The position numbers and the translations under genes were made by a program. Source: an uncultured Dehalococcoidales bacterium (GTDB taxonomy: Bacteria > Chloroflexota > Dehalococcoidia > GIF9 > UBA5629). From it: DNA of 64,000 nucleotides. Location of the stretch: positions 14,502 to 78,501 of the forward strand of contig CAZSED010000002.1 of NCBI GenBank assembly GCA_964605885.1, written 5' to 3'. Below, one piece after another: positions 1 to 64,000 of this stretch (positions within the stretch are counted from its first letter, which is position 1; every line of letters starts with the position of its first letter). The notes under the pieces are model-generated. The model had not been told where the DNA came from. It searched no databases and saw nothing but the letters and a program-made list of their open reading frames with translations.

Positions 1-683
1 CCCGTAATGACTCCTGTAATCACCACGTGGTCACCCGGATTGGCCACCAGCGTGTTGGTGCCCGGCTTCAAGAAATTATAGATATACTGCGGCATGATAA
101 TGGCGCGAAAGAAAGAAGTATAGTCGCGCCAGCATTCCACGCAGGGATAGCCCCACTCCCTGCTGCCGCTGGCCCCCTCCCAGATATCCTTCATGAAGAA
201 AATAAATGTCCAGGGTTGAGGCCCCTGCCCTAAAAAGCGCGAGGGCAACCAGCTTGAAACATACGTGACGTCTCCCTCCACCTTCACCTGCTTTCCCGTA
301 TAGCTCAACAGCCTGTCCGTATCCAGGGCCGGGATAACCTGCAGGGGCTCGGCCGGCGGCTGTGCTGCGGGCCGGGGATTTACAGTCAGGTCGGCCGTGC
401 TGGCCAAAGTCGTGGCCCCATTGCTGGCCGTAAGCGTGTAAACCGTGGACCTGTCAGGCGCCACCTGCAGAGTACCCGAGGAAGGCACCTCGCCTATGCC
501 GTTGTCAATGGTGACTCTTGTGGCCCCGGCCGTGTTCCAGCGCAGCGTCGCGTTCTCGCCCTGGATGATCGGCCTGGGCAATACCTCAAAGTAGTTCACC
601 AGGACGGGCGGCGTAGCGCAGCGGATAAAGAGGGCCGGCAGCAGCAGCATCGCTGCCAAGACCAAAATAGATAACCTGTGCAT
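1..683 (-). CDS. Secreted protein, C-terminally truncated by the window edge. Its N-terminal Ig-like domain is paralogous to the N-terminus of the 10780..11994 product.
   Basis: Hand translation of the minus strand shows an open frame from 683 to position 1: MHRLSILVLAAMLLLPALFIRCATPPVLVNYFEVLPRPIIQGENATLRWNTAGATRVTIDNGIGEV... GGAGG sits 5 nt upstream of the ATG. A signal peptide is present. The ORF is absent from the supplied track because it has no in-window stop. Confidence 0.5.
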   Translation of the reverse strand, partial: MHRLSILVLAAMLLLPALFIRCATPPVLVNYFEVLPRPIIQGENATLRWNTAGATRVTIDNGIGEVPSSGTLQVAPDRSTVYTLTASNGATTLASTADLTVNPRPAAQPPAEPLQVIPALDTDRLLSYTGKQVKVEGDVTYVSSWLPSRFLGQGPQPWTFIFFMKDIWEGASGSREWGYPCVECWRDYTSFFRAIIMPQYIYNFLKPGTNTLVANPGDHVVITGVIT

Positions 684-765
684 GGCATCCTCCTGCCCGT
701 TCGCCGGATATACCGGGATTATAATGCCCGCTATTCACGGCGGGCAAATCAGTGGCAGTTTGTCG

Positions 766-1566
766 CTAGGTCAGCTTTATCTTCTTGATAAGCTTGGAGA
801 CGGATTTATTGTAGCGCGGCTCAAAGAACAGGAAGGGCTGTATGGGGTAGCTGGTGCCTTTCTCATCAGTTTCGCGCAGGCCCTCCAGCAGCCCGGGCAA
901 TTTAGACGGCGGCAGTACGAAAACCATCTCGTTGTCTGCGGCCATGCCTATCTGTCGCTCGCCCCTGCCCGGCACTACATAAGCAGCCTTGCCTGATACC
1001 GCAGGCTCGATCATTTCGCCCACACAGGAGATGCCCAGGTGGCCACGCGACTCAATCACACCGCCCTCGGAATAAATCATCGACTGTACCAGCCTGGCCA
1101 TCTGCGCCGGATTGCCATAGATCATAATCACGTCCGGCTCGGCCACAACGCCGGAGTCGATAGGTGCGACCAGGATGCCTTTGGAAGGGCACTTTTTCTC
1201 TCCGGAAAAATATGACTGCTCTGCCAGAGTTGATCTGGCCTTTTCCAGGTCCTTTATATACCCCGCGGAAACCATGAAATTGGCAAGTTCCTCCTTGCGG
1301 TCAAGATCTCCCAGGTCACCCCAGCCAAAGGCCATAAGCGCTGCAGCGCAGTTGACCTCTTCGGGCGTCACAGCCAGCGCCATGTTCCATCTCCTGGCGA
1401 TGGTGTTGGCCTGGCAGAGCGCCATTTTTACGTTAAAGCTGCCGGGCCTGAGTGTGCCCTGGGGAATCTCGGAGACGTCCTGTATGAACTTGATAGCAAG
1501 CGGCCGTGTCTCGACCCTCAGATAGCGCACCAATTGGTCGAATGCATCCTTAAAATTTATAGCCAT
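766..1566 (-). CDS. DUF169 family protein
   Basis: 266 aa; the N-terminus MAINFKDAFDQLVRYL...PLAIKF and the overall length are typical of DUF169 (COG2043). Confidence 0.55.
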   Translation of the reverse strand: MAINFKDAFDQLVRYLRVETRPLAIKFIQDVSEIPQGTLRPGSFNVKMALCQANTIARRWNMALAVTPEEVNCAAALMAFGWGDLGDLDRKEELANFMVSAGYIKDLEKARSTLAEQSYFSGEKKCPSKGILVAPIDSGVVAEPDVIMIYGNPAQMARLVQSMIYSEGGVIESRGHLGISCVGEMIEPAVSGKAAYVVPGRGERQIGMAADNEMVFVLPPSKLPGLLEGLRETDEKGTSYPIQPFLFFEPRYNKSVSKLIKKIKLT

Positions 1567-1587
1567 CCTGACCCCCTCTCGTGGCTT

Positions 1588-2085
1588 TTAAGCCCGTTCA
1601 CTGCCCTCGATGATCAGCTCGCCGGCCAGCCGCGCCGCTTTCTGCGCCGGGGCACGGCATTTTTTACCTGCCTCCAGCTTCACGAACTCAGCCTGATCGT
1701 CGGGATTGACCAGGTTGAAGCTGCGGCCAAAGATATGGTGCTGCACCTGCTGGCAATTGCAGCCGCCAAACTGTTCTTCAAACCGTTTACACAGCTTGCG
1801 TGCGGCACTCGTGGTGCGCTGTACCGCCTTGAAGTCATCCGCCTTTTCCCTGCCGAAGGCCATGCCCAGCGCCATGAGGGCTCCCACTACTGCGCCGCAT
1901 GTCTCGCCCCGCAAAGCGATGCCCGGCATGGCGGTGGCGGCTTTAAGTGTTTGAGCATCACCCAGGCCGAACTCCTCCTGCAGCGCCAGCAGAGTGCCCT
2001 GGGCACAGCTGCCGTACAGTTCTTCGTAATCCCCTGCTTTCCGTTCAAGTCGCTCGAGTCTCTCCTGAGATGATTGATCCGGCAT
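1588..2085 (-). CDS. C_GCAxxG_C_C family redox-active protein
   Basis: Contains the motifs CAQGTLLAL and TCGAVVGALMALG. Start placed at MPDQSS because GGAGG lies 7 nt upstream; the track ORF runs on to 2127. Confidence 0.6.
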   Translation of the reverse strand: MPDQSSQERLERLERKAGDYEELYGSCAQGTLLALQEEFGLGDAQTLKAATAMPGIALRGETCGAVVGALMALGMAFGREKADDFKAVQRTTSAARKLCKRFEEQFGGCNCQQVQHHIFGRSFNLVNPDDQAEFVKLEAGKKCRAPAQKAARLAGELIIEGSERA

Positions 2086-2130
2086 GATGTTGCCTCCTCG
2101 TTGATTCACTGCCTTAGCCAGGTACATCCA

Positions 2131-3408
2131 TTACCCGGCGGAAGAAAAGATATGCCTGGCCAGCATGGCCGTAAGCCCTGGATCGTAAGGCCCGGCCTCG
2201 ATGTTGGCCCTGCATTCTTCCAGTATCCTGTCGGCGTCCCCGCAGATGAAAAATTCCCGCAGCCGGTCTTCACTGCGTATACCCATGGCCTCACCTATCA
2301 CGGTGAGTATATTCTGTATCTGAAAGGGGTACCTGGACTGCAGAGAGATGAACTGAAAATGACAGCCCTGGCAAGCGTCTACCAGCGTCTCGGCGCCCGT
2401 CTTGAGCGCCTCCTCCAGGACCTGCCTCGCCATGGCGCGGCCGACAGCGGGCAGCTTGCGACTGGCCACCGCACCGCAGCACAAGGATTTGTCTCTTGCA
2501 TTAGCCATCTCCATCTGAGTCAGGCCGGGAATGGCCTTTAGTATCGTACGCAGCGAGGTTGTATCTCCCATCAGCCTGCTCATTGAACAGGGATCGTGCA
2601 GCGTGACATTCCTTTTGATAGGGTGGATGAACTTTATATCACTCACCCGGTTGGCCAGGAAATGGAACATCTCCTCATATTGAAAGGGAACCGGGCTAAC
2701 CTCATGGTCGAAGGCCGCTATCCGGCCGGCGCATTCGGCACAGCAAAAGATGACCTGCTCGGGTTTAAATGCAGCCAGAGCCGCCACCAGCTTATGGGCC
2801 AGGCGCTCTGCTACATCCAGGTCCACGCCTGCGTAACGTGCACCGCAGCAGAGCTCACCCCCGGCTACCAGAGCGAAGTCCAGTCCAAGCCGCTTAAAAA
2901 TTTCGCTTACCAGGTAGATCTTATCGGGCATCATTACCAGCGCACAGCCGGTGAAGATAACGATATCCTTTTCCCCGGGGTGGTCCGGCACGCTGCTCAG
3001 CCAGTGTTTCTCCTCCGGACTGACCTGCATGCTGGCCAGAATGTCCGGGATAAACAGGCTGTCTTCACCCAGCCGCAACTCCATTAACGGCCGGCGTTTC
3101 CCGGTGAGCCTTACCATTTCAAGCTGCAGCAGCTCTTGCATTACTACGGGGTCAATATCCAGCGGACAGGCATCACGACAGGACATGCAGTGTGCGCAGC
3201 TGGCCGACCTGATGGAGGCTTCTTCGCAAAGCGTCCCGTCCTTAAGAACGCCCATGACCTTTTCCTGTATATCGCAGGAGGATACCGATTTTAAAGCGGT
3301 CAGGGCAATGGCCGGGCAGGCTTCCACACAGGCGCCGCACAGGTTGCAGTCCTGTATATAATGCAGCTTCCTATCCTGGTATAGATTTCTGAGTGACATG
3401 TTTGGCAT
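2131..3408 (-). CDS. Heterodisulfide-reductase-D-like Fe-S protein with two 4Fe-4S ferredoxin motifs and two CCG domains (HdrD/GlcF-like)
   Basis: CxxCxxCxxxCP appears twice (CNLCGACVEACP, CAHCMSCRDACP), followed by Cys-rich CCG-type regions (CCGARYAG, CCGAVAS). No convincing SD; start chosen at an internal ATG. Confidence 0.6.
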   Translation of the reverse strand: MPNMSLRNLYQDRKLHYIQDCNLCGACVEACPAIALTALKSVSSCDIQEKVMGVLKDGTLCEEASIRSASCAHCMSCRDACPLDIDPVVMQELLQLEMVRLTGKRRPLMELRLGEDSLFIPDILASMQVSPEEKHWLSSVPDHPGEKDIVIFTGCALVMMPDKIYLVSEIFKRLGLDFALVAGGELCCGARYAGVDLDVAERLAHKLVAALAAFKPEQVIFCCAECAGRIAAFDHEVSPVPFQYEEMFHFLANRVSDIKFIHPIKRNVTLHDPCSMSRLMGDTTSLRTILKAIPGLTQMEMANARDKSLCCGAVASRKLPAVGRAMARQVLEEALKTGAETLVDACQGCHFQFISLQSRYPFQIQNILTVIGEAMGIRSEDRLREFFICGDADRILEECRANIEAGPYDPGLTAMLARHIFSSAG

Positions 3409-3503
3409 ATGACTTACAGAGAATATTTTCAAAGGGGACAATGCAACACAAATCCCATAATACTATAATCTGGTAACTATTATAAACATCGGAGGGGGAA
3501 CCC

Positions 3504-4334
3504 ATGACAAGCGCTGGTGAATCGGCCGGCCCAATTTCCAGGGGTCTGATCTGCTACTATTCAGGCTCCGGCAATACCAAGCTGGCCTGCCAGTATATAG
3601 CGGGCCGGATAAAGAGTGTACGCTTCGACCTCTTCAATGTTTTTCGCGGAGGCACACCGCCGATAGACAATTACGACATCTTGGGCTTTGCCACCTTTAC
3701 AGATTTCCTGGACCCGCCGCAGCTCATGCGGCTTTTTATGCACAGCCTGCCGCGGCAGAAGGGCAAACCGGCTTTTGTATTCAACACCTTCGGCAACGTC
3801 AGCGGAAAGACGTTGTGGACCCTTTGCAGGTGGGCCTCCTCGAAGGGGTTCCGCCTGCTGGCAGCACATTCGTTGCACGTGCCTGAGAGCTACCCTCCCA
3901 TGGTGGCCGGGGGTCACGGCAATGAGGAGCACCCTACAATCGGGGAGCTTGAAGCTTTTAACAGCTTTATAGCCGGTCTGGAATGGGACTTCGAGCAGTT
4001 CAGGCATAACGGAAGGAGTCACTCTACCAGGACGCTGGCAGGCATGCTCCTGGGCTGGCTGCCTTTACTACCGCGCACGCTCTCGAAGAACGAGATGGGA
4101 GCCAAATACGTTGACGCCTCGCTCTGCGACGAATGCGGCATCTGCCGCAAGATATGCCCCTACAGCGCCATAGAGCTCGACCCCAAGCCCGTCTTCGACC
4201 TTTCAAAATGCTACGGCTGCTGGAGCTGCTACAACCACTGCCCGCAAAAGGCAATATACACTGCAAAATATCGCGGACGGGGACATTATCCCAGGCCCAT
4301 TGAAAGCCTCAAGGACAAGCTAAAGGTATCCTGA
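3504..4334 (+). CDS. Flavodoxin-like domain fused to a 2x[4Fe-4S] ferredoxin domain (EFR1-type)
   Basis: N-terminal ICYYSGSGNT flavodoxin signature; C-terminal CDECGICRKICP and CYGCWSCYNHCP. A TATAAT and a GGAGGGGG RBS lie upstream. Confidence 0.65.
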   Translation: MTSAGESAGPISRGLICYYSGSGNTKLACQYIAGRIKSVRFDLFNVFRGGTPPIDNYDILGFATFTDFLDPPQLMRLFMHSLPRQKGKPAFVFNTFGNVSGKTLWTLCRWASSKGFRLLAAHSLHVPESYPPMVAGGHGNEEHPTIGELEAFNSFIAGLEWDFEQFRHNGRSHSTRTLAGMLLGWLPLLPRTLSKNEMGAKYVDASLCDECGICRKICPYSAIELDPKPVFDLSKCYGCWSCYNHCPQKAIYTAKYRGRGHYPRPIESLKDKLKVS

Positions 4335-4371
4335 GCCACGTGCGGCACCTTCCAATGTTGATCGCACCATA

Positions 4372-4400
4372 TTGACATCGACCAGAAAATACACTAAACT
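4372..4400 (+). promoter_or_regulatory. Sigma70-like promoter (TTGACA, 17-nt spacer, TAAACT) upstream of the 4456 gene
   Basis: Hexamers read directly from the sequence: TTGACA at 4372-4377, a 17-nt spacer, then TAAACT at 4395-4400. Confidence 0.4.
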
Positions 4401-4455
4401 CGGGCCAGTCCGCCGCAAGTAAAAGGCGGGCACCAGTACTGCGAGGAGGGGCTCT

Positions 4456-5484
4456 ATGAAAAGATTTATTCCGCTGCTGGTCTTATTGCTGGTCCTGTTG
4501 TCAGTGCCGATCTCCGACAGGGTCAACGGGTTCCCCAATATCTGTGGCTCTGCAATCACGCAGGCCGCCACGGACATAACCCCCACTACCGCCACGCTCA
4601 ACGGCCAGGTTCTAATTCCCGAGCTATCGTTGCATGACAGGCACGGCGACATCATCCCGGCGGATTATGAGCTTGCAGACGTGGCTCCTGAAACATGCAC
4701 GGTCTACTTCCAGTACGGCACGACTTCTGGCGTCTATCCCCTCTCTACCCCGCCGGTCGCCAATCCACACAGTTCGACTATAAGATCGGTATCCAGGGCT
4801 GTGGGGGACCTCACGCCCTGTACTACCTATTTTGCGCGCATTGTCATACATTGCTCCTTTTCCCTTATACAGCGCCAGAGCCCGCTGGAATCCCTGTTTG
4901 CACTGGCTTCGACGGATTCCTGGTCAGCCTTCCCGCGCGGCCTTGGTTTCGGCTTTAGCGGCATCCCGGCAAGGGGCAGTCATTATACAGTTGCTGAGTG
5001 CACCGCGCCTGGCAACGAGATATCATTTACCACCCTGGGCTGCCAGGTGGGCAATGTCCACTCATCTCTGGCCACCGGCGGCGTGGGCCAGGGCGGCGTG
5101 CCCACCAATTTATCCAACATAGTTACCTCCGCCGCCACGATTTCCAATACAAAAGTGTCGCCGGGTGAGCAGGTGGACGTCATCGCAACCCTTATCAATA
5201 AGGGCAATGCCAACGGCGCTCTCAAAATCAACCTTTATGTAAACGACGAGCTGGCCGATTCCAGGGGCGTTACTCTGTCCGCCGGCGAGAGCGCACCCGT
5301 TCATTTTTATGTCACGCGCAATGAGCCGGGCACCTATACGGTCAGGGTGGGCAACATTCCAGCCGGCAGCTTTACCGTGGATCTTTTCAGCAACAACGAT
5401 ATCCTGATCTACGGCGTCATCGCTGTCTTCACGCTGGGCATCGTAGGTGTCATCATCCTGCTGTCAAGGAGGCGTCGGGCCTGA
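4456..5484 (+). CDS. Secreted CARDB-like domain protein with a C-terminal TM anchor
   Basis: N-terminal signal peptide; a CARDB-like segment (GEQVDVIATLINKGNANGALKINLYVND...YTVRVGN); C-terminal hydrophobic helix followed by a basic tail RRRRA. Confidence 0.5.
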   Translation: MKRFIPLLVLLLVLLSVPISDRVNGFPNICGSAITQAATDITPTTATLNGQVLIPELSLHDRHGDIIPADYELADVAPETCTVYFQYGTTSGVYPLSTPPVANPHSSTIRSVSRAVGDLTPCTTYFARIVIHCSFSLIQRQSPLESLFALASTDSWSAFPRGLGFGFSGIPARGSHYTVAECTAPGNEISFTTLGCQVGNVHSSLATGGVGQGGVPTNLSNIVTSAATISNTKVSPGEQVDVIATLINKGNANGALKINLYVNDELADSRGVTLSAGESAPVHFYVTRNEPGTYTVRVGNIPAGSFTVDLFSNNDILIYGVIAVFTLGIVGVIILLSRRRRA

Positions 5485-5554
5485 CGCAAGCCTGCAAAAG
5501 CCAGGGGGCGCATCCTGGGATGCGCCCCCTTTTCATTTACGTTCCCGGCGTGAG

Positions 5555-6697
5555 CTACTGGCCGAGGAAGAGGTTCTTGGGATTGGTGACCATCATGGTC
5601 GTTATCTGCTCGTCTGTCACGCCCTGCGCTTTAAGGGCAGGCAGTATATCCTTGGATATGTGGTCTATCCTCCAGTCCTTGAACAGGCCCATGGCCGCTT
5701 CAGGCACTGCAATGGGCCGTCCCACCCAGTAGTTGACCGTATCATGCGAAAGCTCCAGCTGGTTGGCGAAGCCCTCTTTGCACAGCTGGGCAATGTTCGA
5801 AACGGTGACATCATCCGGCACGCCGTAAAGAGGCGTCAGTCCAATGCGGTCGAAGGCGACCTTGGTGCCTTTGGCCAGTATGGCCCGGTGGTAGGCGATA
5901 TCCCGCGAGTTGTTGACATGACCGATCTGAATTTTCTTGGGGTCTGCGCCCTGGCTGATAAGGAATTCAGCCTGCTCCGGGCCGCCCGTGGGGCCCTCTG
6001 TGTGGGTCACAATAGGCACGCCGGTGGCCTTCTGGGCGATGGCCGCCGCCTTGTGCACGGCCTGCTCGTACTCGGTCATTTCGCCGCTGGAGCCCACTTT
6101 GATGGCGCCGGCCTTAACTCCGGTGTTGCCGATGCCCACGGTGATCTCCTTGATAAACAGCTCGGAAATCATCTTGGAGAGGTCCGTGCCAAATATCGTC
6201 CTGGTCTTCCAGTAGGCTGGTGAGCCTTCCTTTTCCGTGTAGAGGCCGGTGGTGCAGATTATGTTGATGCCCGTCCTCTTTGAAAGCTCGGCGTAAAGTA
6301 CGGGGTCGCGCCCGCCGGTATCATTGGGCGTGGGATCGATGACGCTCTTGATGCCGTTGGCCTTGAGCGTGTCGCATACCTTGAGGCCAACCTGCAGTGC
6401 GGCCTCGCGGTCGTAGGGCGCTACGGTCGCATCTGCGAACCAACCGGGGTAAGCGAAGGCAAAGTGTTCATGTACCAGCGTGACCCCTAGCTGGTCGGGT
6501 GAAATAGGCCCCAGCGCCGAGTTGATCATGCCGGGCGGCGTGGGGGGCAGCGGCGGGGCCGCCGCCGTTTGCTGGGCCGGCGGAGTCGTGGTAGCCGCAG
6601 GGGCTGCAGGCGTACAGGCCGCTACTGCCAGCGTAAGTATTAGGATAAGGGAAAAGAATGCTGCCGTAAGGAATCCTGTTGACCGATGCATAGACAC
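5555..6697 (-). CDS. Phosphotriesterase-family (amidohydrolase) lipoprotein
   Basis: GVTLVHEHFAF matches the PTE HxH metal motif. Lipobox LAVAAC and a Thr/Pro/Ala-rich linker. Confidence 0.55.
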   Translation of the reverse strand: MSMHRSTGFLTAAFFSLILILTLAVAACTPAAPAATTTPPAQQTAAAPPLPPTPPGMINSALGPISPDQLGVTLVHEHFAFAYPGWFADATVAPYDREAALQVGLKVCDTLKANGIKSVIDPTPNDTGGRDPVLYAELSKRTGINIICTTGLYTEKEGSPAYWKTRTIFGTDLSKMISELFIKEITVGIGNTGVKAGAIKVGSSGEMTEYEQAVHKAAAIAQKATGVPIVTHTEGPTGGPEQAEFLISQGADPKKIQIGHVNNSRDIAYHRAILAKGTKVAFDRIGLTPLYGVPDDVTVSNIAQLCKEGFANQLELSHDTVNYWVGRPIAVPEAAMGLFKDWRIDHISKDILPALKAQGVTDEQITTMMVTNPKNLFLGQ

Positions 6698-6913
6698 CTC
6701 CTCTGCCTGAATTATGGCCCATTATAACACCTTTTTTACCACGGTTAAGCGTGGGAAAATGCCACTTTATAACTTCTCAGGCCACCGCAGGCAGGGCGCT
6801 GCATCGTTTGATCGGCGCCGCTTTCAATATGGGGAATGCGTTGTGCCCTGTTGACTGCCGCATATATAATGGTCGCGGCTATAAAATAAACCGCAGAGCA
6901 AGGCGGCAGGAGG

Positions 6914-8386
6914 TTGATGATGTTCAGACCATCTCATGTTTTCACCATCCTGATTATTGCAGTAGTCATTGCTGCTGTGCTGATATCCTGCGCCGCCCCG
7001 GCCGCCAAGCAGTCGGAGCCGGGCAGCGGCCTGGAAGGGTTCATTTCCTCCCTGCAGAAGGGCGGCTTCACGCTCAAACCTGTACCGTTCATACCCGTTG
7101 ACCTGATCAGGCTGTACGAGTCCGGCAGGCTGGCCAACGCGGCAGGCAATAATGCCGGTGCGCCTTACAGGGCGGTATTCGCCGCCGGGCCAGAGAACCT
7201 TCAAATGTCGGATATAAAACAGCTGTCCAACGCCGACGTATGGGAGAAGATGGAGACGCAACTGTACGGGATACATACATTGATACAGGGCTGGCAGCTT
7301 AACCCGGATGAGGCTCTTGTCATCGTGGGCAGGACGCCCCCGCAATGCGCCTACTTCAGCTACTGCGGCTTCGTCTTCTACAAGTATTATGAAAAGGAGC
7401 AGGGACGCAAATGGGTCTGGGCCAGCTTCAACGATCCGCTGAACAACCTCACTATCAAGACACTGGGCACGCGTGGCGGGAAAAAAGGCAACCCCTTCGA
7501 CCAGGATGTCATCATTGTCATCACTGCCGACCGGGGCACCGACAAGCAGGTGCGTAATGCCGCCGCCGCGGCGGGATACTCCAGGGATATCATCAATACC
7601 TACGTTGTCCCGGGCTCGCTGCTGAAGCTGGGCACCGGGCCCGACTGTGACAGTATTGTCTTCGGCCAGCGCATGGCGCTCTTCGCCGACGAGAACAAAG
7701 GCCAGGAATATGTTAATACGATTTCAGTCGCTATCAAGGTTACACCCACCGCGCAGGGCAAGCCCGACCCGTTCCCCGCGCCCGAGGTGCGCGTGAGGGG
7801 CACGGGCAAAACAGAGGTGGGCCTGCAGCCGGCGCTGGACGAGCTGCGCCGGGCCATACTGGCTAAATACAGCAGCCTGGCAGCCAGCGAGCTGGAGACG
7901 CACCAGTGGCTGTCCGAGTCTTATGACGCCATCCAGAGGGGCGAATACGTCGCAGGAGAAAGCCGCGACACCGTCTACCTGCGTTCCAGCACTTTCACGC
8001 TGGGTGATGCTGCAGATGAGTTCGCCGTCGCCTACGGCGTCAACCATGCCGCCAGCGGCAAGGCCACCTACTCCAACTGCTCCTTCTACGGCGAGGCAGG
8101 ATGGAACGGCGTGGCCGGCATTTATAGCCCCGATTTAACAGGCAGCGCCGATGCCTTTCTGCCGGGCAACCCACTGGCCAAATATCTATACGTCTGCAAG
8201 TTTGCCCGCACCTGCAACGGCGAAAAGACCTGCGTGGCGGTGGCGACCGGCCCTGTGGCCCACGGCGTTAAGCTGGACGAGCCGGCCTTCATCGGCTTCC
8301 GCGCCTACATGGAACCGTCCACGCGGGTCGGGCCGGCATATTCTGAGCTTCTTTACGACCGCGTAATCAAGTTTAGCCCGCGCTGA
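6914..8386 (+). CDS. Hypothetical secreted lipoprotein (490 aa)
   Basis: GGAGG RBS; signal peptide with lipobox LISCAA; no recognised domain. Confidence 0.55.
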   Translation: MMMFRPSHVFTILIIAVVIAAVLISCAAPAAKQSEPGSGLEGFISSLQKGGFTLKPVPFIPVDLIRLYESGRLANAAGNNAGAPYRAVFAAGPENLQMSDIKQLSNADVWEKMETQLYGIHTLIQGWQLNPDEALVIVGRTPPQCAYFSYCGFVFYKYYEKEQGRKWVWASFNDPLNNLTIKTLGTRGGKKGNPFDQDVIIVITADRGTDKQVRNAAAAAGYSRDIINTYVVPGSLLKLGTGPDCDSIVFGQRMALFADENKGQEYVNTISVAIKVTPTAQGKPDPFPAPEVRVRGTGKTEVGLQPALDELRRAILAKYSSLAASELETHQWLSESYDAIQRGEYVAGESRDTVYLRSSTFTLGDAADEFAVAYGVNHAASGKATYSNCSFYGEAGWNGVAGIYSPDLTGSADAFLPGNPLAKYLYVCKFARTCNGEKTCVAVATGPVAHGVKLDEPAFIGFRAYMEPSTRVGPAYSELLYDRVIKFSPR

Positions 8387-8415
8387 AACTACATTGTCTA
8401 AACGCAAAATAAATA

Positions 8416-8437
8416 CCGGCCCCTTCGAAGGGGCCGG
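8416..8437. terminator. GC-rich hairpin between convergent genes (bidirectional terminator)
   Basis: CCGGCCCCttcgaaGGGGCCGG is a perfect inverted repeat between the 3' ends of the 6914..8386(+) and 8471..8833(-) genes. Confidence 0.5.
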
Positions 8438-8470
8438 TACCTTTAAACTCAATCTTGCCCTCGGGCAGCC

Positions 8471-8833
8471 TTACATCTTTACGCGTTCGCCGAAGCCTAC
8501 GCTCAGCAGCACCTTGATGGCTGCAATGAGCGCCACGGGCGACATCAGGGCGGCGAAGTACACCAGTATGCTGGCGGCTATCTTGCCGATGCCCAGGAAG
8601 GTGATGGGTGCAAAGGCCGCTGTCATGGCCAGCAGCGCGATGGTGGCCAGCAGCAGCGTGTTGATCTGGGCGCTGTCCTTGACCATTATCACGTGTAGGA
8701 CGCCGATGATCACGCCGATGATCACCAGGGTGATGCCCACCGCGGCGTTCTCAGGGAGCAGCAGGCCTCCCACCACGGCCAGAAGCAGCCCGATGCAGAA
8801 CAGGATGAAACTGATGAGTCCCCATGCTTTCAT
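8471..8833 (-). CDS. Small integral membrane protein (about 4 TM)
   Basis: Highly hydrophobic 120-aa product. Confidence 0.5.
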   Translation of the reverse strand: MKAWGLISFILFCIGLLLAVVGGLLLPENAAVGITLVIIGVIIGVLHVIMVKDSAQINTLLLATIALLAMTAAFAPITFLGIGKIAASILVYFAALMSPVALIAAIKVLLSVGFGERVKM

Positions 8834-8981
8834 TGTTCAACTCCTCCTTTATTAATGCGCCATACTCTATCAAGGCCTGTTTGCAAAATATATACGTAGA
8901 ATTACTTACTTCCACGGGCGGAGGGTACTAAATCCCGCCCCCAACCGTTGCCGTCACCGGATAAAAAACAATAGAATATTA

Positions 8982-9539
8982 ATGGGCTTAGTGGCGGGAA
9001 AAAGCATGATAAATCGTGTATCTATCGCATTTATTTTAATGGTTGCTCTTACGGCTGTTATGCTGCAGCCAGGCTGCAGCCCCAACCCATTGCCGGGAGG
9101 CATCAAATCGTATTCCGGGGTTGAGAAGGGACAGGAGGAGCCGGTGCCCTCAGCACCGCCTCCCGCCAGCCCGGCCCCGGCTCAGCAGGACAACACCAAT
9201 GAGCGGCATATCGTGGTAACCCAGGCCAACAGCGTCTTCTCCATCGGCGTGCCGGCCGGATACCGCGAGGAGCGGCAGGTGGCGGCGGAGAAACCGGTCA
9301 ATTTCTGGTTCGAATACCTTACGCCGGATGTCACGCTGGAGATTAACGGCGCGGCAGTGGAGATACCGGCCTCCAGCTACCGCAATCCAAAGCTGGGCTA
9401 CACAGCCGGCGTGATGTCCTTCAGCTATGTGATCAAGAACCCCACAACCCAGCCAATTTCCTATAACCTGCACATGGAGCCGGCTGTGGCCGGCCAGTCG
9501 GTCCCGGCGGTTACCAGGGAAAAATGGGTGGCGCCTTAG
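8982..9539 (+). CDS. Hypothetical lipoprotein
   Basis: Signal peptide with LQPGCS lipobox and a Pro/Ala-rich linker. Confidence 0.45.
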   Translation: MGLVAGKSMINRVSIAFILMVALTAVMLQPGCSPNPLPGGIKSYSGVEKGQEEPVPSAPPPASPAPAQQDNTNERHIVVTQANSVFSIGVPAGYREERQVAAEKPVNFWFEYLTPDVTLEINGAAVEIPASSYRNPKLGYTAGVMSFSYVIKNPTTQPISYNLHMEPAVAGQSVPAVTREKWVAP

Positions 9540-9593
9540 ATTAAAAGAGTGCCTGTGCTACAATTCCTTTAAAGACCAGGGAGGTTAGCGGAT

Positions 9594-10055
9594 ATGATTG
9601 CAGTAGGTGAACGTGCTCCTGATTTCGTGCTGAAGGACCAGGACGGCAAGGACTTCAAGCTCTCCTCTTTCAAGGGCAAGCGGGTGCTGCTTTCATTCAG
9701 GCCACTGGCCTGGACGCCGGTCTGCACCGACCAGATGTCGGGGCTCGAGCAGAATTTCGACCGCTTCAAGGCTTTGAACACGGTCGCTGTCGGCATAGGT
9801 GTCGATTCATCCGCCTCCAACAAGGCCTGGGCCAAATCCCAGAATATCCAGAAGACCAGGTTGCTGGCGGATTTCTGGCCGCACGGAGAAGTCGCCAGCC
9901 TCTATGGCCTTTTCCGCCAGCAGGACGGCTTCTCCGAGCGCGCCAACGTAGTGGTTGACGAGGACCAGGTCATAGTATTCGCCAAGCTCTACCCCATCCA
10001 GGAGCTGCCCGAGCCGGATGAGATAATCAAGTTCCTGCAAGGCCGGGAAAAATAA
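9594..10055 (+). CDS. bcp: Peroxiredoxin (Bcp/AhpC-TSA family thiol peroxidase)
   Basis: PLAWTPVCT peroxidatic-Cys motif; 153 aa; GGAGG RBS. Confidence 0.8.
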   Translation: MIAVGERAPDFVLKDQDGKDFKLSSFKGKRVLLSFRPLAWTPVCTDQMSGLEQNFDRFKALNTVAVGIGVDSSASNKAWAKSQNIQKTRLLADFWPHGEVASLYGLFRQQDGFSERANVVVDEDQVIVFAKLYPIQELPEPDEIIKFLQGREK

Positions 10056-10120
10056 CGTAAAACGGGCGGCTGACCCGGGCTCTGCCGGGGGCTGCCTGAC
10101 CATAAAGCAAAAGGGGGTAC

Positions 10121-10768
10121 ATGGAAATGTCTCAACAGGCAGGAAATATCGATCTCGCTAAATTGTTTCAGTCGGTAACCGGCACGCTGGCCAAGAACAG
10201 GGATAACCTGAATGAAGCCGACACCAACAACCATGACCATGGCGACAACATGGTTGACACATTTGAGGTTATCACCCAGGCTATGAAGGAGAAGAAGGGC
10301 GCCGATCCCGCCGACCAGCTGGCCTACGCCAGCGAGATACTGCGGCAGCGCAAGAGCGGCTCGGCGCAGCTGTACGCCAAGGGGCTTTCACAGGCTGCGC
10401 AGGAGTTCCAGGGGCAGCCGATAAACTCAGGCAACGCCATGACGCTTATCCAGACGCTGCTGGGAGGGGGAGAGGCGCCCGCTCAGCAGCAACAGCAGGG
10501 CGGCCTGGGCAATATCCTGGGCTCGCTTCTGGGCGGCGCACAGCAGGCCCCGGCCCAGCAGTCCGGCGGAGGGCTGGATATGGGCGACATCCTCAACGCC
10601 GGAATGGCCTTCATGAGCACCAAGCAACGCGGCGGAAGCAACCTGGAGGGAATCGTGAACGCCCTTGTATCCGGCAGCGCCATGGGCGGCTCTTACCGCT
10701 CGCAGTCAGGGTCCCTGGTCGCCGGTGCGCTGATGCAGGCCGTGCAAGGCATGCTCAGCAAGAAATAA
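10121..10768 (+). CDS. Hypothetical Gly/Gln-rich protein
   Basis: Low-complexity GGxxQQQ repeats; RBS AAGGGGG. Confidence 0.4.
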   Translation: MEMSQQAGNIDLAKLFQSVTGTLAKNRDNLNEADTNNHDHGDNMVDTFEVITQAMKEKKGADPADQLAYASEILRQRKSGSAQLYAKGLSQAAQEFQGQPINSGNAMTLIQTLLGGGEAPAQQQQQGGLGNILGSLLGGAQQAPAQQSGGGLDMGDILNAGMAFMSTKQRGGSNLEGIVNALVSGSAMGGSYRSQSGSLVAGALMQAVQGMLSKK

Positions 10769-10779
10769 CGCACCCCAGG

Positions 10780-11994
10780 CTATTTAGCAGGATAAGTGCC
10801 TTCGACCCGTATGCACAAATTAAAGGCAAGCGGGTTGGCATAAGAGTCATATAATCTTATCCAGCTGTCAGCCTGGTTCCCATACTCGGAAATAAAGGAC
10901 CGGGTGCTGGCGTCCTTGCTGTTGATTCTCTCATATGCCAGGGCCAGGTAATGATACTGTGGAGATTTGTTCTGCTGGTACATGTTGCTCTCGGTCAATA
11001 TCTCCACGGTAAAATCCCCTTTGACTGTCACGTCCCCGACATCGATGCTTTTCCACACCGCCCCCGGTATATCCGCTGACGGATCGCCTTTAAACATGCT
11101 CCATGGCAATAACTTGTCCCAGACCTTTTTGCCGTTGTCATCGAATATTCTTACTACGAAATGGTACTTATCGTAGTCGTCAGCAATGCCGGTGTCGTTG
11201 GCGGCTGCGGCAATATTAATCTTCTGGATGGTAAAGGGAAGGGCAGTAGGAGAAAAGCTTGTCGCCAGTCCCCAGCCCGGCTGGCTCAGGCGGTCGGTAT
11301 CTTCCATGGTATCGTAATACCAGGTTGTGCCTATCTTGTAGTACAGGTAGGACATGCTGGCGTAGCTCTTTATGATGCAGACCATGCCCTCCCTGTTTGG
11401 CAGGATCAGCAGCGGGCTCTTAACCGGTATGCCCGTGTTGCGGGAAGCGTTGAACGACCTGGTGGCGCTGGCAGCGTAGCCCGCTGAAGCCGTAACTGCC
11501 GACTCGGGCAGCTTGGCATACGTGTGCCAGACGGCGATCTGCTCGGACAGATAGCTATCACTGGAGTCATCCAGATTATCATTTTTCAGCGTTACCGTGA
11601 CCGGCGCACTGGCTGCCTTGCCTGTATCGGGGGTCGTTGTAGCCGGCTGCTGTGTCGGCGTATTGACAGCCTCGGATTCCGGCTTCACTTCTATGGTGAC
11701 AGACTTGCTGCCGCCATTAGGCAGGGTCAGTACGTAAGTCGTGGTTACCCTGGGTACTACAACGGCCCTGCCTGCCGGTATCACATAGCCGATGCCGTTG
11801 TTGATATTGACGCCGTTGGTTCCTGTAGCCTCCCATTCCAGCGTGACAGCCTGCCCGGCCTTAATCGATGTGGGTGAGGCATTAAAGTAATTGATGACGG
11901 CAGGGCTGCCGCATGACAGGGACGTGCCCGAGATCAGGACAAGAGCTGCGAAACAAACAGTATATAATACTGACAACCGTATCCTGTATTTCAT
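10780..11994 (-). CDS. Secreted protein whose N-terminal Ig-like domain is shared with the 1..683 product
   Basis: Signal peptide followed by PAVINYFNASPTSIKAGQAVTLEWEATGTNGVNINNGIGYV..., which aligns residue by residue with the 1..683 product. Confidence 0.55.
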   Translation of the reverse strand: MKYRIRLSVLYTVCFAALVLISGTSLSCGSPAVINYFNASPTSIKAGQAVTLEWEATGTNGVNINNGIGYVIPAGRAVVVPRVTTTYVLTLPNGGSKSVTIEVKPESEAVNTPTQQPATTTPDTGKAASAPVTVTLKNDNLDDSSDSYLSEQIAVWHTYAKLPESAVTASAGYAASATRSFNASRNTGIPVKSPLLILPNREGMVCIIKSYASMSYLYYKIGTTWYYDTMEDTDRLSQPGWGLATSFSPTALPFTIQKINIAAAANDTGIADDYDKYHFVVRIFDDNGKKVWDKLLPWSMFKGDPSADIPGAVWKSIDVGDVTVKGDFTVEILTESNMYQQNKSPQYHYLALAYERINSKDASTRSFISEYGNQADSWIRLYDSYANPLAFNLCIRVEGTYPAK

Positions 11995-12073
11995 CCTCTA
12001 TCACCCGGGGGTTAATTATACCTCATAACCCTGCCAGCTTTGTAAATCCGCAGAGTCAACCGGCTCAAAAACC

Positions 12074-12081
12074 TGTATAAT
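12074..12081 (+). promoter_or_regulatory. Extended -10 promoter element TGTATAAT, with a downstream 5'UTR hairpin CGGTGTgatttttACACCG
   Basis: TGnTATAAT read directly; the inverted repeat lies at about 12088-12106, ahead of the GAGAGGAG RBS of the 12155 gene. Confidence 0.35.
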
Positions 12082-12154
12082 ATGACACGGTGTGATTTTT
12101 ACACCGGAGGCATCTTCTTACTTGCAAAACAACGAAATATAGAGAGGAGTTTTC

Positions 12155-13267
12155 ATGATCAAATCAAGACTGTGTGATATGGTAGAGATCAAGTATCCCA
12201 TAATCCAGGCCGGCATGGGCCCGTTCAGCAACAACAACCTCTGTGTTGCCTCGGCCAACGCTGGCGTCCTGGGACTGCTTTCCACCAGCGGCGTTTTCAA
12301 CAAGAAAACGCAGCCCTGGGTATACAAGGCCTTTGTGGAGACGGCGGAGGCCAACTTCGACGACGATATGGCCACCGTGCTGGAGAAGGTCCTCAAACGG
12401 ACCTACAGGCTGGTTAAGGACAAGGGCGGCATCTTCGGCATCAACGTGATGGTGTCGACCGAGGTCGTCGAGAACTCCCGCGTCATGATCGACACGGCCA
12501 TCAGGGTGCGCGAGGAGAATCCCGACATGAAGAAGCACTTCAAGGTCATCTTCACCTCGGCCGGCGACCCCATGGGATGGAAGGACAAGATAAAGGGGGC
12601 GGGCTTCACCTGGATGCACGTCGTACCCTCGGTCAAGGGCGCAATACGCTGCAAGAAGGCCGGCGTTGACGTGATCGTGGCCTCGGGCCATGAGGGCGGC
12701 TTCCACACTTCATGGGAGCCGGTCCACTCCATGATACTGCTTCCGGCGGTGGTGGAGACGGTGTCCGACAAGGACACGCTGGTCTGCGGTGCGGGCGGGT
12801 TCTGCGACGGCAAGACGCTGGCGGCCGCGCTGGTCATGGGCGCCGACGGCGCCCAGATGGGCACCCGCTTCCTGGCAACGCAGGAGAGCGATTTCCACCA
12901 GATCTGGAAGGAGGGCGTTGTCGAGGCGGGCGACAGGGCGACGCTGGTAGCCCGCGGTTTTGTGGGCCCGGCCCGCTGGCTTAAAACGCCGCGCAGTCAG
13001 GAGCACGCCAAGAACACGCTGCAGAAATCTCCTGGCGTCTTCCTGGGCACCCCCGATGACTACACCACCATCGACATGTCGCTCATCAACTTTGAGATAG
13101 AGTCCATCAAATCCACCTTCGAAGGAAATAAGGAAAAGGCACTCATGGCTGCCGGCGAGGCGGCTCAGCGCATCAAGGACATGCCCAAGGTCGCCGATAT
13201 GGTGCAGGAGATCGTCAAGGAAACCGAAGACATCCTGCGTAACAAGGTGCCCAGGATGCTGGCCTGA
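12155..13267 (+). CDS. Nitronate monooxygenase / NAD(P)H-dependent flavin oxidoreductase family (FabK-like)
   Basis: IIQAGMGPFS FMN-binding signature near the N-terminus; 370 aa. Confidence 0.65.
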   Translation: MIKSRLCDMVEIKYPIIQAGMGPFSNNNLCVASANAGVLGLLSTSGVFNKKTQPWVYKAFVETAEANFDDDMATVLEKVLKRTYRLVKDKGGIFGINVMVSTEVVENSRVMIDTAIRVREENPDMKKHFKVIFTSAGDPMGWKDKIKGAGFTWMHVVPSVKGAIRCKKAGVDVIVASGHEGGFHTSWEPVHSMILLPAVVETVSDKDTLVCGAGGFCDGKTLAAALVMGADGAQMGTRFLATQESDFHQIWKEGVVEAGDRATLVARGFVGPARWLKTPRSQEHAKNTLQKSPGVFLGTPDDYTTIDMSLINFEIESIKSTFEGNKEKALMAAGEAAQRIKDMPKVADMVQEIVKETEDILRNKVPRMLA

Positions 13268-13293
13268 ACGGTCAGCCAAACTGATAAATAAAG

Positions 13294-13327
13294 AAAGCCG
13301 ATGCCTCTTGCATCGGCTTTCTTTGTT
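13294..13327. terminator. Rho-independent-type hairpin with T-tract between convergent genes
   Basis: AAAGCCGATGCctcttGCATCGGCTTT followed by CTTTGTT. Confidence 0.5.
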
Positions 13328-13341
13328 GCAGAGGATTTACC

Positions 13342-13746
13342 TTAAGGGCCCGGAGGGGGCGGTGAGGGCGGTGCGGGGTGCGGCCCGGGCGCTGGCGGGG
13401 TCGGGTGCGGCGAATACCATGTATGAGAATAATAGGTATAGGGATAGCCATAGGTATAAACGTACGGATAGCTCCGGTAGATGACTGTGGGCTCGGAGTA
13501 GGTGGTGTACGTATTCTTTTGCTGCAGCTGGGACTGCGCCTGGGAGAGCGACTGCTGCGCCGAGTTCAGCTGCTGCTGGGTCGAGGAGAGCTGCTGCTGG
13601 GTCGAGCTCAGCTGGTTGCCCAGCGAATTGACCTGGTTCTGCAGGTAGTTAACCTGCTCGGCGCTTGCATAGGACCCGCAGCCCGCGGCCGTCACCGTCA
13701 CTATCAGCACTAAAGCCAGCATGACCATCAGGGATACTTTCTTCAT
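13342..13746 (-). CDS. Lipoprotein with a Q-rich coiled-coil and a Pro-rich C-terminus
   Basis: Start at MKKVSLMV with AGGAGGTGA RBS; AAGC lipobox; repeats STQQQLSSTQQQL; PPAPGPHPAPPSPPPP tail. Confidence 0.55.
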   Translation of the reverse strand: MKKVSLMVMLALVLIVTVTAAGCGSYASAEQVNYLQNQVNSLGNQLSSTQQQLSSTQQQLNSAQQSLSQAQSQLQQKNTYTTYSEPTVIYRSYPYVYTYGYPYTYYSHTWYSPHPTPPAPGPHPAPPSPPPPGP

Positions 13747-13906
13747 TTTTTTCACCTCCTTTTTAAGGTTCTTGTAATCAGTATAGAGACACATTTTGGC
13801 CGCTGCTTGACTGCTCGCTGATAAATGCCTGATATGGGACTGACAGTTCTCTGATGCACAAATCGTGCTATGATTTTTCGCGGGCAGTTAAACTGAGGAG
13901 GCCGCC

Positions 13907-14722
13907 ATGAAGAAGATCACCGACAACGTTTTCGTCGAGACAGGGTTCCGGGGCTGCAACGTGGGCTTCGTGGCCACCACGCAGGGGGTGGTGATGATCG
14001 ATACCCCGCAGCTCCCGCGTGAGGCCGTCAAATGGCGGGATGAGGTGGCAAAATACGGCCGGGTGCGCTACATCATAAACACGGAGCCGCACGGCGACCA
14101 TTACACCGGCAATTACTTCTTCGACGGCACAGTGGTGGCGCACGAAGGCACCAGGGAAATCATCAAGAATTCTTCGCTTGCACAGCTGCGCGATTTCCTT
14201 AAGCAGGACGACCCGCAGAGCCTTGCCCTCATCGACGGATTCAAGTACCGGCCCCCGGACATTACCCTGTCCGAGCGGCTGACCATATACTGCGGGGGCC
14301 ACACCTTCCGGTTGATCAACATGCCCGGCCATACTGCTTACCAGCTGGCCGTCTTCATCCCCGAGGAGCGGGTTATCTTCACCTCGGACAACGTGGTCGG
14401 CAGGGTGCAGGCCTGGCTGCACCAGGCCCTGCCCGACCAGTGGCTGGAGTCGCTCAAGCGGCTGCAGGAGCTCGACGCCGATACGCTGGTCCCCGGCCAC
14501 GGCTCGGTCGTCGGCCCCGACTACCTGCCGGAGATGGCTGACTTCATCCGTGCCTGGGTGGCTGCCGTGCAGGCGGCCGTCGACCAGGGGATGAGCCTGG
14601 AGGAGGCGCAGGAAAAGGTCTCTCTGCTGGACAGGTACCCCGTGGGAGGGGCCTACGAGGCCATGGGCAAAATGATACAGCGCATGAACGTGGCGCGCCT
14701 TTACGAGCTGCTCAAAAAGTAA
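13907..14722 (+). CDS. MBL-fold metallo-hydrolase
   Basis: HGDHYTG (HxHxDH-like) motif and a later PGHG. Confidence 0.65.
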   Translation: MKKITDNVFVETGFRGCNVGFVATTQGVVMIDTPQLPREAVKWRDEVAKYGRVRYIINTEPHGDHYTGNYFFDGTVVAHEGTREIIKNSSLAQLRDFLKQDDPQSLALIDGFKYRPPDITLSERLTIYCGGHTFRLINMPGHTAYQLAVFIPEERVIFTSDNVVGRVQAWLHQALPDQWLESLKRLQELDADTLVPGHGSVVGPDYLPEMADFIRAWVAAVQAAVDQGMSLEEAQEKVSLLDRYPVGGAYEAMGKMIQRMNVARLYELLKK

Positions 14723-14800
14723 AAAACTGGAGAGACGGCTCTCAGGGTCTTGCCAAGCGAGGGGACAAAAGGCATAATCTGATAAAAAAAGGGGGCAGAA

Positions 14801-15166
14801 ATGAGCTGGTATATAGCTGTTTTAAAAAAGTACGCTGTCTTTAGCGGCAGGGCGCGGCGCAAAGAGTTCTGGATGTTCGTTTTATTCAATGTGATTTTTG
14901 CCCTTGTAGCTGCCGTCCTGGACAATATCCTGGGGATCGCCATTAAAAATGTCGGCTACGGTCCTATTTATATTGTTTACGCTCTGGCGGTATTAGTGCC
15001 CGCTCTGGCTGTCGCAGTAAGGCGCCTGCATGATGTGAACTGGAGCGGCTGGTATATCTTGTTGGGGTTGATACCTGTGGTTGGCGCAATCATACTGATA
15101 GTCAAGTACTGTACGGCCGGGACGCCAGGCGACAACAAATACGGGCCAAATCCCAAGTCGGCTTGA
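14801..15166 (+). CDS. DUF805 family inner-membrane protein
   Basis: RARRKEFW...VAVRRLHD signature. Confidence 0.6.
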   Translation: MSWYIAVLKKYAVFSGRARRKEFWMFVLFNVIFALVAAVLDNILGIAIKNVGYGPIYIVYALAVLVPALAVAVRRLHDVNWSGWYILLGLIPVVGAIILIVKYCTAGTPGDNKYGPNPKSA

Positions 15167-15167
15167 T

Positions 15168-15818
15168 TTAACCGGCAGCGTCGCCGCTGCCGCCGGCCTT
15201 GCTCTCAGCCTGCGTCTGCCGGGCTGTTTTAAGCTCCTTGATTGCATGCTCCAATATGATTACAAATATGGCGATTCCCATGCCGTTGGCCACCATCATT
15301 GCCGGTATCGCCGTATAGACAACCTGCAGCGCATCATCGAAAGGACGGGCGATCAAGAGCGCCAGAACGCCGTGAAGCACCTCGACGAAGATGGCTGCCA
15401 GTATGGCGTAACCGATGCTGATGAGCTTTTTCTTGTTTATGAGGTAGATCAGTCCGCCGACCACGCCTGCCAGTATGGTGGCCAGTCCGCATGGTATGGC
15501 GGTGAACCCGCCCATGAAGTAGCGTTGCACGCCGCCTATAAGGCCAGCTCCCAGTCCGACCAGCGGGCCGGCCACAAGGCCGGCCACCAGCGGGCCGAGG
15601 TCCCTGATGCTGCTTATGGCCCCGCCGGGCAGCTCTATGCCCGTGTATGTCCCGAAGATGGAAAATGCGCCGAAGAGCGCCGCCAATAAGAGCAGGTCGT
15701 GCCGGCTGGCCGTCCTCAGCAGCGCCCTGCGGACGGATTCAATGTGGACGATGAGTTCAGCAAAGACATATATAAATACTTCTGTGGTGGCAAAAAGGCC
15801 CAAAATATTATGTATCAC
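15168..15818 (-). CDS. Stand-alone LytS/YhcK-type 5TM receptor (5TMR-LYT) domain membrane protein
   Basis: Five hydrophobic helices with GxxxG-rich packing typical of the LytS sensor domain; no kinase domain follows. Confidence 0.45.
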   Translation of the reverse strand: MIHNILGLFATTEVFIYVFAELIVHIESVRRALLRTASRHDLLLLAALFGAFSIFGTYTGIELPGGAISSIRDLGPLVAGLVAGPLVGLGAGLIGGVQRYFMGGFTAIPCGLATILAGVVGGLIYLINKKKLISIGYAILAAIFVEVLHGVLALLIARPFDDALQVVYTAIPAMMVANGMGIAIFVIILEHAIKELKTARQTQAESKAGGSGDAAG

Positions 15819-15953
15819 TTTGTTTACTTCCTGTATAGTTTGATTCCGGAACGCCGGCCAGCTTCCATTTTACTGTCACTCTTGCCGCCCGTGCAAAAGT
15901 TGGCTGCACGTCATCACGACCCCGATAGAATCGGGGGTGATGTAATCGGAGCG

Positions 15954-16250
15954 GCAATCTCCTTTCCATACGCCATTGCGAGGAGCCCGGAGGGCGACGC
16001 GGCAATCTCCTTTCCATACGCCATTGCGAGGAGCCCGGAGGGCGACGTGGCAATCTCCTTTCTACACGCCATTGCGAGGAGCCCGGAGGGCGACGTGGCA
16101 ATCTCCTTTCCGCACGCCATTGCGAGGAGCCCGGAGGGCGACGTGGCAATCTCCTTTCCACACGCCATTGCGAGGAGCCCGGAGGGCGACGCGGCAATCT
16201 CCTTTCCACACGCCATTGCGAGGAGCCCGGAGGGCGACGTGGCAATCTCC
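15954..16250. repeat. Near-perfect 48-bp tandem repeat of 6 copies plus a partial seventh
   Basis: The unit GCAATCTCCTTTCCAYACGCCATTGCGAGGAGCCCGGAGGGCGACGYG starts at 15954, 16002, 16050, 16098, 16146, 16194 and 16242. The unit carries the GTGGCAATCTCC / CATTGCGAGG core of the dispersed repeat family. Confidence 0.9.
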
Positions 16251-16390
16251 TGATCGAAGGCTACTCTTGTGCCCCAACTCTTTTCGCCTTGGTGAAGCCC
16301 ATGTCCGAGCAGCCCTTTATCTGCGGTAGTGCCATCGCAAGGTAAACAGCCAACCGTTCCTTTCTTATATTGAAACTGTTCCAACCAGAG

Positions 16391-16588
16391 TCAGGCGACA
16401 TAGTAGCCGACAATTACGTAGGCAAAGGTGGCAATGAATCCAACGATACACCAGAGCCAGGCCCACCTGAAATACCTTCGATCTGACTTCCTGCCAAATA
16501 TGAGGCCGTAAACGACTCCTACGGCAAACCCATTGCTGACCAGTGCACCCAGTAATATCAGGATAACCATTCTGACCGTTTCGGACAT
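16391..16588 (-). CDS. Small two-TM membrane protein (65 aa) immediately downstream of the AbrB-like gene
   Basis: GGGGAGAG RBS 5 nt upstream of the ATG; two hydrophobic helices. Confidence 0.5.
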   Translation of the reverse strand: MSETVRMVILILLGALVSNGFAVGVVYGLIFGRKSDRRYFRWAWLWCIVGFIATFAYVIVGYYVA

Positions 16589-16639
16589 CTTGCTCTCCCC
16601 GGGGAACGCTGCGCATTATTTGAGAGCCAGCCTCATAAA

Positions 16640-16885
16640 TCACCTGCGCCCCTTATCGTTAATCGTGGTCTTGATCTCACGGAATAAATCCATGGCGCCG
16701 GACATTGTTTTTTGTATGATGCTCAAGGTGGCTATGCCTATTCCCTGCTCCATGTCTCCAAAGACCAGCAGCTTATCGCCGGTCTTAATGCCGAAATCCC
16801 GCCTGGCATCCGCAGGAATGACAATCTGCCCCCGTTCGCTCACCGTAACCGATCCATAAAATCTCTTGCCTTCAGGTGCTTCCAT
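16640..16885 (-). CDS. AbrB/MazE/SpoVT-family swapped-hairpin DNA-binding protein
   Basis: VTVSERGQIVIPADARRDFGIKTGDKLLV matches the SpoVT_AbrB domain. Confidence 0.65.
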   Translation of the reverse strand: MEAPEGKRFYGSVTVSERGQIVIPADARRDFGIKTGDKLLVFGDMEQGIGIATLSIIQKTMSGAMDLFREIKTTINDKGRR

Positions 16886-17193
16886 ATTTTATACCTCTGT
16901 CATGATTTACATGATATATCTTATTTACAAGATTAATCATACCAATTGGGGCGCTGGCTGTCAAGTTGACTGCAAAATCCGGCATGCGCTGCTTGAAGGT
17001 ATTTGCCTGTTCTGCAGCCGTGCTGTTAAACTGACGTACCCTGAACTATCACGGAAGCGCGAAATGGATTTGGGCGGCACGATTCCCATTCTACGTGCAG
17101 AACTGCTGCGCCTTATCCGCATTGACACCCGGAATCCGGTATCGGCATCCGGCCGCCTGTTTTTATATATGGTTTAAGAAGGAGGGCAGAACA

Positions 17194-17712
17194 ATGGCAA
17201 AAGTAAGGCTCTGTTTGACTGTACTTGTCGTGGTTGCAGCGGCAATGATGCTGGGGGCGTGTTCCAAGGCTGCCACCACTCCCACTACTCCAACCACACC
17301 CGCTGCTCCCGCTACCACCACTACACCGACTACGCCCGACACGCGTTCTGCCCCGCCTATCGGCGGCGGCTGCAAGTATGTGGAGGTACCGGGCATCGCC
17401 AGAATTACATCGGTGGAGACGGCTCCCTCCGGGGAGTATAACTGCAAGGATGCCGTCAAGGTCACCTTCGATTTCATTCCCAACGATCCGGCCGCCGCCA
17501 GCAGCTTCCGCTTCCCCAAGTGGCCAGGCACATTCACGGTTGGCGCCGGCATGAACCCTCCCAGGGCCTGGGTGCTGGAGCGGGGCCTGACGGTGGGCAG
17601 CGAGCATGCCTGCATAAGGTCTGAAATTACTGCGGGGCCATGCACCCCGGTAGGGTTCCGCCTGACCGATATCAACATGGAAGGATGGGACAAATACTGC
17701 TGGGAGAAATGA
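17194..17712 (+). CDS. Lipoprotein with a Thr/Pro-rich linker
   Basis: AGGAGG RBS; lipobox LGAC; TTPTTPTTPAAPATTTTPTTP linker. Confidence 0.55.
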   Translation: MAKVRLCLTVLVVVAAAMMLGACSKAATTPTTPTTPAAPATTTTPTTPDTRSAPPIGGGCKYVEVPGIARITSVETAPSGEYNCKDAVKVTFDFIPNDPAAASSFRFPKWPGTFTVGAGMNPPRAWVLERGLTVGSEHACIRSEITAGPCTPVGFRLTDINMEGWDKYCWEK

Positions 17713-17728
17713 GCAAGGAGCGGAATAT

Positions 17729-18214
17729 ATGAGTAATCCGGCTGTAAAATCGACCGGCTGTTGCGAGCCGTTTGATCCTGTGCCCTGGCAGGACAGGGAG
17801 ATCACCTGGCAGGACAAAATTTTCATCAAAGACCATGTTACCAGCTTTTTACACATACCCCTGAACATGGGACAAAAGGTCGTTAAAAACATGGAGCTTA
17901 TTCAAAAGGCCAATGCCGGGGCGCCCTACCAGTTGATGCTGACCGACGAGAAATCCATGTGGGGGGCGGACATTTATATAGATGTTTCCAAGGAGGTCCC
18001 CGGCGCACAGATGGTCACGCTTTCCGGCAGTTACCTGACCAAAGTTTTTGAGGGGCCGTATAACCATGCCGGCAAATGGGCGGTGGAAATGGCCGAATAC
18101 GTCAAAAACAAGGGAAAGAGCCTGAAGAAGCTTTATTTCTCTTACACCACCTGCCCGAAGTGCGCTAAAGCCTACGGTAAAAATTACGTGGTGCTTTTTG
18201 CGCAGGTAAATTAA
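17729..18214 (+). CDS. Hypothetical protein
   Basis: 161 aa; no domain recognised by eye. Confidence 0.4.
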   Translation: MSNPAVKSTGCCEPFDPVPWQDREITWQDKIFIKDHVTSFLHIPLNMGQKVVKNMELIQKANAGAPYQLMLTDEKSMWGADIYIDVSKEVPGAQMVTLSGSYLTKVFEGPYNHAGKWAVEMAEYVKNKGKSLKKLYFSYTTCPKCAKAYGKNYVVLFAQVN

Positions 18215-18259
18215 AATTGTCTCCGGCATCAGCTACCCTTATACATACTAATAAAAGAA

Positions 18260-18832
18260 ATGAGCACGCCGGTAATAGCAGCCATCATAGCCATCAATAT
18301 ATGCCTGTTTTATTACATTGTCAGCGAGATCATGCTCACTGCCCGCACCAGGCGGGAAAAAACGGCCGACAGGGGTACGCAGCGGCTGGTCTGGATACTC
18401 CTGGCAATCTGCTTCATCCTGGCGTGGGTCCCAGTGATACTGGACCTCGGCCGCCTGCTCCTGCTGGGTCACTGGCTGACATGGGTTGGTGTGGCCGTGA
18501 TGGTCTGCGGCATCGTCTTCCGCCAGTATTCCATTTCAGTGCTGGGGAAGTACTTTACCGGCCAGGTGCAGATTCAGGTGGGGCATGAGCTGATACGCGC
18601 CGGCCCCTACCGTTACATCCGTCATCCGTCCTATCTTGGAATCCTCGTCATAGCCCTGGGACTGGGTATTGCTCTGTCCAACTGGATCTCCATCCTGTTA
18701 TGCCTGGTGCTGCCTTCCATCGGGATAGTGCGCAGGATAAAGGTGGAGGAGAAGGAGATGGAGAAGCACTTCGGCATGCAGTACCGGGACTATCGCAGGA
18801 GCACCCGGGCCATCATCCCCTATATATATTGA
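18260..18832 (+). CDS. Isoprenylcysteine carboxyl methyltransferase (ICMT/PEMT) family membrane methyltransferase
   Basis: RHPSYLG motif; multiple TM helices. Confidence 0.65.
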   Translation: MSTPVIAAIIAINICLFYYIVSEIMLTARTRREKTADRGTQRLVWILLAICFILAWVPVILDLGRLLLLGHWLTWVGVAVMVCGIVFRQYSISVLGKYFTGQVQIQVGHELIRAGPYRYIRHPSYLGILVIALGLGIALSNWISILLCLVLPSIGIVRRIKVEEKEMEKHFGMQYRDYRRSTRAIIPYIY

Positions 18833-18848
18833 GCAGAACTCGCCGTAA

Positions 18849-19380
18849 GGAGGCCAAATTGAAAGGCTGGAAGGAAGAAGAGATCAGAAACACGGACCTG
18901 ATGGCGCCCTGCGGGCTGTACTGCGGCGCCTGCGGGATTTACATTGCCACCAGGAACGGTAACGAGAAATTCCGCACGGTCATGGCCAACCTTTACCAAA
19001 CCAAACCGGAGGAGACGGAATGCTTCGGCTGCATGCAGCCTGATCCCCCCAAAAAGCTCTACGGCTACTGCCAGACATGCCAGATCAGGGACTGCGTCAA
19101 ATCGAAGGGGTTCTACTCCTGCCACCAGTGCCGGGAATGGCCCTGCGCCCTGATTCAGAATTTCTCCCTTGCCACCGGACTGCGGGTAATGAAACGGACC
19201 ATACCCGTATGGCGGGCAAAGGTGGCCGAACACGGCGATGAGGAAGGCAACGTGGAGTGGGTACGGTCGGAATTAGAGCGGTATCACTGCCCGTCGTGCG
19301 GAGAGCCGCTTTTTAGAGGCGCGCAGCGCTGCCGGGCCTGCAAAAGTTCGGTAGCGGATGAGCTGGACGGGTCCTTGTAA
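18849..19380 (+). CDS. DUF3795 Cys-rich protein
   Basis: APCGLYCGACGIY N-terminal signature. Start is likely TTG 18849 after an AGGAGG RBS; alternative ATG at 18901. Confidence 0.55.
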
Positions 19381-19416
19381 GCGAACGCAGCAGGAGGGCA
19401 CGTTATAGTTAAGCAG

Positions 19417-19968
19417 ATGAGAACTGAAGCCATTGCAAAGTCGACGCCTGGAAAGCTCTTTATGCGGCTGCTGGCTTCTGCCATGGAGAGCCGTTTCCGC
19501 TACAGGTTCTTCAGCCCGTTGAGCATCCTGGAAGGTGTCGACAACCTGGCCGGTCGCGCCGTCCTGGAGGTCGGATGCGGCACCGGGTACTTTACACTGC
19601 CGGCAGCTAATTTGATTGGTGACCGGGGGCTGCTGACCTCTATTGATGTCCTGGCCGAGTCAGTCGACCTGGTGAGTAGAAAAGTGCAGTCATCCGGCTT
19701 AGAGAACGTGCGCATTGTCAGGGCTGACGCCCTCAGCACTGGCCTGGACAATGCGGCCTTCGATACGGTCCTGTTATTTGGAGTGATACCGGCCCCCATG
19801 CTGCCGCTGAGCCGTCTGCTTCCCGAAATGCACCGCGTCCTCAAGCCGGGCGGCACCCTGGCGGTCTGGCCCCCCGTCCCGGGTTGGCTGCCGGGCTCGA
19901 TTGTCAGGTCCGGGCTGTTCACGTTCTCACTCAAGCGCAACAGTGTCTACAACTTCAAATGCCTGTGA
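19417..19968 (+). CDS. Class I SAM-dependent methyltransferase
   Basis: VLEVGCGTGYF motif I. Confidence 0.65.
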   Translation: MRTEAIAKSTPGKLFMRLLASAMESRFRYRFFSPLSILEGVDNLAGRAVLEVGCGTGYFTLPAANLIGDRGLLTSIDVLAESVDLVSRKVQSSGLENVRIVRADALSTGLDNAAFDTVLLFGVIPAPMLPLSRLLPEMHRVLKPGGTLAVWPPVPGWLPGSIVRSGLFTFSLKRNSVYNFKCL

Positions 19969-20048
19969 GCGCACATACACAATGCTATAATAGCGTCACA
20001 CTTCAGGGCGACTAATTCCGAAATACTACTAGAGGGGAGAATCTTGCC

Positions 20049-20759
20049 GTGAACACAAATATAAATTGCTCCAAATGTAAAAAAACTGTTTGCTACAGCA
20101 AGTATTATATGAACGGGCCGGAAAACTGCCCGACGAAGACCGAGGCAGAGGTAATCGAAAGGGCGGTTAACGAATATGAAAAGCCGGAGCAAAAGGAATT
20201 TGCACGCCAGGCATCGATTCAGGAATTTGAGAACTACATGAATATGCCGGAAGGACTGATGTCCCGTAATCCCAGGGTGGAGGAGGTGATTCAGTTCGCA
20301 AAAAAGATGGGCTACCGGAAACTGGGAGTCGCCTTCTGCGTCGGCCTCAAAAATGAGGCGGATATATTTGCCGAAATACTGGAAAATCGCGGCTTTGATG
20401 TGGTTTTCGTCTGCTGTAAGGTGGGTGGCATCCCCAAGGAAAGAATTGGAATTAAAGATGAGCAGAAGATTGCCCACACATTCAATATGCCTGACCTGTG
20501 GGAGACGATGTGCAACCCGATTGCGCAGGCCGAAATATTAAATAAATCGGAAGTGGATTTTAACGTGGCTGTGGGACTGTGTGTTGGGCATGATTCGCTG
20601 TTTTTTAAATATGCCAGGGCGCCGGTAACAGTGCTCATTGCCAAAGACAGGGTCCTCGGACATAACCCCGCTGCCGCTCTATACCAGTCAAACGCCTACT
20701 ACAGGCGGCTGATCCGCAAAGAGCCATTTGAGAACAGGCTGCCTTCAGCTTCTGATTAA
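20049..20759 (+). CDS. DUF1847-like Cys-rich metal-binding protein
   Basis: CSKCKKTVCY...CP N-terminal cysteines and GLCVGHD; GTG start with GGGGAGA RBS. Confidence 0.4.
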   Translation: MNTNINCSKCKKTVCYSKYYMNGPENCPTKTEAEVIERAVNEYEKPEQKEFARQASIQEFENYMNMPEGLMSRNPRVEEVIQFAKKMGYRKLGVAFCVGLKNEADIFAEILENRGFDVVFVCCKVGGIPKERIGIKDEQKIAHTFNMPDLWETMCNPIAQAEILNKSEVDFNVAVGLCVGHDSLFFKYARAPVTVLIAKDRVLGHNPAAALYQSNAYYRRLIRKEPFENRLPSASD

Positions 20760-20766
20760 GATATCG

Positions 20767-21311
20767 TCAGCCCTCGGGCACGGCGGGGCCGGCCCGCCGC
20801 TTAATCCGCATGCCGAACAGGAAGCGCGTCACGTTCGTCTGCTTAACCACGAACTGGTACAGTAGCAATATTATTGCGAACGATATAGCTATTATCAGAA
20901 AATACGTGGCAGGCGCCGGGATGTCCCACTGGATGACATAGAATCCGACGCCGACGATGACCGTTTGATGCATGACATAGAAAGGCAGCACCGCTCGTTG
21001 GCATAAGACAGGAAACGGTTGGAAAAAGAAAGAAATTTCCTGGCCATGCCCAGAAAGGCCACCATCCAGAAACAGCACAGCTAGACAGCGAAAAACTCCA
21101 TGTCGCCCACCAGGTTTTTCTCCGCACCGAGCATCGGCATCTGCCACAGGTCGGCAAAGTCATTAAACAGCTGGACCGTGAAGTAATGCTGGCTGTTTTT
21201 CAGGTGCCAGGGCCAGTAGACGAAGAACATTCCGCAGTGGAAGACGAATACCACCAGCATCGTGACAACCCGCACCCAGTCCAGGTCAAAGCGTCTTCCG
21301 TGCCTGTCCAC
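20767..21311 (-). pseudogene. Frameshifted and truncated acyltransferase-3/DUF1624-family membrane acyltransferase remnant
   Basis: One frame gives RFDLDWVRVVTMLVVFVFH (acyltransferase N-terminal motif), a second gives LPFYVMHQTVIVGVGFYV, and a third overlaps both. The whole is only about 180 codons, whereas typical family members are about 350. Confidence 0.45.
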
Positions 21312-21401
21312 AGCCGGGTATTATACATAAAAAGCGCTGCGGTATTGAAGGGCCGTTGTATAATTATCTGGCTTAAGTGTAATAAAAAGGTGGAGGCTGC
21401 T

Positions 21402-22826
21402 ATGAAAAACATTATTCGGCACGGGCATCTGGCTCTCCTTGTCTTGCTCATCCTGGCCTGTTCAATTCCTGCCTGCGCGGGCGCAGCACCGCAAACCATC
21501 AGCCTGCAGGAGGCGCAGCAGATCGCCTTTGATGCCGCGGTCTACGGCTTCCCGCTGGTCGTGATGGACCTCACCCGGCAGGTCATGACGGCGGTCCCCG
21601 CGCCCAGTCAGCTCGGATCACCGGCCAACCAGTTCGGCAACAAGAGGGTGTTCCCGGATGCAACCTTCACCAACGTGGTGAACCCCAATGCCGATACGCT
21701 ATATTCGTCGGCCTGGATCGACACCGCTAAAGAGCCCATCATCCTCTCGGTGCCGGATACCCACGGCCGCTACTACCTGATGCCCATGTTCAACTGCTGG
21801 ACGGACTGCTTTGCCTCGCCCGGCTCGCGCACCACCGGCACCGGCGCCGGCAGCTTTGCCATCACCGGCCCGGGCTGGAGCGGCAAGTTGCCTGACGGCC
21901 TGGCCGAGATGAAGTCTTCCACCCGCTGGGTCTGGATTGTCGGCCGCATCGCCTGTACGGGGCAGGCCGACTACGATAACGTCTGGAAGCTTCAGGACCA
22001 GCTCAAGCTGACGCCGCTCTCCGCCTGGGGCACCAGCTACGTGCCGCCGGCCAGCGTGCCGGTCGATCCCAACGTCAACGCTAAGGTGGCTCCGCTCGCC
22101 CAGTTGCTGGCCATGGATGCAGCCGGCTTTTTCAACAATGCCTGCTCGTTGATGGTTGAAAACCCTCCCTATGCAGCGGATGCCCCCATACTGGCCCTCA
22201 TGGCGAAGATAGGCATCAAGCCCGGGGCCGACTACAAGTCGTACTTTGCCGGGCTGGATGATGGCCTTAAGTCGGCCATTCAGGCCGGCTATCAGTCCGC
22301 CCTGGCCCAGATTCCTGCGTCGGATATGGGGACTCCCAAGAACGGGTGGCAGCTCACTTACGCCACCGGCAACTACGGCACGAACTATGCGGTGAGGGCT
22401 GCCATAGCCTACCGTGGATTGGGCGCCAATCTTGTTGACGATGCTTTCTATGCCTCAGCTTTAACCACCGGCGACGGCGCAAAGTTGTCCAGCGACAACA
22501 AGTATGTGCTCCATTTCGGCAAGGATGAGGTACCGCCAGTCAGCGGCTTCTGGTCGCTCTCCATGTACAACGACAAGATTATGTTCGTGGCCAATCCCAT
22601 CAACAGGTACAGCCTGGGCTCGTTGAGCGACCCGCCGCTGGTCAAGAACCCCGACGGTTCGCTTGACATCTACATACAGCGCGATGCTCCTGATTCTGCC
22701 GTGACGCCCAACTGGCTGCCCGCCCCGGCCAGCGGCAACTTCCAGATGACGCTGCGCCTGTACTGGCCGCAGCAGCCGGTGCTGGACAAGAAGTGGATAC
22801 CGCCGGCGGTGCAGCTGGTTAAATAG
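21402..22826 (+). CDS. Secreted DUF1254-DUF1214 fusion protein
   Basis: PNADTLYSSAWIDT...EPIILSVPDTHGRYYLMPMF (DUF1254) and FWSLSMYN...NPINRYSLGS...NWLP (DUF1214); signal peptide; RBS AAGGTGGAGG. Confidence 0.7.
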   Translation: MKNIIRHGHLALLVLLILACSIPACAGAAPQTISLQEAQQIAFDAAVYGFPLVVMDLTRQVMTAVPAPSQLGSPANQFGNKRVFPDATFTNVVNPNADTLYSSAWIDTAKEPIILSVPDTHGRYYLMPMFNCWTDCFASPGSRTTGTGAGSFAITGPGWSGKLPDGLAEMKSSTRWVWIVGRIACTGQADYDNVWKLQDQLKLTPLSAWGTSYVPPASVPVDPNVNAKVAPLAQLLAMDAAGFFNNACSLMVENPPYAADAPILALMAKIGIKPGADYKSYFAGLDDGLKSAIQAGYQSALAQIPASDMGTPKNGWQLTYATGNYGTNYAVRAAIAYRGLGANLVDDAFYASALTTGDGAKLSSDNKYVLHFGKDEVPPVSGFWSLSMYNDKIMFVANPINRYSLGSLSDPPLVKNPDGSLDIYIQRDAPDSAVTPNWLPAPASGNFQMTLRLYWPQQPVLDKKWIPPAVQLVK

Positions 22827-22859
22827 AGTCAGGGGCAAAGCATAGATATATGCCGCAAT

Positions 22860-23171
22860 TCACCCGCCCAGCGGTTTGCCTGTTATAGCATAATAGATTG
22901 TGGATGCGATCAATGGTACCAGCGGCAGTAATAAAACTCCTGCCAGTATTGCCAGAACTATCAGCCTCCACCCGCGCAATTTTTTCCTGAGGATTATTCC
23001 AATCAGCAATATCGCCAGCCCGGTGGTAAGGATAATAAGTCCGATCAGGTCCGTGTCCATTCCCCACAGGCCGTAAAAAAGCGGAGTGAGCAGGAAAAGC
23101 AGTATGCCGAAGCCCATTATGAAAAATGAAGCCGTTATTAATTTCCCGAATCTCTGCACTAATCTCTTCAT
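22860..23171 (-). CDS. Small membrane protein (3 TM)
   Basis: Hydrophobic 103-aa product; start overlaps the upstream stop (ATGA). Confidence 0.45.
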   Translation of the reverse strand: MKRLVQRFGKLITASFFIMGFGILLFLLTPLFYGLWGMDTDLIGLIILTTGLAILLIGIILRKKLRGWRLIVLAILAGVLLLPLVPLIASTIYYAITGKPLGG

Positions 23172-23509
23172 CTTGCTTCTTGCCCCTTCAGTCCAAGCAC
23201 TTTCCTTGCCCTGGAAACGTCGGACTTGAACACCTGAAGCCTGACTCCCCCTATCGCATAAGAGTATACCCAGTTAACTAGATTTTCATCTGCCACAAAG
23301 GATGGGATGCCAGCTGATTTCAGTTTTGCTGAAAGCAGCTGAGCCTCAGGCGGATGGTAGAAACTGGCGATTGTAACTATTTCGTCATGGTCTTTGCCAT
23401 GGGCTGGTGTTTTAATTTTAGGCAGCTTATCGACTAGAGGGACCTGACAATCATTGCAGACTTGTGCCCAATCCTGGAATTCACTGCGGCACTCCGGACA
23501 AAACTTCAC
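23168..23509 (-). CDS. Zinc-ribbon plus DUF2007-like putative signal-transducing protein
   Basis: CPECRSEF...CNDCQVPL N-terminal zinc ribbon. Confidence 0.4.
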   Translation of the reverse strand: MKFCPECRSEFQDWAQVCNDCQVPLVDKLPKIKTPAHGKDHDEIVTIASFYHPPEAQLLSAKLKSAGIPSFVADENLVNWVYSYAIGGVRLQVFKSDVSRARKVLGLKGQEAR

Positions 23510-23639
23510 ATCCTACCCCCCATACGTCTTGACATTATCATAAGTCTGTAATTGATTGTCAATTACATGCCGTGTGATTAGATAGACGAATACCACGTTG
23601 GTATAATAATGGAAATTAAATTGGGAAACTGATTTCAAC

Positions 23640-24068
23640 TTGAGCTATTTAAATCTGAAAAAATGCAGGGAGTGCCAGCAGGAAATAAGTGAGCAGGCTT
23701 TTACCTGCCCGAACTGCGGCGCGCCCTTTCCCGCCAGGGAAAAATGGGACGGCTGGGGCTATGAGTATAAAAGCAAGGTGGCTGTTATGGGATTGCCCCT
23801 GGTCCATATTTCATTCAAGTACAGCCCCAAAATCAGGCCGGTTGTCGCCAGGGGAATAGTTGCCATCGGGCAGTTCGCCGTCGGCGTAATAACCGTCTCG
23901 CAATTCGGAATAGGCGTTATCAGCATCAGCCAGTTCACCATTGCAGTCCTGGCCCTGGCGCAATTTGCACTGGCCTATTCACTGGTGGCACAGATAGGCT
24001 TATACATTGACCAGGGATACGGGCAGCTGGTCTGGAACCTGATTGATCTGTTGAAGCAGATATTTTGA
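23640..24068 (+). CDS. Zinc-ribbon protein with C-terminal hydrophobic decapeptide repeats
   Basis: CRECQQEISEQAFTCPNCGAPF, then GQFAVGVITV/SQFGIGVISI/SQFTIAVLAL/AQFALAYSLV repeats. Confidence 0.45.
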   Translation: MSYLNLKKCRECQQEISEQAFTCPNCGAPFPAREKWDGWGYEYKSKVAVMGLPLVHISFKYSPKIRPVVARGIVAIGQFAVGVITVSQFGIGVISISQFTIAVLALAQFALAYSLVAQIGLYIDQGYGQLVWNLIDLLKQIF

Positions 24069-24105
24069 TAGGCGTGACAAGAACCCGCGCCCCGGCAGAA
24101 TTGCT

Positions 24106-24330
24106 TTACTCTGAACCCTTTTTATATTTTTGCTGCAGTTCCCTTAATTGCTGCTGCTTTTTTAGCTCTTCCTCAGTCAGGGTTTTGTAGGAAACAAGCT
24201 CGTCGTTCTTGATTTCAACAGTAAAAAGCGCACGGCATTTCCAGCAGCGATAGGGCCCGATATAATCCAGTTCAACCAGGGATATGGTGCCTTCGGTCTG
24301 GCAGGCCGGACATTTAATCTTTTTCAGCAT
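24106..24330 (-). CDS. Small zinc-ribbon protein with a coiled-coil tail
   Basis: CPACQ...CWKCRALF, then a K/Q/E-rich tail. Confidence 0.4.
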   Translation of the reverse strand: MLKKIKCPACQTEGTISLVELDYIGPYRCWKCRALFTVEIKNDELVSYKTLTEEELKKQQQLRELQQKYKKGSE

Positions 24331-24540
24331 ATTTGTTCATCCTTCCAATTCAGCATTATAAAGTAGTATTAAATGCTTCGCAAAATTTCTTATTCAACCA
24401 ACGGGTCATAAATATTGTACCGGATGGCTCTCCTTCGCCGCATGGTTGATTAATTATAATATGTAAAGATCGCGCAACGTTTAACTTACTTGACCGAACG
24501 TTCGCGGTATGCTACACCTAAATTAGGGCGTTTAAGGGAG

Positions 24541-25140
24541 GTGATTAATATAAAAACTATTTATAAGGTGCTCATAGCGGCGGTGATAGCCGTGGTGGCT
24601 GGTGGCGCCATCGGCTTTTTCACCGTCAACCCCATTGCTAAGGCTGTAACCAGTGCGAGCAACGCTACAAGCGGACCATGGTCTGTCAACTATGCATATG
24701 GCAGCGCCGCGGCAAACCCGTATGTCAAGGCATGGGTCGCCGAGACAGGGCTTTTCGCGGTGACAATTAGCACATACTTTGACGCCTACACCGATGACAA
24801 CGGACAACCGATCACAGGCGGCTGCGACTATGTGATACAGGGCCCGGCGCCTACGGCACGATACTGGAATATCACTGTCTACAACCAGGATGGTTTCCTG
24901 ATACAAAACGACCAGAACCGCTGGTCATTCAGCTCCACTGACATCAAGTTCGAGCCTGACGGCAGTTTCAAAATATATCTATCGAGAACGGCGAAGCAGG
25001 GAAACTGGCTGCCGACCGGCAACGCTAAGACGCTGAACGTGTACTTTCGCCTGCATAACGCCGGACCTGATTACCTGAGCGCCAATACATTAAAGTCGGC
25101 GGGACTGCCGCATATTACCAAGGAGGGCTGCCAGCAATGA
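24541..25140 (+). CDS. Membrane-anchored stand-alone DUF1214 domain protein
   Basis: WSFSSTDIKFEPDGSFKIYL...GNWLPTGN DUF1214 signature and an N-terminal TM anchor. The start is ambiguous: an in-frame GTG at 24541 overlaps the GGGAGGTGA RBS, and the track begins at TTG 24490. Confidence 0.5.
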   Translation: MINIKTIYKVLIAAVIAVVAGGAIGFFTVNPIAKAVTSASNATSGPWSVNYAYGSAAANPYVKAWVAETGLFAVTISTYFDAYTDDNGQPITGGCDYVIQGPAPTARYWNITVYNQDGFLIQNDQNRWSFSSTDIKFEPDGSFKIYLSRTAKQGNWLPTGNAKTLNVYFRLHNAGPDYLSANTLKSAGLPHITKEGCQQ

Positions 25141-25670
25141 AAAAGTGGATACCATGGATAGGATGGACGCTCCTGGCCGTCATCGTGGTGGCCGTCATCG
25201 TGAACCTGGTCGTGGCGCTCAGCATTCCAACGGTCATTATGGGAGTAACACTTAACCAGAAGTTCAACTACCCCAGCAACCAGTGGATTTTCGAGCCGCC
25301 GATCTCAGATAATAGCACCGACGTAATCAGGCCGGCTCCTGATGATCTTTACTCAATCCTGGTTTACGACGTTAGCCAGCACCCGCTGCGCGTGACCGCC
25401 GTAACGTCTCCAAACTGGGCTATCTCCGGTATTGCCATCAATACAGATAATTTCTTTAACATCACCGATCTGCAGGCAAAGACGAACCCGGTGGAGATTG
25501 TCCTGATATCAAAGGGACAGACATACAAGGACACAACAGGGAAGGCAGTAGTCATCGAGTCACCTAGCGACAAGGGCATACTTATGATCAGCGCTGTCAC
25601 CCCTAATCAGGCAGCTTTGCCAGGCCTTGTGGAGCAGCAAAAAAAATCCACCGCAGAGTTGGTAAAGTAA
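25137..25670 (+). CDS. Membrane-anchored stand-alone DUF1254 domain protein
   Basis: IRPAPDDLYSILVYDVSQHPLRVTAV DUF1254 signature; its start overlaps the stop of the DUF1214 gene. Confidence 0.55.
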   Translation: MKKWIPWIGWTLLAVIVVAVIVNLVVALSIPTVIMGVTLNQKFNYPSNQWIFEPPISDNSTDVIRPAPDDLYSILVYDVSQHPLRVTAVTSPNWAISGIAINTDNFFNITDLQAKTNPVEIVLISKGQTYKDTTGKAVVIESPSDKGILMISAVTPNQAALPGLVEQQKKSTAELVK

Positions 25671-25777
25671 TCACCTGAGGGCCGAAGTCCGTCTTCACTG
25701 TGTTCCGGTTGGTTGTTACAGGTGGACTTCGGCTCTGCGCAAGGTTGTCATTCAAACACCTGTCGGGAAGACTAAAC

Positions 25778-26137
25778 ATGAGGACACACTACAAGGCTAT
25801 CGATGAATACATAAAGAGTTTTCCTGCCGATGTCCAGGTAATCCTCCAAACAATACGACGGATTGTACGGGAAGCTGCACCTGAAGCTGTGGAAGCAATT
25901 AGCTATGGAATCCCTACATTCAAACTTGGCGGTAATCTGGTACATTTTTCTGCGTACAAGCATCATATTGGCTTTTATCCCACACCATCAGGAATTGAGC
26001 AGTTTGAAGCAGAACTGGCGACATACAAATCATCCAAAGGCGCCGTACAATTCCCGTTGGACAGGCCGGTTCCCTACGACCTGGTGAAAAGAATAGTTAT
26101 TTTCCAGGTAAAGGAGAAAACGGGGGAAAAGCACTAG
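25778..26137 (+). CDS. DUF1801 (YdhG-like) domain protein
   Basis: MRTHYKAIDEYIKSFPADVQVIL...YGIPTFK pattern. Confidence 0.5.
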   Translation: MRTHYKAIDEYIKSFPADVQVILQTIRRIVREAAPEAVEAISYGIPTFKLGGNLVHFSAYKHHIGFYPTPSGIEQFEAELATYKSSKGAVQFPLDRPVPYDLVKRIVIFQVKEKTGEKH

Positions 26138-26284
26138 CAAGCGTGTTTGAGACATCCTGTATACGCAATCCCTGCGCAATAATGACCCCTTCGGGTCACT
26201 GATGTTATCCGTTACGGTTCTATCGCCATAGTAAAAGCCTGCCTATAATGTCCCCGTGTCAAATAATCTCTCACAGGTGATGGC

Positions 26285-26812
26285 ATGAATGCACTCAGGA
26301 ACCTGCACCGCGGACAGAAAGGCATGACCGGCCTTGAAACGGCAATTATCCTCATTTCATTCGTCACCGTTGCGGCCGTATTCGGCTACGCCGTATTAAG
26401 CGCAGGCCTCTTCTCGGCCGAAAGGGGCAAGGAAACCGTCTATAACGCCCTGGATGAGGCAAACAACACCTGCACAGTTTCGGGCTCAGTAGTAGCCACG
26501 AGCGATGACAACATTAACGTAAGAACCATAAGATTCGCGCTCAGGCCCGTGCCGGCCACCTGGGGCGGCGTCACTTCTGCCGTCCTCAGCCTTACGACCA
26601 GGACAGACTATATCAACAATGTGCGGATTTCAGGTTTCCAAGATGATGTAATCATCATTGACTTGACCGACCTTGGCCCCGGCGGTCCGCTCAGCGAGAA
26701 CCTGACTGCAAATGACACCTTCACCCTGCAGGTCAAGCCGTCCAAAGGGGCAAGCATCACCATCAGCAGGCAACTGCCCCCAGCCTTTTACCCGGTGATG
26801 GACCTGCGCTAA
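26285..26812 (+). CDS. Archaellin-like protein (archaeal flagellin N-terminal domain with class III signal peptide)
   Basis: RGQKG|MTGLETAIILISFVTVAAVFGYAVLSAGLF...ERGKET closely parallels archaellin N-termini such as ...KG|LAGLDTAIILIAFIIVASVLAYVAINMGLF...KAKTT; 175 aa; AGGTGA RBS. Confidence 0.6.
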   Translation: MNALRNLHRGQKGMTGLETAIILISFVTVAAVFGYAVLSAGLFSAERGKETVYNALDEANNTCTVSGSVVATSDDNINVRTIRFALRPVPATWGGVTSAVLSLTTRTDYINNVRISGFQDDVIIIDLTDLGPGGPLSENLTANDTFTLQVKPSKGASITISRQLPPAFYPVMDLR

Positions 26813-26916
26813 GGCCCCCGGGAACATTCCCAGTTAACCTGAGAAATGAAGCGCCCTGTGCGAATTGCTACATCCCCAATTGAGTGGGGACTCGTAATGT
26901 TATTTGGAGAGAGGAT

Positions 26917-26953
26917 TGGTGGCAGCGACTGGGATTGAACCAGTGACCAAGGG
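26917..26953 (-). repeat. Direct repeat of the 3' 37 nt of tRNA-Met (att-like partial tRNA copy)
   Basis: TGGTGGCAGCGACTGGGATTGAACCAGTGACCAAGGG is identical to 28181..28217, which is the tRNA 3' half including CCA. Confidence 0.85.
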
Positions 26954-27045
26954 GCGTTACATCCTGTATATGGGGTATTCCATTACGATGTTTACTGATG
27001 TATAATGCTTTTGTTTGCGTTTAAATGGCTTCCTGCCTAAATTGA

Positions 27046-28152
27046 TTGAGGGGGTTGAGTTGGTTTATGAAGAAGGCGCCCAGCAAGCGAAAAAAGACTC
27101 TCATACGACAAAAATATCAAGACTCCTTTGCTGATACACTGAAGAAAATTCCCTTAAACAAATTTACCGTTGAGGCCGCACTCGAAGTTATTCCTGCCAG
27201 TATCAGTAATGCTGTTTCACTTGTAGCTGATGAAACTATCGGTGTTGCCACTGGTGTAATTGCATACCATACCCTTGACTGGATGATAAGTACGTTTACC
27301 CATGTTTATGAAACGGGTGAAGCGCGCCTGTCTACCATATTTGGTGGAACTATACCAGACGCCACATATAATAGTGTTTCCGAATTTTGGGCTAAAGTTG
27401 AACAGCATGGTTTGTCTCACGGTGCACTCATAGAGATTACCGGACTGCTGTCACCATATGGACCGTTGACACCATCACATCCCATGTCTAGGCCAGGTTA
27501 CTCAATTGGTGGCTGGAAAAAAATGGGTGATTTAAAAGCAGATAGCACGGAAGAATACGATAATATGGACGCATTAATATATGGTGATCGTGTTATCCGC
27601 CTTTCTAAACCAAGATATAATACATACTATGCAGGGTTGTATGATGTCTATTACGGCTTGGCAAATGTTGCTATTCCACTTTATTTAGATACCCGGCATA
27701 CGCGTCACTTTTACCAATGGGGGCTGCCTGAACTATGGAAATTGCCTTTAGTTGGCGGAAAAATCGTTACATTAAAAGGTCGTTTACGGAAAATCTCGAA
27801 CTACTATTCCCAATTAAAAAAAGAAGTGCCGTCCAAATATCGAATGTTGCCTTCATATGGTTTGGAGGTTTTTGAGATAACTTATATGCATGAATCAGAC
27901 GGTATTACTCATATATCTGCCTCTATTGGCTGGGATGAAGAAAATCAGGAAAGAATGATGACCAATTATTTTAATATACAAGACAGACAAGAATTTTCTG
28001 TGTCCGAGCACCTGCTAGAAAAAACCAGAAAACAGAAAACCAATTTGCTGCTCTTCAATTATGATGATGTATCCTGTTTGAGTAAAGAGTGGAAACACAA
28101 ACTACCTAAATATAATGAACTACTTCAACCATGGTTAAGCGGTACAAAATAA
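27046..28152 (+). CDS. AT-rich orphan protein of unknown function (368 aa), cargo of the tRNA-flanked mini-island
   Basis: Hand-counted 60-bp samples are about 40% GC, against about 65% in neighbouring genes; no recognisable domain; lies exactly between the tRNA and its partial direct repeat. Confidence 0.55.
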   Translation: MRGLSWFMKKAPSKRKKTLIRQKYQDSFADTLKKIPLNKFTVEAALEVIPASISNAVSLVADETIGVATGVIAYHTLDWMISTFTHVYETGEARLSTIFGGTIPDATYNSVSEFWAKVEQHGLSHGALIEITGLLSPYGPLTPSHPMSRPGYSIGGWKKMGDLKADSTEEYDNMDALIYGDRVIRLSKPRYNTYYAGLYDVYYGLANVAIPLYLDTRHTRHFYQWGLPELWKLPLVGGKIVTLKGRLRKISNYYSQLKKEVPSKYRMLPSYGLEVFEITYMHESDGITHISASIGWDEENQERMMTNYFNIQDRQEFSVSEHLLEKTRKQKTNLLLFNYDDVSCLSKEWKHKLPKYNELLQPWLSGTK

Positions 28153-28180
28153 ATCTTTTGTTCTGGCACACTTAAAAATA

Positions 28181-28255
28181 TGGTGGCAGCGACTGGGATT
28201 GAACCAGTGACCAAGGGCTTATGAGTCCCCTGCTCTACCGCTGAGCTACGCTGCC
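28181..28255 (-). tRNA. tRNA-Met, anticodon CAT (a lysidine Ile2-type cannot be excluded), with CCA encoded
   Basis: The reverse complement folds into a canonical cloverleaf: GGCAGCG-TA-GCTC-AGCGGTA-GAGC-A-GGGGA-CTCATAA-GCCCT-TGGTC-ACTGG-TTCAATC-CCAGT-CGCTGCC-A-CCA. Confidence 0.85.
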
Positions 28256-28308
28256 ACAACAGCCTAAAATTCTAGCCAGTCGGCCTTGCCCTGTCAATGA
28301 CAGGGAGC

Positions 28309-28515
28309 TCATTTTCCCTTGCGCCTGAGCAAAACCAAAATTATGGCAACAAGAAAAGCGATAACAAAGAGATAAACAGAGGCGGCAGAAACCTGCCCCC
28401 AGGTAATCCCAAAGGTCATGTCCGGAAAAAGATATTCAGACGGCTTATGGAGCGCACTGGCAAAAATGGTAATCCAGCTCAGTACCATCAAAATAAAGAG
28501 TATTGCAACAGCCAT
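28309..28515 (-). CDS. Small two-TM membrane protein (68 aa)
   Basis: GGGGAGG RBS 5 nt upstream of the ATG; hydrophobic with a basic C-terminus RRKGK. Confidence 0.45.
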   Translation of the reverse strand: MAVAILFILMVLSWITIFASALHKPSEYLFPDMTFGITWGQVSAASVYLFVIAFLVAIILVLLRRKGK

Positions 28516-28645
28516 TACAGCCTCCCCAATCGATGCTATAAGGGATTATAGCACTGCCACGCTACCGCCCTCACCCTGCCCTCTCCCTAAAGGGCGAGGG
28601 TATTTATTTTTATAAGAGGGGCTGGCGCCCCTCTTAAACGCCTGT

Positions 28646-28694
28646 CATTTTCCTTCGCTCTGGAGATTGCCACGCCCCGTTAAAATCGGGGCTC
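28646..28694 (-). repeat. Nested-hairpin dispersed repeat (GTCATTGCGAG-CCCCGATTTTAACGGGGC-GTGGCAATCTCC) flanked by two copies of the palindrome TAAGAGGrGCTGrCGCCCCTCTTAAAC
   Basis: Read directly from sequence. The palindromes lie at about 28606-28634 and 28716-28744. Confidence 0.7.
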
Positions 28695-28903
28695 GCAATG
28701 ACATGTAAATATAAGAGGAGCTGACGCCCCTCTTAAACACTCCCAAGCCGTTCTGATTTATCTTCTATGTCCAAATCGCACCACGCGAGAACGCCACGCT
28801 TGGATGAGGCTGCTTTGACATGCTATTATTACTGGAGTAAAATATCCGGCAGTTTAATACTTATGCTCATGTGCGCATAAGTAGATAAGGATAGGTCAAG
28901 ACC

Positions 28904-29245
28904 ATGCGTGAGCTCCTCAAAGTCTTCAAAGCCCTGGCGGACGAAACCAGGCTGCGCATTCTCCACCTGCTGCTCGAAAGGGAAGCCTGCGTGCTGGAGA
29001 TCAAGCAGGCCATGCGCATCTCTCAGACCCGCGCCTCCCGCAACCTGGGTATACTGCACGACGCCGGGCTGCTCAAGGCCCGCCGCGAAGGCCCACTGGT
29101 ATTCTATTCACTGGATATGCGCTCCATCAAAAAGAACTGCGCCGGCCTGGACGAAGTCATCAAAGAAGCATTTGCCGGCGACCAGGCTGCCCAGCTCCAC
29201 CGTGAACGCCTCAAGAGGCCGGTGGCCAGGGCCACGGATAGATAG
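28904..29245 (+). CDS. ArsR/SmtB-family metalloregulatory transcriptional repressor
   Basis: ALADETRLRILHLL...CVLEI...SQTRASRNLGILHDAGLL HTH signature. Confidence 0.8.
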   Translation: MRELLKVFKALADETRLRILHLLLEREACVLEIKQAMRISQTRASRNLGILHDAGLLKARREGPLVFYSLDMRSIKKNCAGLDEVIKEAFAGDQAAQLHRERLKRPVARATDR

Positions 29246-29270
29246 AAGCAGATATTTAACTGCGCCAATA

Positions 29271-29299
29271 TTGACATTTGGCACTTTCGGTAGTTTAAT
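29271..29299 (+). promoter_or_regulatory. Sigma70-like promoter (TTGACA, 17-nt spacer, TTTAAT) upstream of mvhD
   Basis: Hexamers read directly, about 40 nt upstream of the 29339 ATG. Confidence 0.45.
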
Positions 29300-29338
29300 T
29301 TATAAGGCCTGTCGTCGGTCAAAATCTTTAATACTGAT

Positions 29339-29764
29339 ATGACAGATTTCGAGCCAAAGATCGTCGCCTTCCTGTGCAATTGGTGTTCTTACCGAGGCGC
29401 AGATCTGGCAGGCACCTCCCGAATGAAATGCGCCGCCAACGTGCGCGCCATCCGCGTCATGTGCTCCGGCAGAGTTGAACCAGCCTTCATACTGCGCGCC
29501 TTCGAGCTGGGCGCCGACGGCGTCCTTGTCCTGGGCTGCCATCCCGGCGACTGCCACTACGCCGAGGGCAACTACAAGGCCCTGCGCCGCATGATGCTGC
29601 TCAAGAAAATGCTCCCCCAGCTCGGCATAGAAGAGGACAGGTTCCAGCTGGACTGGGTCTCCGCCTCCGAGGGCGACCGCTTCTCACATATTGTCAACGA
29701 GATGACCGAGAAGGTCAGGGCGCTCGGCCCCTTCAAGCCCAAACAGGAGGCCAAAGTTGGCTAA
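29339..29764 (+). CDS. mvhD: Methyl-viologen-reducing hydrogenase delta subunit (MvhD family Fe-S protein)
   Basis: KIVAFLCNWCSY and GCHPGDCHY motifs; 141 aa. Confidence 0.75.
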   Translation: MTDFEPKIVAFLCNWCSYRGADLAGTSRMKCAANVRAIRVMCSGRVEPAFILRAFELGADGVLVLGCHPGDCHYAEGNYKALRRMMLLKKMLPQLGIEEDRFQLDWVSASEGDRFSHIVNEMTEKVRALGPFKPKQEAKVG

Positions 29765-30719
29765 GCTCAAGGTCGCCCTTTACTGGGCCGCCTCCTGCGG
29801 CGGCTGCGAAATTGCCACTCTGCTCATAGCTGAAAAGATACTCAAGCTGGCCGAGGCCGCCGACATCGTCTTCTGGCCCGTGGCCATCGACGCCAAGTAC
29901 GCCGACGTGGAGAAGATGGACGACAAGAGCATCGACGCCTGCCTGTTCAACGGCGCCATCCGCAACTCCGAGAACGAGCACCTGGCCAAGCTGCTGCGCC
30001 AGAAATCAAAGATAATGATCGCCTACGGCTCCTGCGCCGTGGAAGGCTGCATTCCCGGCCTGGCCAATTTCTATAACCGCAAAATGGTGATGGACACCGC
30101 TTACCTGGACACCGCCTCCACCGACAACCCGGATAAAATCATCCCGCAGACCAGCATCAAGGTCCCCGAGGGCGAGCTTGAATTGCCCGAGCTGTGGGAG
30201 ACCGTCAGGACGCTGGCCCAGACCGTGGACGTGGATTACTTCGTCCCGGGCTGCCCGCCCGAGGAGCGCACCACCTGGCTGGCGCTGGAGGGCCTCATAA
30301 GCGGCAAGCTGCCGCCCAAGGGCTCCTTCCTGGTGCACCCGGCCAACGCAGTCTGCAACGATTGCCCGCGCGTCAAGCACGAGAAGAAGGTCAAGACCTT
30401 CCACAGGCCTTACGAGCTGGCGCCCGAGCCCGATAAATGCCTGCTGGAGCAGGGCTTCCTCTGCTACGGCGTGGCCACACGCGGCGGCTGCGGCGCCCCC
30501 TGCCCCCAGGCCAACATGCCCTGCACCGGATGCTACGGCCCGGTCGAGGGCGTGCGCGACCAGGGCAGCCACTTCCTCTCGGCTCTTGCTTCAATCATCG
30601 ATTCCAACGATCCCGACGAGATACAGAAGATATTGGACGGCATCCCCGACCCCGCCGGCACCTTCTACCGCTACAGCCTGGCCGATTCCATGATCAACAG
30701 GGCAAGGATCAACCCATGA
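29757..30719 (+). CDS. mvhG: [NiFe] hydrogenase small subunit, group 3c (MvhG-like)
   Basis: N-terminal CGGCE proximal-cluster motif; C-terminal GCPP and CxxC clusters; 320 aa. Confidence 0.75.
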   Translation: MAKLKVALYWAASCGGCEIATLLIAEKILKLAEAADIVFWPVAIDAKYADVEKMDDKSIDACLFNGAIRNSENEHLAKLLRQKSKIMIAYGSCAVEGCIPGLANFYNRKMVMDTAYLDTASTDNPDKIIPQTSIKVPEGELELPELWETVRTLAQTVDVDYFVPGCPPEERTTWLALEGLISGKLPPKGSFLVHPANAVCNDCPRVKHEKKVKTFHRPYELAPEPDKCLLEQGFLCYGVATRGGCGAPCPQANMPCTGCYGPVEGVRDQGSHFLSALASIIDSNDPDEIQKILDGIPDPAGTFYRYSLADSMINRARINP

Positions 30720-32176
30720 AGAAGATAGTGATTGACCCCATCACCAGGCTGGAAGGCCACGGCAAGATAACCATCTTCCTTAAGGACGACGGCAGCGTGG
30801 CCAACGTCTACCTGCAGATACCCGAGCTGCGCGGCTTCGAGCAGTTCAGCGTGGGCCGCCCGGTCGAGGACATGCCCCAGATCACGCAGCGCATCTGCGG
30901 CGTCTGCCCCGAGGCGCACCACATGGCCTCCGTCAAGGCGCTGGACGACATGTTCCACGTCGAGCCCACCAGCACAGCCAAAAAGCTGCGCGAGCTGTTC
31001 TACTCCGCATTTTACGTCACCGACCACACCACGCATTTTTATATTCTGGCTGGCCCCGATTTCGTCATGGGCCCGGACGCACCCGTGGCCGAGCGCAACA
31101 TACTGGGCGTCATCGCCAAGGTAGGCCTGGAGCTGGGCGGGCAGGTCATAAACACCCGCAAGGAGAACCACTGGGTAATACAGGCTATAGGCGGAAGGCA
31201 GATACACCCGGTCTTCGGCCTGCCGGGCGGCGTGAGCAAGCGCATCAGCGAGGATGAGCGCAAGCAGATCGAGGACATCGCCAAGAGGTCGGTGGAGTTC
31301 GGCAGGACCTCGCTCAAGGTCTTCAATGACATCGTGCTCAAAAACAAGGCCTACGTGGATTTAATTGTCAGCGACGCCTACACCCACAAGACCTACTATA
31401 TGGGCCTGGTGGACGATAAGAACAGGGTCAATTTTTACGACGGCAAGGTAAGGGTGGTGGACCCCGACGGCAAGGAGTTCGTCAAGTACGCTCCCAATGA
31501 GTATCTGGATAACGTCGGCGAGCACGTGGAGCCCTGGAGCTACACCAAGTTCACCTTCCTCAAGAAGGTCGGCTGGAAGGGCTTCACGGACGGCAAGGGC
31601 AGCGGCGTTTACCGCGCCACCCCGCTCTCCCGCCTGAACGCGGCCGAGGGCATGGCCACGCCGCTGGCGCAGGAGGAATACCAGAAGATGTACTCCACGC
31701 TGGGCGGCAAGCCTGTCCACCATACGCTGGCCACGCACTGGGCGCGCCTGATAGAGCTGCTCTATGCCGCTGAGCGGATGCTGGAGCTCAGCCAGGACAA
31801 GGAGATAACCGGCCCCAACATCAGGAACTTCCCCACGGCCAAACCGACCGAGGGCGTGGGCATCGTCGAGGCGCCGCGCGGCACGCTGACGCACCACTAC
31901 ACGGCCGACGAGAAGGGCTGCATCAAGACCTGCAACCTGATCGTGGGCACAACCAACAACCAGGCGGCGCTGTTCATGTCGGTTAAGAAGGCTGCCCAGG
32001 CGCTGATCAAGCCGGGCAAGGATATACCCGAGGCGCTGCTTAACCAGATAGAGATGGCCTGGCGGCCATACGATCCATGCATGTCCTGTTCCACGCACAC
32101 GCTGCCCGGGACGCTCCCGCTGGACGTGAGCGTCTACGACGCAGAGGGCAATTTAGTCAAGCACCTGTCCCGCTGA
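30716..32176 (+). CDS. mvhA: [NiFe] hydrogenase large subunit, group 3c (MvhA-like)
   Basis: N-terminal RICGVCP (L1) and C-terminal DPCMSCSTH (L2) Ni-binding motifs; ATGA overlap with the small subunit. Confidence 0.8.
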   Translation: MKKIVIDPITRLEGHGKITIFLKDDGSVANVYLQIPELRGFEQFSVGRPVEDMPQITQRICGVCPEAHHMASVKALDDMFHVEPTSTAKKLRELFYSAFYVTDHTTHFYILAGPDFVMGPDAPVAERNILGVIAKVGLELGGQVINTRKENHWVIQAIGGRQIHPVFGLPGGVSKRISEDERKQIEDIAKRSVEFGRTSLKVFNDIVLKNKAYVDLIVSDAYTHKTYYMGLVDDKNRVNFYDGKVRVVDPDGKEFVKYAPNEYLDNVGEHVEPWSYTKFTFLKKVGWKGFTDGKGSGVYRATPLSRLNAAEGMATPLAQEEYQKMYSTLGGKPVHHTLATHWARLIELLYAAERMLELSQDKEITGPNIRNFPTAKPTEGVGIVEAPRGTLTHHYTADEKGCIKTCNLIVGTTNNQAALFMSVKKAAQALIKPGKDIPEALLNQIEMAWRPYDPCMSCSTHTLPGTLPLDVSVYDAEGNLVKHLSR

Positions 32177-32295
32177 GTTTCTAAAGAAATTTAACTTAAT
32201 AGGTTTTTTACACATCTGACGTCTGTTTATGAACATATGTAAATATATGCTGTATATCAGCTTGTCAATACATAAAATAACTGAAGGAGTTGTGT

Positions 32296-33333
32296 ATGCA
32301 GAACCGGGTGATCTCTAAAAAGGACCTGGCGGCATTCGTCGACGCCCTGATCAAGACGAAGGATGCCGGGGAAGTGGTCGGCATCAAGGCCAAGGACGGT
32401 AAGTTCAACTTCGGCCCGCTGGCCAGCGCAGCCGAGCTGCGCCTGGACTACGACATTTCCCTGACGCCGCCCAAGAAGTACTTCTTCCCGCAGATCGAGA
32501 CGGTGCTGAAGTTCAAGCTCGGCGCGGACCCCAAGCCCGAGCCGGTGGTAGCTGAAAAAACGCTGTGCGTGGTGGGTGTGCACCCCTTCGATATCCGGGG
32601 CATAATGCTGTTCGACGCCGTTTACGGCGGCAAGGACCCCGACCCCAACTACTTCCTCAAGCGCAATAACGCCACCATCATCGGCGTGGACTGTCTGAAC
32701 CCCAACCCCAAGTCCTTCGCTGCCAGCATGGGCACCGCCACGGTCAACGAAGGCTTCGACCTGATGCTCACCGATATCGGCGATGCCTATTTCGTCACCG
32801 TGGGCACAACCAAAGGCGAGAACTTGCTCAAGAAGCACGCCAAGGCCAAGGACGCCACAGAGGCCGACGAGAAGAAGCGCGATAAGGCCCGCGCTGACGC
32901 CCTGAAGAAATACCAGGTATCGCTCAAGATGAAGGCAGAGGAGATTCCGGCCCTGCTTACCGCCAACTGGGAGAGCAAGGTGTTCGCCGATAAGGCCTCC
33001 ACCTGCTTCAGCTGCGGCTCCTGCGTGATGGTCTGCCCCACCTGCGTATGCTTCGACGTACAGGACGACCCGGCGCTCAACCTCAAGGAGGGCGAGCGCT
33101 ACCGCCGCTGGGACGCCTGCATGCTGACCGAGTTCGCCAAGGTGGCCAGCGGCGAGAACTTCCGCGAGCACAAGGAGCAGAGGTTCCGCCACCGCATGTA
33201 CCGCAAGGGCAAGTACCTGCTGGAACGGTACAAGCAGCTGGGCTGCGTGGGCTGCGGCAGATGCGGCATCGTCTGCCTGGCGCAGATCGCCCTCCCGGCT
33301 GAGACATACAACCTGCTGAAGGAGGCAAAGTAA
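32296..33333 (+). CDS. hyhB: Group 3b (sulf)hydrogenase beta subunit: 4Fe-4S dicluster protein (HydB/AsrA-like)
   Basis: CFSCGSCVMVCPTC and CVGCGRCGIVC ferredoxin motifs; GAAGGAG RBS; first gene of a beta-gamma-delta-alpha run. Confidence 0.7.
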   Translation: MQNRVISKKDLAAFVDALIKTKDAGEVVGIKAKDGKFNFGPLASAAELRLDYDISLTPPKKYFFPQIETVLKFKLGADPKPEPVVAEKTLCVVGVHPFDIRGIMLFDAVYGGKDPDPNYFLKRNNATIIGVDCLNPNPKSFAASMGTATVNEGFDLMLTDIGDAYFVTVGTTKGENLLKKHAKAKDATEADEKKRDKARADALKKYQVSLKMKAEEIPALLTANWESKVFADKASTCFSCGSCVMVCPTCVCFDVQDDPALNLKEGERYRRWDACMLTEFAKVASGENFREHKEQRFRHRMYRKGKYLLERYKQLGCVGCGRCGIVCLAQIALPAETYNLLKEAK

Positions 33334-34176
33334 ATGGTGATGCAGCTAACGGCCAAGCAATCCATTCACCTGCCGCGCACCGCCGAGCTCGTCCGCGTGG
33401 AGACGCTCAGCGCCCGCGAGAAGGTATTTGAGTTCAAGTTCGACGACGGCAAGGAGCTGGGACACAGGCCCGGCCAGTTCGTCGAGATTTCCATCTTCGG
33501 CGTGGGAGAGGCGCCCATCTCCATCACATCCTCGCCGACCCACAAGGGCTCGTTCGAGCTGGCCGTGCGCGCCACGGGCAGCCTGACCAACAAGCTTCAC
33601 ACGCTGGAGAAGGGCGCCAAAGTTGGCATCCGCGGCCCGTTCGGCAACGGCTTCCCGCTGGACACGCTCAAGGGCAAGGACATACTCTTCGTGGCCGGCG
33701 GCATCGGCCTGTTCCCGCTGCGCTCGCTGATCAATTACGTGCTGGACAACCGCAAGGACTTCGGCGAGGTCACCACGCTCTTCGGTTGCCGCTCGCCTCA
33801 GGAACGTCTGTTCCTCGGCCAGCTGGCCGATTGGAACGTCTGCAAGGACATGTGCTTTATAGAGACGGTGGACACCTGCTCGGACGATTCGTGGAAGGGC
33901 AATGTGGGCGTTATCACCACGCTCTTCCCCAAGATATCCTTCGATCCGGCTAAAACTTACGCCGTGGTGGTGGGCCCGCCCATCATGTACCGCTTCGTCA
34001 TCGCCGAGTGCGTCAAGAAGGGCCTGGCTGACGACCACATCATCATGTCTCTGGAGCGCAGGATGAAATGCGGCGTGGGCAAGTGCGGCCACTGCCAGAT
34101 AAACGGCCTCTACTGCTGCCAGGAGGGGCCCGTCTTCACCTACGCACAGGTCAAGTCACTAAAGGAGGCAGTATAA
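33334..34176 (+). CDS. hyhG: Group 3b hydrogenase gamma subunit: FAD/NAD(P)-binding with C-terminal 2Fe-2S (HydG/AsrB-like)
   Basis: RPGQFVEI FAD-binding region, GGIGLFPLRS NAD fold, C-terminal CGVGKCGHC. Confidence 0.7.
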   Translation: MVMQLTAKQSIHLPRTAELVRVETLSAREKVFEFKFDDGKELGHRPGQFVEISIFGVGEAPISITSSPTHKGSFELAVRATGSLTNKLHTLEKGAKVGIRGPFGNGFPLDTLKGKDILFVAGGIGLFPLRSLINYVLDNRKDFGEVTTLFGCRSPQERLFLGQLADWNVCKDMCFIETVDTCSDDSWKGNVGVITTLFPKISFDPAKTYAVVVGPPIMYRFVIAECVKKGLADDHIIMSLERRMKCGVGKCGHCQINGLYCCQEGPVFTYAQVKSLKEAV

Positions 34177-34914
34177 ATGAAACCCAGAGTCGCTTTCTTC
34201 GATTTTACGGGCTGCGAAGGCTGCCAGCTTGAGGTGCTCAACTTCTACATGGAAGTGGTGGACCTGATCGGCGCAGTCGATATAGTTGAGTTCCGCGAGG
34301 CCAGCTCCGACCACTCCGACGAGTATGACATCGCCTTCATCGAGGGCAGCCAGAGCACGCAAAAGGACGTGGAGAGGCTGCTGAAAATACGGGAGAGGGC
34401 CAAGATACTGGTGGCGCTGGGCGCCTGCTCCTGCACGGGCGGTGTGAACGCGCTCAAGAACCGCTTCCCCATGGAGGAGAACCTGAAGCTGGTCTACGGC
34501 GACGCCGCCAAGTATTACAACACCATACCCATCAAGCCTACCGACGCCTACGTAAAGGTGGACGCCTACATCCCCGGCTGCCCGCCCATCAGGGGCGAGG
34601 TCGTCCGCCTGGTCAAGTGCCTGCTGACCGGCAAGAAGTTCGAACCCTACAAGGACCCGGTCTGCGCGGAGTGCAAGCTCAATGAGAACATCTGCGCCTT
34701 CGAACGCGGCGAGTACTGCCTGGGCCCGGTCACACGCGGCGGCTGTAATTCAGTCTGCGTGAATGCCGGCAGGAAATGTTGGGGCTGCCGCGGGCCGGTG
34801 GACGAGCCCAACGTCAACGCCGAGAAGGAGCTGCTGGCCAGGTACGGCATGACCGTTGATGACATGCTGCTGCAGCTCAAGCTCTTCAACGGAGCACTGG
34901 AGGTTTCAAAATAA
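34177..34914 (+). CDS. hyhS: Group 3b [NiFe] hydrogenase small (delta) subunit
   Basis: FTGCEGCQ N-terminal cluster motif, GCPP, and C-terminal Cys clusters. Confidence 0.7.
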   Translation: MKPRVAFFDFTGCEGCQLEVLNFYMEVVDLIGAVDIVEFREASSDHSDEYDIAFIEGSQSTQKDVERLLKIRERAKILVALGACSCTGGVNALKNRFPMEENLKLVYGDAAKYYNTIPIKPTDAYVKVDAYIPGCPPIRGEVVRLVKCLLTGKKFEPYKDPVCAECKLNENICAFERGEYCLGPVTRGGCNSVCVNAGRKCWGCRGPVDEPNVNAEKELLARYGMTVDDMLLQLKLFNGALEVSK

Positions 34915-36221
34915 TGACGACCAAAGAAGTAAATTTCACCGTACATCACGTTGCACGCGTGGAGGGACACGGCAATATAATTGTCAACGCCAAAGACGGC
35001 AAGATCGAGGAGTGCAAGTGGGAGATACCGGAGTCTCCGCGCTTCTTCGAGTCAATGCTGCGCGGCCTGGACTACCGTGACGTGAACTTCATCGCCCCGC
35101 GCATCTGCGGCATCTGCGCAGTGGCGCACGCCACCGCATCCATCGAGGCCGCCGAGAAGGCCTTTAACGTCAAGCTCACCGAGCAGGCGCAGCTTGTGCG
35201 CCAGCTGCTGTTTGACGCCGAGACCGTCACCAGCCATGTGCTGCACACCTATTTCCTGGTGGCCCCCGATTTCTTCGGGGTAGGCAGCGTTATACCGCTG
35301 GCGGCCACACACACGGACGTGGTGCTGCGGGCGCTGCGCCTGAAAAAGGTGGCCAATGACTGGGCCGACATGCTGTGCGGCCGCAAGACGCATCCCATCT
35401 CCCAGGTGGCAGGCGGCTTCGTGAAGTGGCCGACCATCGAGCAGCTCAAGTGGCTCAAGCAGGCGCTTGAAGGGGACTACATGAAAGACCTGGAGATCAC
35501 AGTCGACCTCTTCAAGACGCTGAAGTTCCCCGATTTCGTTCGCGAGACCGAGTATATAGCCATAACCAAACCCGACGAGTATGCCTTTGTGAGCGGGTCG
35601 ACCGGTATGATCGGCTCCAGCGACGCCAAGCCGACGCCGGTAAACGATTACCTCAAGGTTACCAACGAGTTCTGCGTCCCGCAGTCGACCGCCAAGTGGA
35701 CAAAGCACCTCAGGGAGTCTTACCAGGTGGGCGCGCTGGCGCGCTTCAACGTCAACTATGACAGGCTGCATCCCAGGGCCAAGAAGGTCGCTCAGGCCCT
35801 GGGCATCAAGGCCCCCTGCTATAACCCCTTCTTCATCAGCGTGGCTCAGCTGGTTGAGATCATGCACGCCGTCGAGAACAGCATCATGATACTGGACAAG
35901 CTGCTGAGCAAGGGCATCAAGCAGGAGAAGCCCGAGGTCAAGGTCAAGGCCGGCCGGGGCGTGGGCTGCGTGGAAGCGCCGCGCGGCATCCTGTTCCACG
36001 ACTATACCTTTGACGACAACGGCAAGCTGATAGCCGCCAACATCATCATCCCCACCAACGAGAACCACAACAGCATCCAGCACGACTTCGAGAAGCTGCT
36101 GCCGGAGGTCATTGACCAGCCGCAGGACAAGATAAAGCTCACCATGGAGATGCTGGTCAGGGCCTATGACCCCTGCATCTCATGCTCCACCCACATGCTG
36201 GAAGTGAAGTTCAAGGAATAG
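34914..36221 (+). CDS. hyhL: Group 3b [NiFe] hydrogenase large (alpha) subunit
   Basis: RICGICAVAH (L1) and DPCISCSTH (L2) motifs. Confidence 0.8.
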   Translation: MTTKEVNFTVHHVARVEGHGNIIVNAKDGKIEECKWEIPESPRFFESMLRGLDYRDVNFIAPRICGICAVAHATASIEAAEKAFNVKLTEQAQLVRQLLFDAETVTSHVLHTYFLVAPDFFGVGSVIPLAATHTDVVLRALRLKKVANDWADMLCGRKTHPISQVAGGFVKWPTIEQLKWLKQALEGDYMKDLEITVDLFKTLKFPDFVRETEYIAITKPDEYAFVSGSTGMIGSSDAKPTPVNDYLKVTNEFCVPQSTAKWTKHLRESYQVGALARFNVNYDRLHPRAKKVAQALGIKAPCYNPFFISVAQLVEIMHAVENSIMILDKLLSKGIKQEKPEVKVKAGRGVGCVEAPRGILFHDYTFDDNGKLIAANIIIPTNENHNSIQHDFEKLLPEVIDQPQDKIKLTMEMLVRAYDPCISCSTHMLEVKFKE

Positions 36222-36228
36222 AATCTGT

Positions 36229-36365
36229 CATTGCGAGGCCCGATTTCATCGGGCCGTGGCAATCTCCCTGCCGCAAAACAAGAATAAAAGGGGCCGCCCG
36301 ATGGGCGGCCCTTGTTTGTTTTAAATGTCATTGCGAGCCCCCGATGCAATCGGCGCTCATCGCAT
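36229..36365 (+). repeat. Two further copies of the nested-hairpin dispersed repeat (GTCATTGCGAGG-CCCGATTTCATCGGGCC-GTGGCAATCTCC at about 36229, and a 3'-truncated copy at about 36326)
   Basis: Read directly; the cores are shared with 28646..28694 and with the 48-bp tandem unit. Confidence 0.7.
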
Positions 36366-36479
36366 TTTCCCAACTTGACCGACAGGTTCAAGCGGGTGTA
36401 CCTTCCTGGCTCTTTCTTTTTATGTCACCTTAAAGTAGAATTCAGGAAAGTTACAGCTTCATACAGGTGAATCAGCAAG

Positions 36480-37964
36480 ATGAAATGGCCTGACCTGCGG
36501 CATCTGGACGGCTACCTGCCTGCCGACATGGAGAGGGCATACCGCCGGCACTATCTCAAGGATGATACGCGCACCGCCATCATAACCATGTCCTTCCTGT
36601 GTATTCTGCTGGTGGCCTTCGCCTTCAACGATTACCTGCTCTTCGACCTGACAACCCGTTTCTATCTTCTCATTACCCTGAGGACCGCTTATCTGATTTA
36701 CTTCATTGTCCTTATTGTATTTTTCAGGCGCAATACCAGCCCCCGCAAGTACGACATTAACCTGCTGGTCTGGCTTGTTATGAGCACCATCATGGTGAGC
36801 ATAATCAACCTGACACGGCCCGCTTCCTACGGGGGTAACTTCCTTATAGACGTCATACTTATCCTGCTGGTCTACCTCTGCATGCCCATGCGGCTGGCCT
36901 TCAGGGCGGCGGGAGCGATAGCATTCACACTTGTTGATATTTACATCTTCTTTGTTCTGCGCTGGGCCATAGACACGCCTATCATGGCTTATACGGCTAT
37001 CTTCTCCCTGCTTGCCGCCAATATCGGCGGCCTGTTCGCGTCAGGCCTGCTCTATAGCTTCAGGCGCAGGGAGTTTCAGGCGCGCAGGGAGCGTGAGATC
37101 ATCGCCGACCAGTGGCAGACCACCTTTGACTCCATAACCGACATGATCTCCATACAGGATAAAGACTTCAGGCTGGTAAGGGTGAACAGGGCCTACGCCG
37201 ACCTGTTCGGCAAGAAGCCGGAGGAGCTGGTTGGCAGGCACTGCTATGAGATCGTACACCAGACGTCGCAGCCAGTAGATAACTGCCCTCATGGCCAGAC
37301 CATGCAGACGCTGAAAACGGTAACCGAGGAGGTAGCCGAGCCGCGCCTGGGCGTTGTCCTGGAAGTCACCACGTCGCCCATCATAAACGGAGACGGCGAG
37401 ATCGTCGGCACGGTGCACCTGGCCAAAGACATCAGCGAGCGCAAGCGGCTGCAGGAAAAGCTGGAGAAACTGTCCACGCACGATTTCCTGACCGGCCTGC
37501 CCAACCGACTGCTGCTGATAGACCGTTTTTCTATCGCATCAGCGCATGCTCTGCGGCACGGCGATAAGCTGGCGCTGATGTCGCTGGACCTGGACAAGTT
37601 TAAGCAGATAAACGACACCATGGGCCATGCGGCAGGAGACCAGGTGCTCAAGGCCGTGGCGGAGAGGCTGCGCGGCGCCGTGCGCGGCGATGACACGGTG
37701 GTGCGCATGGGCGGCGATGAGTTTGTAGTATTAATGCGCGACACCGGCAAACCCAAGGACATCGTGCGCATGTGCCAGAGGATACAGCAGGCCTTTGTAA
37801 AGCCTATAAATGTGGAAGGGGAGGAAGTGCACACCGCCGCCAGCATCGGAATCGCTATCTTCCCGGACCAGGGGACGGAACTGGATGAGCTCTCCAAGAA
37901 GTCCGACCAGGCCATGTACGAGGCCAAGAATGCCGGCCGCAACCGCTACACCTTCTATAAATAA
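36480..37964 (+). CDS. Membrane sensor diguanylate cyclase (multi-TM N-terminus, PAS, GGDEF)
   Basis: RMGGDEFVV active-site motif; a PAS-like segment with a Cys-rich HCYEIVHQ...CPHG. Confidence 0.75.
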   Translation: MKWPDLRHLDGYLPADMERAYRRHYLKDDTRTAIITMSFLCILLVAFAFNDYLLFDLTTRFYLLITLRTAYLIYFIVLIVFFRRNTSPRKYDINLLVWLVMSTIMVSIINLTRPASYGGNFLIDVILILLVYLCMPMRLAFRAAGAIAFTLVDIYIFFVLRWAIDTPIMAYTAIFSLLAANIGGLFASGLLYSFRRREFQARREREIIADQWQTTFDSITDMISIQDKDFRLVRVNRAYADLFGKKPEELVGRHCYEIVHQTSQPVDNCPHGQTMQTLKTVTEEVAEPRLGVVLEVTTSPIINGDGEIVGTVHLAKDISERKRLQEKLEKLSTHDFLTGLPNRLLLIDRFSIASAHALRHGDKLALMSLDLDKFKQINDTMGHAAGDQVLKAVAERLRGAVRGDDTVVRMGGDEFVVLMRDTGKPKDIVRMCQRIQQAFVKPINVEGEEVHTAASIGIAIFPDQGTELDELSKKSDQAMYEAKNAGRNRYTFYK

Positions 37965-38051
37965 GTCAACCGGTCCCGCTCTCACAAAATTTGACACATC
38001 CCCAATAATCCATCATAATCATTATGAGCATATGCTCATTATAGGAGTGTA

Positions 38052-38528
38052 ATGACAAGGCCGAGAAAATGCAGGCGTATAGCATTTATTCCAGGAGTGA
38101 CCTATTTCAAACCGGCGGGAATACCGCTCAGGTTTCTCGATGAGGTTTGCCTTTCACTGGAAGAGGCCGAGGCCATCCGGCTGAAGGATATTGAGGACCT
38201 TGACCAGGCAGGCTGCGCCGAGCGCATGAACGTGTCACGCCCGACAGTGCAGCGCATCATTGAATCGGCGCGCAAGAAAATGGCTGATGCCCTGCTTAAC
38301 GGCAAGGCCATCAGGATCGAGGGCGGCAATGTTGAGATGCTGCCAAAACGCTACATTTGCGAAAACGGCCATGAGTGGGATATTCCGCTTAAACAGGCGC
38401 TGGAAGAGTCATCCCTAGCCTGCCCGGTATGCACCAGCCCGGTAATTAATACATTGCCGGAAGTAGATTTCGGCTGGAGGCAGGGCGGGGGCAGAGGCAG
38501 ATGTCACAGGAGAGGTTTAAACCGCTGA
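38052..38528 (+). CDS. DUF134 (UPF0251) predicted DNA-binding protein
   Basis: MTRPRKCRRIAFIPGVTYFKPAGIP N-terminal signature and a C-terminal CxxC zinc ribbon. Confidence 0.7.
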   Translation: MTRPRKCRRIAFIPGVTYFKPAGIPLRFLDEVCLSLEEAEAIRLKDIEDLDQAGCAERMNVSRPTVQRIIESARKKMADALLNGKAIRIEGGNVEMLPKRYICENGHEWDIPLKQALEESSLACPVCTSPVINTLPEVDFGWRQGGGRGRCHRRGLNR

Positions 38529-38581
38529 ACGGGTCGATCAGCAGATATATAAACATTCAAACATTACAAAGGAGGACAAAG

Positions 38582-38857
38582 ATGCCTTACGGAAGAGGAT
38601 ATGGAATGGGAAGAGGATTTGGAATGGGCGGAGGTTTCCGGGGATCCTATGCAGCCTGGCCATATATCGGCCGCGGCAGGGGAGGCCTGCCCAGGTGCGG
38701 ATATTTCTTCGCCGGCCAGCCGTATTTACCGCCGGGATACACTACCCCGCTGCCTGACAACCTCAGTGCATTGAAGGATGAGGCTGCATACTTACAGGAA
38801 CACATGGCCCAGGTGCAGGCCAAAATCAGCGAGCTGGAACAGCAAAAGACCACATAG
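38582..38857 (+). CDS. DUF5320-like Gly/Arg-rich protein with a coiled-coil tail
   Basis: GRGYGMGRGFGMGGGFRG repeats then a coiled coil; AGGAGG RBS. Confidence 0.5.
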   Translation: MPYGRGYGMGRGFGMGGGFRGSYAAWPYIGRGRGGLPRCGYFFAGQPYLPPGYTTPLPDNLSALKDEAAYLQEHMAQVQAKISELEQQKTT

Positions 38858-38913
38858 TCTGCTGCCCACTTAAGGTCAGGCAGGCTCCTGAATAATAAAA
38901 AGGAGGAACTATC

Positions 38914-39183
38914 ATGCCAGGATTTGATGGTACAGGACCCGCTGGTCTGGGTCCGATGACAGGTGGAAGAAGGGGATTTTGCGCCCTGCCGCCGGGCAGC
39001 GCAGGGATCGCCTACCGCGGCAGGGTGGCCGGCGCATACAGAATGGCATACCCTGCTATGCCGGACAAGGAAGAGCTTGAGCTGCTAAGAAATGAATTTG
39101 CCATGCTGCAAAAAGAGCTTGAGGTAATCGAGCGCAGAATAAAAAGCATGGAAGCACAAAAAAGCCAGCAAGGAGGCCAGTAA
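38914..39183 (+). CDS. DUF5320-like protein, second paralog
   Basis: PGFDGTGPAGLGPMTGGRRGF N-terminus then a coiled coil. Confidence 0.5.
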   Translation: MPGFDGTGPAGLGPMTGGRRGFCALPPGSAGIAYRGRVAGAYRMAYPAMPDKEELELLRNEFAMLQKELEVIERRIKSMEAQKSQQGGQ

Positions 39184-39185
39184 AT

Positions 39186-39548
39186 ATGATATTAGCCATT
39201 ACTGCCAGTGGAGACCGCCTGGAATCGGATATTGATCCCCGTTTTGGCAGATGCAAATACTTCATCTTTGTCGATCCGGATACCATGGTTTTCGAGGCTG
39301 TGCCGAACTCTGGCACCGCGGGTGGCGCCGGCATCGCCGCCGGTCAGACCGTGGCTTTGTATAAGGCCAAAGCTGTGCTGACGGGCGACTGCGGGCCCAA
39401 TGCCTACCAGGTGCTGTCGGCCGCCGGCATTGAAGTTTTCACCGGCGTCTCGGGGAAAGTGAAGGACACAATCCGGGACTACAAGGCAGGTAAATTCAAA
39501 CCCATCACCCAGGCCAGTGTGCAGCCCCACCATGGACAACCGGGTTAG
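39186..39548 (+). CDS. NifX/NifB-type FeMo-cofactor-binding domain protein (MTH1175-like)
   Basis: MILAITASGDRLESDIDPRFGRCKYFIFVD is a classic Nitro_FeMo-Co N-terminus. Confidence 0.7.
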   Translation: MILAITASGDRLESDIDPRFGRCKYFIFVDPDTMVFEAVPNSGTAGGAGIAAGQTVALYKAKAVLTGDCGPNAYQVLSAAGIEVFTGVSGKVKDTIRDYKAGKFKPITQASVQPHHGQPG

Positions 39549-39598
39549 CGTCAGTTAAATCAAATACAAAAGGAACTATTTAAAAAGGAGGTCAAGAA

Positions 39599-39823
39599 AT
39601 GCCCAGAGGAGACATGACAGGCCCTCCCACGGGAGGAGCCGGCAGAGGAATGGGCCGCGGCAGGGGCCAGGGAGGCGGCAGGATGGGCGGCAACAGGCCC
39701 GGCGCAGGGCCGGGCGGCGAATGCGTCTGCCCCAAGTGCGGAGCTAAAGTTGCTCATCAGGTAGGTATGCCCTGTTATAACATCAGTTGCCCCAACTGCG
39801 GGACGAAAATGGCGAGAGTCTGA
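39599..39823 (+). CDS. Gly-rich small protein with a C-terminal Cys4 zinc ribbon
   Basis: GRGMGRGRGQGGGRMGG then CPKCG...CPNCG. Confidence 0.5.
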   Translation: MPRGDMTGPPTGGAGRGMGRGRGQGGGRMGGNRPGAGPGGECVCPKCGAKVAHQVGMPCYNISCPNCGTKMARV

Positions 39824-40684
39824 ATGATAGTATCTGTTGCCAGCGGTAAAGGCGGGACAGGTAAGACCCTCGTGGCCACCAGCCTCGCCATATCTATGGC
39901 GGAAAGGGAAAAGGTGCAACTGCTCGACTGCGACGTCGAGGAGCCCAACGATCACCTTTTTCTGAAACCGGTTATCACCGACAGGGAGGCTGTCAGCATG
40001 CCTGTCCCCAGGGTGGACTATGCCAGGTGCAACTTTTGCGGAGAATGTGCACAGGTATGCGCCTATAAGGCTATAGCCGTTGTGCCGGGGAGCGTGCTGG
40101 TTTTCGACCAGCTCTGCCACGGCTGTGGTGCCTGCAGCTACCTGTGCCCCAGGAGGGCAATCGTCGAAGAAAGCAGGGAGATGGGAGTCATTGAGTCAGG
40201 CGTTGCCAATGGCATCGATTTCGTCCAGGGCAGGCTTACCGTGGGTGAAGCGATGGCTGTGCCGGTGATCCGCCGGGTTAAAGCCAAGATTAAACGTGAT
40301 CTACTGGCCATACTCGATGTTTCACCCGGCACATCATGCCCGGTGGTGCAGGCCATCGAGGGCAGTGATTACTGCCTGCTGGTCACCGAGCCTACGCCTT
40401 TCGGTCTGCATGACCTGGAGCTGGCTGTAGAAACAGTCCACCAGCTCGGAATACCCTGCGGCGTGATCATTAACCGCGCCGTCAGCGGTGAGACGCTGGT
40501 GCATGAATATTGCCTGAGGGAGGGCATCCCTGTATTGCTGGAAATACCGCTCGACCGGGAGATTGCCCGCCTCTACTCCGAAGGGGTGACGCTGGCAGAG
40601 GGCAGGCCGCAATGGCAGGCTGAATTCAGGGCCGTATACACTAAAATCGAAGGAGTTGTACATGAAAGAAGTGGCCGTGCTTAG
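39824..40684 (+). CDS. MinD/Mrp-family P-loop ATPase with an inserted 2x[4Fe-4S] ferredoxin domain
   Basis: SGKGGTGKT deviant Walker A; CNFCGECAQVC and CHGCGACSYLCP. Confidence 0.7.
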   Translation: MIVSVASGKGGTGKTLVATSLAISMAEREKVQLLDCDVEEPNDHLFLKPVITDREAVSMPVPRVDYARCNFCGECAQVCAYKAIAVVPGSVLVFDQLCHGCGACSYLCPRRAIVEESREMGVIESGVANGIDFVQGRLTVGEAMAVPVIRRVKAKIKRDLLAILDVSPGTSCPVVQAIEGSDYCLLVTEPTPFGLHDLELAVETVHQLGIPCGVIINRAVSGETLVHEYCLREGIPVLLEIPLDREIARLYSEGVTLAEGRPQWQAEFRAVYTKIEGVVHERSGRA

Positions 40685-41525
40685 CGGCAAAGGCGGCACG
40701 GGAAAGACCAGCATCACCGGCTGCTTCGCTGCGCTGGCCAGCAAAAAAGTGCTGGCGGACTGCGATGTGGATGCGGCCGACCTGCATCTGCTGCTGCAAC
40801 CCGTAAACAGGCAAAGCGAGGAATTCTGGAGCGGGCAGCTTGCCCTGATCGACGAGGACAAATGCACAAAGTGCGGCCTCTGCCAGGAGCAATGCCGTTT
40901 CAATGCCATCCGCAATTTTAAGGTCAATCCTACTTTCTGCGAAGGATGCGGTTTCTGCTCACGCATCTGCCCTGCCTGCGCCATTAATATGCAGGATAAC
41001 CTGGCAGGCAAATGGTATATTTCAGATACCTTTTATGGCCCTCTGGTTCACGCACGGCTGGGCATAGCGCAGGAAAACTCGGGCAAGCTGGTGGCCCTGG
41101 TACGGCAGCATGCCAGGAAAATCGCCGAGGCAAAGGGCTGCACCACCATCATTACCGACGGGCCGCCCGGCATAGGCTGCCCCGTGATATCTTCGCTTTC
41201 CGGCGCCGACCTGGCCCTGCTGGTTACCGAGCCCACCGTGTCAGGCCTGCACGACCTGGAACGCATTATAGGCGTCTGCCGCCACTTTAAAGTTCCCGCC
41301 ACGGTCTGCATCAACAAATACGATATTAACGAGGAGAAGTCCTCAATTATTGAGAAATATTGCACCGGCAACGGGGTTAATGTTATCGGAAAGATACCCT
41401 TCGACACCACAGTTAATTCTGCGGTAGCCCACGGTATCCCGCTGGTCGAATACAAGGATAGCCCGGCGGCCGGGGAGATAAGAAAACTCTGGAAAAGCGT
41501 CAATTCACTTCTTTCAGCAAATTAA
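40662..41525 (+). CDS. MinD/Mrp-family P-loop ATPase with ferredoxin insert, second paralog
   Basis: SGKGGTGKTS; CTKCGLCQEQC and CEGCGFCSRICP. Confidence 0.7.
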   Translation: MKEVAVLSGKGGTGKTSITGCFAALASKKVLADCDVDAADLHLLLQPVNRQSEEFWSGQLALIDEDKCTKCGLCQEQCRFNAIRNFKVNPTFCEGCGFCSRICPACAINMQDNLAGKWYISDTFYGPLVHARLGIAQENSGKLVALVRQHARKIAEAKGCTTIITDGPPGIGCPVISSLSGADLALLVTEPTVSGLHDLERIIGVCRHFKVPATVCINKYDINEEKSSIIEKYCTGNGVNVIGKIPFDTTVNSAVAHGIPLVEYKDSPAAGEIRKLWKSVNSLLSAN

Positions 41526-41541
41526 CAATCAGGAGAACATT

Positions 41542-41778
41542 ATGCCTATTTATGACTACGCCTGCATCGACTGCGGGCACCACTTCGAGCACATGCACGC
41601 CATATCCGAAGCGGGCCGGCCGCAATGCCCATCCTGCGGCAGCAGCTCGGTGACCAAACTGATGTCAACTCCCGGCTTGATACGGGCCGCCAGGCTGCAC
41701 GGCAGCGGCACATGCTGTGGCAGGGAGGAGCGCTGTGACAGGCCTCCCTGTTCAACAGACGGACAGTGTCACAGATAA
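41542..41778 (+). CDS. FmdB-family zinc-ribbon regulatory protein
   Basis: MPIYDYACIDCGHHFE...CPSCGS signature. Confidence 0.7.
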   Translation: MPIYDYACIDCGHHFEHMHAISEAGRPQCPSCGSSSVTKLMSTPGLIRAARLHGSGTCCGREERCDRPPCSTDGQCHR

Positions 41779-41812
41779 TAGACAGCAATATTAAATAATC
41801 AAGGAGTTTAAT

Positions 41813-42151
41813 ATGAAATATGCAATACCCGTCACAGGAGGAATACTATCTGCGCACTTCGGCCATTGCGAACAGTTTGCCCTGATCCAGGCTGATGAAA
41901 AGAGCAGAACCATCCTTAAAAAAGAGCTGCTCCCTTCTCCCGGACACCAACCCGGCTTTTTGCCCCAGTGGCTGGCCGGAAAGGGTGTGGAGGTGGTTAT
42001 TGCCGGCGGCATGGGCGCCAGTGCCATCTCCCTCTTCCAGCAAAACGGCATCAATGTCCAGCTGGGGGCGCCGTCAGCCGATCCCGAGAGCGTGATTGCC
42101 GACTATTTGAACGGCAACCTGGCAACAGGTGATAACCGCTGCGACCACTGA
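41813..42151 (+). CDS. NifX/NifB-type FeMo-cofactor-binding domain protein, second paralog
   Basis: MKYAIPVTGGILSAHFGHCEQFALI...VVIAGGMG. Confidence 0.65.
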   Translation: MKYAIPVTGGILSAHFGHCEQFALIQADEKSRTILKKELLPSPGHQPGFLPQWLAGKGVEVVIAGGMGASAISLFQQNGINVQLGAPSADPESVIADYLNGNLATGDNRCDH

Positions 42152-42229
42152 GGGCGCGGCCATGCTGGCAAATTGTGGATAAATATCGGCAGCCCGGCAG
42201 CAATAAGAAGCAAAACGGACAATAAAACC

Positions 42230-42898
42230 ATGAAAACTGTGAAGGCAGCGTCTCCATTTGATCGGCATGCGGCTGGTTACGACCGCTGGTACGATGAAAA
42301 GGATGGCAAAATCATTTTCGCCACTGAAGTTAAAGCCTTGCAGGAAGTCTTGCCCGGGCTGCCCAAGCCATGGCTTGAAGCAGGGGTAGGCAGCGGCCGC
42401 TTTGCCAGTGCGCTTGGCATTAGGACCGGGATAGACCCGTCAGCCAGGCTCCTGCAGAAAGCTAAATCTCGCGGCATCATCACCATAAAAGGCAGGATAG
42501 AAGACCGGATTATACCTCTGGAAAGCTTCGGAACCGTTTTTCTTATCATGACGCTGTGTTTTCTTGACAATCCGGGCCTTGCGCTGCGCGAGATCCACCG
42601 CATTCTTAAACCCCAAGGAAAGCTTGTGCTGGGAGAGGTGCCGGCTTACAGTCCCTGGGGCCAACTATTCCGTCAGAAAAAGCGTGATGCCCATCCATTC
42701 TATAAATATGCTAATTTCTACACCTTCGATGACTTAGCGAGCATGCTGGAAAATGCCGGTTTTGATATCTGCATGACCGTCTCGACGCTGGTGCAAAAAC
42801 CGGGAAAGCTGCAGGCTGTTGAAATTCCTTTAAACGACTACTGCGAGGACGCAGGATTCCTGGTAATTGTTGGAGTTAAAACAAAGGCTTCGCTTTAA
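42230..42898 (+). CDS. Class I SAM-dependent methyltransferase
   Basis: LEAGVGSGRF motif I; Methyltransf_11-like. Confidence 0.6.
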   Translation: MKTVKAASPFDRHAAGYDRWYDEKDGKIIFATEVKALQEVLPGLPKPWLEAGVGSGRFASALGIRTGIDPSARLLQKAKSRGIITIKGRIEDRIIPLESFGTVFLIMTLCFLDNPGLALREIHRILKPQGKLVLGEVPAYSPWGQLFRQKKRDAHPFYKYANFYTFDDLASMLENAGFDICMTVSTLVQKPGKLQAVEIPLNDYCEDAGFLVIVGVKTKASL

Positions 42899-42906
42899 GG
42901 CATTAT

Positions 42907-43680
42907 ATGTCAATTATTTACGGTCCAGTCCCCTCCTGGCGGCTGAAAAGGTCGCTCGGAATCGACATGGTCTGCACTAAAGGCAAAACATGCTCCTTTG
43001 ACTGCGTTTACTGCCAGCTGGGCGATACACTTAATAAAGAGGCCTGCAGAAGTGAGTTCGTTACAATCGATAGCCTGCAGAAGGAGCTGGAACTGTTGCC
43101 GCCTGTGGAGGCAGATTATGCCACCTTTTCCGGTGTTGGAGAGCCGACGCTCGCCGCCAACCTCGGCAAGGCCATTGAAACAGTAAGAAGTTCGCTGCAA
43201 ATCCCCGTGGCGGTATTAACCAATTCCTCTCTGCTGTATGACAAGAGTGTACGTGGAGATCTGGCCGGTGCTGACACAGTGGTAGCCAAGCTGGATGCGG
43301 CTGATGACGATATGCTGCGACGGTTGAACAGGCCTGTATTCAGCCTGTCGGTTCACCAGATAATTGATGGCTTGAAGGCATTTCGCTATATCTTTTCCGG
43401 CAAGCTGGCTATCCAGATTATGTTTATACAAATCAACCGCGAAAAAGCTGCTGAACTGGCCTCGCTGGTGAAAGAACTGGCGCCGGACGAAATTCAGATC
43501 AATACTCCTCTCAGACCGTGCGCAATTAAACCTTTAGATCCGGCTGATCTATCACAAATAAGCAGCCATTTCTCCGGCTTGAAAAGCGTCATCACGGTGT
43601 ATGAAGCTGAAAAAAGGGCTGTTGCGCCACTGGACCGGCAGCAAACGGAACGACGCAGGCCTGAAGCGAAGCAGACATGA
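42907..43680 (+). CDS. Radical SAM domain protein
   Basis: CSFDCVYC (CxxxCxxC) near the N-terminus; GVGEPTL glycine-rich SAM motif. Confidence 0.65.
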   Translation: MSIIYGPVPSWRLKRSLGIDMVCTKGKTCSFDCVYCQLGDTLNKEACRSEFVTIDSLQKELELLPPVEADYATFSGVGEPTLAANLGKAIETVRSSLQIPVAVLTNSSLLYDKSVRGDLAGADTVVAKLDAADDDMLRRLNRPVFSLSVHQIIDGLKAFRYIFSGKLAIQIMFIQINREKAAELASLVKELAPDEIQINTPLRPCAIKPLDPADLSQISSHFSGLKSVITVYEAEKRAVAPLDRQQTERRRPEAKQT

Positions 43681-43844
43681 ACGCCATAGGGTCGGCAGTG
43701 ACTTCCTGTCCGGACAACTATTATATGCTGCTTACCCTGACAGGGAGTATAATTTTTATGAGGCTGGCTTCAGGCGCAAGCATGATACTGGCCCCAACTG
43801 AATCTGTGTGATATCACTGGGTAAACTATGTGACGGTGTAAAAT

Positions 43845-44135
43845 ATGGACAATTTTGATCTCGAACCCAAATATAGTTCCAACGAGGTGCCCGGCAAATG
43901 CCTCAAGTGCCTGGCGGAGAAAGAGCTGAACAGCTGCCTGTTCGGATTGCTGGGCGAGCAGACCAGTGACGCCGAGCTGCAAGAGCGGTATTCTGCCCTG
44001 CTGGCACTGCTGCAGTCTCCCAACTTTGAAAATCTGCGCAGCCAGGCCGAGAGACTGCTTTCGGAGGGCAAGCAGGTCAAGGTTAAAGTCAATTTTAATA
44101 AAGATGGTCTTCAGTGTGAATTAATTTCCGAGTAA
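43845..44135 (+). CDS. Hypothetical protein
   Basis: 96 aa; CLKCL pair only. Confidence 0.35.
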   Translation: MDNFDLEPKYSSNEVPGKCLKCLAEKELNSCLFGLLGEQTSDAELQERYSALLALLQSPNFENLRSQAERLLSEGKQVKVKVNFNKDGLQCELISE

Positions 44136-44150
44136 AAAGGGAGTGTCAAT

Positions 44151-44549
44151 ATGAAAATAGCAGTAGTGACTGATGACGAGACCACTGTCAGCCAGCATTT
44201 TGGCCGGGCTGAGTATTACGAGGTTTTTACCGTTGAAGACGGTCAAATCACGGCGAAAGAGCGGCGCGATAAAATGGGGCACCGCCATTTCGTCCACGGT
44301 GAGGGCGGCCACGGCGCAGGTGAGGGTCAGCACGGCTATGATGCCGATTCCCAGAGAAAGCATGCCAGCATGGCCGAAACCATCAAGGATTGCCAGGTAT
44401 TGATTGCCGGCGGAATGGGCATGGGGGCTTTCGACAGCATGAAAAGCTATAACATCGAGCCTGTCATAACCGACGTCACCGACGCCGAGACGGCCGTTAA
44501 ACTGTATGCCGAAGGCAAATTGCCCAACCTGATAGGCCGTTTGCACTAG
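44151..44549 (+). CDS. NifX/NifB-type domain protein with an internal His-rich insertion
   Basis: MKIAVVTDDETTVSQHFGRAEYYEVF...VLIAGGMG scaffold interrupted by HRHFVHGEGGHGAGEGQHGYDADSQRKH. Confidence 0.6.
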   Translation: MKIAVVTDDETTVSQHFGRAEYYEVFTVEDGQITAKERRDKMGHRHFVHGEGGHGAGEGQHGYDADSQRKHASMAETIKDCQVLIAGGMGMGAFDSMKSYNIEPVITDVTDAETAVKLYAEGKLPNLIGRLH

Positions 44550-44606
44550 CTCGCCGGGCATTGCCATCAGGCCGGCGGGCTTGGCCTTATCTACCCTGCC
44601 GGCGAT

Positions 44607-45443
44607 TTGTATATGGAAGTCAAAATCACCACTCTGAGCGAGAATACAGCCACCCGCGGCAGCCTGGCTGAATGGGGTTTGAGCCTGCTTGTAGAGGCTG
44701 ACGGCAAGAAGATACTAATGGATACCGGCAGCGGCATAGCTGCCACTCACAACGCCGACCTCATGCACATAGACCTGGCCGATACTGACACCATCATCCT
44801 GAGCCACGGGCATAGAGACCATACCGGGGGACTGCTTCAGATATTGAAAAGGACCGGAGCAAGGGAGATCATCGCCCACCCGGATATAAACAAATCCAGA
44901 TATGTCCGCATTGGGGACATGTATGATGATATCAGCATGCCCTTTACGGAAAAAGAATTAGTAAGTGCGGGGGCACATTTCAAGTACAGCAGGGAGCCTG
45001 TCAGCATTACAGAACACATAATTACAACTGGTGAAATAGCCCTGCTGTCAGACTTCGAGGCTATTGACGAAAACCTGTTTATTAAAGAAGATGGTGAATT
45101 CAAACCTGATGATGTGCAGGACGACCTGGCCCTGATAATCAATACCGCAAAGGGGCTCGTGGTTTGCTGCGGATGCACACACAGGGGTTTGATAAACACT
45201 CTTAGCAGGGCGCGCCAGCTAACCGGTGAAGAAAGAATCTATGCGGTCATCGGCGGAATCCATCTGGTCCGCGCCGGGACTGAGCGCATCGAGAGGACGA
45301 TAGCCGAGCTGCAGGAATGGGATATCAAGCGATTATATGTATCACACTGCACCGGGTTTGCAGCTTCCGCCCGCCTAGCGCAGGCCTTCGGCAGCGCTTT
45401 CGCGCTGAATAACGCAGGCACCCGGATTGTTTTACCTGCTTAA
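44607..45443 (+). CDS. MBL-fold metallo-hydrolase
   Basis: ILSHGHRDHTGG motif. Confidence 0.65.
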   Translation: MYMEVKITTLSENTATRGSLAEWGLSLLVEADGKKILMDTGSGIAATHNADLMHIDLADTDTIILSHGHRDHTGGLLQILKRTGAREIIAHPDINKSRYVRIGDMYDDISMPFTEKELVSAGAHFKYSREPVSITEHIITTGEIALLSDFEAIDENLFIKEDGEFKPDDVQDDLALIINTAKGLVVCCGCTHRGLINTLSRARQLTGEERIYAVIGGIHLVRAGTERIERTIAELQEWDIKRLYVSHCTGFAASARLAQAFGSAFALNNAGTRIVLPA

Positions 45444-45527
45444 ATACAGCGTGGCCAGGTTGCCGTGTTCCATTTTTCGCCTGCCTTGCCCGCAGCTAGC
45501 CCTTCAAGTACAATTCAACTGAACCCG

Positions 45528-47825
45528 ATGGCAAAAGGCACACAAATTCAACTTGCCCGCATCAGCGCACGCGGCGTCGTGCAGGGAGTCGGCTTCAGGC
45601 CCTTCGTCTACGGGCTGGCTAAAAAACACAAACTCAACGGCTGGGTCTGCAACACCTCGGAGGATGTGAAGATCGAGGTCGAGGGCGACAGAAAAACACT
45701 CGACCTTTTTATCTCGGACCTGGAGCACAAGGCCCCGCCGCTGGCGCGTATAGAGGGCATATCCGTCAGCTTTGACGCACCGGCCGGCTACAAGGGGTTC
45801 GAGATACGCCACAGCATGGCGCAGCCGGGCAAGTACCAGCTCGTCTCACCGGATATAGCAACCTGCAGGCCCTGCCTGGAGGACGTGTTCACACAGGGCA
45901 ACCGCCGCTGGCATTACCCCTTCACCAACTGCACCAACTGCGGCCCGCGCTTCACCATCATCAAGGACATCCCCTATGACCGGCCACTGACCACCATGTC
46001 GGTCTTCAAGATGTGCCCGGACTGCCAGCGCGAGTACGAGGACCCGCTGGACCGCCGCTTTCACGCCCAGCCCAACGCCTGCCCGGTCTGCGGCCCCCGC
46101 CTTGAGCTGACCGACAGCCGGGGGGTGCCCTTGGAATGCGAAGATATCATAGAAAAAACGGCCTCCCTGCTGCATGAGGGCAGGATTATAGCCATCAAGG
46201 GCCTGGGAGGCTTCCTGCTGGCCTGCAGCGCCGAAAATCAGCAGTCTGCAACTCTGCTCAGGCAGCGCAAGAGAAGGCCCTCCAAGCCCTTCGCCGTCAT
46301 GCTCAGGGACATTGATGCAGTCAGGTTGCACTGCGGGATCACTGCGGAGGAGGAGAAGCTGCTGCTCTCACCGCAGAGCCCCATCGTGCTTCTGCCGTGG
46401 AAGCCCGGCTCGAGCATCTGCCGGGAGGTGGCGCCGGCGCTCAAATACCTGGGCGTGATGCTGCCCTATACACCGCTGCACCATTTAATACTCAGGGAGT
46501 CGGGCCTCCCCCTAATTATGACCAGCGGTAACATCAGCGAGGAGCCGATAGCCGGCGAGAACAACGAGGCGCTGCGCAGGCTGGGCAATATAGCCGACTT
46601 CTTCCTGCTGCATAACCGTGATATCTACTCGACCTACGACGACAGCGTGGCCATGGTAGTGGAGGGCGCGCCGCAGCTTGTGCGGCGGGCCAGGGGCTAC
46701 GCACCCTATCCGGTCCATCTCGATTTCAACGTCCCCCAGATACTGGCCTGCGGCGCTGAGGAGAAGAACACCTTTTGCCTCACGCGTGACAACCACGCCT
46801 TCGTCAGCCAGCACATCGGCGATATGGAGAACCTGGAGACCATGCAGCACTTCGAGCGCACGGTGGAGCTGTATAAGAAGCTGTTCAGAATAGAGCCGCA
46901 AGTAATAGCTTACGACAAGCACCCCGAGTACCTGCCCACCAAGTACGCACAGGAACAGGCCGGAAAGCTGGGAATCAGGGCGGTATCCGTCCAGCACCAC
47001 CACGCACACATTGCCTCCTGCATGGCGGACAACGGCCTGCAGGAGCCGGTCATCGGCCTGGCCTTCGACGGCACGGGCTACGGCATAGACGGCCATATCT
47101 GGGGCGGCGAGTTCCTGGTGGCAGACTATAAGGGGTTCGAGCGCGTGGGGCAGCTGGAGTACCTGCCGCTTCCGGGCGGCGCGCTGGCCATCAAGAAGCC
47201 CTACCGCATCGCCGTGGGCTACATGCTTTCGCTGCTGGGGCCCGAGGCCTTCGACCGAAGGCTGGGCTTTCTCAGGGCCATCGAGCCGGACGAGCTGCCG
47301 CTGATCAGCCGCCAGATAGAATCGCACATCAATACCCCGCTGACCTCCAGCCTGGGCAGGCTGTTCGACGCCGTATCCGCCCTGGCCGGCGTGCGCTCCG
47401 CCATAGATTATGAGGCGCAGGCCGCCATCGAGCTGGAGATGAGGTCATACGAAGCTCCTGACGAGAAGGGCATCTATCCCTTCTTCGTGACCGCGGACGA
47501 ACACTATCACGTCGTGCTGCTGCACGGCCTGATATCTTCCGTGGTGGACGACCTGCTCAGGGGCTGCAGCGCCGCCACGGTGGGCATGCGCTTCCACAAC
47601 ACGCTGGCGGTCATGGCGCGCGATGTCTGCCTCAGGATACGGGAGCAGCATAAAATTGATCGGGTGGCGCTGAGCGGCGGCTGCTTCCAGAACCGCCTGC
47701 TGCTGGTCAAAACGATGGCGGCGCTCAAGGAAGCGGGCTTCAGGGTGCTGACCCACAGCCAGGTGCCCTGCAACGACGGCGGCATATCTCTGGGCCAGGC
47801 CGTGATAGCGGCATCTATGAATTAG
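45528..47825 (+). CDS. hypF: [NiFe] hydrogenase maturation carbamoyltransferase HypF
   Basis: Acylphosphatase-like N-terminus (VQGVGFRPFVY), two CxxC...CxxC zinc fingers, YrdC and Kae1-like regions; 766 aa from MAKGTQ. Confidence 0.85.
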   Translation: MAKGTQIQLARISARGVVQGVGFRPFVYGLAKKHKLNGWVCNTSEDVKIEVEGDRKTLDLFISDLEHKAPPLARIEGISVSFDAPAGYKGFEIRHSMAQPGKYQLVSPDIATCRPCLEDVFTQGNRRWHYPFTNCTNCGPRFTIIKDIPYDRPLTTMSVFKMCPDCQREYEDPLDRRFHAQPNACPVCGPRLELTDSRGVPLECEDIIEKTASLLHEGRIIAIKGLGGFLLACSAENQQSATLLRQRKRRPSKPFAVMLRDIDAVRLHCGITAEEEKLLLSPQSPIVLLPWKPGSSICREVAPALKYLGVMLPYTPLHHLILRESGLPLIMTSGNISEEPIAGENNEALRRLGNIADFFLLHNRDIYSTYDDSVAMVVEGAPQLVRRARGYAPYPVHLDFNVPQILACGAEEKNTFCLTRDNHAFVSQHIGDMENLETMQHFERTVELYKKLFRIEPQVIAYDKHPEYLPTKYAQEQAGKLGIRAVSVQHHHAHIASCMADNGLQEPVIGLAFDGTGYGIDGHIWGGEFLVADYKGFERVGQLEYLPLPGGALAIKKPYRIAVGYMLSLLGPEAFDRRLGFLRAIEPDELPLISRQIESHINTPLTSSLGRLFDAVSALAGVRSAIDYEAQAAIELEMRSYEAPDEKGIYPFFVTADEHYHVVLLHGLISSVVDDLLRGCSAATVGMRFHNTLAVMARDVCLRIREQHKIDRVALSGGCFQNRLLLVKTMAALKEAGFRVLTHSQVPCNDGGISLGQAVIAASMN

Positions 47826-47924
47826 GCGTTAAGGAAGGGCGCAAATGAAACCTTTGTTTCCCTGTGTTACAATAGCCCAAAACTGTTGTCGGAAAGAGCA
47901 GCAGAAAACGGAGGTAGGAAGAAG

Positions 47925-48359
47925 ATGCCACAAAAGAACCTGGTTATATGTGCAATATATATCTCGGACAAGAAAGAACCCAGCTTGAATCGGGCAGATA
48001 TTAGTTTTATAGCTGCTAGATATAAGCCCGGTACCTCAAATACGACTGCGCTTGCCAGGAAATCGTTTTACAAGCTTCCCAAGAAGGATATGAATAAATG
48101 GATTCAGCTAAGCGTGGATATAACCGCCCCCTCGGTGCTGCTTGGGCCCAATCAGCGTGTAGCGTTCTTGTTGTACGAGCATGATCCCCACCCGGACAAA
48201 AGCTGGACATACGATGCCAGCTATGCACCCCTCCACTATACCTCCTTGGATTCGCCTTATGGCAGCATTTATATGAACTACAATGATTTCGCAGGCAATC
48301 CAACCAAAGAATATGCTCTAAGCGGTGCGAAGGTCAAAATACGCAGCTATGATGTATAG
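47925..48359 (+). CDS. Hypothetical protein
   Basis: GGAGGTAGG RBS before MPQKNL; no recognised domain. Confidence 0.4.
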   Translation: MPQKNLVICAIYISDKKEPSLNRADISFIAARYKPGTSNTTALARKSFYKLPKKDMNKWIQLSVDITAPSVLLGPNQRVAFLLYEHDPHPDKSWTYDASYAPLHYTSLDSPYGSIYMNYNDFAGNPTKEYALSGAKVKIRSYDV

Positions 48360-48529
48360 TGGTCCATTAATGAATCTTAAGTCTACTTAGTCAGGCGTAC
48401 ATCCTGCTGGCACGACAACTCTTAAGTATCATAAATTGGCTATTAATCATTGACTATTAAGTCAATGGGATATTATTATGGCCCATCGCGCGGTATGACA
48501 CGATAGCCAAATTGAGCTATACTTCTGGC

Positions 48530-48763
48530 ATGTGTCTGGCAGTTCCCGTAAGAATTACCTCTGTTGAAGGCGACCAGGCCGAGGTGGACATAGGAGGTGT
48601 AGGCCGCCGCGTCAGCATTGCACTCACGCCTGAAGCCAGGGTGGGCGACTACGTGCTGCTGCACACCGGCTATGCCATCAACGTGCTGGACGAGGCGGAG
48701 GCACAGGAAACGCTCAGCCTGCTGGAACGCATGGTTGAAGCAGACACTTCCGGCGGCACATAG
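48530..48763 (+). CDS. hypC: Hydrogenase maturation factor HypC
   Basis: MCLAVPVRI N-terminus (essential Cys2); 77 aa. Confidence 0.8.
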   Translation: MCLAVPVRITSVEGDQAEVDIGGVGRRVSIALTPEARVGDYVLLHTGYAINVLDEAEAQETLSLLERMVEADTSGGT

Positions 48764-48805
48764 CCTGCCGGAGCCAAAGCTGCATTTCCGATGAAAAGGA
48801 GGCCT

Positions 48806-49831
48806 ATGATGTCCTTTAAGAAATTTACCGTGCTCAGCGCCGTAGTGATAATCGCCCTGAGCAGCCTGGCAGACGGCTGCTCTGCTCAGCAGGCACAGCC
48901 GCCCGCCGGGCCGGACGGCTCGCAGCCATCCAATAAGCCCCCGCTGACGCTGCCTGTAACCCCTACAGAGAACAAAAGCGCTATCACACCGCCGCAATCA
49001 TCGGCACTGCCCAACTTCAGCGGCAAGCTGGTGTTCAACTCGGGCACGGGAGACCAGGGCGGGCCGCAGATATATACATCAACCGCCAACGGCACCAACT
49101 GGACCAAGCTGACCAAGGGCAATGTAGGCGGTGACCGCTTCCCCAAATGGTCGCCTGACGGCAGCAAAATTGTCTTCTTCTCAGACCGTGACGGCACGCA
49201 GCAGATATATGTCATGAACGCCGACGGCAGCAACCAGGTAAGGCTGACCAACAATACTGCCAACGACCTGCTGCCATCCTGGTCTCCGGACGGCAAAAAG
49301 ATTGCCTTTACCTCGAGCCGTGACAATAACGAGCAGATATACGTGATGAACGCTGACGGCAGCAACCAGGCAAGGCTGACCAAAAACTCCGACAACGATG
49401 CGGCACCCGTCTGGTCACCTGACGGCAAGAAGATCGCCTTCCAGAGCGACCGTGACCAGAACACCGAGATCTACGTGATGAACGCCGACGGCAGCAACCA
49501 GGTCAACATCACCTCCGACGCCGCGGTGGATGATTTCCCGGCGTGGTCGCCGGACGGCAAGAAGATCCTCTTCCAGTCCAATGACAGCGGCACCTTCCAG
49601 ATCTGCGTTATCAATCCCGACGGCACAGGCCGGCAGCGGCTGACCTTCGGCCAGAACGAAAATAAATACCCGGACTGGTCTCCGGACGGCAGCAAGATAG
49701 TCTTCTATTCCAAGCGCGACTGCGATAACGATAACGGCGAGATATATATTATGAACGCCGACGGCAGCGGGCAGACCCGCATTACCCACAGCGACTGCAC
49801 GGACGCGGGCCTGGCCTCCTGGCACAATTAA
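48806..49831 (+). CDS. Periplasmic WD40-like beta-propeller (PD40/TolB-like) repeat protein
   Basis: Six to seven repeats of the type WSPDGKKIAFxSxRDGNxEIYVMNADGSNQxRLT; signal peptide. Confidence 0.75.
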   Translation: MMSFKKFTVLSAVVIIALSSLADGCSAQQAQPPAGPDGSQPSNKPPLTLPVTPTENKSAITPPQSSALPNFSGKLVFNSGTGDQGGPQIYTSTANGTNWTKLTKGNVGGDRFPKWSPDGSKIVFFSDRDGTQQIYVMNADGSNQVRLTNNTANDLLPSWSPDGKKIAFTSSRDNNEQIYVMNADGSNQARLTKNSDNDAAPVWSPDGKKIAFQSDRDQNTEIYVMNADGSNQVNITSDAAVDDFPAWSPDGKKILFQSNDSGTFQICVINPDGTGRQRLTFGQNENKYPDWSPDGSKIVFYSKRDCDNDNGEIYIMNADGSGQTRITHSDCTDAGLASWHN

Positions 49832-49885
49832 GCCGGGTCAAACGCATTGCAGAGGTGGTAATATCTCCGGCGGACTGACAGTTGA

Positions 49886-50980
49886 ATGAAGTTCATTGAC
49901 GAGTTCCGTGACGCCGGCCTGGCCCAGAAGCTGGCGCACAGGATTGCCGCCATCTCCACCAGGCCGGCCAGGCTGATGGAGTTCTGCGGCGGGCATACCG
50001 TAGCCATCATGCGCAACGGCATCCGCCAGCTACTTCCGCCCAATATCGAGATGCTCTCCGGACCGGGCTGTCCCGTCTGCGTCACGGCCAATGCGGATAT
50101 AGATAAAGCCATAGCTCTGGCGGCACTGCCGGATGTTATCATCACCACCTTCGGCGATATGCTCAAGGTGCCGGGCAGCTACTCCAGCCTGCAGAAAGCG
50201 CGCGCCGCCGGCTCGGATATACGCGTGGTGTACTCCACGCAGGACGCGCTGCAGATAGCGGCTGATAATCCCCGCAGGCCGGTCATCTTTCTGGGCATCG
50301 GCTTCGAGACGACCGCACCCACCGTGGCCGCCGCAGTGCTGCAGGCCGACCTGAAAAACCTGAGGAATTTTTATGTGCTGTGCCTGCTCAAGACCACGCC
50401 GCCGCCCATGAAGGCCCTGCTGGACCTGGGCGAGGTGAAATTGAACGGCATTGTCTGCCCCGGGCATGTCAGCTCCATCATCGGCACAAAACCGTATGAA
50501 ACCTACGCCCGCAACTACGGCATTGCCTGCGTGGTAGCCGGGTTCGAGCCCGTGGACATCCTGCAGGCGGTTGAGATGCTGATAGCGCAGATCGAGAGCG
50601 GCAAACCGGATGTAGAGATAGCCTATAGGCGCGGCGTCAGGCCCGAGGGGAATCCCAGGGCGCTGGAGCTTATGCGCAACGTATTTGAAGCGTCCGCGGC
50701 GGACTGGCGCGGCATTGGGACTATACCCGGCAGCGGCCTCAAGCTGAAAAAAGAATATGCCACCTTCGATGCCGCCCTGGAGTTCGAGGTTGAACCTCCG
50801 CCGGCCAGGGAGGCGCCCGGCTGCCGCTGCGGAGAGGTGCTGAGAGGCGTGGTCAGGCCTCCACAGTGCGGGCTGTTCAGAAAGGTTTGCACGCCTGAAA
50901 ATCCCATCGGCCCCTGCATGGTCTCTTCGGAAGGCACCTGCGCCGCCTATTACCAGTTTGGAGGCATGGATGGAAGATAA
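49886..50980 (+). CDS. hypD: Hydrogenase maturation factor HypD
   Basis: GPGCPVCV, FETT and CPGH motifs; 364 aa. Confidence 0.85.
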   Translation: MKFIDEFRDAGLAQKLAHRIAAISTRPARLMEFCGGHTVAIMRNGIRQLLPPNIEMLSGPGCPVCVTANADIDKAIALAALPDVIITTFGDMLKVPGSYSSLQKARAAGSDIRVVYSTQDALQIAADNPRRPVIFLGIGFETTAPTVAAAVLQADLKNLRNFYVLCLLKTTPPPMKALLDLGEVKLNGIVCPGHVSSIIGTKPYETYARNYGIACVVAGFEPVDILQAVEMLIAQIESGKPDVEIAYRRGVRPEGNPRALELMRNVFEASAADWRGIGTIPGSGLKLKKEYATFDAALEFEVEPPPAREAPGCRCGEVLRGVVRPPQCGLFRKVCTPENPIGPCMVSSEGTCAAYYQFGGMDGR

Positions 50981-51974
50981 GATTCTGCTGGCGCACGGCA
51001 GCGGCAGCAAGCTCAGCCACGACCTGGTGGAGAAGATACTGGCCCCGCCCATCGATAACCCCATACTGGCGCGCATGGACGATTCGGCGGTGTTCGACCT
51101 GGCAGGCAGGCTGGCTTATACCACGGACAGCTATGTGGTCAACCCCATATTTTTCCCCGGCGGCGATATAGGCAGGCTGGCCATCTGCGGCACGGTCAAC
51201 GACCTCTCCATGAGCGGCGCACAGCCGCTCTATCTCAGCCTGGCGCTGATTATCGAGGAAGGCCTGGAGATAGCAGACCTGCGCCGCATAGTTGAATCCA
51301 TCCGCGATACGGCCGAGGAGGCCGGCGTGCAGATAATCACCGGGGATACCAAGGTGGTCAACCACGGCAAGGCCGACCGGCTGTTCATCAACACCTCCGG
51401 CATCGGCGTCATCGGCGAAGGCGTGGATATATCCGGCTCCAACGCCAGGCCGGGCGACAGGATCATACTCAGCGGCGGCATCGGCGAGCATGGCATGGCG
51501 GTAATGAGCCGGCGTGAGGGGCTGGAGTTCAAACTGCCCGTGGCCAGCGATTGTGCCCCGCTCAACAAGCTGGTGGCCGGCATGCTGGCGGCCAGCAGCA
51601 ACATCCACAGCCTGCGCGATCCCACCCGCGGCGGGCTGGCCTCCACGCTCAACGAGTTCGCACGCCAGTCCGGTGTTGGCATCAACATCGAGGAAGATAA
51701 AATACGCGTCCACGACGGCGTGAGGGGCGCCTGTGAGCTGCTGGGGCTTGACCCGCTTTATATTGCCAACGAGGGCAAGCTGGTGGCCTGCGTGACTCCG
51801 GCCGATGCGGATAGGGTGCTGGCCGCCATGAAAAAGAACCAGTATGCCGCTCAGGCCGCTGTAATAGGCGAGGTCACAGCCGAGCACCCGGGCAGGGTGG
51901 TGATGAAGACCGGCATCGGCTCATCCCGTATAGTGGACATGCCGACCGGCGAGATCCTGCCGCGCATCTGTTGA
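50970..51974 (+). CDS. hypE: Hydrogenase maturation factor HypE
   Basis: KILLAHGSGS N-terminal motif; AIR-synthase-like fold; overlaps the hypD end. Confidence 0.85.
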   Translation: MEDKILLAHGSGSKLSHDLVEKILAPPIDNPILARMDDSAVFDLAGRLAYTTDSYVVNPIFFPGGDIGRLAICGTVNDLSMSGAQPLYLSLALIIEEGLEIADLRRIVESIRDTAEEAGVQIITGDTKVVNHGKADRLFINTSGIGVIGEGVDISGSNARPGDRIILSGGIGEHGMAVMSRREGLEFKLPVASDCAPLNKLVAGMLAASSNIHSLRDPTRGGLASTLNEFARQSGVGINIEEDKIRVHDGVRGACELLGLDPLYIANEGKLVACVTPADADRVLAAMKKNQYAAQAAVIGEVTAEHPGRVVMKTGIGSSRIVDMPTGEILPRIC

Positions 51975-51978
51975 ATCC

Positions 51979-52443
51979 ATGGACAAGAAACCCTCCAGGG
52001 CTGTTCTGGGCATCGGCAACCCCCTGCGCCGTGACGACGGGCTGGGCATCCGCATTATCGAGGAGATGCGCCGCATGCCCGGATATGATGACTTTGAACT
52101 TATCGACGGCGGCACGTCGCCGGACCTTCTTTCGCTGCTGGATGAGAGTATAAAGAAGCTCGTTATCGTGGATTCTCTCCGAGGCAGCGGCCCGCCGGGA
52201 ACGATTTACCGGCTGGAGGTGGGCCAGGAGAACATCACCGGGGGGACGGCCTCATCGCACGGCCTGGGCGTGCTGGATACCGTCAGCATCATGCCGAAGC
52301 TGGGGCTCAAGCCTCCGCAAATCATCATCATCGGCGTGGAGCCGGAGGATGTCTCCCACGGACTGGGCCTGACAGCCCGCATTGAAAGGCTGCTTCCGGA
52401 AATTATCCGGGCGGTGGACGGCGAGCTCAAGGCAGCAGATTGA
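51979..52443 (+). CDS. Hydrogenase maturation endopeptidase (HycI/HoxW family)
   Basis: VLGIGNPLRRDDGLGIRI signature. Confidence 0.8.
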   Translation: MDKKPSRAVLGIGNPLRRDDGLGIRIIEEMRRMPGYDDFELIDGGTSPDLLSLLDESIKKLVIVDSLRGSGPPGTIYRLEVGQENITGGTASSHGLGVLDTVSIMPKLGLKPPQIIIIGVEPEDVSHGLGLTARIERLLPEIIRAVDGELKAAD

Positions 52444-52512
52444 AATGGGCCGCGCGTTATGCTTAAATTAATCTAAATCACATATAAAGTATAGCAGCGG
52501 TATACAGAACTT

Positions 52513-52782
52513 ATGAGCCCCAAAGAATTTACGCAGGAAGTTAAGGACAAGGCCTTCATCAGGCAGAGAAAGGTCTGCGCACATTGCGGCGCTGCTGTTG
52601 AGGTGGATTCAGGGTTCTCCCATTTTAAGAAGCCGGTGGAGCTGGGCGGGGATACTTCGCTGGCCAACTGCGTAATACTCTGTCAAAAATGCCACGTGAA
52701 GTACGGCCACATCTCCAGGTGGGACAAGTTCGTTATCACCCAGGACTACCCCTATTTCTCAGCGGATGGTCTGCCGCACTAG
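52513..52782 (+). CDS. Small HNH-endonuclease-like protein
   Basis: CAHCG...H...N...CQKCH spacing. Confidence 0.4.
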   Translation: MSPKEFTQEVKDKAFIRQRKVCAHCGAAVEVDSGFSHFKKPVELGGDTSLANCVILCQKCHVKYGHISRWDKFVITQDYPYFSADGLPH

Positions 52783-52802
52783 GCACGACGGAATCTACGG
52801 AG

Positions 52803-53981
52803 CTATTTCACCAGCTTTAAAAAGCTAACCGTCTGACCGGTCATGACGAAGGTGTACTGCATGCCTTCTTCTTTCACTTTCCAGACCCCGTATGTTCCCC
52901 CTGTGCGCCCGCCGGCCTGGTCAAAGGTGATCGTGCCGCTTGTGCCCGGATATTCCCTGCCCACTTCGGCCAGCGCATTCTTAATTGCTCCACCGTTGTA
53001 GACATTGGCCTTTTTCAGCGCGGCGGCAATCATGTTCACTGCGTCATAGGTTGTGTCGCAATACACCGTCGGGGGTAAACCATAGGCATATTTATAGGCC
53101 GTCACAAAATATTTATAGGTCGGTGATTCCTCGTCGGGAATAGGCACCGTGCCTGTCACGGCTTTCTCCATGAATTTGGCGGCGTCACCGTACTTGTCCA
53201 GCGGCAAATCAAAGGCGCCGTCGGTTGTGAACCAGGGTATGTTATCCATGCCCCGCTGCAGCGCCTGCTGGAAGATGACGGCGCTGTCATCGTATGCGCC
53301 TGCATGCAGCACGCAGCTGGGTATAGTATCCTTGATGGCGTTCAGCTCCGAAAAATAGCTGAGCTTGGTGGGGTCGTAGCGGATAGAGGATACCACCTGC
53401 GTCCTGCCCTTGAGGTACTCTTTCGCCACAGTCTCAATGCCCTGCCCGTATATGGTATCCACCACCAGTATCGCCACCTTCTTGTAACCGGCGTCGGTTA
53501 TCAGCTTGGCTACAACGCCGCCTTGCAGCGAGTCGTCCGGGGATACGCGGAATACCCAGCCGGACCAGTTAAAGCGCCCCAGTGCGCTGGACGTCGCTGA
53601 CGGCGAAACCATCACCACGCCTTTATCGGCCATGTACGGGCCGGCGCCCATTACGGCCTCACTGGTAGTGCCGCCGATAACCACCTGCACACGCGACTCA
53701 TCAACCAGCTTATGCGCGGCGTAGAGTGCCGTAGCCGCGGTCGGACCCTCGTCCTCAACTACCAGGGACAGCCGTTTCCCGTCAATGCCGCCGTTGTCAT
53801 TTATTTCTTTTACGGCAAGTTGTGCAGCCTTTATCAGGTTCGGGCCCCCGGTCGGCGCGGCCGAGGTGGCCATAAGGCAGCCCACCGGTATATCCGCCGG
53901 CAGTTGCTGCGCCGGAAGAAAGCACGCCGTAACTGCCAGCAGCAGCGCAGTAGCAATCAGTGCAAAAAAGACCACTTTCAT
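52803..53981 (-). CDS. ABC transporter substrate-binding lipoprotein, branched-chain amino acid (LivJ/LivK) family
   Basis: Start at MKVVFF with GGAAGGTGA RBS; lipobox LAVTAC; Peripla_BP_6-like sequence. Confidence 0.65.
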   Translation of the reverse strand: MKVVFFALIATALLLAVTACFLPAQQLPADIPVGCLMATSAAPTGGPNLIKAAQLAVKEINDNGGIDGKRLSLVVEDEGPTAATALYAAHKLVDESRVQVVIGGTTSEAVMGAGPYMADKGVVMVSPSATSSALGRFNWSGWVFRVSPDDSLQGGVVAKLITDAGYKKVAILVVDTIYGQGIETVAKEYLKGRTQVVSSIRYDPTKLSYFSELNAIKDTIPSCVLHAGAYDDSAVIFQQALQRGMDNIPWFTTDGAFDLPLDKYGDAAKFMEKAVTGTVPIPDEESPTYKYFVTAYKYAYGLPPTVYCDTTYDAVNMIAAALKKANVYNGGAIKNALAEVGREYPGTSGTITFDQAGGRTGGTYGVWKVKEEGMQYTFVMTGQTVSFLKLVK

Positions 53982-54148
53982 TTCCAACTCACCTTCCGGC
54001 AGGCTCAAGCCGGCTGCTATTATAGCATTTCCCCTTCTCTGCCAGTATATGTAGTTTTTACTCATTTTGCCAATCGGGGTAAAATAGTGCCTGAGAAAAT
54101 TAACGGTCCCGTATTTGTTTCGGCCCCCGGTGAGCACGTGAGGCGGTG

Positions 54149-56959
54149 ATGGTGACCGAGAGCAGATTTATGGATGTGATCTCTGACAGGACAGATGTCC
54201 TGAAAATATTACCTGAGGCGGCTGCAGAGCTTTGCACCGCCCTCTTCAGAAATTCGCCTGCCGGTATTTATATAACACGCGACGGCAAGTTCATTTATAC
54301 CAATATCGAGTTCCGGCGCATCACCGGCTACAGCCAGGACGAGCTCTCCGGCAAGGATTACATGCGGCTGATCAACCCCCGCTATCGCCAGCGACCCAAG
54401 CAGAACGCCGCCTTCCTCCTGCCGGAAGATGACACCACAGGCCACGAGTTCAAGATCACCACGCACGAAGGCAAGAAAAAGTGGATATCTGAAAAGATCA
54501 CCTATTTTAAATACGGCGGCAACTGGCTGACGCTCGGCCACTGGCTGGATATCAGCGAGCACCACTCGATTGAAAAAGCCTGGCATGAGGCCGAAAGGCG
54601 CTTCCAGGCTGCCTTTGAAGACCTCTCTACCGGGCTGAGCATAATCGGCACCGACGGCATCTTCCTCAAGGTCAACAAGTCTTTCTGTGACATGATCGGC
54701 TATGAAGAACAGGAGATCCTGGAATCGCGCTTCGACCAGGTGCTCTGCCCCGAAGACAGGGCTGAGAAAGGCGACCTAATGCAGCTTTTCCTGTCGCTGG
54801 AAAAGCCCGACAAGCTTATGCAGATGAGGCTGGAGTGCAAGGACGGCCGGGCCATCTGGGTGTCCATGAGCATATCGTTGATAGGTGACAGCGAGGACGG
54901 CCCATCCTATTTCATCGTCAATTTCCAGGACGTGACCGAGCAGAAGCGCATTGAGCAGGGCCTGAAAGAGGAGGAGAAGCTTTACCGCTCGCTGGTGGAC
55001 ATGGCGCTTGAGCATGTTGCAGTTGCCGACCTGGACTGCCGTTTCACACACGCCTCGCAAAAGTTCGTTGAGCAGATGGGTTACAGCAGCGAAAAAGACC
55101 TGCTGGGCAAGACTATCGGCGGCCTGGTGGTTCCGGCTGAAAGCCAGATGGTGCAGGCCAGTGTCATGGATTTGCTCAAGCAGGACAGGCCGGGAAGCTT
55201 CGATTGCTCCCTGGTCAAGAAGGATGGCAGCGCCTTTCGGGCGGCAATGAACATATCCTGGATAAACAATAGCCAGGGCTCGCCTTCCTGCATCGTTGTC
55301 AGGCTGCTGGATAAGACGGCGGAGAGACCACACCCCGCGGCCGCCGTTCTTATGGAGCAGCCGGCGGTCAGGGCGGAAGCCCCGGCGGTCATTGAACCCA
55401 AGCCGCAGGCTGTGGTCCAGGTGCCGGAGCCGGCCCAACCCGGGCCGGAACAGAAGGTGGAAGAGCCGGCAGCCAGTGCTGCGCCGGCTGCAGAGGAAAC
55501 GGCAGCGCCGGCAGCTGCAGTTGCGGCACCCCCGGAGGAAGCGGCCCCGGCGGAAAAGCACGAGGTTGAACAGTCTCCTATGGCTCAGGCCCTGGAGAAT
55601 ACCTCCACCGCCATAATGTTGATAAATGACGACACCAAGATAGCTGCAGTTAATGCAGCCTTTGAAAGGCTGACCGGCCTGTCCAGGGAAGAGACCGAGG
55701 GGAAGAAAAGCTGGATAGAGTTCGTAGCGGCTGAAGACCAGCCCAGGCTGAAGAAATATTACCTCCTGCGCCGGCTCGATCCGGCCTCCGCTCCGGACAC
55801 TTATGAGTTCAAGCTGGTGGACAGGCAGGGCAACACAAAGGACGTGCTGATCAACGTCAGCCCGGTCGCCGGCACCAAAATGCTGGCAGCCAGCATGCTG
55901 GATATCACCGACTACCACCGTGAGAGCAAAGGCGAAACCTTCTCCGAGCAGTATAAATACCAGCAGCAGGTAGTCGGCAATTTAAAGAGCATGGTCTTCA
56001 TACTGGGCATGGACCTCAAGCTACTGTGGGTCAATCCCTTCGGCACCAAGAGGCGTGGCTTCAGCGTAGATGAGCTCATGTCCATGCCGCTGGATCGCCA
56101 GGTCACGGCCGATACCCTGCAGAGGGCTTTAAAAATCCTGGAGGAAGAGCTGAAGCTGGAAAAGGCAGGGACGGCTGATCCCGACCGTTACCGTAAAATT
56201 GAGCTGGAGTTCTACAACAAGGACGGCTCAACCTACTGGTCGGAAAATATATTCTCCGGCATTCGCGACGATAAGGGTGAGCTTATCGGCCTGCTGAGCG
56301 AGGGCAGGGATATATCGAACCGCAAGCGTTCTGAAGATCTGCTCGAGCGCAGCCTGGCCATGCTGGAACGCACGCTGCTCAGCGTGATAGAGGCCATGGC
56401 CAGGGTGGTGGAGATGAAGGATCCGTACACGGCCGGCCACCAGGAACGCGTGGCCGAGCTATCCAGGGCTATCGCAGTGGGCATGAACCTTCCGGACGAC
56501 CTTGTGCAGGGAATTACCCTGGCGGCCAAGATCCACGACATCGGCAAGGTTTACGTGCCGGTGGAGATATTAAGCAAGCCGGTTGTGCTGACCGGCATCG
56601 AGCGGGAGATTATCAAGGCACACGCCCGCGGAAGTTATGACATTTTAAAGTCAATAGAATTCCCCTGGCCCGTGGCCGAATCTGTCTATCAGCACCACGA
56701 GAGGATGGACGGCTCCGGCTATCCGCGCGGCCTCAAGGAGCACGAGATCATACTGGAGGCCAAGATCATTATGGTGGCTGACGTGGTGGAAGCCATGGCT
56801 TCGTACAGGCCCTACCGTCCGGCCTGCGGCATAGATGCTGCACTGGATGAGATATCAGCAAACAGCGGCATTCTCTATGACCCTGAAGTAGTGAAAACCT
56901 GCGTGCGGTTATTCCGAGAAGAAGGCTTTTGCTTTAAGGAGCCTACCGTTGCCTCCTGA
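54149..56959 (+). CDS. Multi-PAS sensor HD-GYP c-di-GMP phosphodiesterase
   Basis: Several PAS-like segments, an 80-aa Ala/Pro/Glu-rich linker, and a C-terminal HD-GYP (HDIGK ... HHERMDGSGYP). Confidence 0.75.
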   Translation: MVTESRFMDVISDRTDVLKILPEAAAELCTALFRNSPAGIYITRDGKFIYTNIEFRRITGYSQDELSGKDYMRLINPRYRQRPKQNAAFLLPEDDTTGHEFKITTHEGKKKWISEKITYFKYGGNWLTLGHWLDISEHHSIEKAWHEAERRFQAAFEDLSTGLSIIGTDGIFLKVNKSFCDMIGYEEQEILESRFDQVLCPEDRAEKGDLMQLFLSLEKPDKLMQMRLECKDGRAIWVSMSISLIGDSEDGPSYFIVNFQDVTEQKRIEQGLKEEEKLYRSLVDMALEHVAVADLDCRFTHASQKFVEQMGYSSEKDLLGKTIGGLVVPAESQMVQASVMDLLKQDRPGSFDCSLVKKDGSAFRAAMNISWINNSQGSPSCIVVRLLDKTAERPHPAAAVLMEQPAVRAEAPAVIEPKPQAVVQVPEPAQPGPEQKVEEPAASAAPAAEETAAPAAAVAAPPEEAAPAEKHEVEQSPMAQALENTSTAIMLINDDTKIAAVNAAFERLTGLSREETEGKKSWIEFVAAEDQPRLKKYYLLRRLDPASAPDTYEFKLVDRQGNTKDVLINVSPVAGTKMLAASMLDITDYHRESKGETFSEQYKYQQQVVGNLKSMVFILGMDLKLLWVNPFGTKRRGFSVDELMSMPLDRQVTADTLQRALKILEEELKLEKAGTADPDRYRKIELEFYNKDGSTYWSENIFSGIRDDKGELIGLLSEGRDISNRKRSEDLLERSLAMLERTLLSVIEAMARVVEMKDPYTAGHQERVAELSRAIAVGMNLPDDLVQGITLAAKIHDIGKVYVPVEILSKPVVLTGIEREIIKAHARGSYDILKSIEFPWPVAESVYQHHERMDGSGYPRGLKEHEIILEAKIIMVADVVEAMASYRPYRPACGIDAALDEISANSGILYDPEVVKTCVRLFREEGFCFKEPTVAS

Positions 56960-58370
56960 ACGGGGGAGCAGGCATAGCCGTCATAAAGTCACCCGCAGTG
57001 ATATTGCAGCCTTTTCGTCCATCGTCGGCGCGTCCAATGTAATTACCTCACCGGCCGGGCTGCATGACTACGGCCGGGATGAAACGCCGCTGCTCAAGCC
57101 CAGGCTTCCCGAGCTTGCAGTTAAGCCGCGGGATACGGCCCAGGTATCTGAGATACTGCGCTACGCTAACAGAAAAGCTATTCCGGTCACCACGCGCGGG
57201 GGCGGGACGGGCCTGAGCGGCGGATGTGTGCCGCTGCACGGCGGGATAGTCCTCTCCCTGGAGAAAATGAATAAAATACTTGAGATCGACCGGCGCAACT
57301 TCGTCGCGGTCGTCCAGCCGGGCGTCCAGCTGGGCGAGCTGCGCCAGCACACGGAAGCGGCCGGCCTGAGCTATCCCGTCGCCCTGGGAGAGATGACGGC
57401 CAGCGTCGGCGGCAGCATAGCCACCAACGCCGGGGGCCTGAACGCCGTCAAGTACGGTGTCACCAGGCATCATGTACTGGGCCTGGAAGCAGTGCTGGCC
57501 GGAGGCCAGGTCATACGCACCGGCGGTAAATTCGTAAAGTGCTCGTCCGGCTATGACCTGACCCAGCTGCTGATAGGATCGGAGGGCACGCTGGCGGTTA
57601 TAACCGAGATCACGCTCAAGCTCAACGCCAGGCCGGCCAACCGCGAGGCCTTATTCGTTCCCTTTCACAGCCTGCAGGATGCCATCGACTCGGTGCCGGA
57701 TCTTCTGCTGCTTGACCGCGCCCCGGTAGGGCTGGAGTTCATGGAGGAGAGCATCCTGCAGATCGCCGAGTGGTACACCGGCAAGAAGCTACCATATCAT
57801 GGCTTCCGGGCCTTCCTGCTGGTGCTGTCTGAGGCGCCCGGCCAGGACGATATAGCGGACTATTTCTATCAGGTGGAGAAGGTAGTAAAAAAGCACGGCG
57901 CGGCCGATGCACTGGTGCCTCCCGGCCAGCTGGCCATGCGCAGGCTGCTGGAAGCCAGGGAAGGCTTTTACCACGCCATTAAAAAATATGCCCCCATGCA
58001 GATACTAGACGCCGTTGTCCCCAGGAGCGAGATAGCTTCCTTCGTAGCCGCAGTGAAAAAGCTTGAACCGAAATACGGCATCCCCATCGTCATCTACGGC
58101 CATGCCGGCGACGGCAACGTGCACCTTCACCCGGTGTGCAGGGACATGGCCGCGTTAGCCTGGAAAAGGAAACTGCACGCCCTGATGAGGGACATCTACT
58201 CCCTTTGCCGTCAGCACGGCGGCGCAGTATCGGGAGAGCACGGCATCGGCCTGGATAAGAAGGAGTTCTTCAACGATACCGCCGACGCCGCGCTGCTGGA
58301 TGCCATGAAGAAGATAAAATCCGCCCTCGATCCAAAGCACATTCTGAATCCGGGTAAAATATTCGATTGA
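56949..58370 (+). CDS. FAD-binding oxidoreductase (GlcD/D-lactate dehydrogenase family)
   Basis: FAD_binding_4 region TRGGGTGLSGG; TTG start after a TAAGGAG RBS. Confidence 0.65.
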   Translation: MPPERGSRHSRHKVTRSDIAAFSSIVGASNVITSPAGLHDYGRDETPLLKPRLPELAVKPRDTAQVSEILRYANRKAIPVTTRGGGTGLSGGCVPLHGGIVLSLEKMNKILEIDRRNFVAVVQPGVQLGELRQHTEAAGLSYPVALGEMTASVGGSIATNAGGLNAVKYGVTRHHVLGLEAVLAGGQVIRTGGKFVKCSSGYDLTQLLIGSEGTLAVITEITLKLNARPANREALFVPFHSLQDAIDSVPDLLLLDRAPVGLEFMEESILQIAEWYTGKKLPYHGFRAFLLVLSEAPGQDDIADYFYQVEKVVKKHGAADALVPPGQLAMRRLLEAREGFYHAIKKYAPMQILDAVVPRSEIASFVAAVKKLEPKYGIPIVIYGHAGDGNVHLHPVCRDMAALAWKRKLHALMRDIYSLCRQHGGAVSGEHGIGLDKKEFFNDTADAALLDAMKKIKSALDPKHILNPGKIFD

Positions 58371-58455
58371 GCTGCCGCTTTAGTCGTATGGACACATTGA
58401 CAGCAAACATATCGGGTTTATAATACAGTCAAATCACAGAGGAGGCGTACCGATT

Positions 58456-58713
58456 ATGGACCCCGTAATTGTCACCAATTTAATACTGTGCCTGATCATA
58501 CTCGCCATGGGCATCTGGGAGTATATCAGGACAAAGGCACGGCTGGAGCTGTATATTGGAGTTGCCTTCGGCCTGTTCGCAGTATCGCACCTGATAACAC
58601 TGCTCGGGCTGGCCCCCGGTCTGACCGTACCCCTGATTATTATCAGGTTGCTGGCATATTTGACGGTTATTTACGCCCTTTATACAGCCATCGCCAAGAA
58701 AAGCAAGGCCTGA
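58456..58713 (+). CDS. Small membrane protein (3 TM)
   Basis: Hydrophobic 85-aa product. Confidence 0.4.
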   Translation: MDPVIVTNLILCLIILAMGIWEYIRTKARLELYIGVAFGLFAVSHLITLLGLAPGLTVPLIIIRLLAYLTVIYALYTAIAKKSKA

Positions 58714-58740
58714 TAACCGGCCCGTCTGAATGAACTGCCT

Positions 58741-60192
58741 TTACCTTCGCAGATATTCGCTATAGCTGGCTAATGCATCCAGAGCCCGGGCGGCCTGATG
58801 CGGCATGTGGTGTATAATCAGTTCCCTCTGTCCCAGGGCATAAGCGATATTAATATCCTGAACAGCATCCGCAAACAGCAACTCAGAGGCCACGACCAGG
58901 GGCTTGGCATATTTTTGGGACAGGGCGTTAAATTCCTCCATAGCAGCCAGCGTGGCCTCGGTCACGATGCTGCCCCAGTTTTGCTTTTCTTCTTCACTGG
59001 ACGGTGAAAGGAAGCTCCTGATGCGCAGCGCCGGCATTATGCTCAGGAAGGCCATCGCATCCACCTCCGGGCATCTCATCACCACCTCCACCGCCTTATA
59101 AATATTGTCTGCCCTGGCGCCGGCCACCAGGTCGACCGGGTTGCCGCGGTTCCACCAGGCGGGCAGCAGCTTGTCCAGCTCGCTGATCACCTCGTCCGGC
59201 AGCTTGACAACGTCAAATCCCCGTTCGGCGCAGGCATCCGCCGCCAGCACGCCCCAGCCGCCCCCGGCGGTAACGATTCCCAGCCGGCGGCCTCTGGGCA
59301 GCGGCTGCCGGAGAAAGGCAATGGCGGTGTCCAGCATCTCATCCAGGCTGCCGGCCCGGATCACACCGGCCTGTTTGCAAACTGCATCAAATATCCTGTC
59401 TGAGCCTGCAATCGAAGCAGTATGCGATGCGGCCGCCCTGGCGCCTGCCTGCGTCTTGCCCACCTTGACCATGATGATGGGCTTCTTTTTGCTCACCTCA
59501 GAGGCCACCCTGAGAAAACGCCGTCCATCCTTGAATCCCTCGGTATAGCACATGATGACCCTGGTGTGTGGATCGTCGCCCATGTACTCCAGGTAGTCCT
59601 CGGTATGCAGGTCGGCCTCGTTGCCGCTGGCCACGCAGGCGCTGCAGCCCAGGCCCTTGAGCATGGCCTGGCGTGCCAGCACATCCATCACATTGCCGCT
59701 CTGCGCCACCACAGCGAACTTGCCGGGAGGCGTAAAAAAGGGCGGGAACTGCACGTACTGCCTGTTCCAAGGGCTCATCACGCCGTTGCAGTTGGGGCCG
59801 ACCAGCGCCATGCCGCCCTTGCGCGCCTCTGCCACCATCTCGGCCTGCAGCCGGGCGCCTTCATCGCCCAGCTCGGCAAAGCCTGCCGTGATCACTATGC
59901 CGGACCGGATGCCCTTGCCCACGCACTGCCTGATGACCTGCACCACGGCAGGCGGCGGGACTATCACAACCGCCAGGTCAGGCTTTTCAGGTATATCCGC
60001 AATATCGCGATAGACCGTCCGTCCCAGCAGCTCATCTTCGTTAGGATTCACCGGATAGATGTGTCCCTTAAAGCCCCCGTCGATCAGGTGCTTCAGCACG
60101 TTAAATCCCCACTTGGTTACGTCCCTGGAAGCACCGATTACGGCTATGGAGCCGGACGTGAATAGCGGAGCAAGCCTGTCAGCATTTATCAT
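58741..60192 (-). CDS. Acetyl/acyl-CoA synthetase (ADP-forming) alpha-type CoA-binding protein
   Basis: CoA_binding N-terminus (IAVIGAS), succinyl-CoA-synthetase-like flavodoxin domain, GPNCNG motif. Confidence 0.65.
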   Translation of the reverse strand: MINADRLAPLFTSGSIAVIGASRDVTKWGFNVLKHLIDGGFKGHIYPVNPNEDELLGRTVYRDIADIPEKPDLAVVIVPPPAVVQVIRQCVGKGIRSGIVITAGFAELGDEGARLQAEMVAEARKGGMALVGPNCNGVMSPWNRQYVQFPPFFTPPGKFAVVAQSGNVMDVLARQAMLKGLGCSACVASGNEADLHTEDYLEYMGDDPHTRVIMCYTEGFKDGRRFLRVASEVSKKKPIIMVKVGKTQAGARAAASHTASIAGSDRIFDAVCKQAGVIRAGSLDEMLDTAIAFLRQPLPRGRRLGIVTAGGGWGVLAADACAERGFDVVKLPDEVISELDKLLPAWWNRGNPVDLVAGARADNIYKAVEVVMRCPEVDAMAFLSIMPALRIRSFLSPSSEEEKQNWGSIVTEATLAAMEEFNALSQKYAKPLVVASELLFADAVQDINIAYALGQRELIIHHMPHQAARALDALASYSEYLRR

Positions 60193-60258
60193 AGGGCCGA
60201 AGTTCCTTTCTGCAGATTATTAGATTATATATGATGCCGGCCGGATAGAAGCAACGCC

Positions 60259-60936
60259 CTATTCCAGTCCGTATTTCTTAATGTCAAGCAGCCAGTAGCC
60301 GTCCCTGGACTGCAATTCGCTCTGGCCGATGGCGATCCTGCGCCTGAAGATCGGCCCTGCCGTCACTAGCGTGTGGTATTCGCCTTTTTCTCCGCAGGGG
60401 TCGATGCCGCGGGCCTTGGTGTAGTCAGCAAACGCCCGGTCAAGCTTTTTGCCCAGCCAGTGGCTTTCGATGAGTTCGGCCTTGGCGCCGATGATCACGG
60501 CTTCAAAGCCCGCTTCCACGAAGGAAGAATACAGCTCTCCCGTATCCCTACCCCACAGCGGCTCCACCGCCTCGATGCCGATCTCACTGCAGACCCGCTG
60601 CACCCAGTCCAGGTGTTCCTGCAGATAAATATCGCCGAACACCATGCCCTTTATGCCCAGCGGGACCATTCCGCCCACGGCGGCTTTAAAGTCACGCTCG
60701 TATCCATCCCAGGTGGTCTCCGGCTGATGCACCGGTATGCCCAGTGCCTCCCCCTGCAATTGGATTAACCCGGGATTGGTGCCGTGAAAGCGCACCCGCT
60801 TCGGGTCGGTGGAGATGAAATTCATCAGCCGTGAAACCCTGTAGCCGAGCCTGAGCGCTTCATACAGGGCCAGGCAGCTGTCCTTGCCGCCGCTCCAGGA
60901 CATAAGGTAGCTTCGATTCTTGTCGTCTTTATCCAT
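60259..60936 (-). CDS. PP-loop ATP pyrophosphatase of the MJ0570/Dph6 (diphthine-ammonia ligase-like) family
   Basis: SWSGGKDS PP-loop. Confidence 0.55.
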   Translation of the reverse strand: MDKDDKNRSYLMSWSGGKDSCLALYEALRLGYRVSRLMNFISTDPKRVRFHGTNPGLIQLQGEALGIPVHQPETTWDGYERDFKAAVGGMVPLGIKGMVFGDIYLQEHLDWVQRVCSEIGIEAVEPLWGRDTGELYSSFVEAGFEAVIIGAKAELIESHWLGKKLDRAFADYTKARGIDPCGEKGEYHTLVTAGPIFRRRIAIGQSELQSRDGYWLLDIKKYGLE

Positions 60937-60974
60937 GATTAGTGTGTGGTAAACGATAATGCCGTTGCGCAGTC

Positions 60975-61532
60975 TCAGAGCGGCGTTTCGCTCAGGCTGA
61001 TAATGCGTTCCTTGTTGATGGCTATGAAATCGAACTTGGAACCGCCACCCGGCAGCGGAGGGTCAATCTCTACCTGCGTCAGCGGCAGGAACCTGCTGGG
61101 ACTCTCAATGGTATCCGCCACCTGCCCCCAGGTATCCACATAAATGCGCCCCTTCACTTTATAGGGCGCTGCATAGACCTGGGCCGCTACAATGGTCACA
61201 CCTATGGGCAGCTTCTCCCTGAAGGGATACGTGCTCAGTGGCTTTTCCCTGGCCTTGCTGCTGACCTGGCCCACAAATATGATGTTGTTCTTGGCGATAT
61301 AGATCAGGGACTGTTTTGTTTCCTTGCCCTTGCGGTCGATGATCGTGGCATCCGTCAGCGGCAGAAAGCCGACGATCTTGGTGGCGGCATTGGAGCGTAT
61401 GCCTTCGTTTAAACCGTCGATCAGGCGCTGGTCGAAGCCGTATTTAAAGCTGCCGGTATACACCAGGTCTCCGGTGCAGACCAGCACCTCATAGTTCTTT
61501 TGCTGCTCGTTGCCTTCAGCTTCGACCGCCAT
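60975..61532 (-). CDS. Hypothetical protein
   Basis: 185 aa; no recognised domain. Confidence 0.4.
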   Translation of the reverse strand: MAVEAEGNEQQKNYEVLVCTGDLVYTGSFKYGFDQRLIDGLNEGIRSNAATKIVGFLPLTDATIIDRKGKETKQSLIYIAKNNIIFVGQVSSKAREKPLSTYPFREKLPIGVTIVAAQVYAAPYKVKGRIYVDTWGQVADTIESPSRFLPLTQVEIDPPLPGGGSKFDFIAINKERIISLSETPL

Positions 61533-61657
61533 TTAAACTCCTATGGGCAAATAGCGACTATATAATAGTCCAGAAGGGCGCATCGCTGTCAAGCCTTGAA
61601 CGCAAGGAGGTTTTGCAGGCGCTGTATAAAGTGTATCATTAGTATTAGATAGGCTTT

Positions 61658-63649
61658 TTGAGGAATGGGTGGCGACGGCCTATGGAAGACGAGGCCAAGA
61701 CTAAAAGACAGCTTATCGACGAGCTCGAACAGCTTCGCAGCAGGTTAGAATCACTGCAGTCCGGGCCTGGCGATGAAGGGGTGGACATACTGACCGGGTC
61801 CCTTGAAAACAAGTGTAATATAAGCCGGATAATTCCCCACGCCCTGTGCACCATTGACACGGCCCTGAACATTATATCGGCCAATCCCAACATGGAATCG
61901 ATGCTGGGCTACGGCAACGGCGAGCTCTCCGGCAAGAACCTGGTAATGCTGATGGGCCAGCCCTTCCGGCAGGACTTCCCGGAGTTCGTCATCAGGGCTT
62001 CCCAAACACCGGCAGGCAACTATGAGGCAGAGCTGGTCAGGAAGGACGGCATCAATATCTGGGCGGCCATCAGCGCCACGCCCATCGCCGGACGTAAAGG
62101 GGAATTCCTGGGAGCCCTGGTCAGCCTCACTGAGATCACCGATTACAAACGCATGTTCGAGGAGCTGCTGCTGGGCTCCAGGCTGCTTGATTCAGCCTCA
62201 GACTCCATTTTTCTGCGGGACCTGGAAGGCAATTTCGTCTATGTCAACGAGGCCGCTTACAAGACACGCGGCTTCACCAGGGAGGAGCTGTTGAACGCCA
62301 GCATCTACCAGGTCGTCGCACCGGAGTACCACCAGCTAGTTGAGGACAAGGTCAAGGAGCTTTTCAAGAAAGGCAAAGCCAGCTTTGAAGCTGCCCATCT
62401 GAAGAAAGACGGCAGCACATTTCCTGTGGAGATACATATGAGCATTGTCGAGATGGGAGGCAAGAAGCTCATCCTGAGCATAGCGCGCGATATAGCGCAG
62501 CGGAAAAAGATAGAGGCCGAGCTGATGCGCGCCCTTAAAATGGAGTCGGTAGCCATGATGGCCGGCGGCGTGGCAGGGCAGTTCAACTCTCTGCTTACCC
62601 GCATTACCGGCAACCTGGCCGTAATGATGTCTGAGATGGAACCCAGGACGCAGCTCTATCATCTGCTGCAGGAAACCGAAAAATCGGCTTCCCGCACCCG
62701 AGACCTGGCCAGGCACCTGCTGGCCTTTTCACACAAAGGAACGCCGGTTAAAAAGACGGCGTCGATTGGGACGCTCATCAAGGATACGGCGGACTTTGTC
62801 CTCAGCGGCGCCAACGCCTGGTGCAATTTCTTCATTGCGGAAGACCTGCACCAGGTGGAACTGGATGAAGGTCAGTTCAGCCAGGCGCTGAGCAACATCA
62901 TACTCAACGCCAGCCAGGCCATGCCCAACGGCGGCGTGATCAACATAAGCGCCCGCAACTTGAAGCTGGAGGACAACGAGATATCCAACCTTAAAGAGGG
63001 GAGCTACGTCGAGATATCCGTGGAGGACAGGGGCCAGGGCATCCGCTCCGCCTACCTTCAGCGTGTATTCGATCCCTATTTCACCACCAGGGAGGGGCAG
63101 CTAGGCCTGGGGCTGAGCATTGCCTACACCATAATCAGCAGCCACGGAGGCACCATCACCGCGGCATCCGAGGAGGGCAAGGGCAGCACCTTCCGTATTT
63201 ATTTACCGGCAGCCGAAAGCAAGGCCACGAAGGAAGCCGAGAAAAAGCCCGCCAGGCCGGACGTTAAAATGTTGATTGTGGACGACGAATCGGTCATACG
63301 CAACGTCGGCAAGCGCATGCTCAACAGGCTGGGATACAACAACGTTGAATTTGCCAGCAACGGTATCGAGGCGGTGCAGAAATACGGCGACGCAGTTGCA
63401 CATGGCGACCCTTATAACGTCGTTATTGCCGACCTTACGCTTCCCGGCGGCATGGGGGGTAGAGAGGTGGTGAAGTCCATTCTGAATATAGATCCCAAGG
63501 CCAATATCATCATATCCAGCGGCTATTTCGACGCGCCGCTGCTCAACGATTTCCAGCGCTACGGGGTAAAGGGCGTGCTGGCCAAACCCTACCGGCTGGA
63601 AGAGCTGAAGCTGCTGCTCCAGGATATCTCCGAAAATAAAACGGCCTGA
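61658..63649 (+). CDS. Hybrid PAS sensor histidine kinase-like protein with a C-terminal receiver; the H-box histidine appears to be replaced
   Basis: PAS segments; AGGVAGQFNSLLT sits where AHDFNNLLT is expected; intact N (ILNASQAMPNGG), G1 (DRGQGI) and G2 (GLGLSIA) boxes; receiver with VDDE...IADLTLPG. Confidence 0.65.
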   Translation: MRNGWRRPMEDEAKTKRQLIDELEQLRSRLESLQSGPGDEGVDILTGSLENKCNISRIIPHALCTIDTALNIISANPNMESMLGYGNGELSGKNLVMLMGQPFRQDFPEFVIRASQTPAGNYEAELVRKDGINIWAAISATPIAGRKGEFLGALVSLTEITDYKRMFEELLLGSRLLDSASDSIFLRDLEGNFVYVNEAAYKTRGFTREELLNASIYQVVAPEYHQLVEDKVKELFKKGKASFEAAHLKKDGSTFPVEIHMSIVEMGGKKLILSIARDIAQRKKIEAELMRALKMESVAMMAGGVAGQFNSLLTRITGNLAVMMSEMEPRTQLYHLLQETEKSASRTRDLARHLLAFSHKGTPVKKTASIGTLIKDTADFVLSGANAWCNFFIAEDLHQVELDEGQFSQALSNIILNASQAMPNGGVINISARNLKLEDNEISNLKEGSYVEISVEDRGQGIRSAYLQRVFDPYFTTREGQLGLGLSIAYTIISSHGGTITAASEEGKGSTFRIYLPAAESKATKEAEKKPARPDVKMLIVDDESVIRNVGKRMLNRLGYNNVEFASNGIEAVQKYGDAVAHGDPYNVVIADLTLPGGMGGREVVKSILNIDPKANIIISSGYFDAPLLNDFQRYGVKGVLAKPYRLEELKLLLQDISENKTA

Positions 63650-63842
63650 CATTTGAATTACAGGTTTTAACACATTAGTTCTTCCCGGCTTCCCAAAGCT
63701 GACCCACGATCCCCGACTAAACATTTTCTGTCCGGCTGCGTTATTAGTTTCATGACTCAACAGACGGAGGTTCAAATGTGTATTTAAGAGAGTTAATTAA
63801 CGCCGCACGGGCATAAATCTAAGCTGTACAAAGGAGGAGTCA

Positions 63843-64000
63843 ATTGATAAGGATTATTTCAGGAGTTTTATCCCTGGCGCTGGCGTTGCCCTTCATACTC
63901 CCGGCTTCCGCGCCCGCCTATGCAGACACGGGCCAGCAACCTAAAATGCTGCCCGCCTTCAATGCCGTGCTGTCTGTCAGGGCGCCGGGCTCGGCTGAAG
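63843..64000 (+). CDS. Secreted protein, N-terminal fragment (runs off the window)
   Basis: AAAGGAGGAG RBS then a TTG start; the signal peptide LALALPFILPASAPAYA. Confidence 0.35.

Follow-up and report, generated by a model that had tools for sequence, protein, structure and literature searches.

The Closest Described Systems

The closest described counterpart of the locus reported here is the Ssn/SRM system (Chenal et al., Nat Commun 2025, PMC11893778). Ssn is a single-domain GIY-YIG nuclease of ~95 aa that binds only ssDNA (SsnA showed no binding to RNA) and cuts a few nucleotides upstream of a hairpin. Its sites, the SRMs, are inverted repeats of 20-50 nt that form hairpins; a head (H-GTC-W-Y) directly upstream of the palindrome is important for cleavage, and the C right after the palindrome is the position most critical for binding in Neisseria. 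The NTS, by the paper's definition, contains dRS3. Among genomes with >200 SRMs, 81% encode Ssn. The origin of the repeat expansion is put forward as a hypothesis only, and the authors describe the roles of Ssn outside Neisseria as unknown (PMC11893778).

The DNA considered below, called the window, is a stretch of 64,000 nucleotides from an uncultured Dehalococcoidales bacterium; it carries a tandem array and dispersed copies of one kind of hairpin. The Ssn system is already known; the hairpin type found here is a very widespread variant that the published pattern misses. Three observations go beyond PMC11893778: the pattern passes over this type, arrays of it recur, and the array units of the window have GCC in place of the cleavage-critical GTC. 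The array itself codes for nothing and amplifies a repeat of a known kind, and its practical message is modest.

Likeness to the Ssn/SRM system is extensive. The element is a short, oriented hairpin with a GTC head upstream of the palindrome and a C after it; it occurs in hundreds of dispersed copies, mainly intergenic; a gene for a ~95-aa single-domain GIY-YIG protein (cd10448) is flanked by the repeats, often in inverted orientation; and the GNA loops and the asymmetry between strands seen here agree with the published account of recognition on one strand and as ssDNA only. The departures are also clear. Neither the arms ATTGCGAG...GCAATCTC nor the long, variable terminal hairpin is covered by the published pattern: HGTCWYN(0-2)YYVSBRHN(0-5)WNVSBRGN(0-2)RNCYNB matches 0 of 505 distinct elements and nothing in the window. 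The Neisseria NTS and a Rhizobium flank are matched by this regular expression. Unlike the published repeats, this hairpin type is near-identical across very distant phyla and common in viral contigs, and head-to-tail arrays of it are frequent; PMC11893778 makes no mention of tandem arrays.

Other repeat systems share parts of this plan. REP/REPIN-RAYT and BIME elements (PMC3116915) are likewise extragenic palindromic hairpins with a short conserved head; they too form near-identical tandem units with flanks, and clusters by insertion beside existing copies; and REP/REPIN-RAYT has a single-copy nuclease gene flanked by repeats. The enzyme here is a GIY-YIG nuclease rather than an IS200/IS605-like HUH Y1 transposase; the head is GTC rather than GTAG; the hairpins stand singly in direct orientation rather than as inverted doublets; and REP families are lineage-specific, whereas the present hairpin is common to many phyla. 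In the dRS3/NIME repeats of Neisseria, a nuclease homologue is flanked by GTCATTCCCGCGCAGGCGGGAATCT, with the head, tail and hairpin plan of the window element; the palindrome there is another one (ATTCCC/GGGAAT), with a short loop that does not vary. In Neisseria, dRS3/NIME repeats are known to serve as a phage integration target and to modulate transformation.

The Array and Its Unit

Tandem Repeats Finder recovers a single array at 15953-16251, with a period of 48, 6.2 copies, 96% matches, no indels and a score of 556; ATTGCGAGGAGC is matched 6 times, where 0.44 matches would be expected by chance. Each 48-bp unit consists of a complete 37-nt hairpin element and an 11-nt linker, TTTC[C/T][A/G][T/C]ACGC. 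The initial annotation had described a perfect six-copy array with variation at two positions only. The tandem array is real, the unit sequence was quoted correctly, and the unit starts agree with the Tandem Repeats Finder register; perfection does not hold, since four positions vary (15-17, in the linker, and 48, in the 3' arm), every change being a transition. The features of the array and its edge, with the evidence for each, are as follows.

15910..15947, + strand: degenerate family member adjoining the array, GTCATCACGA-CCCCGATAGAATCGGGG-GTGATGTAATC (sequence, fold)
15950..15961, + strand: orphan 3' arm at the array start, AGCGGCAATCTC (arm match)
15953..16251, + strand: tandem array, 6.2 x 48 bp (Tandem Repeats Finder; unit table; identical array in two JGI assemblies)
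15972..16009, + strand: array element 1, GCC-ATTGCGAGGAG-CCC GGA GGG-CGACGC-GGCAAT-CTC (arm matches; alignment with 65 family members)
16020..16057, + strand: array element 2, with T at the Y position (arm matches, unit table)
16068..16105, + strand: array element 3, preceded by the CTACAC variant of the linker (arm matches, unit table)
16116..16153, + strand: array element 4 (arm matches, unit table)
16164..16201, + strand: array element 5, with C at the Y position (arm matches, unit table)
16212..16249, + strand: array element 6, followed by the unique flank TGATCG (arm matches, unit table)

The orphan 3' arm and the 3' arm of the first full element form a direct repeat of 10-12 bp. The degenerate member beside it folds strongly on either strand (minus strand, -22.6 kcal/mol, z -3.2; plus strand, -22.0 kcal/mol, z -2.2). 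Comparison of the array region with plasmid DNA gave no similarity match.

The element has the general form Y-GTC-ATTGCGAG-[variable hairpin]-CGY-GGCAAT-CTC. Its parts are a 3-nt head, GTC; a 5-bp basal stem, ATTGC/GCAAT; a conserved small internal loop, made up of a G-Y pair, an A.G mismatch, a G-C pair and a bulged G; a terminal hairpin that varies freely and is reached, in the GAGGAG...CGACGY subtype, via tandem G.A pairs; and a C immediately 3' of the palindrome. Readings of the internal loop as a K-turn, a ribozyme or an attC site were considered from the sequence and dropped, the defining motifs being absent. The family members away from the array are as follows.

28663..28702, - strand: intact dispersed member with GTC head, flanked on both sides by an unrelated hairpin repeat of a second kind (arm matches, fold)
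36227..36266, + strand: intact dispersed member with GTC head (fold z -3.2 as RNA, -3.9 as DNA; arm matches)
36327..36369, + strand: partly degenerate member, with intact 5' arm, a CCGAT-GCA-ATCGG hairpin and a decayed 3' arm (arm match)

The earlier suggestion that the array is built from a dispersed repeat is borne out, array and dispersed copies being the same element, and the arms CATTGCGAG ... CGYGGCAATCTC do recur at 28663-28702 (-) and 36227-36266 (+); at the third copy then proposed, at 36326, the 5' arm alone is present (36327). Nor has the central hairpin been swapped out in the array: the unit keeps a short CCC-GGA-GGG hairpin of its own, which represents a second subtype of the family. 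The member at 36227..36266 begins 5 nt past the stop codon of a Ni-Fe hydrogenase large-subunit gene (Pfam) and lies upstream of an intrinsic-terminator-like hairpin.

Intact dispersed copies in the window fold at z ~ -3; the hairpin of the array unit is not predicted to be stable (z -0.3 as RNA, +0.3 as DNA) by nearest-neighbour models, which score tandem G.A pairs and GNA triloops poorly. The head is GTCATT in the dispersed copies at 28702 and 36227, as expected of an SRM, and GCCATT in 6/6 array units; a GC head is rare among solo family copies (5/456). The idea that head-mutated elements are enriched in arrays was rejected, the counts being 1/24 arrays against 31/456 solo copies. The C after the palindrome (GGCAAT-C) is kept by all array units and by the two intact dispersed copies, as in SRMs; in the cross-phylum set its presence is uninformative, as it formed part of the search pattern.

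Copy Number Across Assemblies

The 6.2-copy array is identical in the window and in two JGI assemblies. Two ENA MEGAHIT (k141) assemblies have 1.2 copies instead and are shorter by exactly 240 bp, or 5 units; their allele is exactly the orphan 3' arm plus one unit, and their contigs differ by ~6 SNPs in 20 kb. Logan contigs (k=31) that are 100% identical to the window break within the array. The earlier suggestion was of an array that is recent and variable in copy number; the difference between 6.2 and 1.2 copies may be real variation between near-identical strains, or it may be assembler collapse.

That one or other form, the six-copy array or instead the one-copy allele, is an artefact of assembly and that copy number does not truly vary is possible, though we doubt it. 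Copy number does follow the pipeline, with 6.2 in both JGI contigs and 1.2 in both ENA MEGAHIT k141 contigs, and the k=31 Logan contigs end inside the array. An assembler cannot, however, make up four linker variants that follow one another in a set order; two JGI assemblies and the window agree in that order; and the Logan breaks imply branching k-mers, hence several unit variants in the reads. Since the ordered variants recur and the breaks point to several unit variants, the multi-copy form is real. Doubt then attaches to the 1.2-copy form alone; the ENA contigs, with ~6 SNPs in 20 kb, may come from another strain.

A Widespread Family of Oriented Hairpins

Scans of genomes, metagenomes and viral sequences show that two arms around a variable centre define a very large family. 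Among the matches listed are members of the Planctomycetota, Chloroflexota, Bacillota, Bacteroidota, CPR, Pseudomonadota and Nitrospirota, cultured isolates included. Few short repeats are shared as widely in the sequences of bacteria and phages as this type, which is near-identical in Chloroflexota, Bacteroidota and CPR. The search pattern left the GT before CATTGCGAG free, yet 138 of 143 instances have it.

The central stem covaries strongly, and the element is in this respect a hairpin-forming inverted repeat like the SRM. In a set of 66 elements, chosen by length alone and including one array unit, 90.7% of cells are paired, compared with 75.2% in shuffles (0/500 shuffles reach as high a value); double-sided changes number 133, with 42.7 expected; and slid registers reach at most 54%. 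Pair 10-30 is G.U in 40 elements and G-C in 25, and the same position is polymorphic in the array. The loops prefer one strand: triloops are GNA in 77 of 140 cases and TNC in 4, while GNRA accounts for just 14 of 88 tetraloops. This asymmetry suggests, as a hint from the sequences, that the element is recognised as DNA and on one strand.

Tandem arrays recur in metagenomes, with 2 to 5 units and periods of 35-68 bp. They are of two types, one in which an identical unit plus linker has been amplified and one in which differing elements stand side by side; REP elements form the same two types of cluster (Bertels and Rainey 2011, PMC3116915). Relative to genes the elements occur in both orientations, with a weak sense bias downstream of genes (32 vs 17). 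The family is common in viral contigs, where the copies are non-autonomous. A search for empty sites, most matches of which were artefacts of neighbouring repeats, yielded one clean presence/absence pair (L380 vs L381), and this showed no target duplication.

With Rfam 15, tRNA alone reaches the gathering score in the window, and at E up to 10 nothing meaningful appears around the array, around the dispersed copy or in 18 related loci. Literature searches with the element sequences of both strands returned unrelated primers alone; searches linking GIY-YIG proteins (COG2827, UPF0213, YhbQ) to REP, MITE or palindromic repeats returned nothing relevant.

Association With Ssn Nucleases

The hairpin family and Ssn homologues are linked in the genomes in both directions. 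Starting from the elements, stand-alone GIY-YIG nuclease ORFs of ~95 aa (Pfam PF01541) are found at 9 selected loci, and 10 of 11 nuclease ORFs have an element no more than 75 bp away. Starting from the nuclease, homologues picked blindly are flanked by elements in 9 of 9 cases. At the first six loci, element density is 4.5 per kb within 350 bp of the nuclease and 0.15 per kb elsewhere, a 30-fold difference. Several of the genes sit between inverted copies of the element, of which the downstream one overlaps the stop codon.

The catalytic residues are invariant across the nuclease homologues. Nucleases associated with this hairpin type share 72-84% identity across phyla; identity with the Neisseria orthologue is 48% (E 6e-33). 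Distant homologues have other cognate hairpins, dRS3/NTS of Neisseria among them, and it was the recognition of the Neisseria flank as dRS3 that matched the family to the published Ssn system. In Planktothrix, Spirosoma, Rhizobium, Neisseria and Novosphingobium the arms co-vary with the nuclease, as expected if the enzyme recognises its own repeats. Among known defence families the nuclease falls in no PADLOC family; in PHROG it has faint similarity to homing endonucleases. A profile search of all ORFs found no ssn gene in the 64-kb window, and we assume that the cognate Ssn is encoded elsewhere in this organism's genome.

One might suppose that another enzyme, such as a RAYT or IS200-type HUH transposase, spreads the hairpins, or that they are immobile, and that Ssn genes home into or beside hairpins already in place. 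The ssn gene is indeed rare at loci selected by the element (9 of ~240 non-viral, 0 of 120 viral), viral copies are non-autonomous, and the published account leaves the expansion of the repeats hypothetical (PMC11893778). We nevertheless consider this account unlikely. When all ORFs of ~360 loci were clustered, with phage structural genes and common housekeeping families set aside, no other protein family recurred beside the elements beyond a few loci, and no cluster of Y1 (HUH) transposases was found; the parallel variation of nuclease and arms across the five genera argues against it; and so does the 81% of SRM-rich genomes that encode Ssn (PMC11893778).

Origin of the Array

The array is likely to be a local tandem amplification of one SRM copy together with its 11-nt linker. 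By analogy with the Neisseria enzyme, each SRM would be a short hairpin that serves, as ssDNA and on one strand only, as a predicted Ssn binding site, and Ssn would cut a few nucleotides upstream of it (PMC11893778). The strand GTCATTGCGAG...GGCAATCTC is the candidate for the strand that Ssn would bind in single-stranded form. The six GCC units would then probably be bound and yet poorly cut. The array may have grown through slippage or through unequal exchange, with the duplicated 3' arm GCGGCAATCTCC as the seed; the direct repeat formed by the orphan 3' arm could have seeded the duplication. In this account the array would be mainly a by-product of the dynamics of the repeat family, not a device serving the membrane-protein genes on either side.

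A bolder perspective, which we offer tentatively and rate below an even chance, takes the GTC-ATTGCGAG...GCAAT-C hairpin and its Ssn as a distinct, active and horizontally spreading mobile element of ~400 bp, organised as hairpin, ssn and inverted hairpin. Across phyla, solo hairpins would enter the genomes of bacteria and of phages; head-to-tail arrays would be made by the cuts of the enzyme in single-stranded DNA, just 5' of each hairpin; and the array of the window would be fossilised or resistant to cleavage. If so, this might be the smallest IS-like unit known; the segment from one cut to the next would be one 'linker + hairpin' unit; and the window array, having lost the T of the head, could still bind the enzyme at six adjacent sites.

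That so widespread a hairpin type escapes the published pattern has consequences for the published system as well. Published counts of 'Ssn genes without SRMs' are probably too high. The hairpin type and its nuclease make a concrete pair of substrate and enzyme, and cultured carriers are at hand in Phormidium, Rivularia, Kamptonema and Leeuwenhoekiella.

Flanking Genes and Other Possible Roles

The array lies within a string of genes read from the minus strand.

16936..16964, - strand: sigma-70-like promoter match, 11/12, upstream of the co-directional string (consensus match only)
16640..16885, - strand: AbrB/MazE-like SpoVT-type gene, heading the co-directional string (Pfam PF04014)
16391..16588, - strand: gene for a 65-aa small membrane protein, flanking the array upstream on the minus strand
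15168..15818, - strand: gene for a stand-alone 5TM-5TMR_LYT membrane protein, flanking the array downstream on the minus strand (Pfam PF07694, E 1.8e-44)

The two flanking genes had been called convergent; both are on the minus strand and hence co-directional. The stretch from the small membrane gene to the 5TMR gene has no predicted terminator-like site.

This arrangement invites the idea that the array acts as RNA: six transcribed hairpins might stabilise the upstream message, uncouple the two membrane genes or give rise to small RNAs, as with REP/BIME sequences in E. coli operons. The promoter-like site ahead of the string, the lack of a predicted terminator-like site before the array, the dispersed copy directly past a stop codon and the sense bias downstream of genes noted above all lean that way. 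Yet the elements are on the strand opposite to the flanking genes, so that a transcript would be their reverse complement, and that strand folds weakly (-11.3 kcal/mol, z +0.56). The loops show a strong preference for one strand and for GNA, and not for GNRA or UNCG as is typical of RNA; Rfam gave no match, permissive threshold included; elements in general stand in both orientations relative to genes; and SsnA binds no RNA (PMC11893778). A role as RNA is accordingly improbable, more so than spread by another enzyme.

Far less credible is a contingency (phase-variation) locus, which the initial annotation had raised, or an array of guide or antitoxin RNAs of the CRISPR, TIGR or toxI type. Near-identical tandem units and a possible difference in copy number between near-identical strains would suit such a locus, and toxI and CRISPR arrays, too, consist of direct repeats, each a few tens of nucleotides long, that stand in tandem ahead of a gene. 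The 48-bp units are intergenic, however, lying neither within a reading frame nor between promoter hexamers, and the array occupies neither a coding region nor a recognisable promoter. It was rightly held not to be CRISPR: the 11-nt linkers are near-identical, with transitions at 3 positions alone, and leave no spacers; no cas gene adjoins, and the unit comes from a dispersed genomic repeat family. Arrays of mixed elements vary in the self-complementary stem and not in a spacer. The gene downstream encodes the 5TMR_LYT membrane protein, with no cas or tas gene; unlike toxI, a type III toxin-antitoxin component, the array has no adjoining endoribonuclease toxin gene (ToxN/AbiQ).

Weakest of all is translation of one frame as a protein of 16-residue repeats: the period is divisible by three, 5 of 6 frames are open and a JGI annotation places a 147-aa gene across the array, but no frame has a Pfam match, only 1 of 4 distinct substitutions in the longest minus-strand array ORF is silent, the sequence is a covarying nucleic-acid hairpin that is intergenic in hundreds of unrelated genomes, and the called ORF runs into the real 5TMR gene and cuts it short. 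The earlier view that this is a repeat and not a gene is upheld, the array ORFs being without Pfam matches and the variation between units without coding signature, though its details need amending. ORFs of at least 40 aa across the array number five, not four, and the frames are not all open: one on the minus strand is closed by a TAG in unit 3, the sole stop codon in the array, which results from the CTACAC linker variant before element 3. Open frames were also considered as a special feature of the array and rejected as such; they are unremarkable, since ~5% of shuffled units of like composition are open in all six frames, which also weighs against a repeat protein. This hairpin type, which tends to form arrays, explains one frequent cause of spurious ORF calls and of broken contigs in assembled metagenomes.

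As to the wider neighbourhood, an archaeal host, which an archaeal-type flagellin encoded nearby might suggest, was rejected: GGDEF and HD-GYP proteins, together with an intrinsic-terminator-like hairpin, are signs of a bacterium.

The array and its unit

The tandem repeat between two membrane-protein genes is a non-coding amplification of a single hairpin repeat plus its linker, the repeat being of the type that accompanies Ssn, a GIY-YIG nuclease of single-stranded DNA (gene ssn). The one strong array in the Tandem Repeats Finder output spans 15953-16251 and has 6.2 copies of period 48, with 96% matches, no indels and a score of 556. In register the unit reads GGCAATCTCC-TTTC[C/T][A/G][T/C]ACGC-CATTGCGAGGAGCCCGGAGGGCGACG[T/C]; it varies at four positions, three in the 11-nt linker and one in an arm, where the initial annotation had two. 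That annotation also supposed the central hairpin to have been swapped out; the unit in fact keeps a short CCC-GGA-GGG hairpin, and is a complete family member. The arms were correctly recognized as shared with dispersed elements, and are found again in the first two of these copies:

28663-28702, minus strand: dispersed family copy, both arms matching the array
36227-36266, plus strand: dispersed family copy, both arms matching the array
36327: half-decayed family copy
15910-15947: degenerate family copy, abutting the left edge of the array
15950-15961: orphan 3' arm at the left edge of the array

The array would probably have arisen through slippage, or through unequal exchange, at the duplicated 3' arm.

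The neighboring genes (16391-16588 and 15168-15818), first described as convergent, both lie on the minus strand and are co-directional; to judge from sequence, a promoter-like site at 16936-16964 may drive their transcription. Nothing indicates that the array serves them. Nor is every frame through it open, as had been thought: a stop is present in one of the six, and such openness is unremarkable because ~5% of shuffled units of the array's composition would have no stop in any of the six. The ORFs of 40 aa or more that overlap the array number five, rather than four, and none has a Pfam match. The JGI annotation calls a 147-aa gene over the array (10336-10779 of contig L005; window 15810-16253, plus strand), a concrete case of a spurious gene made by family repeats; the call cuts the 5TMR_LYT gene from 216 to 211 aa.

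The array in other assemblies

Exact-protein look-ups of both flanking genes found the locus in six other assemblies. Two JGI contigs carry an identical six-unit array, with the variants in the same order; two ENA MEGAHIT contigs have 1.2 units and are thereby 240 bp shorter, exactly; in each of two runs, Logan contigs end within the array. The multi-copy form is real, because four linker variants in fixed order cannot be assembler inventions. Compared with the window, the Logan contigs show 100% identity and the ENA contigs ~6 SNPs in 20 kb; the 1.2-unit form may be an allele truly carried by a near-identical strain, or it may be a collapsed assembly. Family repeats break short-k assemblies, as in the Logan contigs at the array, and adjoin a run of N in another retrieved sequence (L384).

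The dispersed hairpin family

A scan of one genome per species for both arms, with any centre allowed between them, gave among the matches listed Planctomycetota, Chloroflexota, Bacillota, Bacteroidota, CPR groups, Nitrospirota and Elusimicrobia, as well as Alpha-, Gamma- and Deltaproteobacteria, cultured isolates included; many copies are also among the matches listed in metagenome and viral scans with both arms. Rfam has no family matching the element. The consensus is Y-GTC-ATTGCGAG-(GAG)-[hairpin]-(YGA)CGY-GGCAAT-CTC. The head GT, which lay outside the search pattern, is found in 138 of 143 instances, and the centre is a hairpin of freely variable stem sequence.

Covariation was assessed in 66 elements picked by length alone. 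Paired cells make up 90.7%, versus 75.2% in shuffles (none of 500 reaches the observed value); double-sided changes number 133 against 43 expected; slid registers are all at most 54% paired. At pair 10-30, G.U and G-C alternate, and this is the arm position that is polymorphic inside the window array. Cells scored as 'other' at pairs 13-27 and 14-26 represent the tandem G.A/A.G of the GAGGAG...CGACGY subtype, which includes the array unit; the unit is therefore a complete member, from which no centre has been removed.

GNA triloops with a G-C closing pair are unusually stable DNA mini-hairpins. The loops of the family are strongly one-stranded (GNA in 77 of 140 triloops, TNC in only 4), and GNRA tetraloops, the RNA type, are few. 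The excess of GNA on one strand, with this known stability in DNA, pointed to the GTCATTGCGAG strand acting as single-stranded DNA.

The partner nuclease

No protein family recurs generally beside the elements. ORFs tightly flanked by elements on both sides include a ~95-aa protein with the motif YxYILTNK...LYxGVT, a single-domain GIY-YIG protein; a profile search places it in nine element-selected loci, with an element at most 75 bp away in 10 of 11 cases. Identity is 72-84% across Aminicenantes, Dehalococcoidia, Cyanobacteria, Verrucomicrobiota and Ignavibacteria, among the matches listed from at least 8000 candidates. The residues Tyr, Tyr-x-Gly, Arg, His, Glu and Asn, which match the GIY-YIG catalytic set, are invariant.

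The reverse test took the genomic contexts of nine homologues, picked with no reference to the element; in each of the nine, family elements lie within ~1-140 bp of the nuclease gene. Density in the first six of these loci is 4.5 per kb within 350 bp of the nuclease, versus 0.15 per kb over the remainder of those loci. Several loci have a sense copy whose end lies 12-50 nt upstream of the start codon, together with an inverted copy that starts at the stop codon or inside it. There is no ssn gene within the 64-kb window.

Homologues at a greater distance, found in cultured bacteria on both plasmids and chromosomes, are flanked by hairpins that differ from the window type but are analogous to it, with the GTC head and an ATC tail retained:

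Planktothrix: GTCATTCTGAG...GAAGAATCTC
Spirosoma: GTCATCCCGAGGAACGAGGGATCT
Rhizobium: GTCATCCCAGGGCTTGACCCTGGGATC
Neisseria: GTCATTCCCGCGCAGGCGGGAATCT, recognized as dRS3

On Planktothrix agardhii plasmid p1 (L386, 17350-20613), the ssn homologue and its hairpin cluster have MmeI, a type IIL restriction-modification gene, on one side and drmA, the DISARM helicase gene, on the other, and are thus inside a defense island.

Insertion and tandem amplification

Some 47 of the 120 viral stretches with the element (L250-L369, IMG/VR; e.g. L253, L299, L333, L344) share one portal-scaffold-capsid module. Within this conserved module the element is found in either orientation and at many separate intergenic sites, a pattern indicating that it inserted repeatedly and is not a conserved regulatory site. 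No ssn gene occurs in any of the 120 viral stretches, nor in cultured phage records. One ~37-nt element is present in one of two closely related cyanobacterial genomes and absent from the other, and no target duplication is evident.

Head-to-tail groups are common in 120 metagenome stretches (73 pairs, 14 triplets, 7 quadruplets and 2 quintuplets; periods 35-68 bp), and the window's six units are the largest array in this sample. Some groups are tandem amplifications of identical 'element + linker' units, as in the window; others set differing elements side by side. REP elements form the same two types of cluster (Bertels and Rainey, PMC3116915). In a closely related cyanobacterial pair (L380 5292-5450 and L381 5292-5450) the Ssn protein is identical between both genomes; both units of a 60-bp tandem array downstream of ssn are changed alike, GTCCGAAGCGAGG versus GTCATTGCGAGG. 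Such change in concert suggests gene conversion or recent re-amplification.

Relation to the Ssn/SRM system

Chenal et al. (2025, PMC11893778) describe SsnA, a 94-aa GIY-YIG protein (cd10448) that binds the 28-nt Neisseria hairpin NTS, CGTCATTCCCGCGMAVGCGGGAATCYRG, as single-stranded DNA only, with no binding to dsDNA, RNA or the reverse strand, and cuts a few nucleotides upstream of it. The C right after the palindrome matters most for binding, the three nucleotides immediately upstream for cleavage. Homologues number in the thousands, most flanked by 'Ssn-related motifs' (SRMs). The SsnA-NTS pair of N. meningitidis reduces transformation by NTS-containing DNA; roles in other bacteria are stated to be unknown. 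The authors call the NTS-ssnA-NTS architecture IS-like, and draw the REP/RAYT analogy. A literature search found no follow-up work. The one-strand ssDNA hairpin, the oriented head, the repeat-bracketed nuclease and the co-variation were thus reached independently here, and are already published in outline.

The array is one more case of this recently described system, not a new kind. Window-type hairpins have the same plan as SRM/NTS, with the same head and a C following the palindrome; the nuclease beside these ATTGCGAG-type hairpins counts as a homologue under the published criterion, being 48% identical to the N. gonorrhoeae orthologue (E 6e-33 pairwise, 2e-22 by tblastn). The degenerate sequence published for SRM searches finds NTS and the Rhizobium flank, but 0 of 505 distinct window-type elements and nothing in the window; the window-type hairpin is therefore an SRM class that the count in the published survey could not include. 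Tandem arrays, which occur in this family, go unmentioned in the main text of that paper. What is added is recognition of a very widespread SRM variant, its occurrence in phages and its tendency towards arrays. Unlike the GTC head of SRMs, the six array units carry GCC, a type rare in the family and not enriched in arrays; if the Neisseria mutagenesis is a guide, the enzyme would be expected to bind these units and to cut them poorly.

Other features of the window

The intergenic region beside tRNA-Met has several different small repeats piled up. A second, unrelated hairpin repeat, ATAAGAGGGGCTGGCGCCCCTCTTAAAC (28612-28639 and 28711-28738, direct orientation), brackets the Ssn-type element there, and a third GC-rich, palindrome-like stretch, CCCTCACCCTGCCCTCTCCCTAAAGGGCGAGGGT (28567-28603), lies just upstream. 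A 132-bp tandem repeat (49199-49503; 2.3 copies, 80% matches) within a 346-aa ORF (48791-49831) is probably a repeated protein domain, not a DNA-level element. About 10 kb from the array lies a gene with an archaeal-type flagellin domain (PF01917; L005 1-304, about window 26.3-26.6 kb); apart from this gene the organism is clearly a bacterium, with GGDEF and HD-GYP signaling proteins and Ni-Fe hydrogenase operons. G+C falls to 0.475 in 24000-28000, versus ~0.57 elsewhere; this stretch, which directly adjoins tRNA-Met (28181-28255, the window's sole tRNA gene), may be an integrated island.

Follow-up and report, generated by a model that had tools for sequence, protein, structure and literature searches.

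A short orphan archaellin without the metal-binding loop, encoded away from motor genes in a Dehalococcoidia bacterium

Archaella have been described in bacteria of the phylum Chloroflexota. Archaellum genes were reported in the SAR202 group in 2023 (PMC10444878). In a study from 2025, 3,780 Chloroflexota genomes were examined and 243 had the arl machinery, those of Dehalococcoidia included (PMC12488501). In the latter work, the structure of the Litorilinea aerophila filament was solved and swimming was shown; the archaella of the phylum were inferred to have been transferred from Methanotecta-like Euryarchaeota (PMC12488501). For the processing of ArlB, Chloroflexota outside SAR202 were reported to use a PilD of the bacterial type whose gene does not lie in the arl locus, and many members of the phylum also encode Tad or T4a pili (PMC12488501).

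The window examined here, that is, the whole stretch of 64,000 nucleotides that was analysed, contains one archaellin gene. Its other genes include two [NiFe]-hydrogenase sets and those for Hyp maturation proteins, PAS-GGDEF and PAS-HD-GYP proteins, redox enzymes and many DUF proteins. The archaellin reading frame is intact: it opens with an ATG and encodes 175 amino acids plus a stop codon. The N-terminal sequence quoted in an earlier note on this DNA, MNALRNLHRGQKG followed by MTGLETAIILISFVTVAAVFGYAVLSAGLFSAERGKET, matches it exactly. The coordinates of the gene and of the features in and around it are collected in Table 1.

Table 1. Features of the archaellin gene, its product and its immediate surroundings (positions in the window)
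Feature	Position	Strand	Basis or remark
Archaellin (ArlB-like) gene, orphan short-form paralog	26285..26812	+	ORF; PF01917; PDB and fold matches
Shine-Dalgarno-like AGGTGA	26275..26280	+	4 nt 5' of the ATG, read from sequence
Perfect TATAAT hexamer	26244..26249	+	35 nt 5' of the ATG, read from sequence
GC-rich hairpin TGACCC-CTTC-GGGTCA	26183..26198	+	3' of the upstream DUF1801 gene
Class III-type signal peptide, residues 1-13 (MNALRNLHRGQKG)	26285..26323	+	Predicted cleavage G13/M14
N-terminal hydrophobic assembly helix, residues 14-60	26324..26464	+	AF2 model, ArlB identity, dN/dS
Trimmed beta-sandwich globular domain, residues 61-175	26465..26809	+	Alignments, loop comparison, 9 predicted strands
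Left repeat, att-like copy of the 3' half of tRNA-Met; mini-island boundary	26917..26953	.	Perfect 37-nt direct repeat with 28181-28217

Is the product truly an archaellin? Profile and structure searches agree that it is. The Pfam family PF01917 ("Archaebacterial flagellin") matched the protein with E = 4.8e-15 and 56.7 bits, well above its cutoff of 29.5 bits, and the alignment of residues 13–162 covered the full model (positions 1–162 of 162). The only other Pfam family listed at E <= 10 was DUF7263, a non-significant match, and NCBIfam returned only sub-threshold matches to N-terminal domains (TIGR02537, 13.1 vs. 20 bits). When a profile built from 49 homologs was compared with the PDB, its best match was the 183-residue chain 9i5h, over the full length of that chain (E = 7e-42); the same sequence, that of the L. 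aerophila bacterial archaellum, is also deposited as 9SIE and 9SII. An AF2 model of moderate confidence (pLDDT 78 overall and below 50 at residues 91–97) places a helix at residues 16–60 (pLDDT 85–90), followed by nine strands. With this model as the query, the best 17 Foldseek matches in the PDB were all archaellins (TM 0.56–0.60), with the L. aerophila filament at the top (E = 3e-11); the archaeal "flagellar-like type IV pilus" 8fk7 appeared at rank 18 (E = 2.5e-3). The earlier note's description of an archaellin-type protein with a class III-type signal peptide is thus borne out by the Pfam match, the PDB profile match and the fold matches.

A bacterial type IVa or Tad (Flp) pilin was considered as another identity for the protein and was rejected. 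Such pilins resemble the window protein in two respects: a prepilin peptidase removes their short, positively charged leader, and the core of the filament consists of their hydrophobic N-terminal helices. They differ in the globular domain, which in the window protein is the archaellin beta-sandwich. Bacterial pilin profiles (Flp, N-methyl) gave no match in Pfam at E <= 10, and bacterial pilins were absent from the best 50 Foldseek matches of the model. The earlier note would have abandoned its assignment for a better-scoring bacterial pilin; neither the profile searches nor the fold searches produced a competing model of that kind.

The predicted cleavage site is in register with that of a structurally defined archaellin, as M14 falls opposite the first residue of mature ArlB from L. 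aerophila (cryo-EM start I29). Both G13 and M14 are invariant in the 49 homologs. With a short, basic leader that ends in glycine and precedes a hydrophobic helix, the protein has, as judged from its sequence, the attributes of a class III signal peptide. The L. aerophila ArlB (9SIE/9SII/9I5H; PMC12488501), a bacterial archaellin from Chloroflexota like the window protein, shares with it the class III signal peptide cut after G, the "T-x-LETAIILIAF" helix and the C-terminal beta-sandwich. The two are about 32% identical. The L. aerophila protein is longer, however (183 vs. 162 residues when mature), and its gene heads an arl operon, whereas the window gene is encoded alone.

Signals for expression were sought in the adjacent DNA. 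A scan for consensus promoters and terminators around the archaellin gene found neither a full sigma-70-type promoter nor a relevant terminator. The TATAAT hexamer might weakly suggest a -10 element, although one with no recognisable -35 partner. The hairpin downstream of the DUF1801 gene has a folding energy of -12.7 kcal/mol (z = -2.4), which was equalled by 3 of 200 shuffled sequences. Because no T-tract follows it, we only tentatively regard this hairpin as the end of the upstream transcription unit.

Several lines of homology place the host among the Dehalococcoidia (Chloroflexota). A homolog search with the archaellin returned 1,956 matches, of which the best 120 all carry PF01917; among the matches listed, every homolog with a named organism came from a "Dehalococcoidia bacterium" or a "Chloroflexi bacterium". 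In the GTDB representative genomes, the best 80 loci all belonged to Dehalococcoidia/Chloroflexota MAGs, with the exception of three contigs. Other genes of the window were 90% and 81% identical to those of the Dehalococcoidia MAGs fen_1075 and MFD03726.bin.2.168. Taken together, the homolog names, the GTDB loci and the identities of the other window genes show that the host is a Dehalococcoidia bacterium, and the bacterial origin of the DNA that the earlier note had proposed is upheld by all three. The three exceptional contigs (L034, L046 and L081) stem from MAGs labelled Bacteroidales, Acidobacteriaceae and Terracidiphilus, and their archaellins are 41–51% identical to the window protein. 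Their archaellin or arl loci lie on short contigs or at contig ends; most likely, they are mis-binned Dehalococcoidia contigs rather than the products of further transfers.

The gene is not an unexplained oddity that crosses domains, as the named homologs are all from Dehalococcoidia or Chloroflexi and the functional, acquired archaella of the phylum have been published (PMC10444878; PMC12488501). Given these published archaella, an archaellin in a bacterium is not in itself new; it belongs to a category already known, and the window gene is an extra, trimmed copy within a known family.

How does this copy compare with the archaellins of its own lineage? The canonical Dehalococcoidia cluster comprises che genes, two arlB genes, three small genes and the genes for ArlH (KaiC-like), ArlI (T2SSE) and ArlJ (T2SSF). 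Homologs encoded in such clusters are about 201–206 amino acids long and 55–59% identical to the window protein. Representative cluster-embedded ArlBs (the P0005/P0011 pair in loci L010/L173 and P0008 in L008; 201–204 amino acids), which come from the same lineage, are encoded directly upstream of arlH/I/J together with che genes, and they keep the metal-binding acidic residues. Over the 47 N-terminal residues of the mature chain, they are identical to the window protein at 39–42 positions, and a C-terminal "QLPPA..VMDL" motif is common to all. The window copy differs from them in two internal deletions, in a leader of 13 rather than 17 amino acids and in standing alone. In these Dehalococcoidia clusters (L173, 11611–14037; L008, 16762–19168), two conserved genes lie directly 3' of arlJ. 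They encode a 214-residue protein without a Pfam match and a 589-residue protein with IPT/TIG and Ig-like domains, and a PAS-HD-GYP gene follows. Possibly, the two proteins serve the archaellum of this lineage in particular, as accessory components or as anchors in the envelope.

The closest relatives of the window protein are P0002 (65% identity), P0003, P0004 and P0010, which have 177–184 amino acids and are encoded away from motor genes where their context is available. In the GTDB representative genomes, the best match is a relative at 65% identity. The short clade is rare and consists of five proteins with mature lengths of 162–164 residues. It was monophyletic in 164 of 200 neighbor-joining bootstraps (82%), and its members have two indels in common; the window protein is the longest branch within it. 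The sister group of the clade varied, and it was always another paralog group from the same Dehalococcoidia/Chloroflexota MAGs. This nesting among paralogs of the same bacteria, combined with the monophyly and the two common indels, shows that duplication and trimming gave rise to the window gene within the radiation of Dehalococcoidia archaellins, and hence in a bacterial lineage.

The trimming is localized. In the alignment, the first ~60 residues are nearly invariant, and the short forms lack first ~8 amino acids and then a loop of 14–18 amino acids; in the window protein, the smaller gap falls after residue 87, and the missing 14–18-residue metal-binding loop would lie between D121 and V122. 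In L. aerophila ArlB, the metal-coordinating positions are D121, D127, E131 and E134 (PMC12488501). We compared 122 mature archaellins from the fetched loci in an alignment with the L. aerophila sequence. All four metal positions lie in the loop that is absent from five of five short-clade proteins, and the acidic pair is retained in nearly all cluster-embedded copies. By this comparison, the window protein lacks the metal-binding site, a feature that is conserved in euryarchaeal and bacterial ArlBs but by which the family is not formally defined. In addition, the window protein has I in place of W115, a residue that hardly varies among family members.

The metal site has been reported to be important for the fold of archaellins and for the stability of the filament (PMC6500986; PMC12488501); in Methanococcus, it maintains the globular fold, and chelators make the filaments fall apart (PMC6500986). 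For this reason, a subunit without the site may not fit the normal archaellum lattice. The residues at the metal positions are degenerate in another orphan clade, and loss of the site seems to recur in paralogs encoded outside arl clusters. Orphan clades in which the loop is kept and its acidic residues are replaced (GGAG, GSAA, DAEA, NSEL) were seen at L031, L037, L038, L040, L041 and L042. The first archaellin copies in L024, L026 and L030 likewise keep the loop with the metal-coordinating residues replaced.

We then asked how selection has acted on the gene. Six assemblies, drawn from different samples, show no difference in the window gene or its flanks; dN/dS was therefore computed between species, there being no polymorphism within the population. 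Relative to its relatives, the gene has a dN/dS of ~0.2 overall, 0.04–0.07 in the N-terminal ~65 codons and 0.3–0.4 in the globular domain, and the values between cluster-embedded copies are 0.23–0.32; all of these ratios are rough, as dS exceeds 1. Gene conversion was examined as a cause of the N-terminal identity and rejected, because the synonymous sites in this part are saturated (pS 0.69–0.75). The N-terminal conservation therefore reflects constraint at the level of the protein, and the gene is under purifying selection.

Motor genes were not found in the window: a tblastn search of the 64 kb with the ArlH, ArlI, ArlJ and accessory proteins of a related cluster returned nothing. Likewise, there was no prepilin peptidase, Tad or T4P component among the Pfam-annotated genes of the window. 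Both results agree with the earlier note, which had listed no ArlH/I/J, prepilin peptidase or T4P genes here. We looked for the motor in metagenome contigs. A scan based on ArlI alignment, which covered 600 stretches, listed 80 loci, none of them from Ga0212121, Ga0209610 or Ga0172364, the three JGI samples with the window gene. A search with ArlJ led to a protein (P0138) that is 78% identical to the query and has the same source signature as the window proteins. The contigs that encode it, from JGI 3300025136, SRR5214703, SRR5214704, ERZ27245614 and 3300010319, carry a complete che-arlB-arlB-...-arlH-arlI-arlJ cluster. The first three of these samples hold both the exact P0138 and the window gene, and ERZ27245614 belongs to the same ENA accession series as ERZ27247965, in which the window gene is found.

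The composition of the cluster contig was compared with that of the window. Copies of the contig from different samples are clonal, as is the window, and differ by 1 mismatch in 17 kb. The housekeeping flank of the contig contains dnaE; its GC content is 0.55–0.56, and its tetranucleotide correlation with the window is r = 0.93–0.94. As controls, chunks of the window gave 0.91–0.97 when compared with the remainder, and the flanks of other species gave at most 0.91. The ArlB of this cluster is identical to the window protein at 42 of the 47 N-terminal residues of the mature chain, as against 39 of 47 for the closest relative overall. Because the two occur in the same samples and match in composition, we infer that the cluster with P0138 quite likely belongs to the same genome as the window, a link drawn from co-occurrence and composition rather than from a shared contig or bin.

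Such an arrangement is seen in related genomes. Five MAGs (UBA1162, MFD04492.bin.2.15, MFD03726.bin.1.148, H111_81 and UBA6808) each have one arl cluster and one to four dispersed archaellin loci. Of the best 80 GTDB loci, 49 lack a motor gene within reach; full 10-kb flanks on both sides are available for 19 of these 49. In other words, archaellated Dehalococcoidia have additional archaellin genes dispersed outside the motor operon. Orphan archaellins with larger globular parts (323–469 residues when mature) were also noticed in related Dehalococcoidia MAGs, away from arl motor genes (near position 10,000 of loci L013, L015, L016, L018, L039, L047 and L048). On the complete chromosome OY970123.1 (2.46 Mb), archaellin genes occur at five or more separate loci, none of them next to arlHIJ within 10 kb. 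In the open-access literature, we found no report of dispersed archaellin paralogs of such variable size (162–469 residues when mature) in Dehalococcoidia.

What is new here is an orphan archaellin that has the shortest form among those compared and is devoid of the metal-binding loop. With the loop lost and the assembly helix preserved, the short clade is a natural experiment on whether assembly can do without the metal site. The locus is also relevant to the way in which an archaeal nanomachine, once acquired horizontally by bacteria, diversifies.

Some archaellin paralogs of archaea have genes that lie apart from the arl operon; in H. marismortui, for instance, a different replicon carries such a gene. 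Among the possible functions of the window gene, we lean towards that of a divergent extra arlB copy whose product is a minor or alternative subunit, assembled in trans by the ArlH/I/J motor. The 175-residue preprotein would be inserted in the membrane, and a class III (PilD/PibD-type) signal peptidase would remove the basic leader of 13 residues after G13. The mature protein of 162 residues would be polymerised, via its almost unchanged hydrophobic N-terminal helix, by ArlH/I/J encoded elsewhere in the genome, and would thereby join the same filament as the two major archaellins of 201 residues. The extreme constraint on the helix argues for such co-assembly in the filament core of the major ArlBs. 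The missing metal site and the replacement of W115 speak against this reading. On the outside of the filament, the trimmed globular domain without the metal loop would present a different, metal-independent surface, while the packing of the core would be kept. The subunit could be a minor or positional one, or it could be an alternative used under particular conditions, analogous to archaeal ecoparalogs. The use of several non-redundant archaellins is common in archaea, with one motor serving several such paralogs in Methanococcus (FlaB3), Methanocaldococcus villosus (ArlB1/B2) and Haloarcula marismortui (ArlA2/ArlB) (PMC8821640; PMC6528647). The hosts in these cases are archaea, whereas that of the window paralog is a bacterium.

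Could the short archaellin instead build a filament of its own? In that event, it would be the subunit of a separate, non-rotating structure, such as an adhesive or sensory pilus, made by ArlHIJ or by bacterial Tad/T4a machinery with PilD. We consider this unlikely. The lack of linkage to motor genes would be in keeping with it, as would the loss of the loop that stabilises archaellum subunits; the orphan paralogs of related genomes, with their very different globular domains (162–469 residues), suggest functional diversification, and 8fk7 is present among the fold matches. Moreover, Tad/T4a pili are encoded by many Chloroflexota, most of which use a bacterial-type PilD (PMC12488501). However, the helix barely differs from the one in the major ArlBs and is very strongly constrained, as co-assembly predicts. 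All of the best 17 fold matches are true archaellins, no Flp or N-methyl pilin profile matched, and the window has no Tad or T4P genes near the archaellin gene.

A broader proposal, to which we assign a still smaller chance, is that Dehalococcoidia turned the archaellin fold into a dispersed multigene family of surface-filament subunits, with several loci in each genome and the metal site missing from some members, and that the short clade builds a distinct filament or a cap, hook-like or adhesive-tip segment. If true, this would amount to a bacterial functional diversification of an archaeal machine, so far undescribed.

It is very doubtful that the window gene is a leftover paralog without a current role, unexpressed or unassembled, in a genome that may have lost its motor. 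The long branch of the protein within the short clade, the loss of the metal loop and of W115, the slightly atypical GC3 of the gene (0.68 vs. 0.72–0.87 for core genes), the failure to find a consensus promoter or terminator around it and the absence of motor genes from the 64-kb window would all be in keeping with a relic. Nevertheless, the reading frame is intact and has a good Shine-Dalgarno sequence, and the dN/dS of the gene is similar to that of the cluster-embedded copies, with far lower values in the helix. Four other members of the short clade have been retained in other lineages, and an arl cluster co-occurs in the same samples.

The archaellin gene has a mini-insertion as its downstream neighbour. 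The sole tRNA gene of the window, tRNA-Met(CAT), lies at 28181–28255 on the minus strand, and the 37-nt direct repeats bracket an insert of 1,264 bp with a single ORF of 361 amino acids (27067–28152; GC 0.40, GC3 0.35), the product of which matched no family in Pfam or PHROGs. The mini-insertion (26917–28217) has no recognisable integrase and could represent an integrative element of unusually small size, or what is left of one. The earlier note had placed the archaellin gene directly next to this island and suggested that it may be part of a horizontally acquired patch. The gene is not island cargo: its last position, 26812, lies 105 bp away from the left repeat, on the outer side, and its GC3 also differs from that of the island ORF. 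That it is a recent, independent archaeal gene carried by the tRNA-Met island is extremely improbable, for although it adjoins an insertion of low GC next to a tRNA gene, and the stretch of the window around both (23–29 kb) has reduced GC as a whole, it lies outside the perfect repeats at 26917 and 28181, its codon composition is far from that of the island ORF, and its product nests inside the Dehalococcoidia radiation, being 55–65% identical to the bacterial copies vs. 13–24% to solved archaeal archaellins.

Two further features of the neighbourhood were noted. A palindromic element of 29 nt, TATAAGAGGGGCTGGCGCCCCTCTTAAAC, occurs in two copies that are 93% identical (28611–28639 and 28710–28738), between the tRNA-Met gene and the gene for an ArsR/HTH_5 regulator that precedes the Mvh-type hydrogenase operon; these palindromes could be operators or terminators. 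Within the 5 kb upstream of the archaellin gene, there are three DUF1254/DUF1214 gene sets (21186–22826, 24490–25140 and 25137–25670). The locus of the closest relative (L012) has a DUF1254 gene 5 kb from its short archaellin, 81% identical to the first set of the window; the two loci thus have a DUF1254 neighbour in common, in a different gene order.

What the first reader, a model, noticed from the sequence alone, without database searches (positions are those of the whole stretch)
26917..28255. Minimal integrase-less island at tRNA-Met carrying one AT-rich orphan gene
An intact tRNA-Met(CAT) on the minus strand at 28181..28255 is followed, about 1.2 kb downstream in tRNA orientation, by a perfect 37-bp direct repeat of its 3' half at 26917..26953. 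That is the attL/attR geometry left by a tyrosine-integrase element. The only content between the repeats is one 368-aa gene (27046..28152). Hand-counted 60-bp samples of it are about 40% GC, against about 65% for flanking genes, and it has no recognisable domain. No integrase, excisionase or other mobility gene is present. Either a larger element decayed down to a single retained cargo gene, or a very small cassette was captured at the tRNA. A single foreign gene kept in isolation is the pattern often seen for defence or abortive-infection singletons.
Basis: partly seen in the sequence, partly recalled or inferred. Interest (0 to 1): 0.7.

Follow-up and report, generated by a model that had tools for sequence, protein, structure and literature searches.

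The report
Integrase-less mini-island at tRNA-Met hotspot
A 1.26-kb piece of foreign DNA carrying one gene of unknown function sits next to a tRNA-Met gene in an uncultured Dehalococcoidia bacterium; it is bracketed by a perfect 37-bp repeat of the tRNA end, a familiar kind of leftover from site-specific integration, and its one unusual feature is the rare, uncharacterised gene, whose relatives often lie beside anti-phage genes.

Summary
tRNA-Met(CAT) lies at 28181..28255 (-). A perfect 37-bp copy of its 3' half lies at 26917..26953 (0 expected by chance). Between them is one intact gene, more likely 361 aa from ATG 27067 than 368 aa. Its GC is 0.40 and GC3 0.35, against GC3 0.76-0.87 in neighbouring core genes. 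The window mean GC is 0.56, not 0.65.

The host is a Dehalococcoidia (Chloroflexota) MAG. Relatives keep the order tRNA-Met, ArsR, hydrogenase, and none carries this gene. In at least nine relatives the same tRNA-Met is followed by two to six copies of the same 3'-half repeat. These bound AT-rich segments of 0.5-7.4 kb. Two segments have an intact tyrosine integrase, at least five have integrase remnants, and some carry defence or toxin-antitoxin cargo.

The feature is therefore a decayed or non-autonomous (CIME-like) unit at a lineage-wide integration hotspot. That is a known kind of element.

The cargo protein belongs to a rare family (about 40 clusters in billions of proteins). It has no Pfam, PADLOC, PHROG, NCBIfam or PDB match, and only a weak OB-fold resemblance. 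Its homologues are stand-alone genes, often next to restriction-modification, HerA/NurA, Mrr, HEPN or Csm6 genes. A defence role is plausible but unproven.

The parts
26917..26953 (.). Distal direct repeat. It is the displaced copy of the last 37 nt of tRNA-Met (CCA end back to the 3' strand of the anticodon stem) and forms the attR-like boundary of the cassette.
   Evidence: It matches 28181..28217 exactly, with 0 expected by chance. The same kind of repeat is found in tandem at the orthologous tRNA-Met of relatives. Unlike most copies in relatives, it lacks the following anticodon-loop bases CTTATGAG.
26954..27066 (+). The cassette's 5' non-coding leader. It contains a TATAAT hexamer at 27001..27006 and an AGGGGG ribosome-binding motif at 27049..27054.
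   Evidence: Read directly from the sequence. The consensus scan called no full sigma-70-type promoter on the plus strand. It has no homology to the conserved distal arms of relatives' cassettes.
27067..28152 (+). Single cargo gene of 361 aa. It belongs to a rare, uncharacterised family with a variable N-terminal helical region (about residues 1-95) and a conserved beta-rich core (about residues 100-330) that contains an OB-like barrel.
28153..28180 (.). 28-bp spacer between the stop codon of the cargo gene and the 3' end of the tRNA. In an intact island this is where the integrase gene and the proximal arm would lie.
   Evidence: Read directly from the sequence. There is no integrase remnant by tblastn. 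In relative L011 the integrase occupies 7568..8512 next to the tRNA end at 8627.
28181..28255 (-). Intact tRNA-Met(CAT) gene with an encoded CCA end. Its 3' half (28181..28217) is the proximal direct repeat and the attL-like boundary.
   Evidence: ARAGORN and Rfam tRNA at 66 bits. Orthologous tRNAs in relatives differ by 2-7 nt, mostly as compensatory T-arm changes.
28269..28297 (-). Promoter-like site for the tRNA gene: TTGACA, 17-nt spacer, TAGAAT (11 of 12 matches). It lies outside the cassette.
   Evidence: Consensus scan. This is a match to a consensus only and is not evidence of function.

Best explanation
The segment 26917..28217 is a non-autonomous, integrase-less unit left by site-specific integration at tRNA-Met. 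It corresponds to what the ICE/IME literature calls a cis-mobilizable element (CIME).

In this Dehalococcoidia lineage, tRNA-Met is a hotspot for islands carrying a small Xer-like tyrosine integrase of about 315 aa. The islands' attP contains a copy of the tRNA's 3' half. Integration rebuilds the tRNA and displaces the old 3' half to the far end of the island. Repeated integration builds tandem arrays, and internal deletions then strip the integrases, leaving short cassettes.

In this genome one such unit survives, with a single foreign gene that is intact and identical in several metagenome samples. No integrase lies within 64 kb, so the unit cannot move by itself. At best it could be excised by an integrase supplied in trans. 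Its distal site lacks the anticodon-loop part seen in relatives and may be crippled.

The cargo is a stand-alone 361-aa cytoplasmic protein from a rare family. The family has a conserved beta-rich, OB-like core, and its N-terminal module varies between members. I infer that it is a single-gene defence or abortive-infection-type factor whose core binds a nucleic acid or another phage-derived cue.

Shown: the repeat, the foreign composition, absence from relatives, the hotspot arrays, and integrases and integrase remnants in relatives.

Inferred: that this particular cassette arrived through such an integrase, that it arose by decay, and the function of the protein.
For: - The 37-bp repeat is perfect and is not a chance match.
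- GC3 is 0.345, against 0.76-0.87 in adjacent core genes.
- 80 related Dehalococcoidia loci were retrieved through the neighbouring hydrogenase gene. Of the 38 scanned for tRNAs, 14 have the orthologous tRNA-Met just upstream of the hydrogenase, with an ArsR homologue in between, and none of the 80 has the gene.
- The same 3'-half repeat occurs 2-6 times downstream of the tRNA in L011, L012, L013, L014, L015, L026, L029, L046 and L055. It bounds segments of 0.5-7.4 kb, mostly at GC 0.36-0.44.
- Intact tyrosine integrases lie at L011 7568..8512 (PF00589, E 2.9e-31) and L012 5900..6850. Integrase remnants occur in L013, L014, L026, L046 and L055.
- L046 3998..4943 is a 946-bp cassette that keeps a conserved distal arm, one ORF and the first 38 integrase codons. 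This shows that mini-cassettes arise by internal deletion.
- L035 has a near-empty site: a homologue of window 24106..24330 lies about 125 bp from the tRNA's 3' end.
- In L029 the distal repeat carries the window-type T-arm while the tRNA itself carries the island-type T-arm. This is what is expected if integration swaps in the element's 3' half.
- Cargo of relatives' islands includes an Mrr-type nuclease (PDC-S02, 7e-18), an FRG-domain protein matching PDC-S15 (1.5e-35), and ORFs that I read by eye as HicAB-like and did not test with a profile search.
- Homologues of the cargo gene are stand-alone genes next to defence genes: type I R-M plus Csm6 (L005), NurA/HerA (L003), an Eco57I-type R-M enzyme (L090), HerA plus a methyltransferase (L098), methyltransferase-Mrr/PLD/Mrr (L107) and HEPN_AbiU2 (L112). 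One lies 370 bp downstream of a tmRNA gene (L097).
- Distant family members carry a trypsin-like or a DUF4145 N-terminal module in place of the helical one.
- The CIME concept and the accretion-then-decay pathway are described in PMC5704250. Tandem ssrA islands, some without integration genes, are described in Dehalococcoides in PMC3146451.
Against: - The window cassette has no integrase remnant and shares no sequence with the conserved distal or proximal arms of relatives' islands. Descent from that particular island family is therefore not shown.
- Its distal repeat ends at 37 bp. Most copies in relatives run 45-46 bp through the anticodon loop, which is where the crossover appears to lie. 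The left junction is therefore not a canonical product of this integrase family, or it has been altered since.
- Only 28 bp separate the stop codon from the tRNA end. A random deletion would have to remove the integrase cleanly without damaging either.
- No empty site or circular junction was seen. All 14 contigs with the identical neighbouring gene either carry the cassette or break at the repeat.
Confidence: 0.7

Rival explanations
1. Trans-mobilised compact cassette, integron-like. The unit never carried an integrase. It is a small circle-forming cassette bounded by tRNA-derived core sites. It was integrated, and could be excised, by a Xer-like integrase supplied by another island at the same hotspot or elsewhere in the genome.
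For: - The hotspot integrases are short (314-316 aa). They have only SAM-like and catalytic domains and no separate arm-binding domain, so core sites alone might suffice. This is an inference.
- About half of the inter-repeat segments in relatives are shorter than 1.7 kb, and several hold one compact gene that ends within 0-35 bp of the next repeat: L014 1218 bp, L046 614 bp, and the window 28 bp.
- In L012 a 1031-bp integrase-less cassette lies between an intact-integrase island and the tRNA.
- The window cassette has no integrase debris at all.
Against: - Where the history of a mini-cassette can be read (L046 3998..4943), it is a deletion derivative that retains integrase codons and conserved arms.
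- No identical mini-cassette was found in two genomes or at two array positions.
- The window's distal site lacks the anticodon-loop segment shared by other copies.
- No circular or empty-site contig was seen.
- Neither the att core nor any homologue is present in IMG/VR contigs.
Confidence: 0.2
2. The 361-aa protein is itself the mobility function. It would be a new kind of recombinase, making this a minimal autonomous element that targets the tRNA.
For: - It is the only gene between the repeats.
- The same family appears as an AT-rich single-gene insert between NurA and HerA in L003 (gene GC 0.35, rest 0.53), and next to a tmRNA gene in L097.
- The predicted core resembles nucleic-acid-binding OB folds.
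- One family member (P0041) is fused to an excisionase-type HTH_17 domain.
Against: - Sixteen distinct loci carrying homologues outside the window species were scanned for tRNAs: L001, L003, L005, L090-L094, L096-L100, L107, L109 and L111-L113, plus duplicate contigs. None has a tRNA gene, and only L097 has a tmRNA gene.
- In the three of these loci that were searched for repeats (L001, L003, L005), no convincing flanking direct repeat was found.
- In most homologue loci the gene has the same GC as its surroundings.
- It shows no similarity to any recombinase, transposase or nuclease profile, and the wider family has no invariant catalytic residues.
- The tyrosine integrases found at the same site in relatives already explain the repeat.
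- P0041 diverges from the family after about residue 210 and looks chimeric.
Confidence: 0.03
3. The repeat is unrelated to insertion: either a chance match, or a tRNA pseudogene fragment left by local duplication, with the gene between the copies being native.
For: None beyond the absence of an integrase in the window.
Against: - Zero matches are expected by chance.
- The gene's GC3 is 0.35 against about 0.8 for native genes.
- The gene is absent from all 80 related loci.
- In relatives the same repeat bounds integrase-bearing islands.
Confidence: 0.02

Closest known systems
CIMEs (cis-mobilizable elements): decayed ICE/IME remnants that keep attL and attR but have lost their integration and transfer genes. 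First described in Streptococcus and reviewed in PMC5704250.
   Same: It is bounded by direct repeats of the 3' end of a tRNA gene, has no integrase or transfer genes, and sits at a site used by integrase-bearing elements in relatives. The tandem-accretion context is seen in related genomes.
   Different: It is far smaller (1.26 kb, one gene) than described CIMEs. Descent from an ICE or IME is not shown, because no conjugation or mobilisation genes appear in any of the relatives' islands examined. The distal site is shorter than the family norm. Mobilisation has not been tested.
Tandem ssrA (tmRNA) genomic islands of Dehalococcoides, including units without integration genes (McMurdie et al. 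2011, PMC3146451).
   Same: Same bacterial class. Both show tandem arrays of low-GC islands downstream of a small RNA gene, each bounded by a direct repeat of its 3' end. In both, some units lack the integration module and were proposed to be cis-mobilizable.
   Different: The target here is tRNA-Met, not ssrA. The repeat is 37-46 bp, not 20 bp. The recombinase in relatives is a roughly 315-aa tyrosine integrase, not the 540-aa serine recombinase DsiB. The cargo is defence-like or unknown genes, not reductive dehalogenases. Units are mostly much smaller.
tRNA-targeting tyrosine-integrase islands and prophages with anticodon-loop sublocation (the classification by Williams, 2002, cited from my own knowledge).
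   Same: In relatives the identity block runs from the anticodon loop to the CCA end, and the integrase gene lies next to the rebuilt tRNA. In L029 the T-arm variants of the two copies fit a crossover on the anticodon side of the T-arm.
   Different: In the window the identity stops at the loop boundary (37 bp) and no integrase is present.
Integron gene cassettes.
   Same: Compact, mostly single-gene, promoter-poor units arranged in arrays and bounded by short recombination sites. A tyrosine recombinase acts at the platform in relatives.
   Different: There is no IntI-type integrase, attI, attC hairpin site or Pc promoter. The sites are tRNA-derived direct repeats. The relatives' arrays contain integrase debris, which shows decay rather than cassette capture. 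The resemblance is one of form only.

Membership tests
tRNA-integrated genomic island made by a tyrosine integrase | An intact tRNA gene with a direct repeat of its 3' part at the far end of the insert. | tested here: met
   Perfect 37-bp repeat with a 1264-bp period.
tRNA-integrated genomic island made by a tyrosine integrase | An integrase gene inside the insert, next to the tRNA. | tested here: not met
   There is no integrase homologue in the cassette or anywhere in the 64-kb window (tblastn best E 2.5). The cassette ORF has no Pfam hit. The feature is met in relatives L011 and L012.
tRNA-integrated genomic island made by a tyrosine integrase | The insert has foreign composition and is absent from related genomes that keep the flanking synteny. 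| tested here: met
   GC3 is 0.345 against 0.76-0.87. The gene is absent from 80 related loci. L035 has a near-empty site.
tRNA-integrated genomic island made by a tyrosine integrase | The identity block covers the crossover region used by the family. In relatives this is the anticodon loop, giving 45-46 bp. | tested here: not met
   The window's distal copy diverges immediately after 37 bp (GCGTTACA instead of CTTATGAG).
CIME (cis-mobilizable element) | Retains attL and attR but lacks integration and transfer genes. | tested here: met
   Two identical 37-bp sites with one non-mobility gene between them. Caveat: the distal site may be incomplete.
CIME (cis-mobilizable element) | Derived by decay of an ICE or IME. 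| tested here: inconclusive
   The window cassette has no integrase debris and no shared arm sequence. Decay is documented for a relative's mini-cassette, L046 3998..4943. No conjugation or mobilisation genes were seen in any island examined.
CIME (cis-mobilizable element) | Can be excised or mobilised by an integrase supplied by an adjacent or incoming element. | not testable with these tools
   This needs read-level junction detection or an experiment. No empty-site or circular contig was found among the 14 contigs examined.
Integron cassette array | An IntI integrase with attI and Pc, and cassettes ending in attC sites. | tested here: not met
   There is no integrase in the window. The boundaries are tRNA-derived direct repeats, and no inverted repeat of at least 14 nt lies at the cassette ends; the only one in 26000..29000 is the hairpin pair at 28613..28735.
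Known anti-phage defence protein families (PADLOC-DB 2.0) | A significant match to a profile of a known or candidate defence protein. | tested here: not met
   The only hit is DrmC at E 0.012, 12.7 bits, over 66 residues, which is noise level.
OB-fold nucleic-acid-binding proteins | A five-stranded beta-barrel superposable on solved OB domains with a convincing score. | tested here: inconclusive

The most novel reading that the evidence does not exclude
The tRNA-Met locus of this Dehalococcoidia lineage might work as an integron-like platform. Compact single-gene cassettes, bounded only by tRNA-derived core sites, would be shuffled in trans by small Xer-like integrases carried on larger islands. 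Under this reading the window's cassette delivers a previously unknown single-gene anti-phage system, with an OB-like sensor core and swappable N-terminal effector modules (helical hairpin, trypsin-like protease or DUF4145).
Probability: 0.15. Interest if true: 0.7.

Novelty: new member of a known kind. Interest (0 to 1): 0.35.

Why it matters
The structure itself is textbook: an integrase-less remnant at a tRNA hotspot. It adds only a small example from a poorly studied, uncultured lineage.

Two points have some value.

- tRNA-Met in these Dehalococcoidia is a dense accretion site. It holds up to six repeat copies and many cassettes of about 1 kb, some carrying defence or toxin-antitoxin genes. 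This extends the ssrA-island picture known from Dehalococcoides and offers a place to look for new accessory functions.
- The cargo gene belongs to a very rare protein family with no annotation. The family recurs as a stand-alone gene beside restriction-modification, HerA/NurA, Mrr and HEPN genes. That makes it a reasonable, cheap candidate for a phage-defence screen.

Tried and rejected
- **Profile and fold searches of the 361-aa protein.** Pfam, PADLOC, PHROGs and NCBIfam gave nothing meaningful. A PDB sequence-profile search gave nothing. Foldseek against PDB and BFVD found nothing below E 0.018. The AFDB50 library was not available. A second profile search with distant members found no annotated relatives.
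- **Integrase in the window.** tblastn with the L011 and L012 integrases found none.
- **Older, degenerate tRNA fragments left of 26917.** blastn-short with word size 7 found none longer than 11 nt.
- **tRNA genes or flanking repeats around homologues elsewhere.** No tRNA genes were found, and only one tmRNA gene (L097). The three loci searched for repeats (L001, L003, L005) gave only short, chance-level direct repeats.
- **Empty site or circular form in the same population.** A lookup of contigs carrying the exact neighbouring flagellin-like protein showed that all 14 either carry the cassette or stop at the repeat. The 1287-bp Logan contig L009 is simply the unitig between the repeats, i.e. 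1227 bp plus 2 x 30 nt for k = 31.
- **Phage origin.** IMG/VR contains no homologue and no copy of either att-core variant.
- **Relatedness of the L014 mini-cassette ORF.** The 361-aa ORF of the L014 mini-cassette is not related to the window ORF (BLASTP E 1.4).
- **Shared arm sequences.** The window cassette shares no arm sequence with relatives' cassettes.
- **Membrane-protein idea for the N-terminus.** The maximum 19-residue Kyte-Doolittle mean is 1.37, below the usual transmembrane threshold.
Full report
**1.

ARAGORN finds one tRNA in the window, tRNA-Met(CAT) at 28181..28255 on the minus strand, and Rfam confirms it at 66 bits. The 37 nt from its CCA end back to the 3' strand of the anticodon stem (28181..28217) recur exactly at 26917..26953 in the same orientation. 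No other copy appears at up to 3 mismatches, and none is expected by chance. The period is 1264 bp.

The 1227 bp between the copies hold one real ORF. The first possible start is TTG 27046 (368 aa). Gene callers on four public contigs and the N-termini of all homologues point instead to ATG 27067 (361 aa), which follows an AGGGGG motif.

The gene is AT-rich, with GC 0.397 and GC3 0.345. Neighbouring genes have GC3 0.68 (flagellin-like), 0.76 (ArsR) and 0.87 (hydrogenase). The window averages 0.56 GC.

**2. Host and locus in relatives**

The neighbouring NiFe-hydrogenase small subunit retrieved 80 loci from species-representative genomes. Nearly all are Dehalococcoidia/Chloroflexota MAGs, at 69-90% identity. 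I scanned 38 of these loci for tRNAs. In 14 of them an orthologous tRNA-Met sits about 1.1-1.7 kb upstream of the hydrogenase, as in the window (about 3.6 kb in L030). An ArsR homologue lies between the tRNA and the hydrogenase in 23 loci.

None of the 80 loci encodes a homologue of the 361-aa protein (tblastn). The gene is therefore an insertion specific to the window's species. There it is found with an identical protein sequence on nine contigs from four metagenome samples. The identical flagellin-like neighbour, on contigs that carry the cassette or break at the repeat, extends the locus to four further samples.

**3. The tRNA-Met is an integration hotspot**

Searching each relative for copies of its own tRNA 3' half revealed tandem direct repeats downstream of the tRNA:

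| Locus | Repeat copies |
|---|---|
| L011 | 3 |
| L012 | 3 |
| L013 | 4 |
| L014 | 2 (spacing 1255 bp) |
| L015 | 3 |
| L026 | 2 |
| L029 | 2 (spacing 1206 bp) |
| L046 | 6 |
| L055 | 2 |

The segments between copies are 0.5-7.4 kb long and mostly AT-rich, at GC 0.36-0.44 against 0.48-0.53 for the whole loci.

Two segments carry an intact tyrosine integrase on the tRNA strand. One is at L011 7568..8512, 115 bp from the tRNA end, with PF00589 at E 2.9e-31 plus SAM-like N-terminal domains. The other is at L012 5900..6850 and is 81% identical to the first. Fragments of the same integrase survive in L013, L014, L026, L046 and L055.

In most copies the identity runs 45-46 bp, through the anticodon loop (CTTATGAG). 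A purine-rich motif precedes the CCA end.

In L029 the distal copy is exactly the window's 37-mer, whereas the L029 tRNA itself has the CTAG-type T-arm common in relatives. Integration by a crossover on the anticodon side of the T-arm predicts this: the element supplies the new 3' half and the original half is displaced.

L035 shows a near-empty site. A homologue of window 24106..24330 lies about 125 bp from the tRNA end.

This is the picture already described for tRNA and tmRNA hotspots in general. In Dehalococcoides it is known for ssrA, where tandem islands bounded by a 20-bp repeat include units without integration genes (PMC3146451).

**4. How the window's unit fits**

It has the geometry of one unit of such an array, but without an integrase. 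There is no integrase homologue in the cassette or anywhere in the 64 kb. [quoted passage not shown]

Decay is demonstrably how at least some mini-cassettes arise in this lineage. L046 3998..4943 (946 bp) keeps three things: a roughly 100-bp distal arm shared with L014 and L055, one 201-aa ORF, and the first 38 integrase codons with the upstream arm.

The window's cassette does not fit perfectly, in four ways.

- It shares no arm sequence with any relative's cassette.
- It has no integrase debris.
- Its distal copy stops at 37 bp, without the anticodon-loop bases.
- Only 28 bp separate the stop codon from the tRNA.

It may therefore descend from a different island type, or have been trimmed at both ends. 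It could also be a compact cassette inserted in trans, a reading I cannot exclude and rate at about 0.2.

No empty-site or circular contig was found in the same population. The short Logan contigs (for example L009, 1287 bp, which is 1227 bp plus 2 x 30 nt) are just unitigs broken at the repeat. IMG/VR holds neither the att core nor any homologue.

**5. The cargo protein**

It matches nothing in Pfam, PADLOC, PHROGs or NCBIfam, and nothing in the PDB by sequence profile. The family is very small. There are 41 clusters at 90% identity among 5.8 billion proteins and 40 representatives among 1.84 billion. Every member that carries a name is called 'hypothetical protein'.

Close members (36-65% identity) share strong motifs: GLLSPYGPLxPAHPMSRPGYxxxGW, TEEYDxxDxxIYGDRVIRL, YYAGLYD, LPSFGLEV, GVTH, YFNVQD and NYDD. 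Across the wider family only W108, G126 and G238 are invariant. That argues for a binding or structural core, not an obvious enzyme.

The AlphaFold model, built from a 35-sequence alignment, has pLDDT 77.7 and pTM 0.75. It shows a lower-confidence N-terminal helical region (residues 1-95) and a confident beta-rich core. There is no clear transmembrane segment.

Distant members replace the N-terminal region with a weak trypsin-like match (P0071) or a weak DUF4145 match (P0074).

Homologues are always stand-alone genes with no conserved partner, and their neighbourhoods are often defence-related:

| Locus | Neighbouring genes |
|---|---|
| L005 | type I R-M and a Csm6-like gene |
| L003 | NurA and HerA (gene GC 0.35, rest 0.53) |
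| L090 | Eco57I-type R-M enzyme |
| L098 | HerA plus a methyltransferase |
| L107 | methyltransferase-Mrr, PLD and Mrr genes |
| L112 | HEPN_AbiU2 |
| L109 | PIF1-WYL helicase |
| L113 | ParB_N/SNF2 |
| L100 | weak GIY-YIG match |
| L097 | 370 bp downstream of a tmRNA gene |

Others (L001, L094, L111) are uninformative. In most loci the gene's GC matches its surroundings.

The islands at the relatives' tRNA-Met also carry defence-type cargo. Examples are an Mrr-like nuclease (PDC-S02, 7e-18), an FRG-domain protein matching PDC-S15 (1.5e-35), and ORFs I read by eye as HicAB-like.

From this I infer, with low confidence (about 0.3), a single-gene defence or abortive-infection role. In this model the conserved OB-like core senses a nucleic acid or another cue, and the variable N-terminus acts as the effector. 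Nothing here tests that.

**6. Rivals**

A chance repeat or a local tRNA-fragment duplication is excluded.

The idea that the protein is itself a recombinase has little support, for four reasons.

- None of the 16 distinct homologue loci scanned has a tRNA gene, and only L097 has a tmRNA gene. The three loci searched for repeats show no convincing flanking direct repeat.
- The protein has no recombinase, transposase or nuclease signature.
- Tyrosine integrases at the same site in relatives already explain the repeat.
- P0041, the single member fused to an HTH_17 domain, diverges after about residue 210 and looks chimeric.

**7. Verdict**

The structure, however, is a known kind: an integrase-less, CIME-like remnant at a tRNA hotspot. 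Here it is documented in an uncultured Dehalococcoidia lineage whose tRNA-Met accumulates many very small cassettes.

What is new is modest. There is an unannotated, rare protein family with defence-island associations, and a compact array architecture that resembles integrons in form. The evidence points to decay, not cassette capture, as the origin of that architecture.

Interest is 0.35.

Noticed in passing
window 28181..28217 versus L010-L015, L029-L031, L046 and L055 tRNAs; L029 7661..7697: The tRNA-Met T-arm exists in two compensatory versions: CTGG-GATTGAA-CCAG in the window, L019, L026 and L035, and CTAG-ATTYGAA-CTAG in most relatives. In L029 the tRNA has the second version, while the displaced distal copy has the first. 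This suggests that the second version is spread by the islands themselves when they replace the tRNA's 3' half.
   Followed up: partly
window 24106..26916, compared with L035 50..309, L011 12..222 and L013 1327..1657: The left flank of the hotspot ends at a different window gene in each relative: after the 74-aa zinc-ribbon ORF in L035, after DUF1254 in L011, after DUF1801 in L013, and after the flagellin-like gene in the window. In each case the flank directly abuts the tRNA or a repeat copy. The window genes 24490..26812 have intermediate GC3 (0.47-0.68). The cause is either nested deletions from the att site or old accreted cassettes whose repeats have vanished. No degenerate repeat was found.
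   Followed up: partly
window 26285..26812 (+): A 175-aa protein with an archaeal-type flagellin/pilin domain (PF01917, E 4.8e-15) lies in a Dehalococcoidia bacterium immediately left of the distal repeat. I read its N-terminus by eye as a class III signal peptide. No homologue was found in the 80 related loci.
   Followed up: no
window 28665..28702 (+) and 36227..36264 (-); also next to the tRNA in L012, L013 and L029-L031: A dispersed REP-like hairpin element, GATTGCCACG, then a GC hairpin, then CTCGCAATGAC, occurs twice in the window and repeatedly near the tRNA-Met of relatives. A second hairpin, TAAGAGGGGCTGGCGCCCCTCTTA, is duplicated at 28613..28636 and 28712..28735.
   Followed up: partly
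L014 2834..4051: A second single-gene mini-cassette lies at the orthologous tRNA-Met. It is 1218 bp at GC 0.357, with one 361-aa ORF that is unrelated to the window ORF (BLASTP E 1.4). That ORF reads toward the tRNA and ends at the repeat. It has no Pfam or PADLOC hit. Its N-terminus contains FLDIIGFKKL, which recalls nucleotidyl-cyclase motifs; this is from memory and was not tested.
   Followed up: partly
window 21186..22826, versus 24490..25140 and 25137..25670: A fused DUF1254-DUF1214 protein (GC 0.61) has 78-80% nucleotide-identity counterparts near the hotspot in L014, L015, L026 and L029; in L015 it lies between two tRNA-repeat copies. A split DUF1214 plus DUF1254 gene pair lies 2 kb further right in the window.
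   Followed up: no
L003 5881..7351: A homologue of the cargo gene (GC 0.35, against 0.53 for the rest of the contig) sits as a single-gene AT-rich insert between NurA and a small ORF plus HerA. It is followed by a tiny lysine-rich ORF (MGSKGRKNVKKPKAAAKKAAPATKKK). No convincing flanking repeats were found.
   Followed up: partly
P0041 (399 aa; ENA contig of 2411 bp): One family member keeps only the first roughly 210 residues of the family. It continues into unrelated sequence that ends in an HTH_17 (excisionase/MerR-type) domain. It is probably a chimera or a recombined gene.
   Followed up: no
window 28181..28255: With a standard 7-nt anticodon loop, the anticodon stem has an A31-G39 mismatch and a G27-T43 pair. 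This is conserved in all relatives. G1-C72 argues against an initiator tRNA. Whether this CAT tRNA is an elongator tRNA-Met or a tRNA-Ile2 (lysidine) was not resolved.
   Followed up: no
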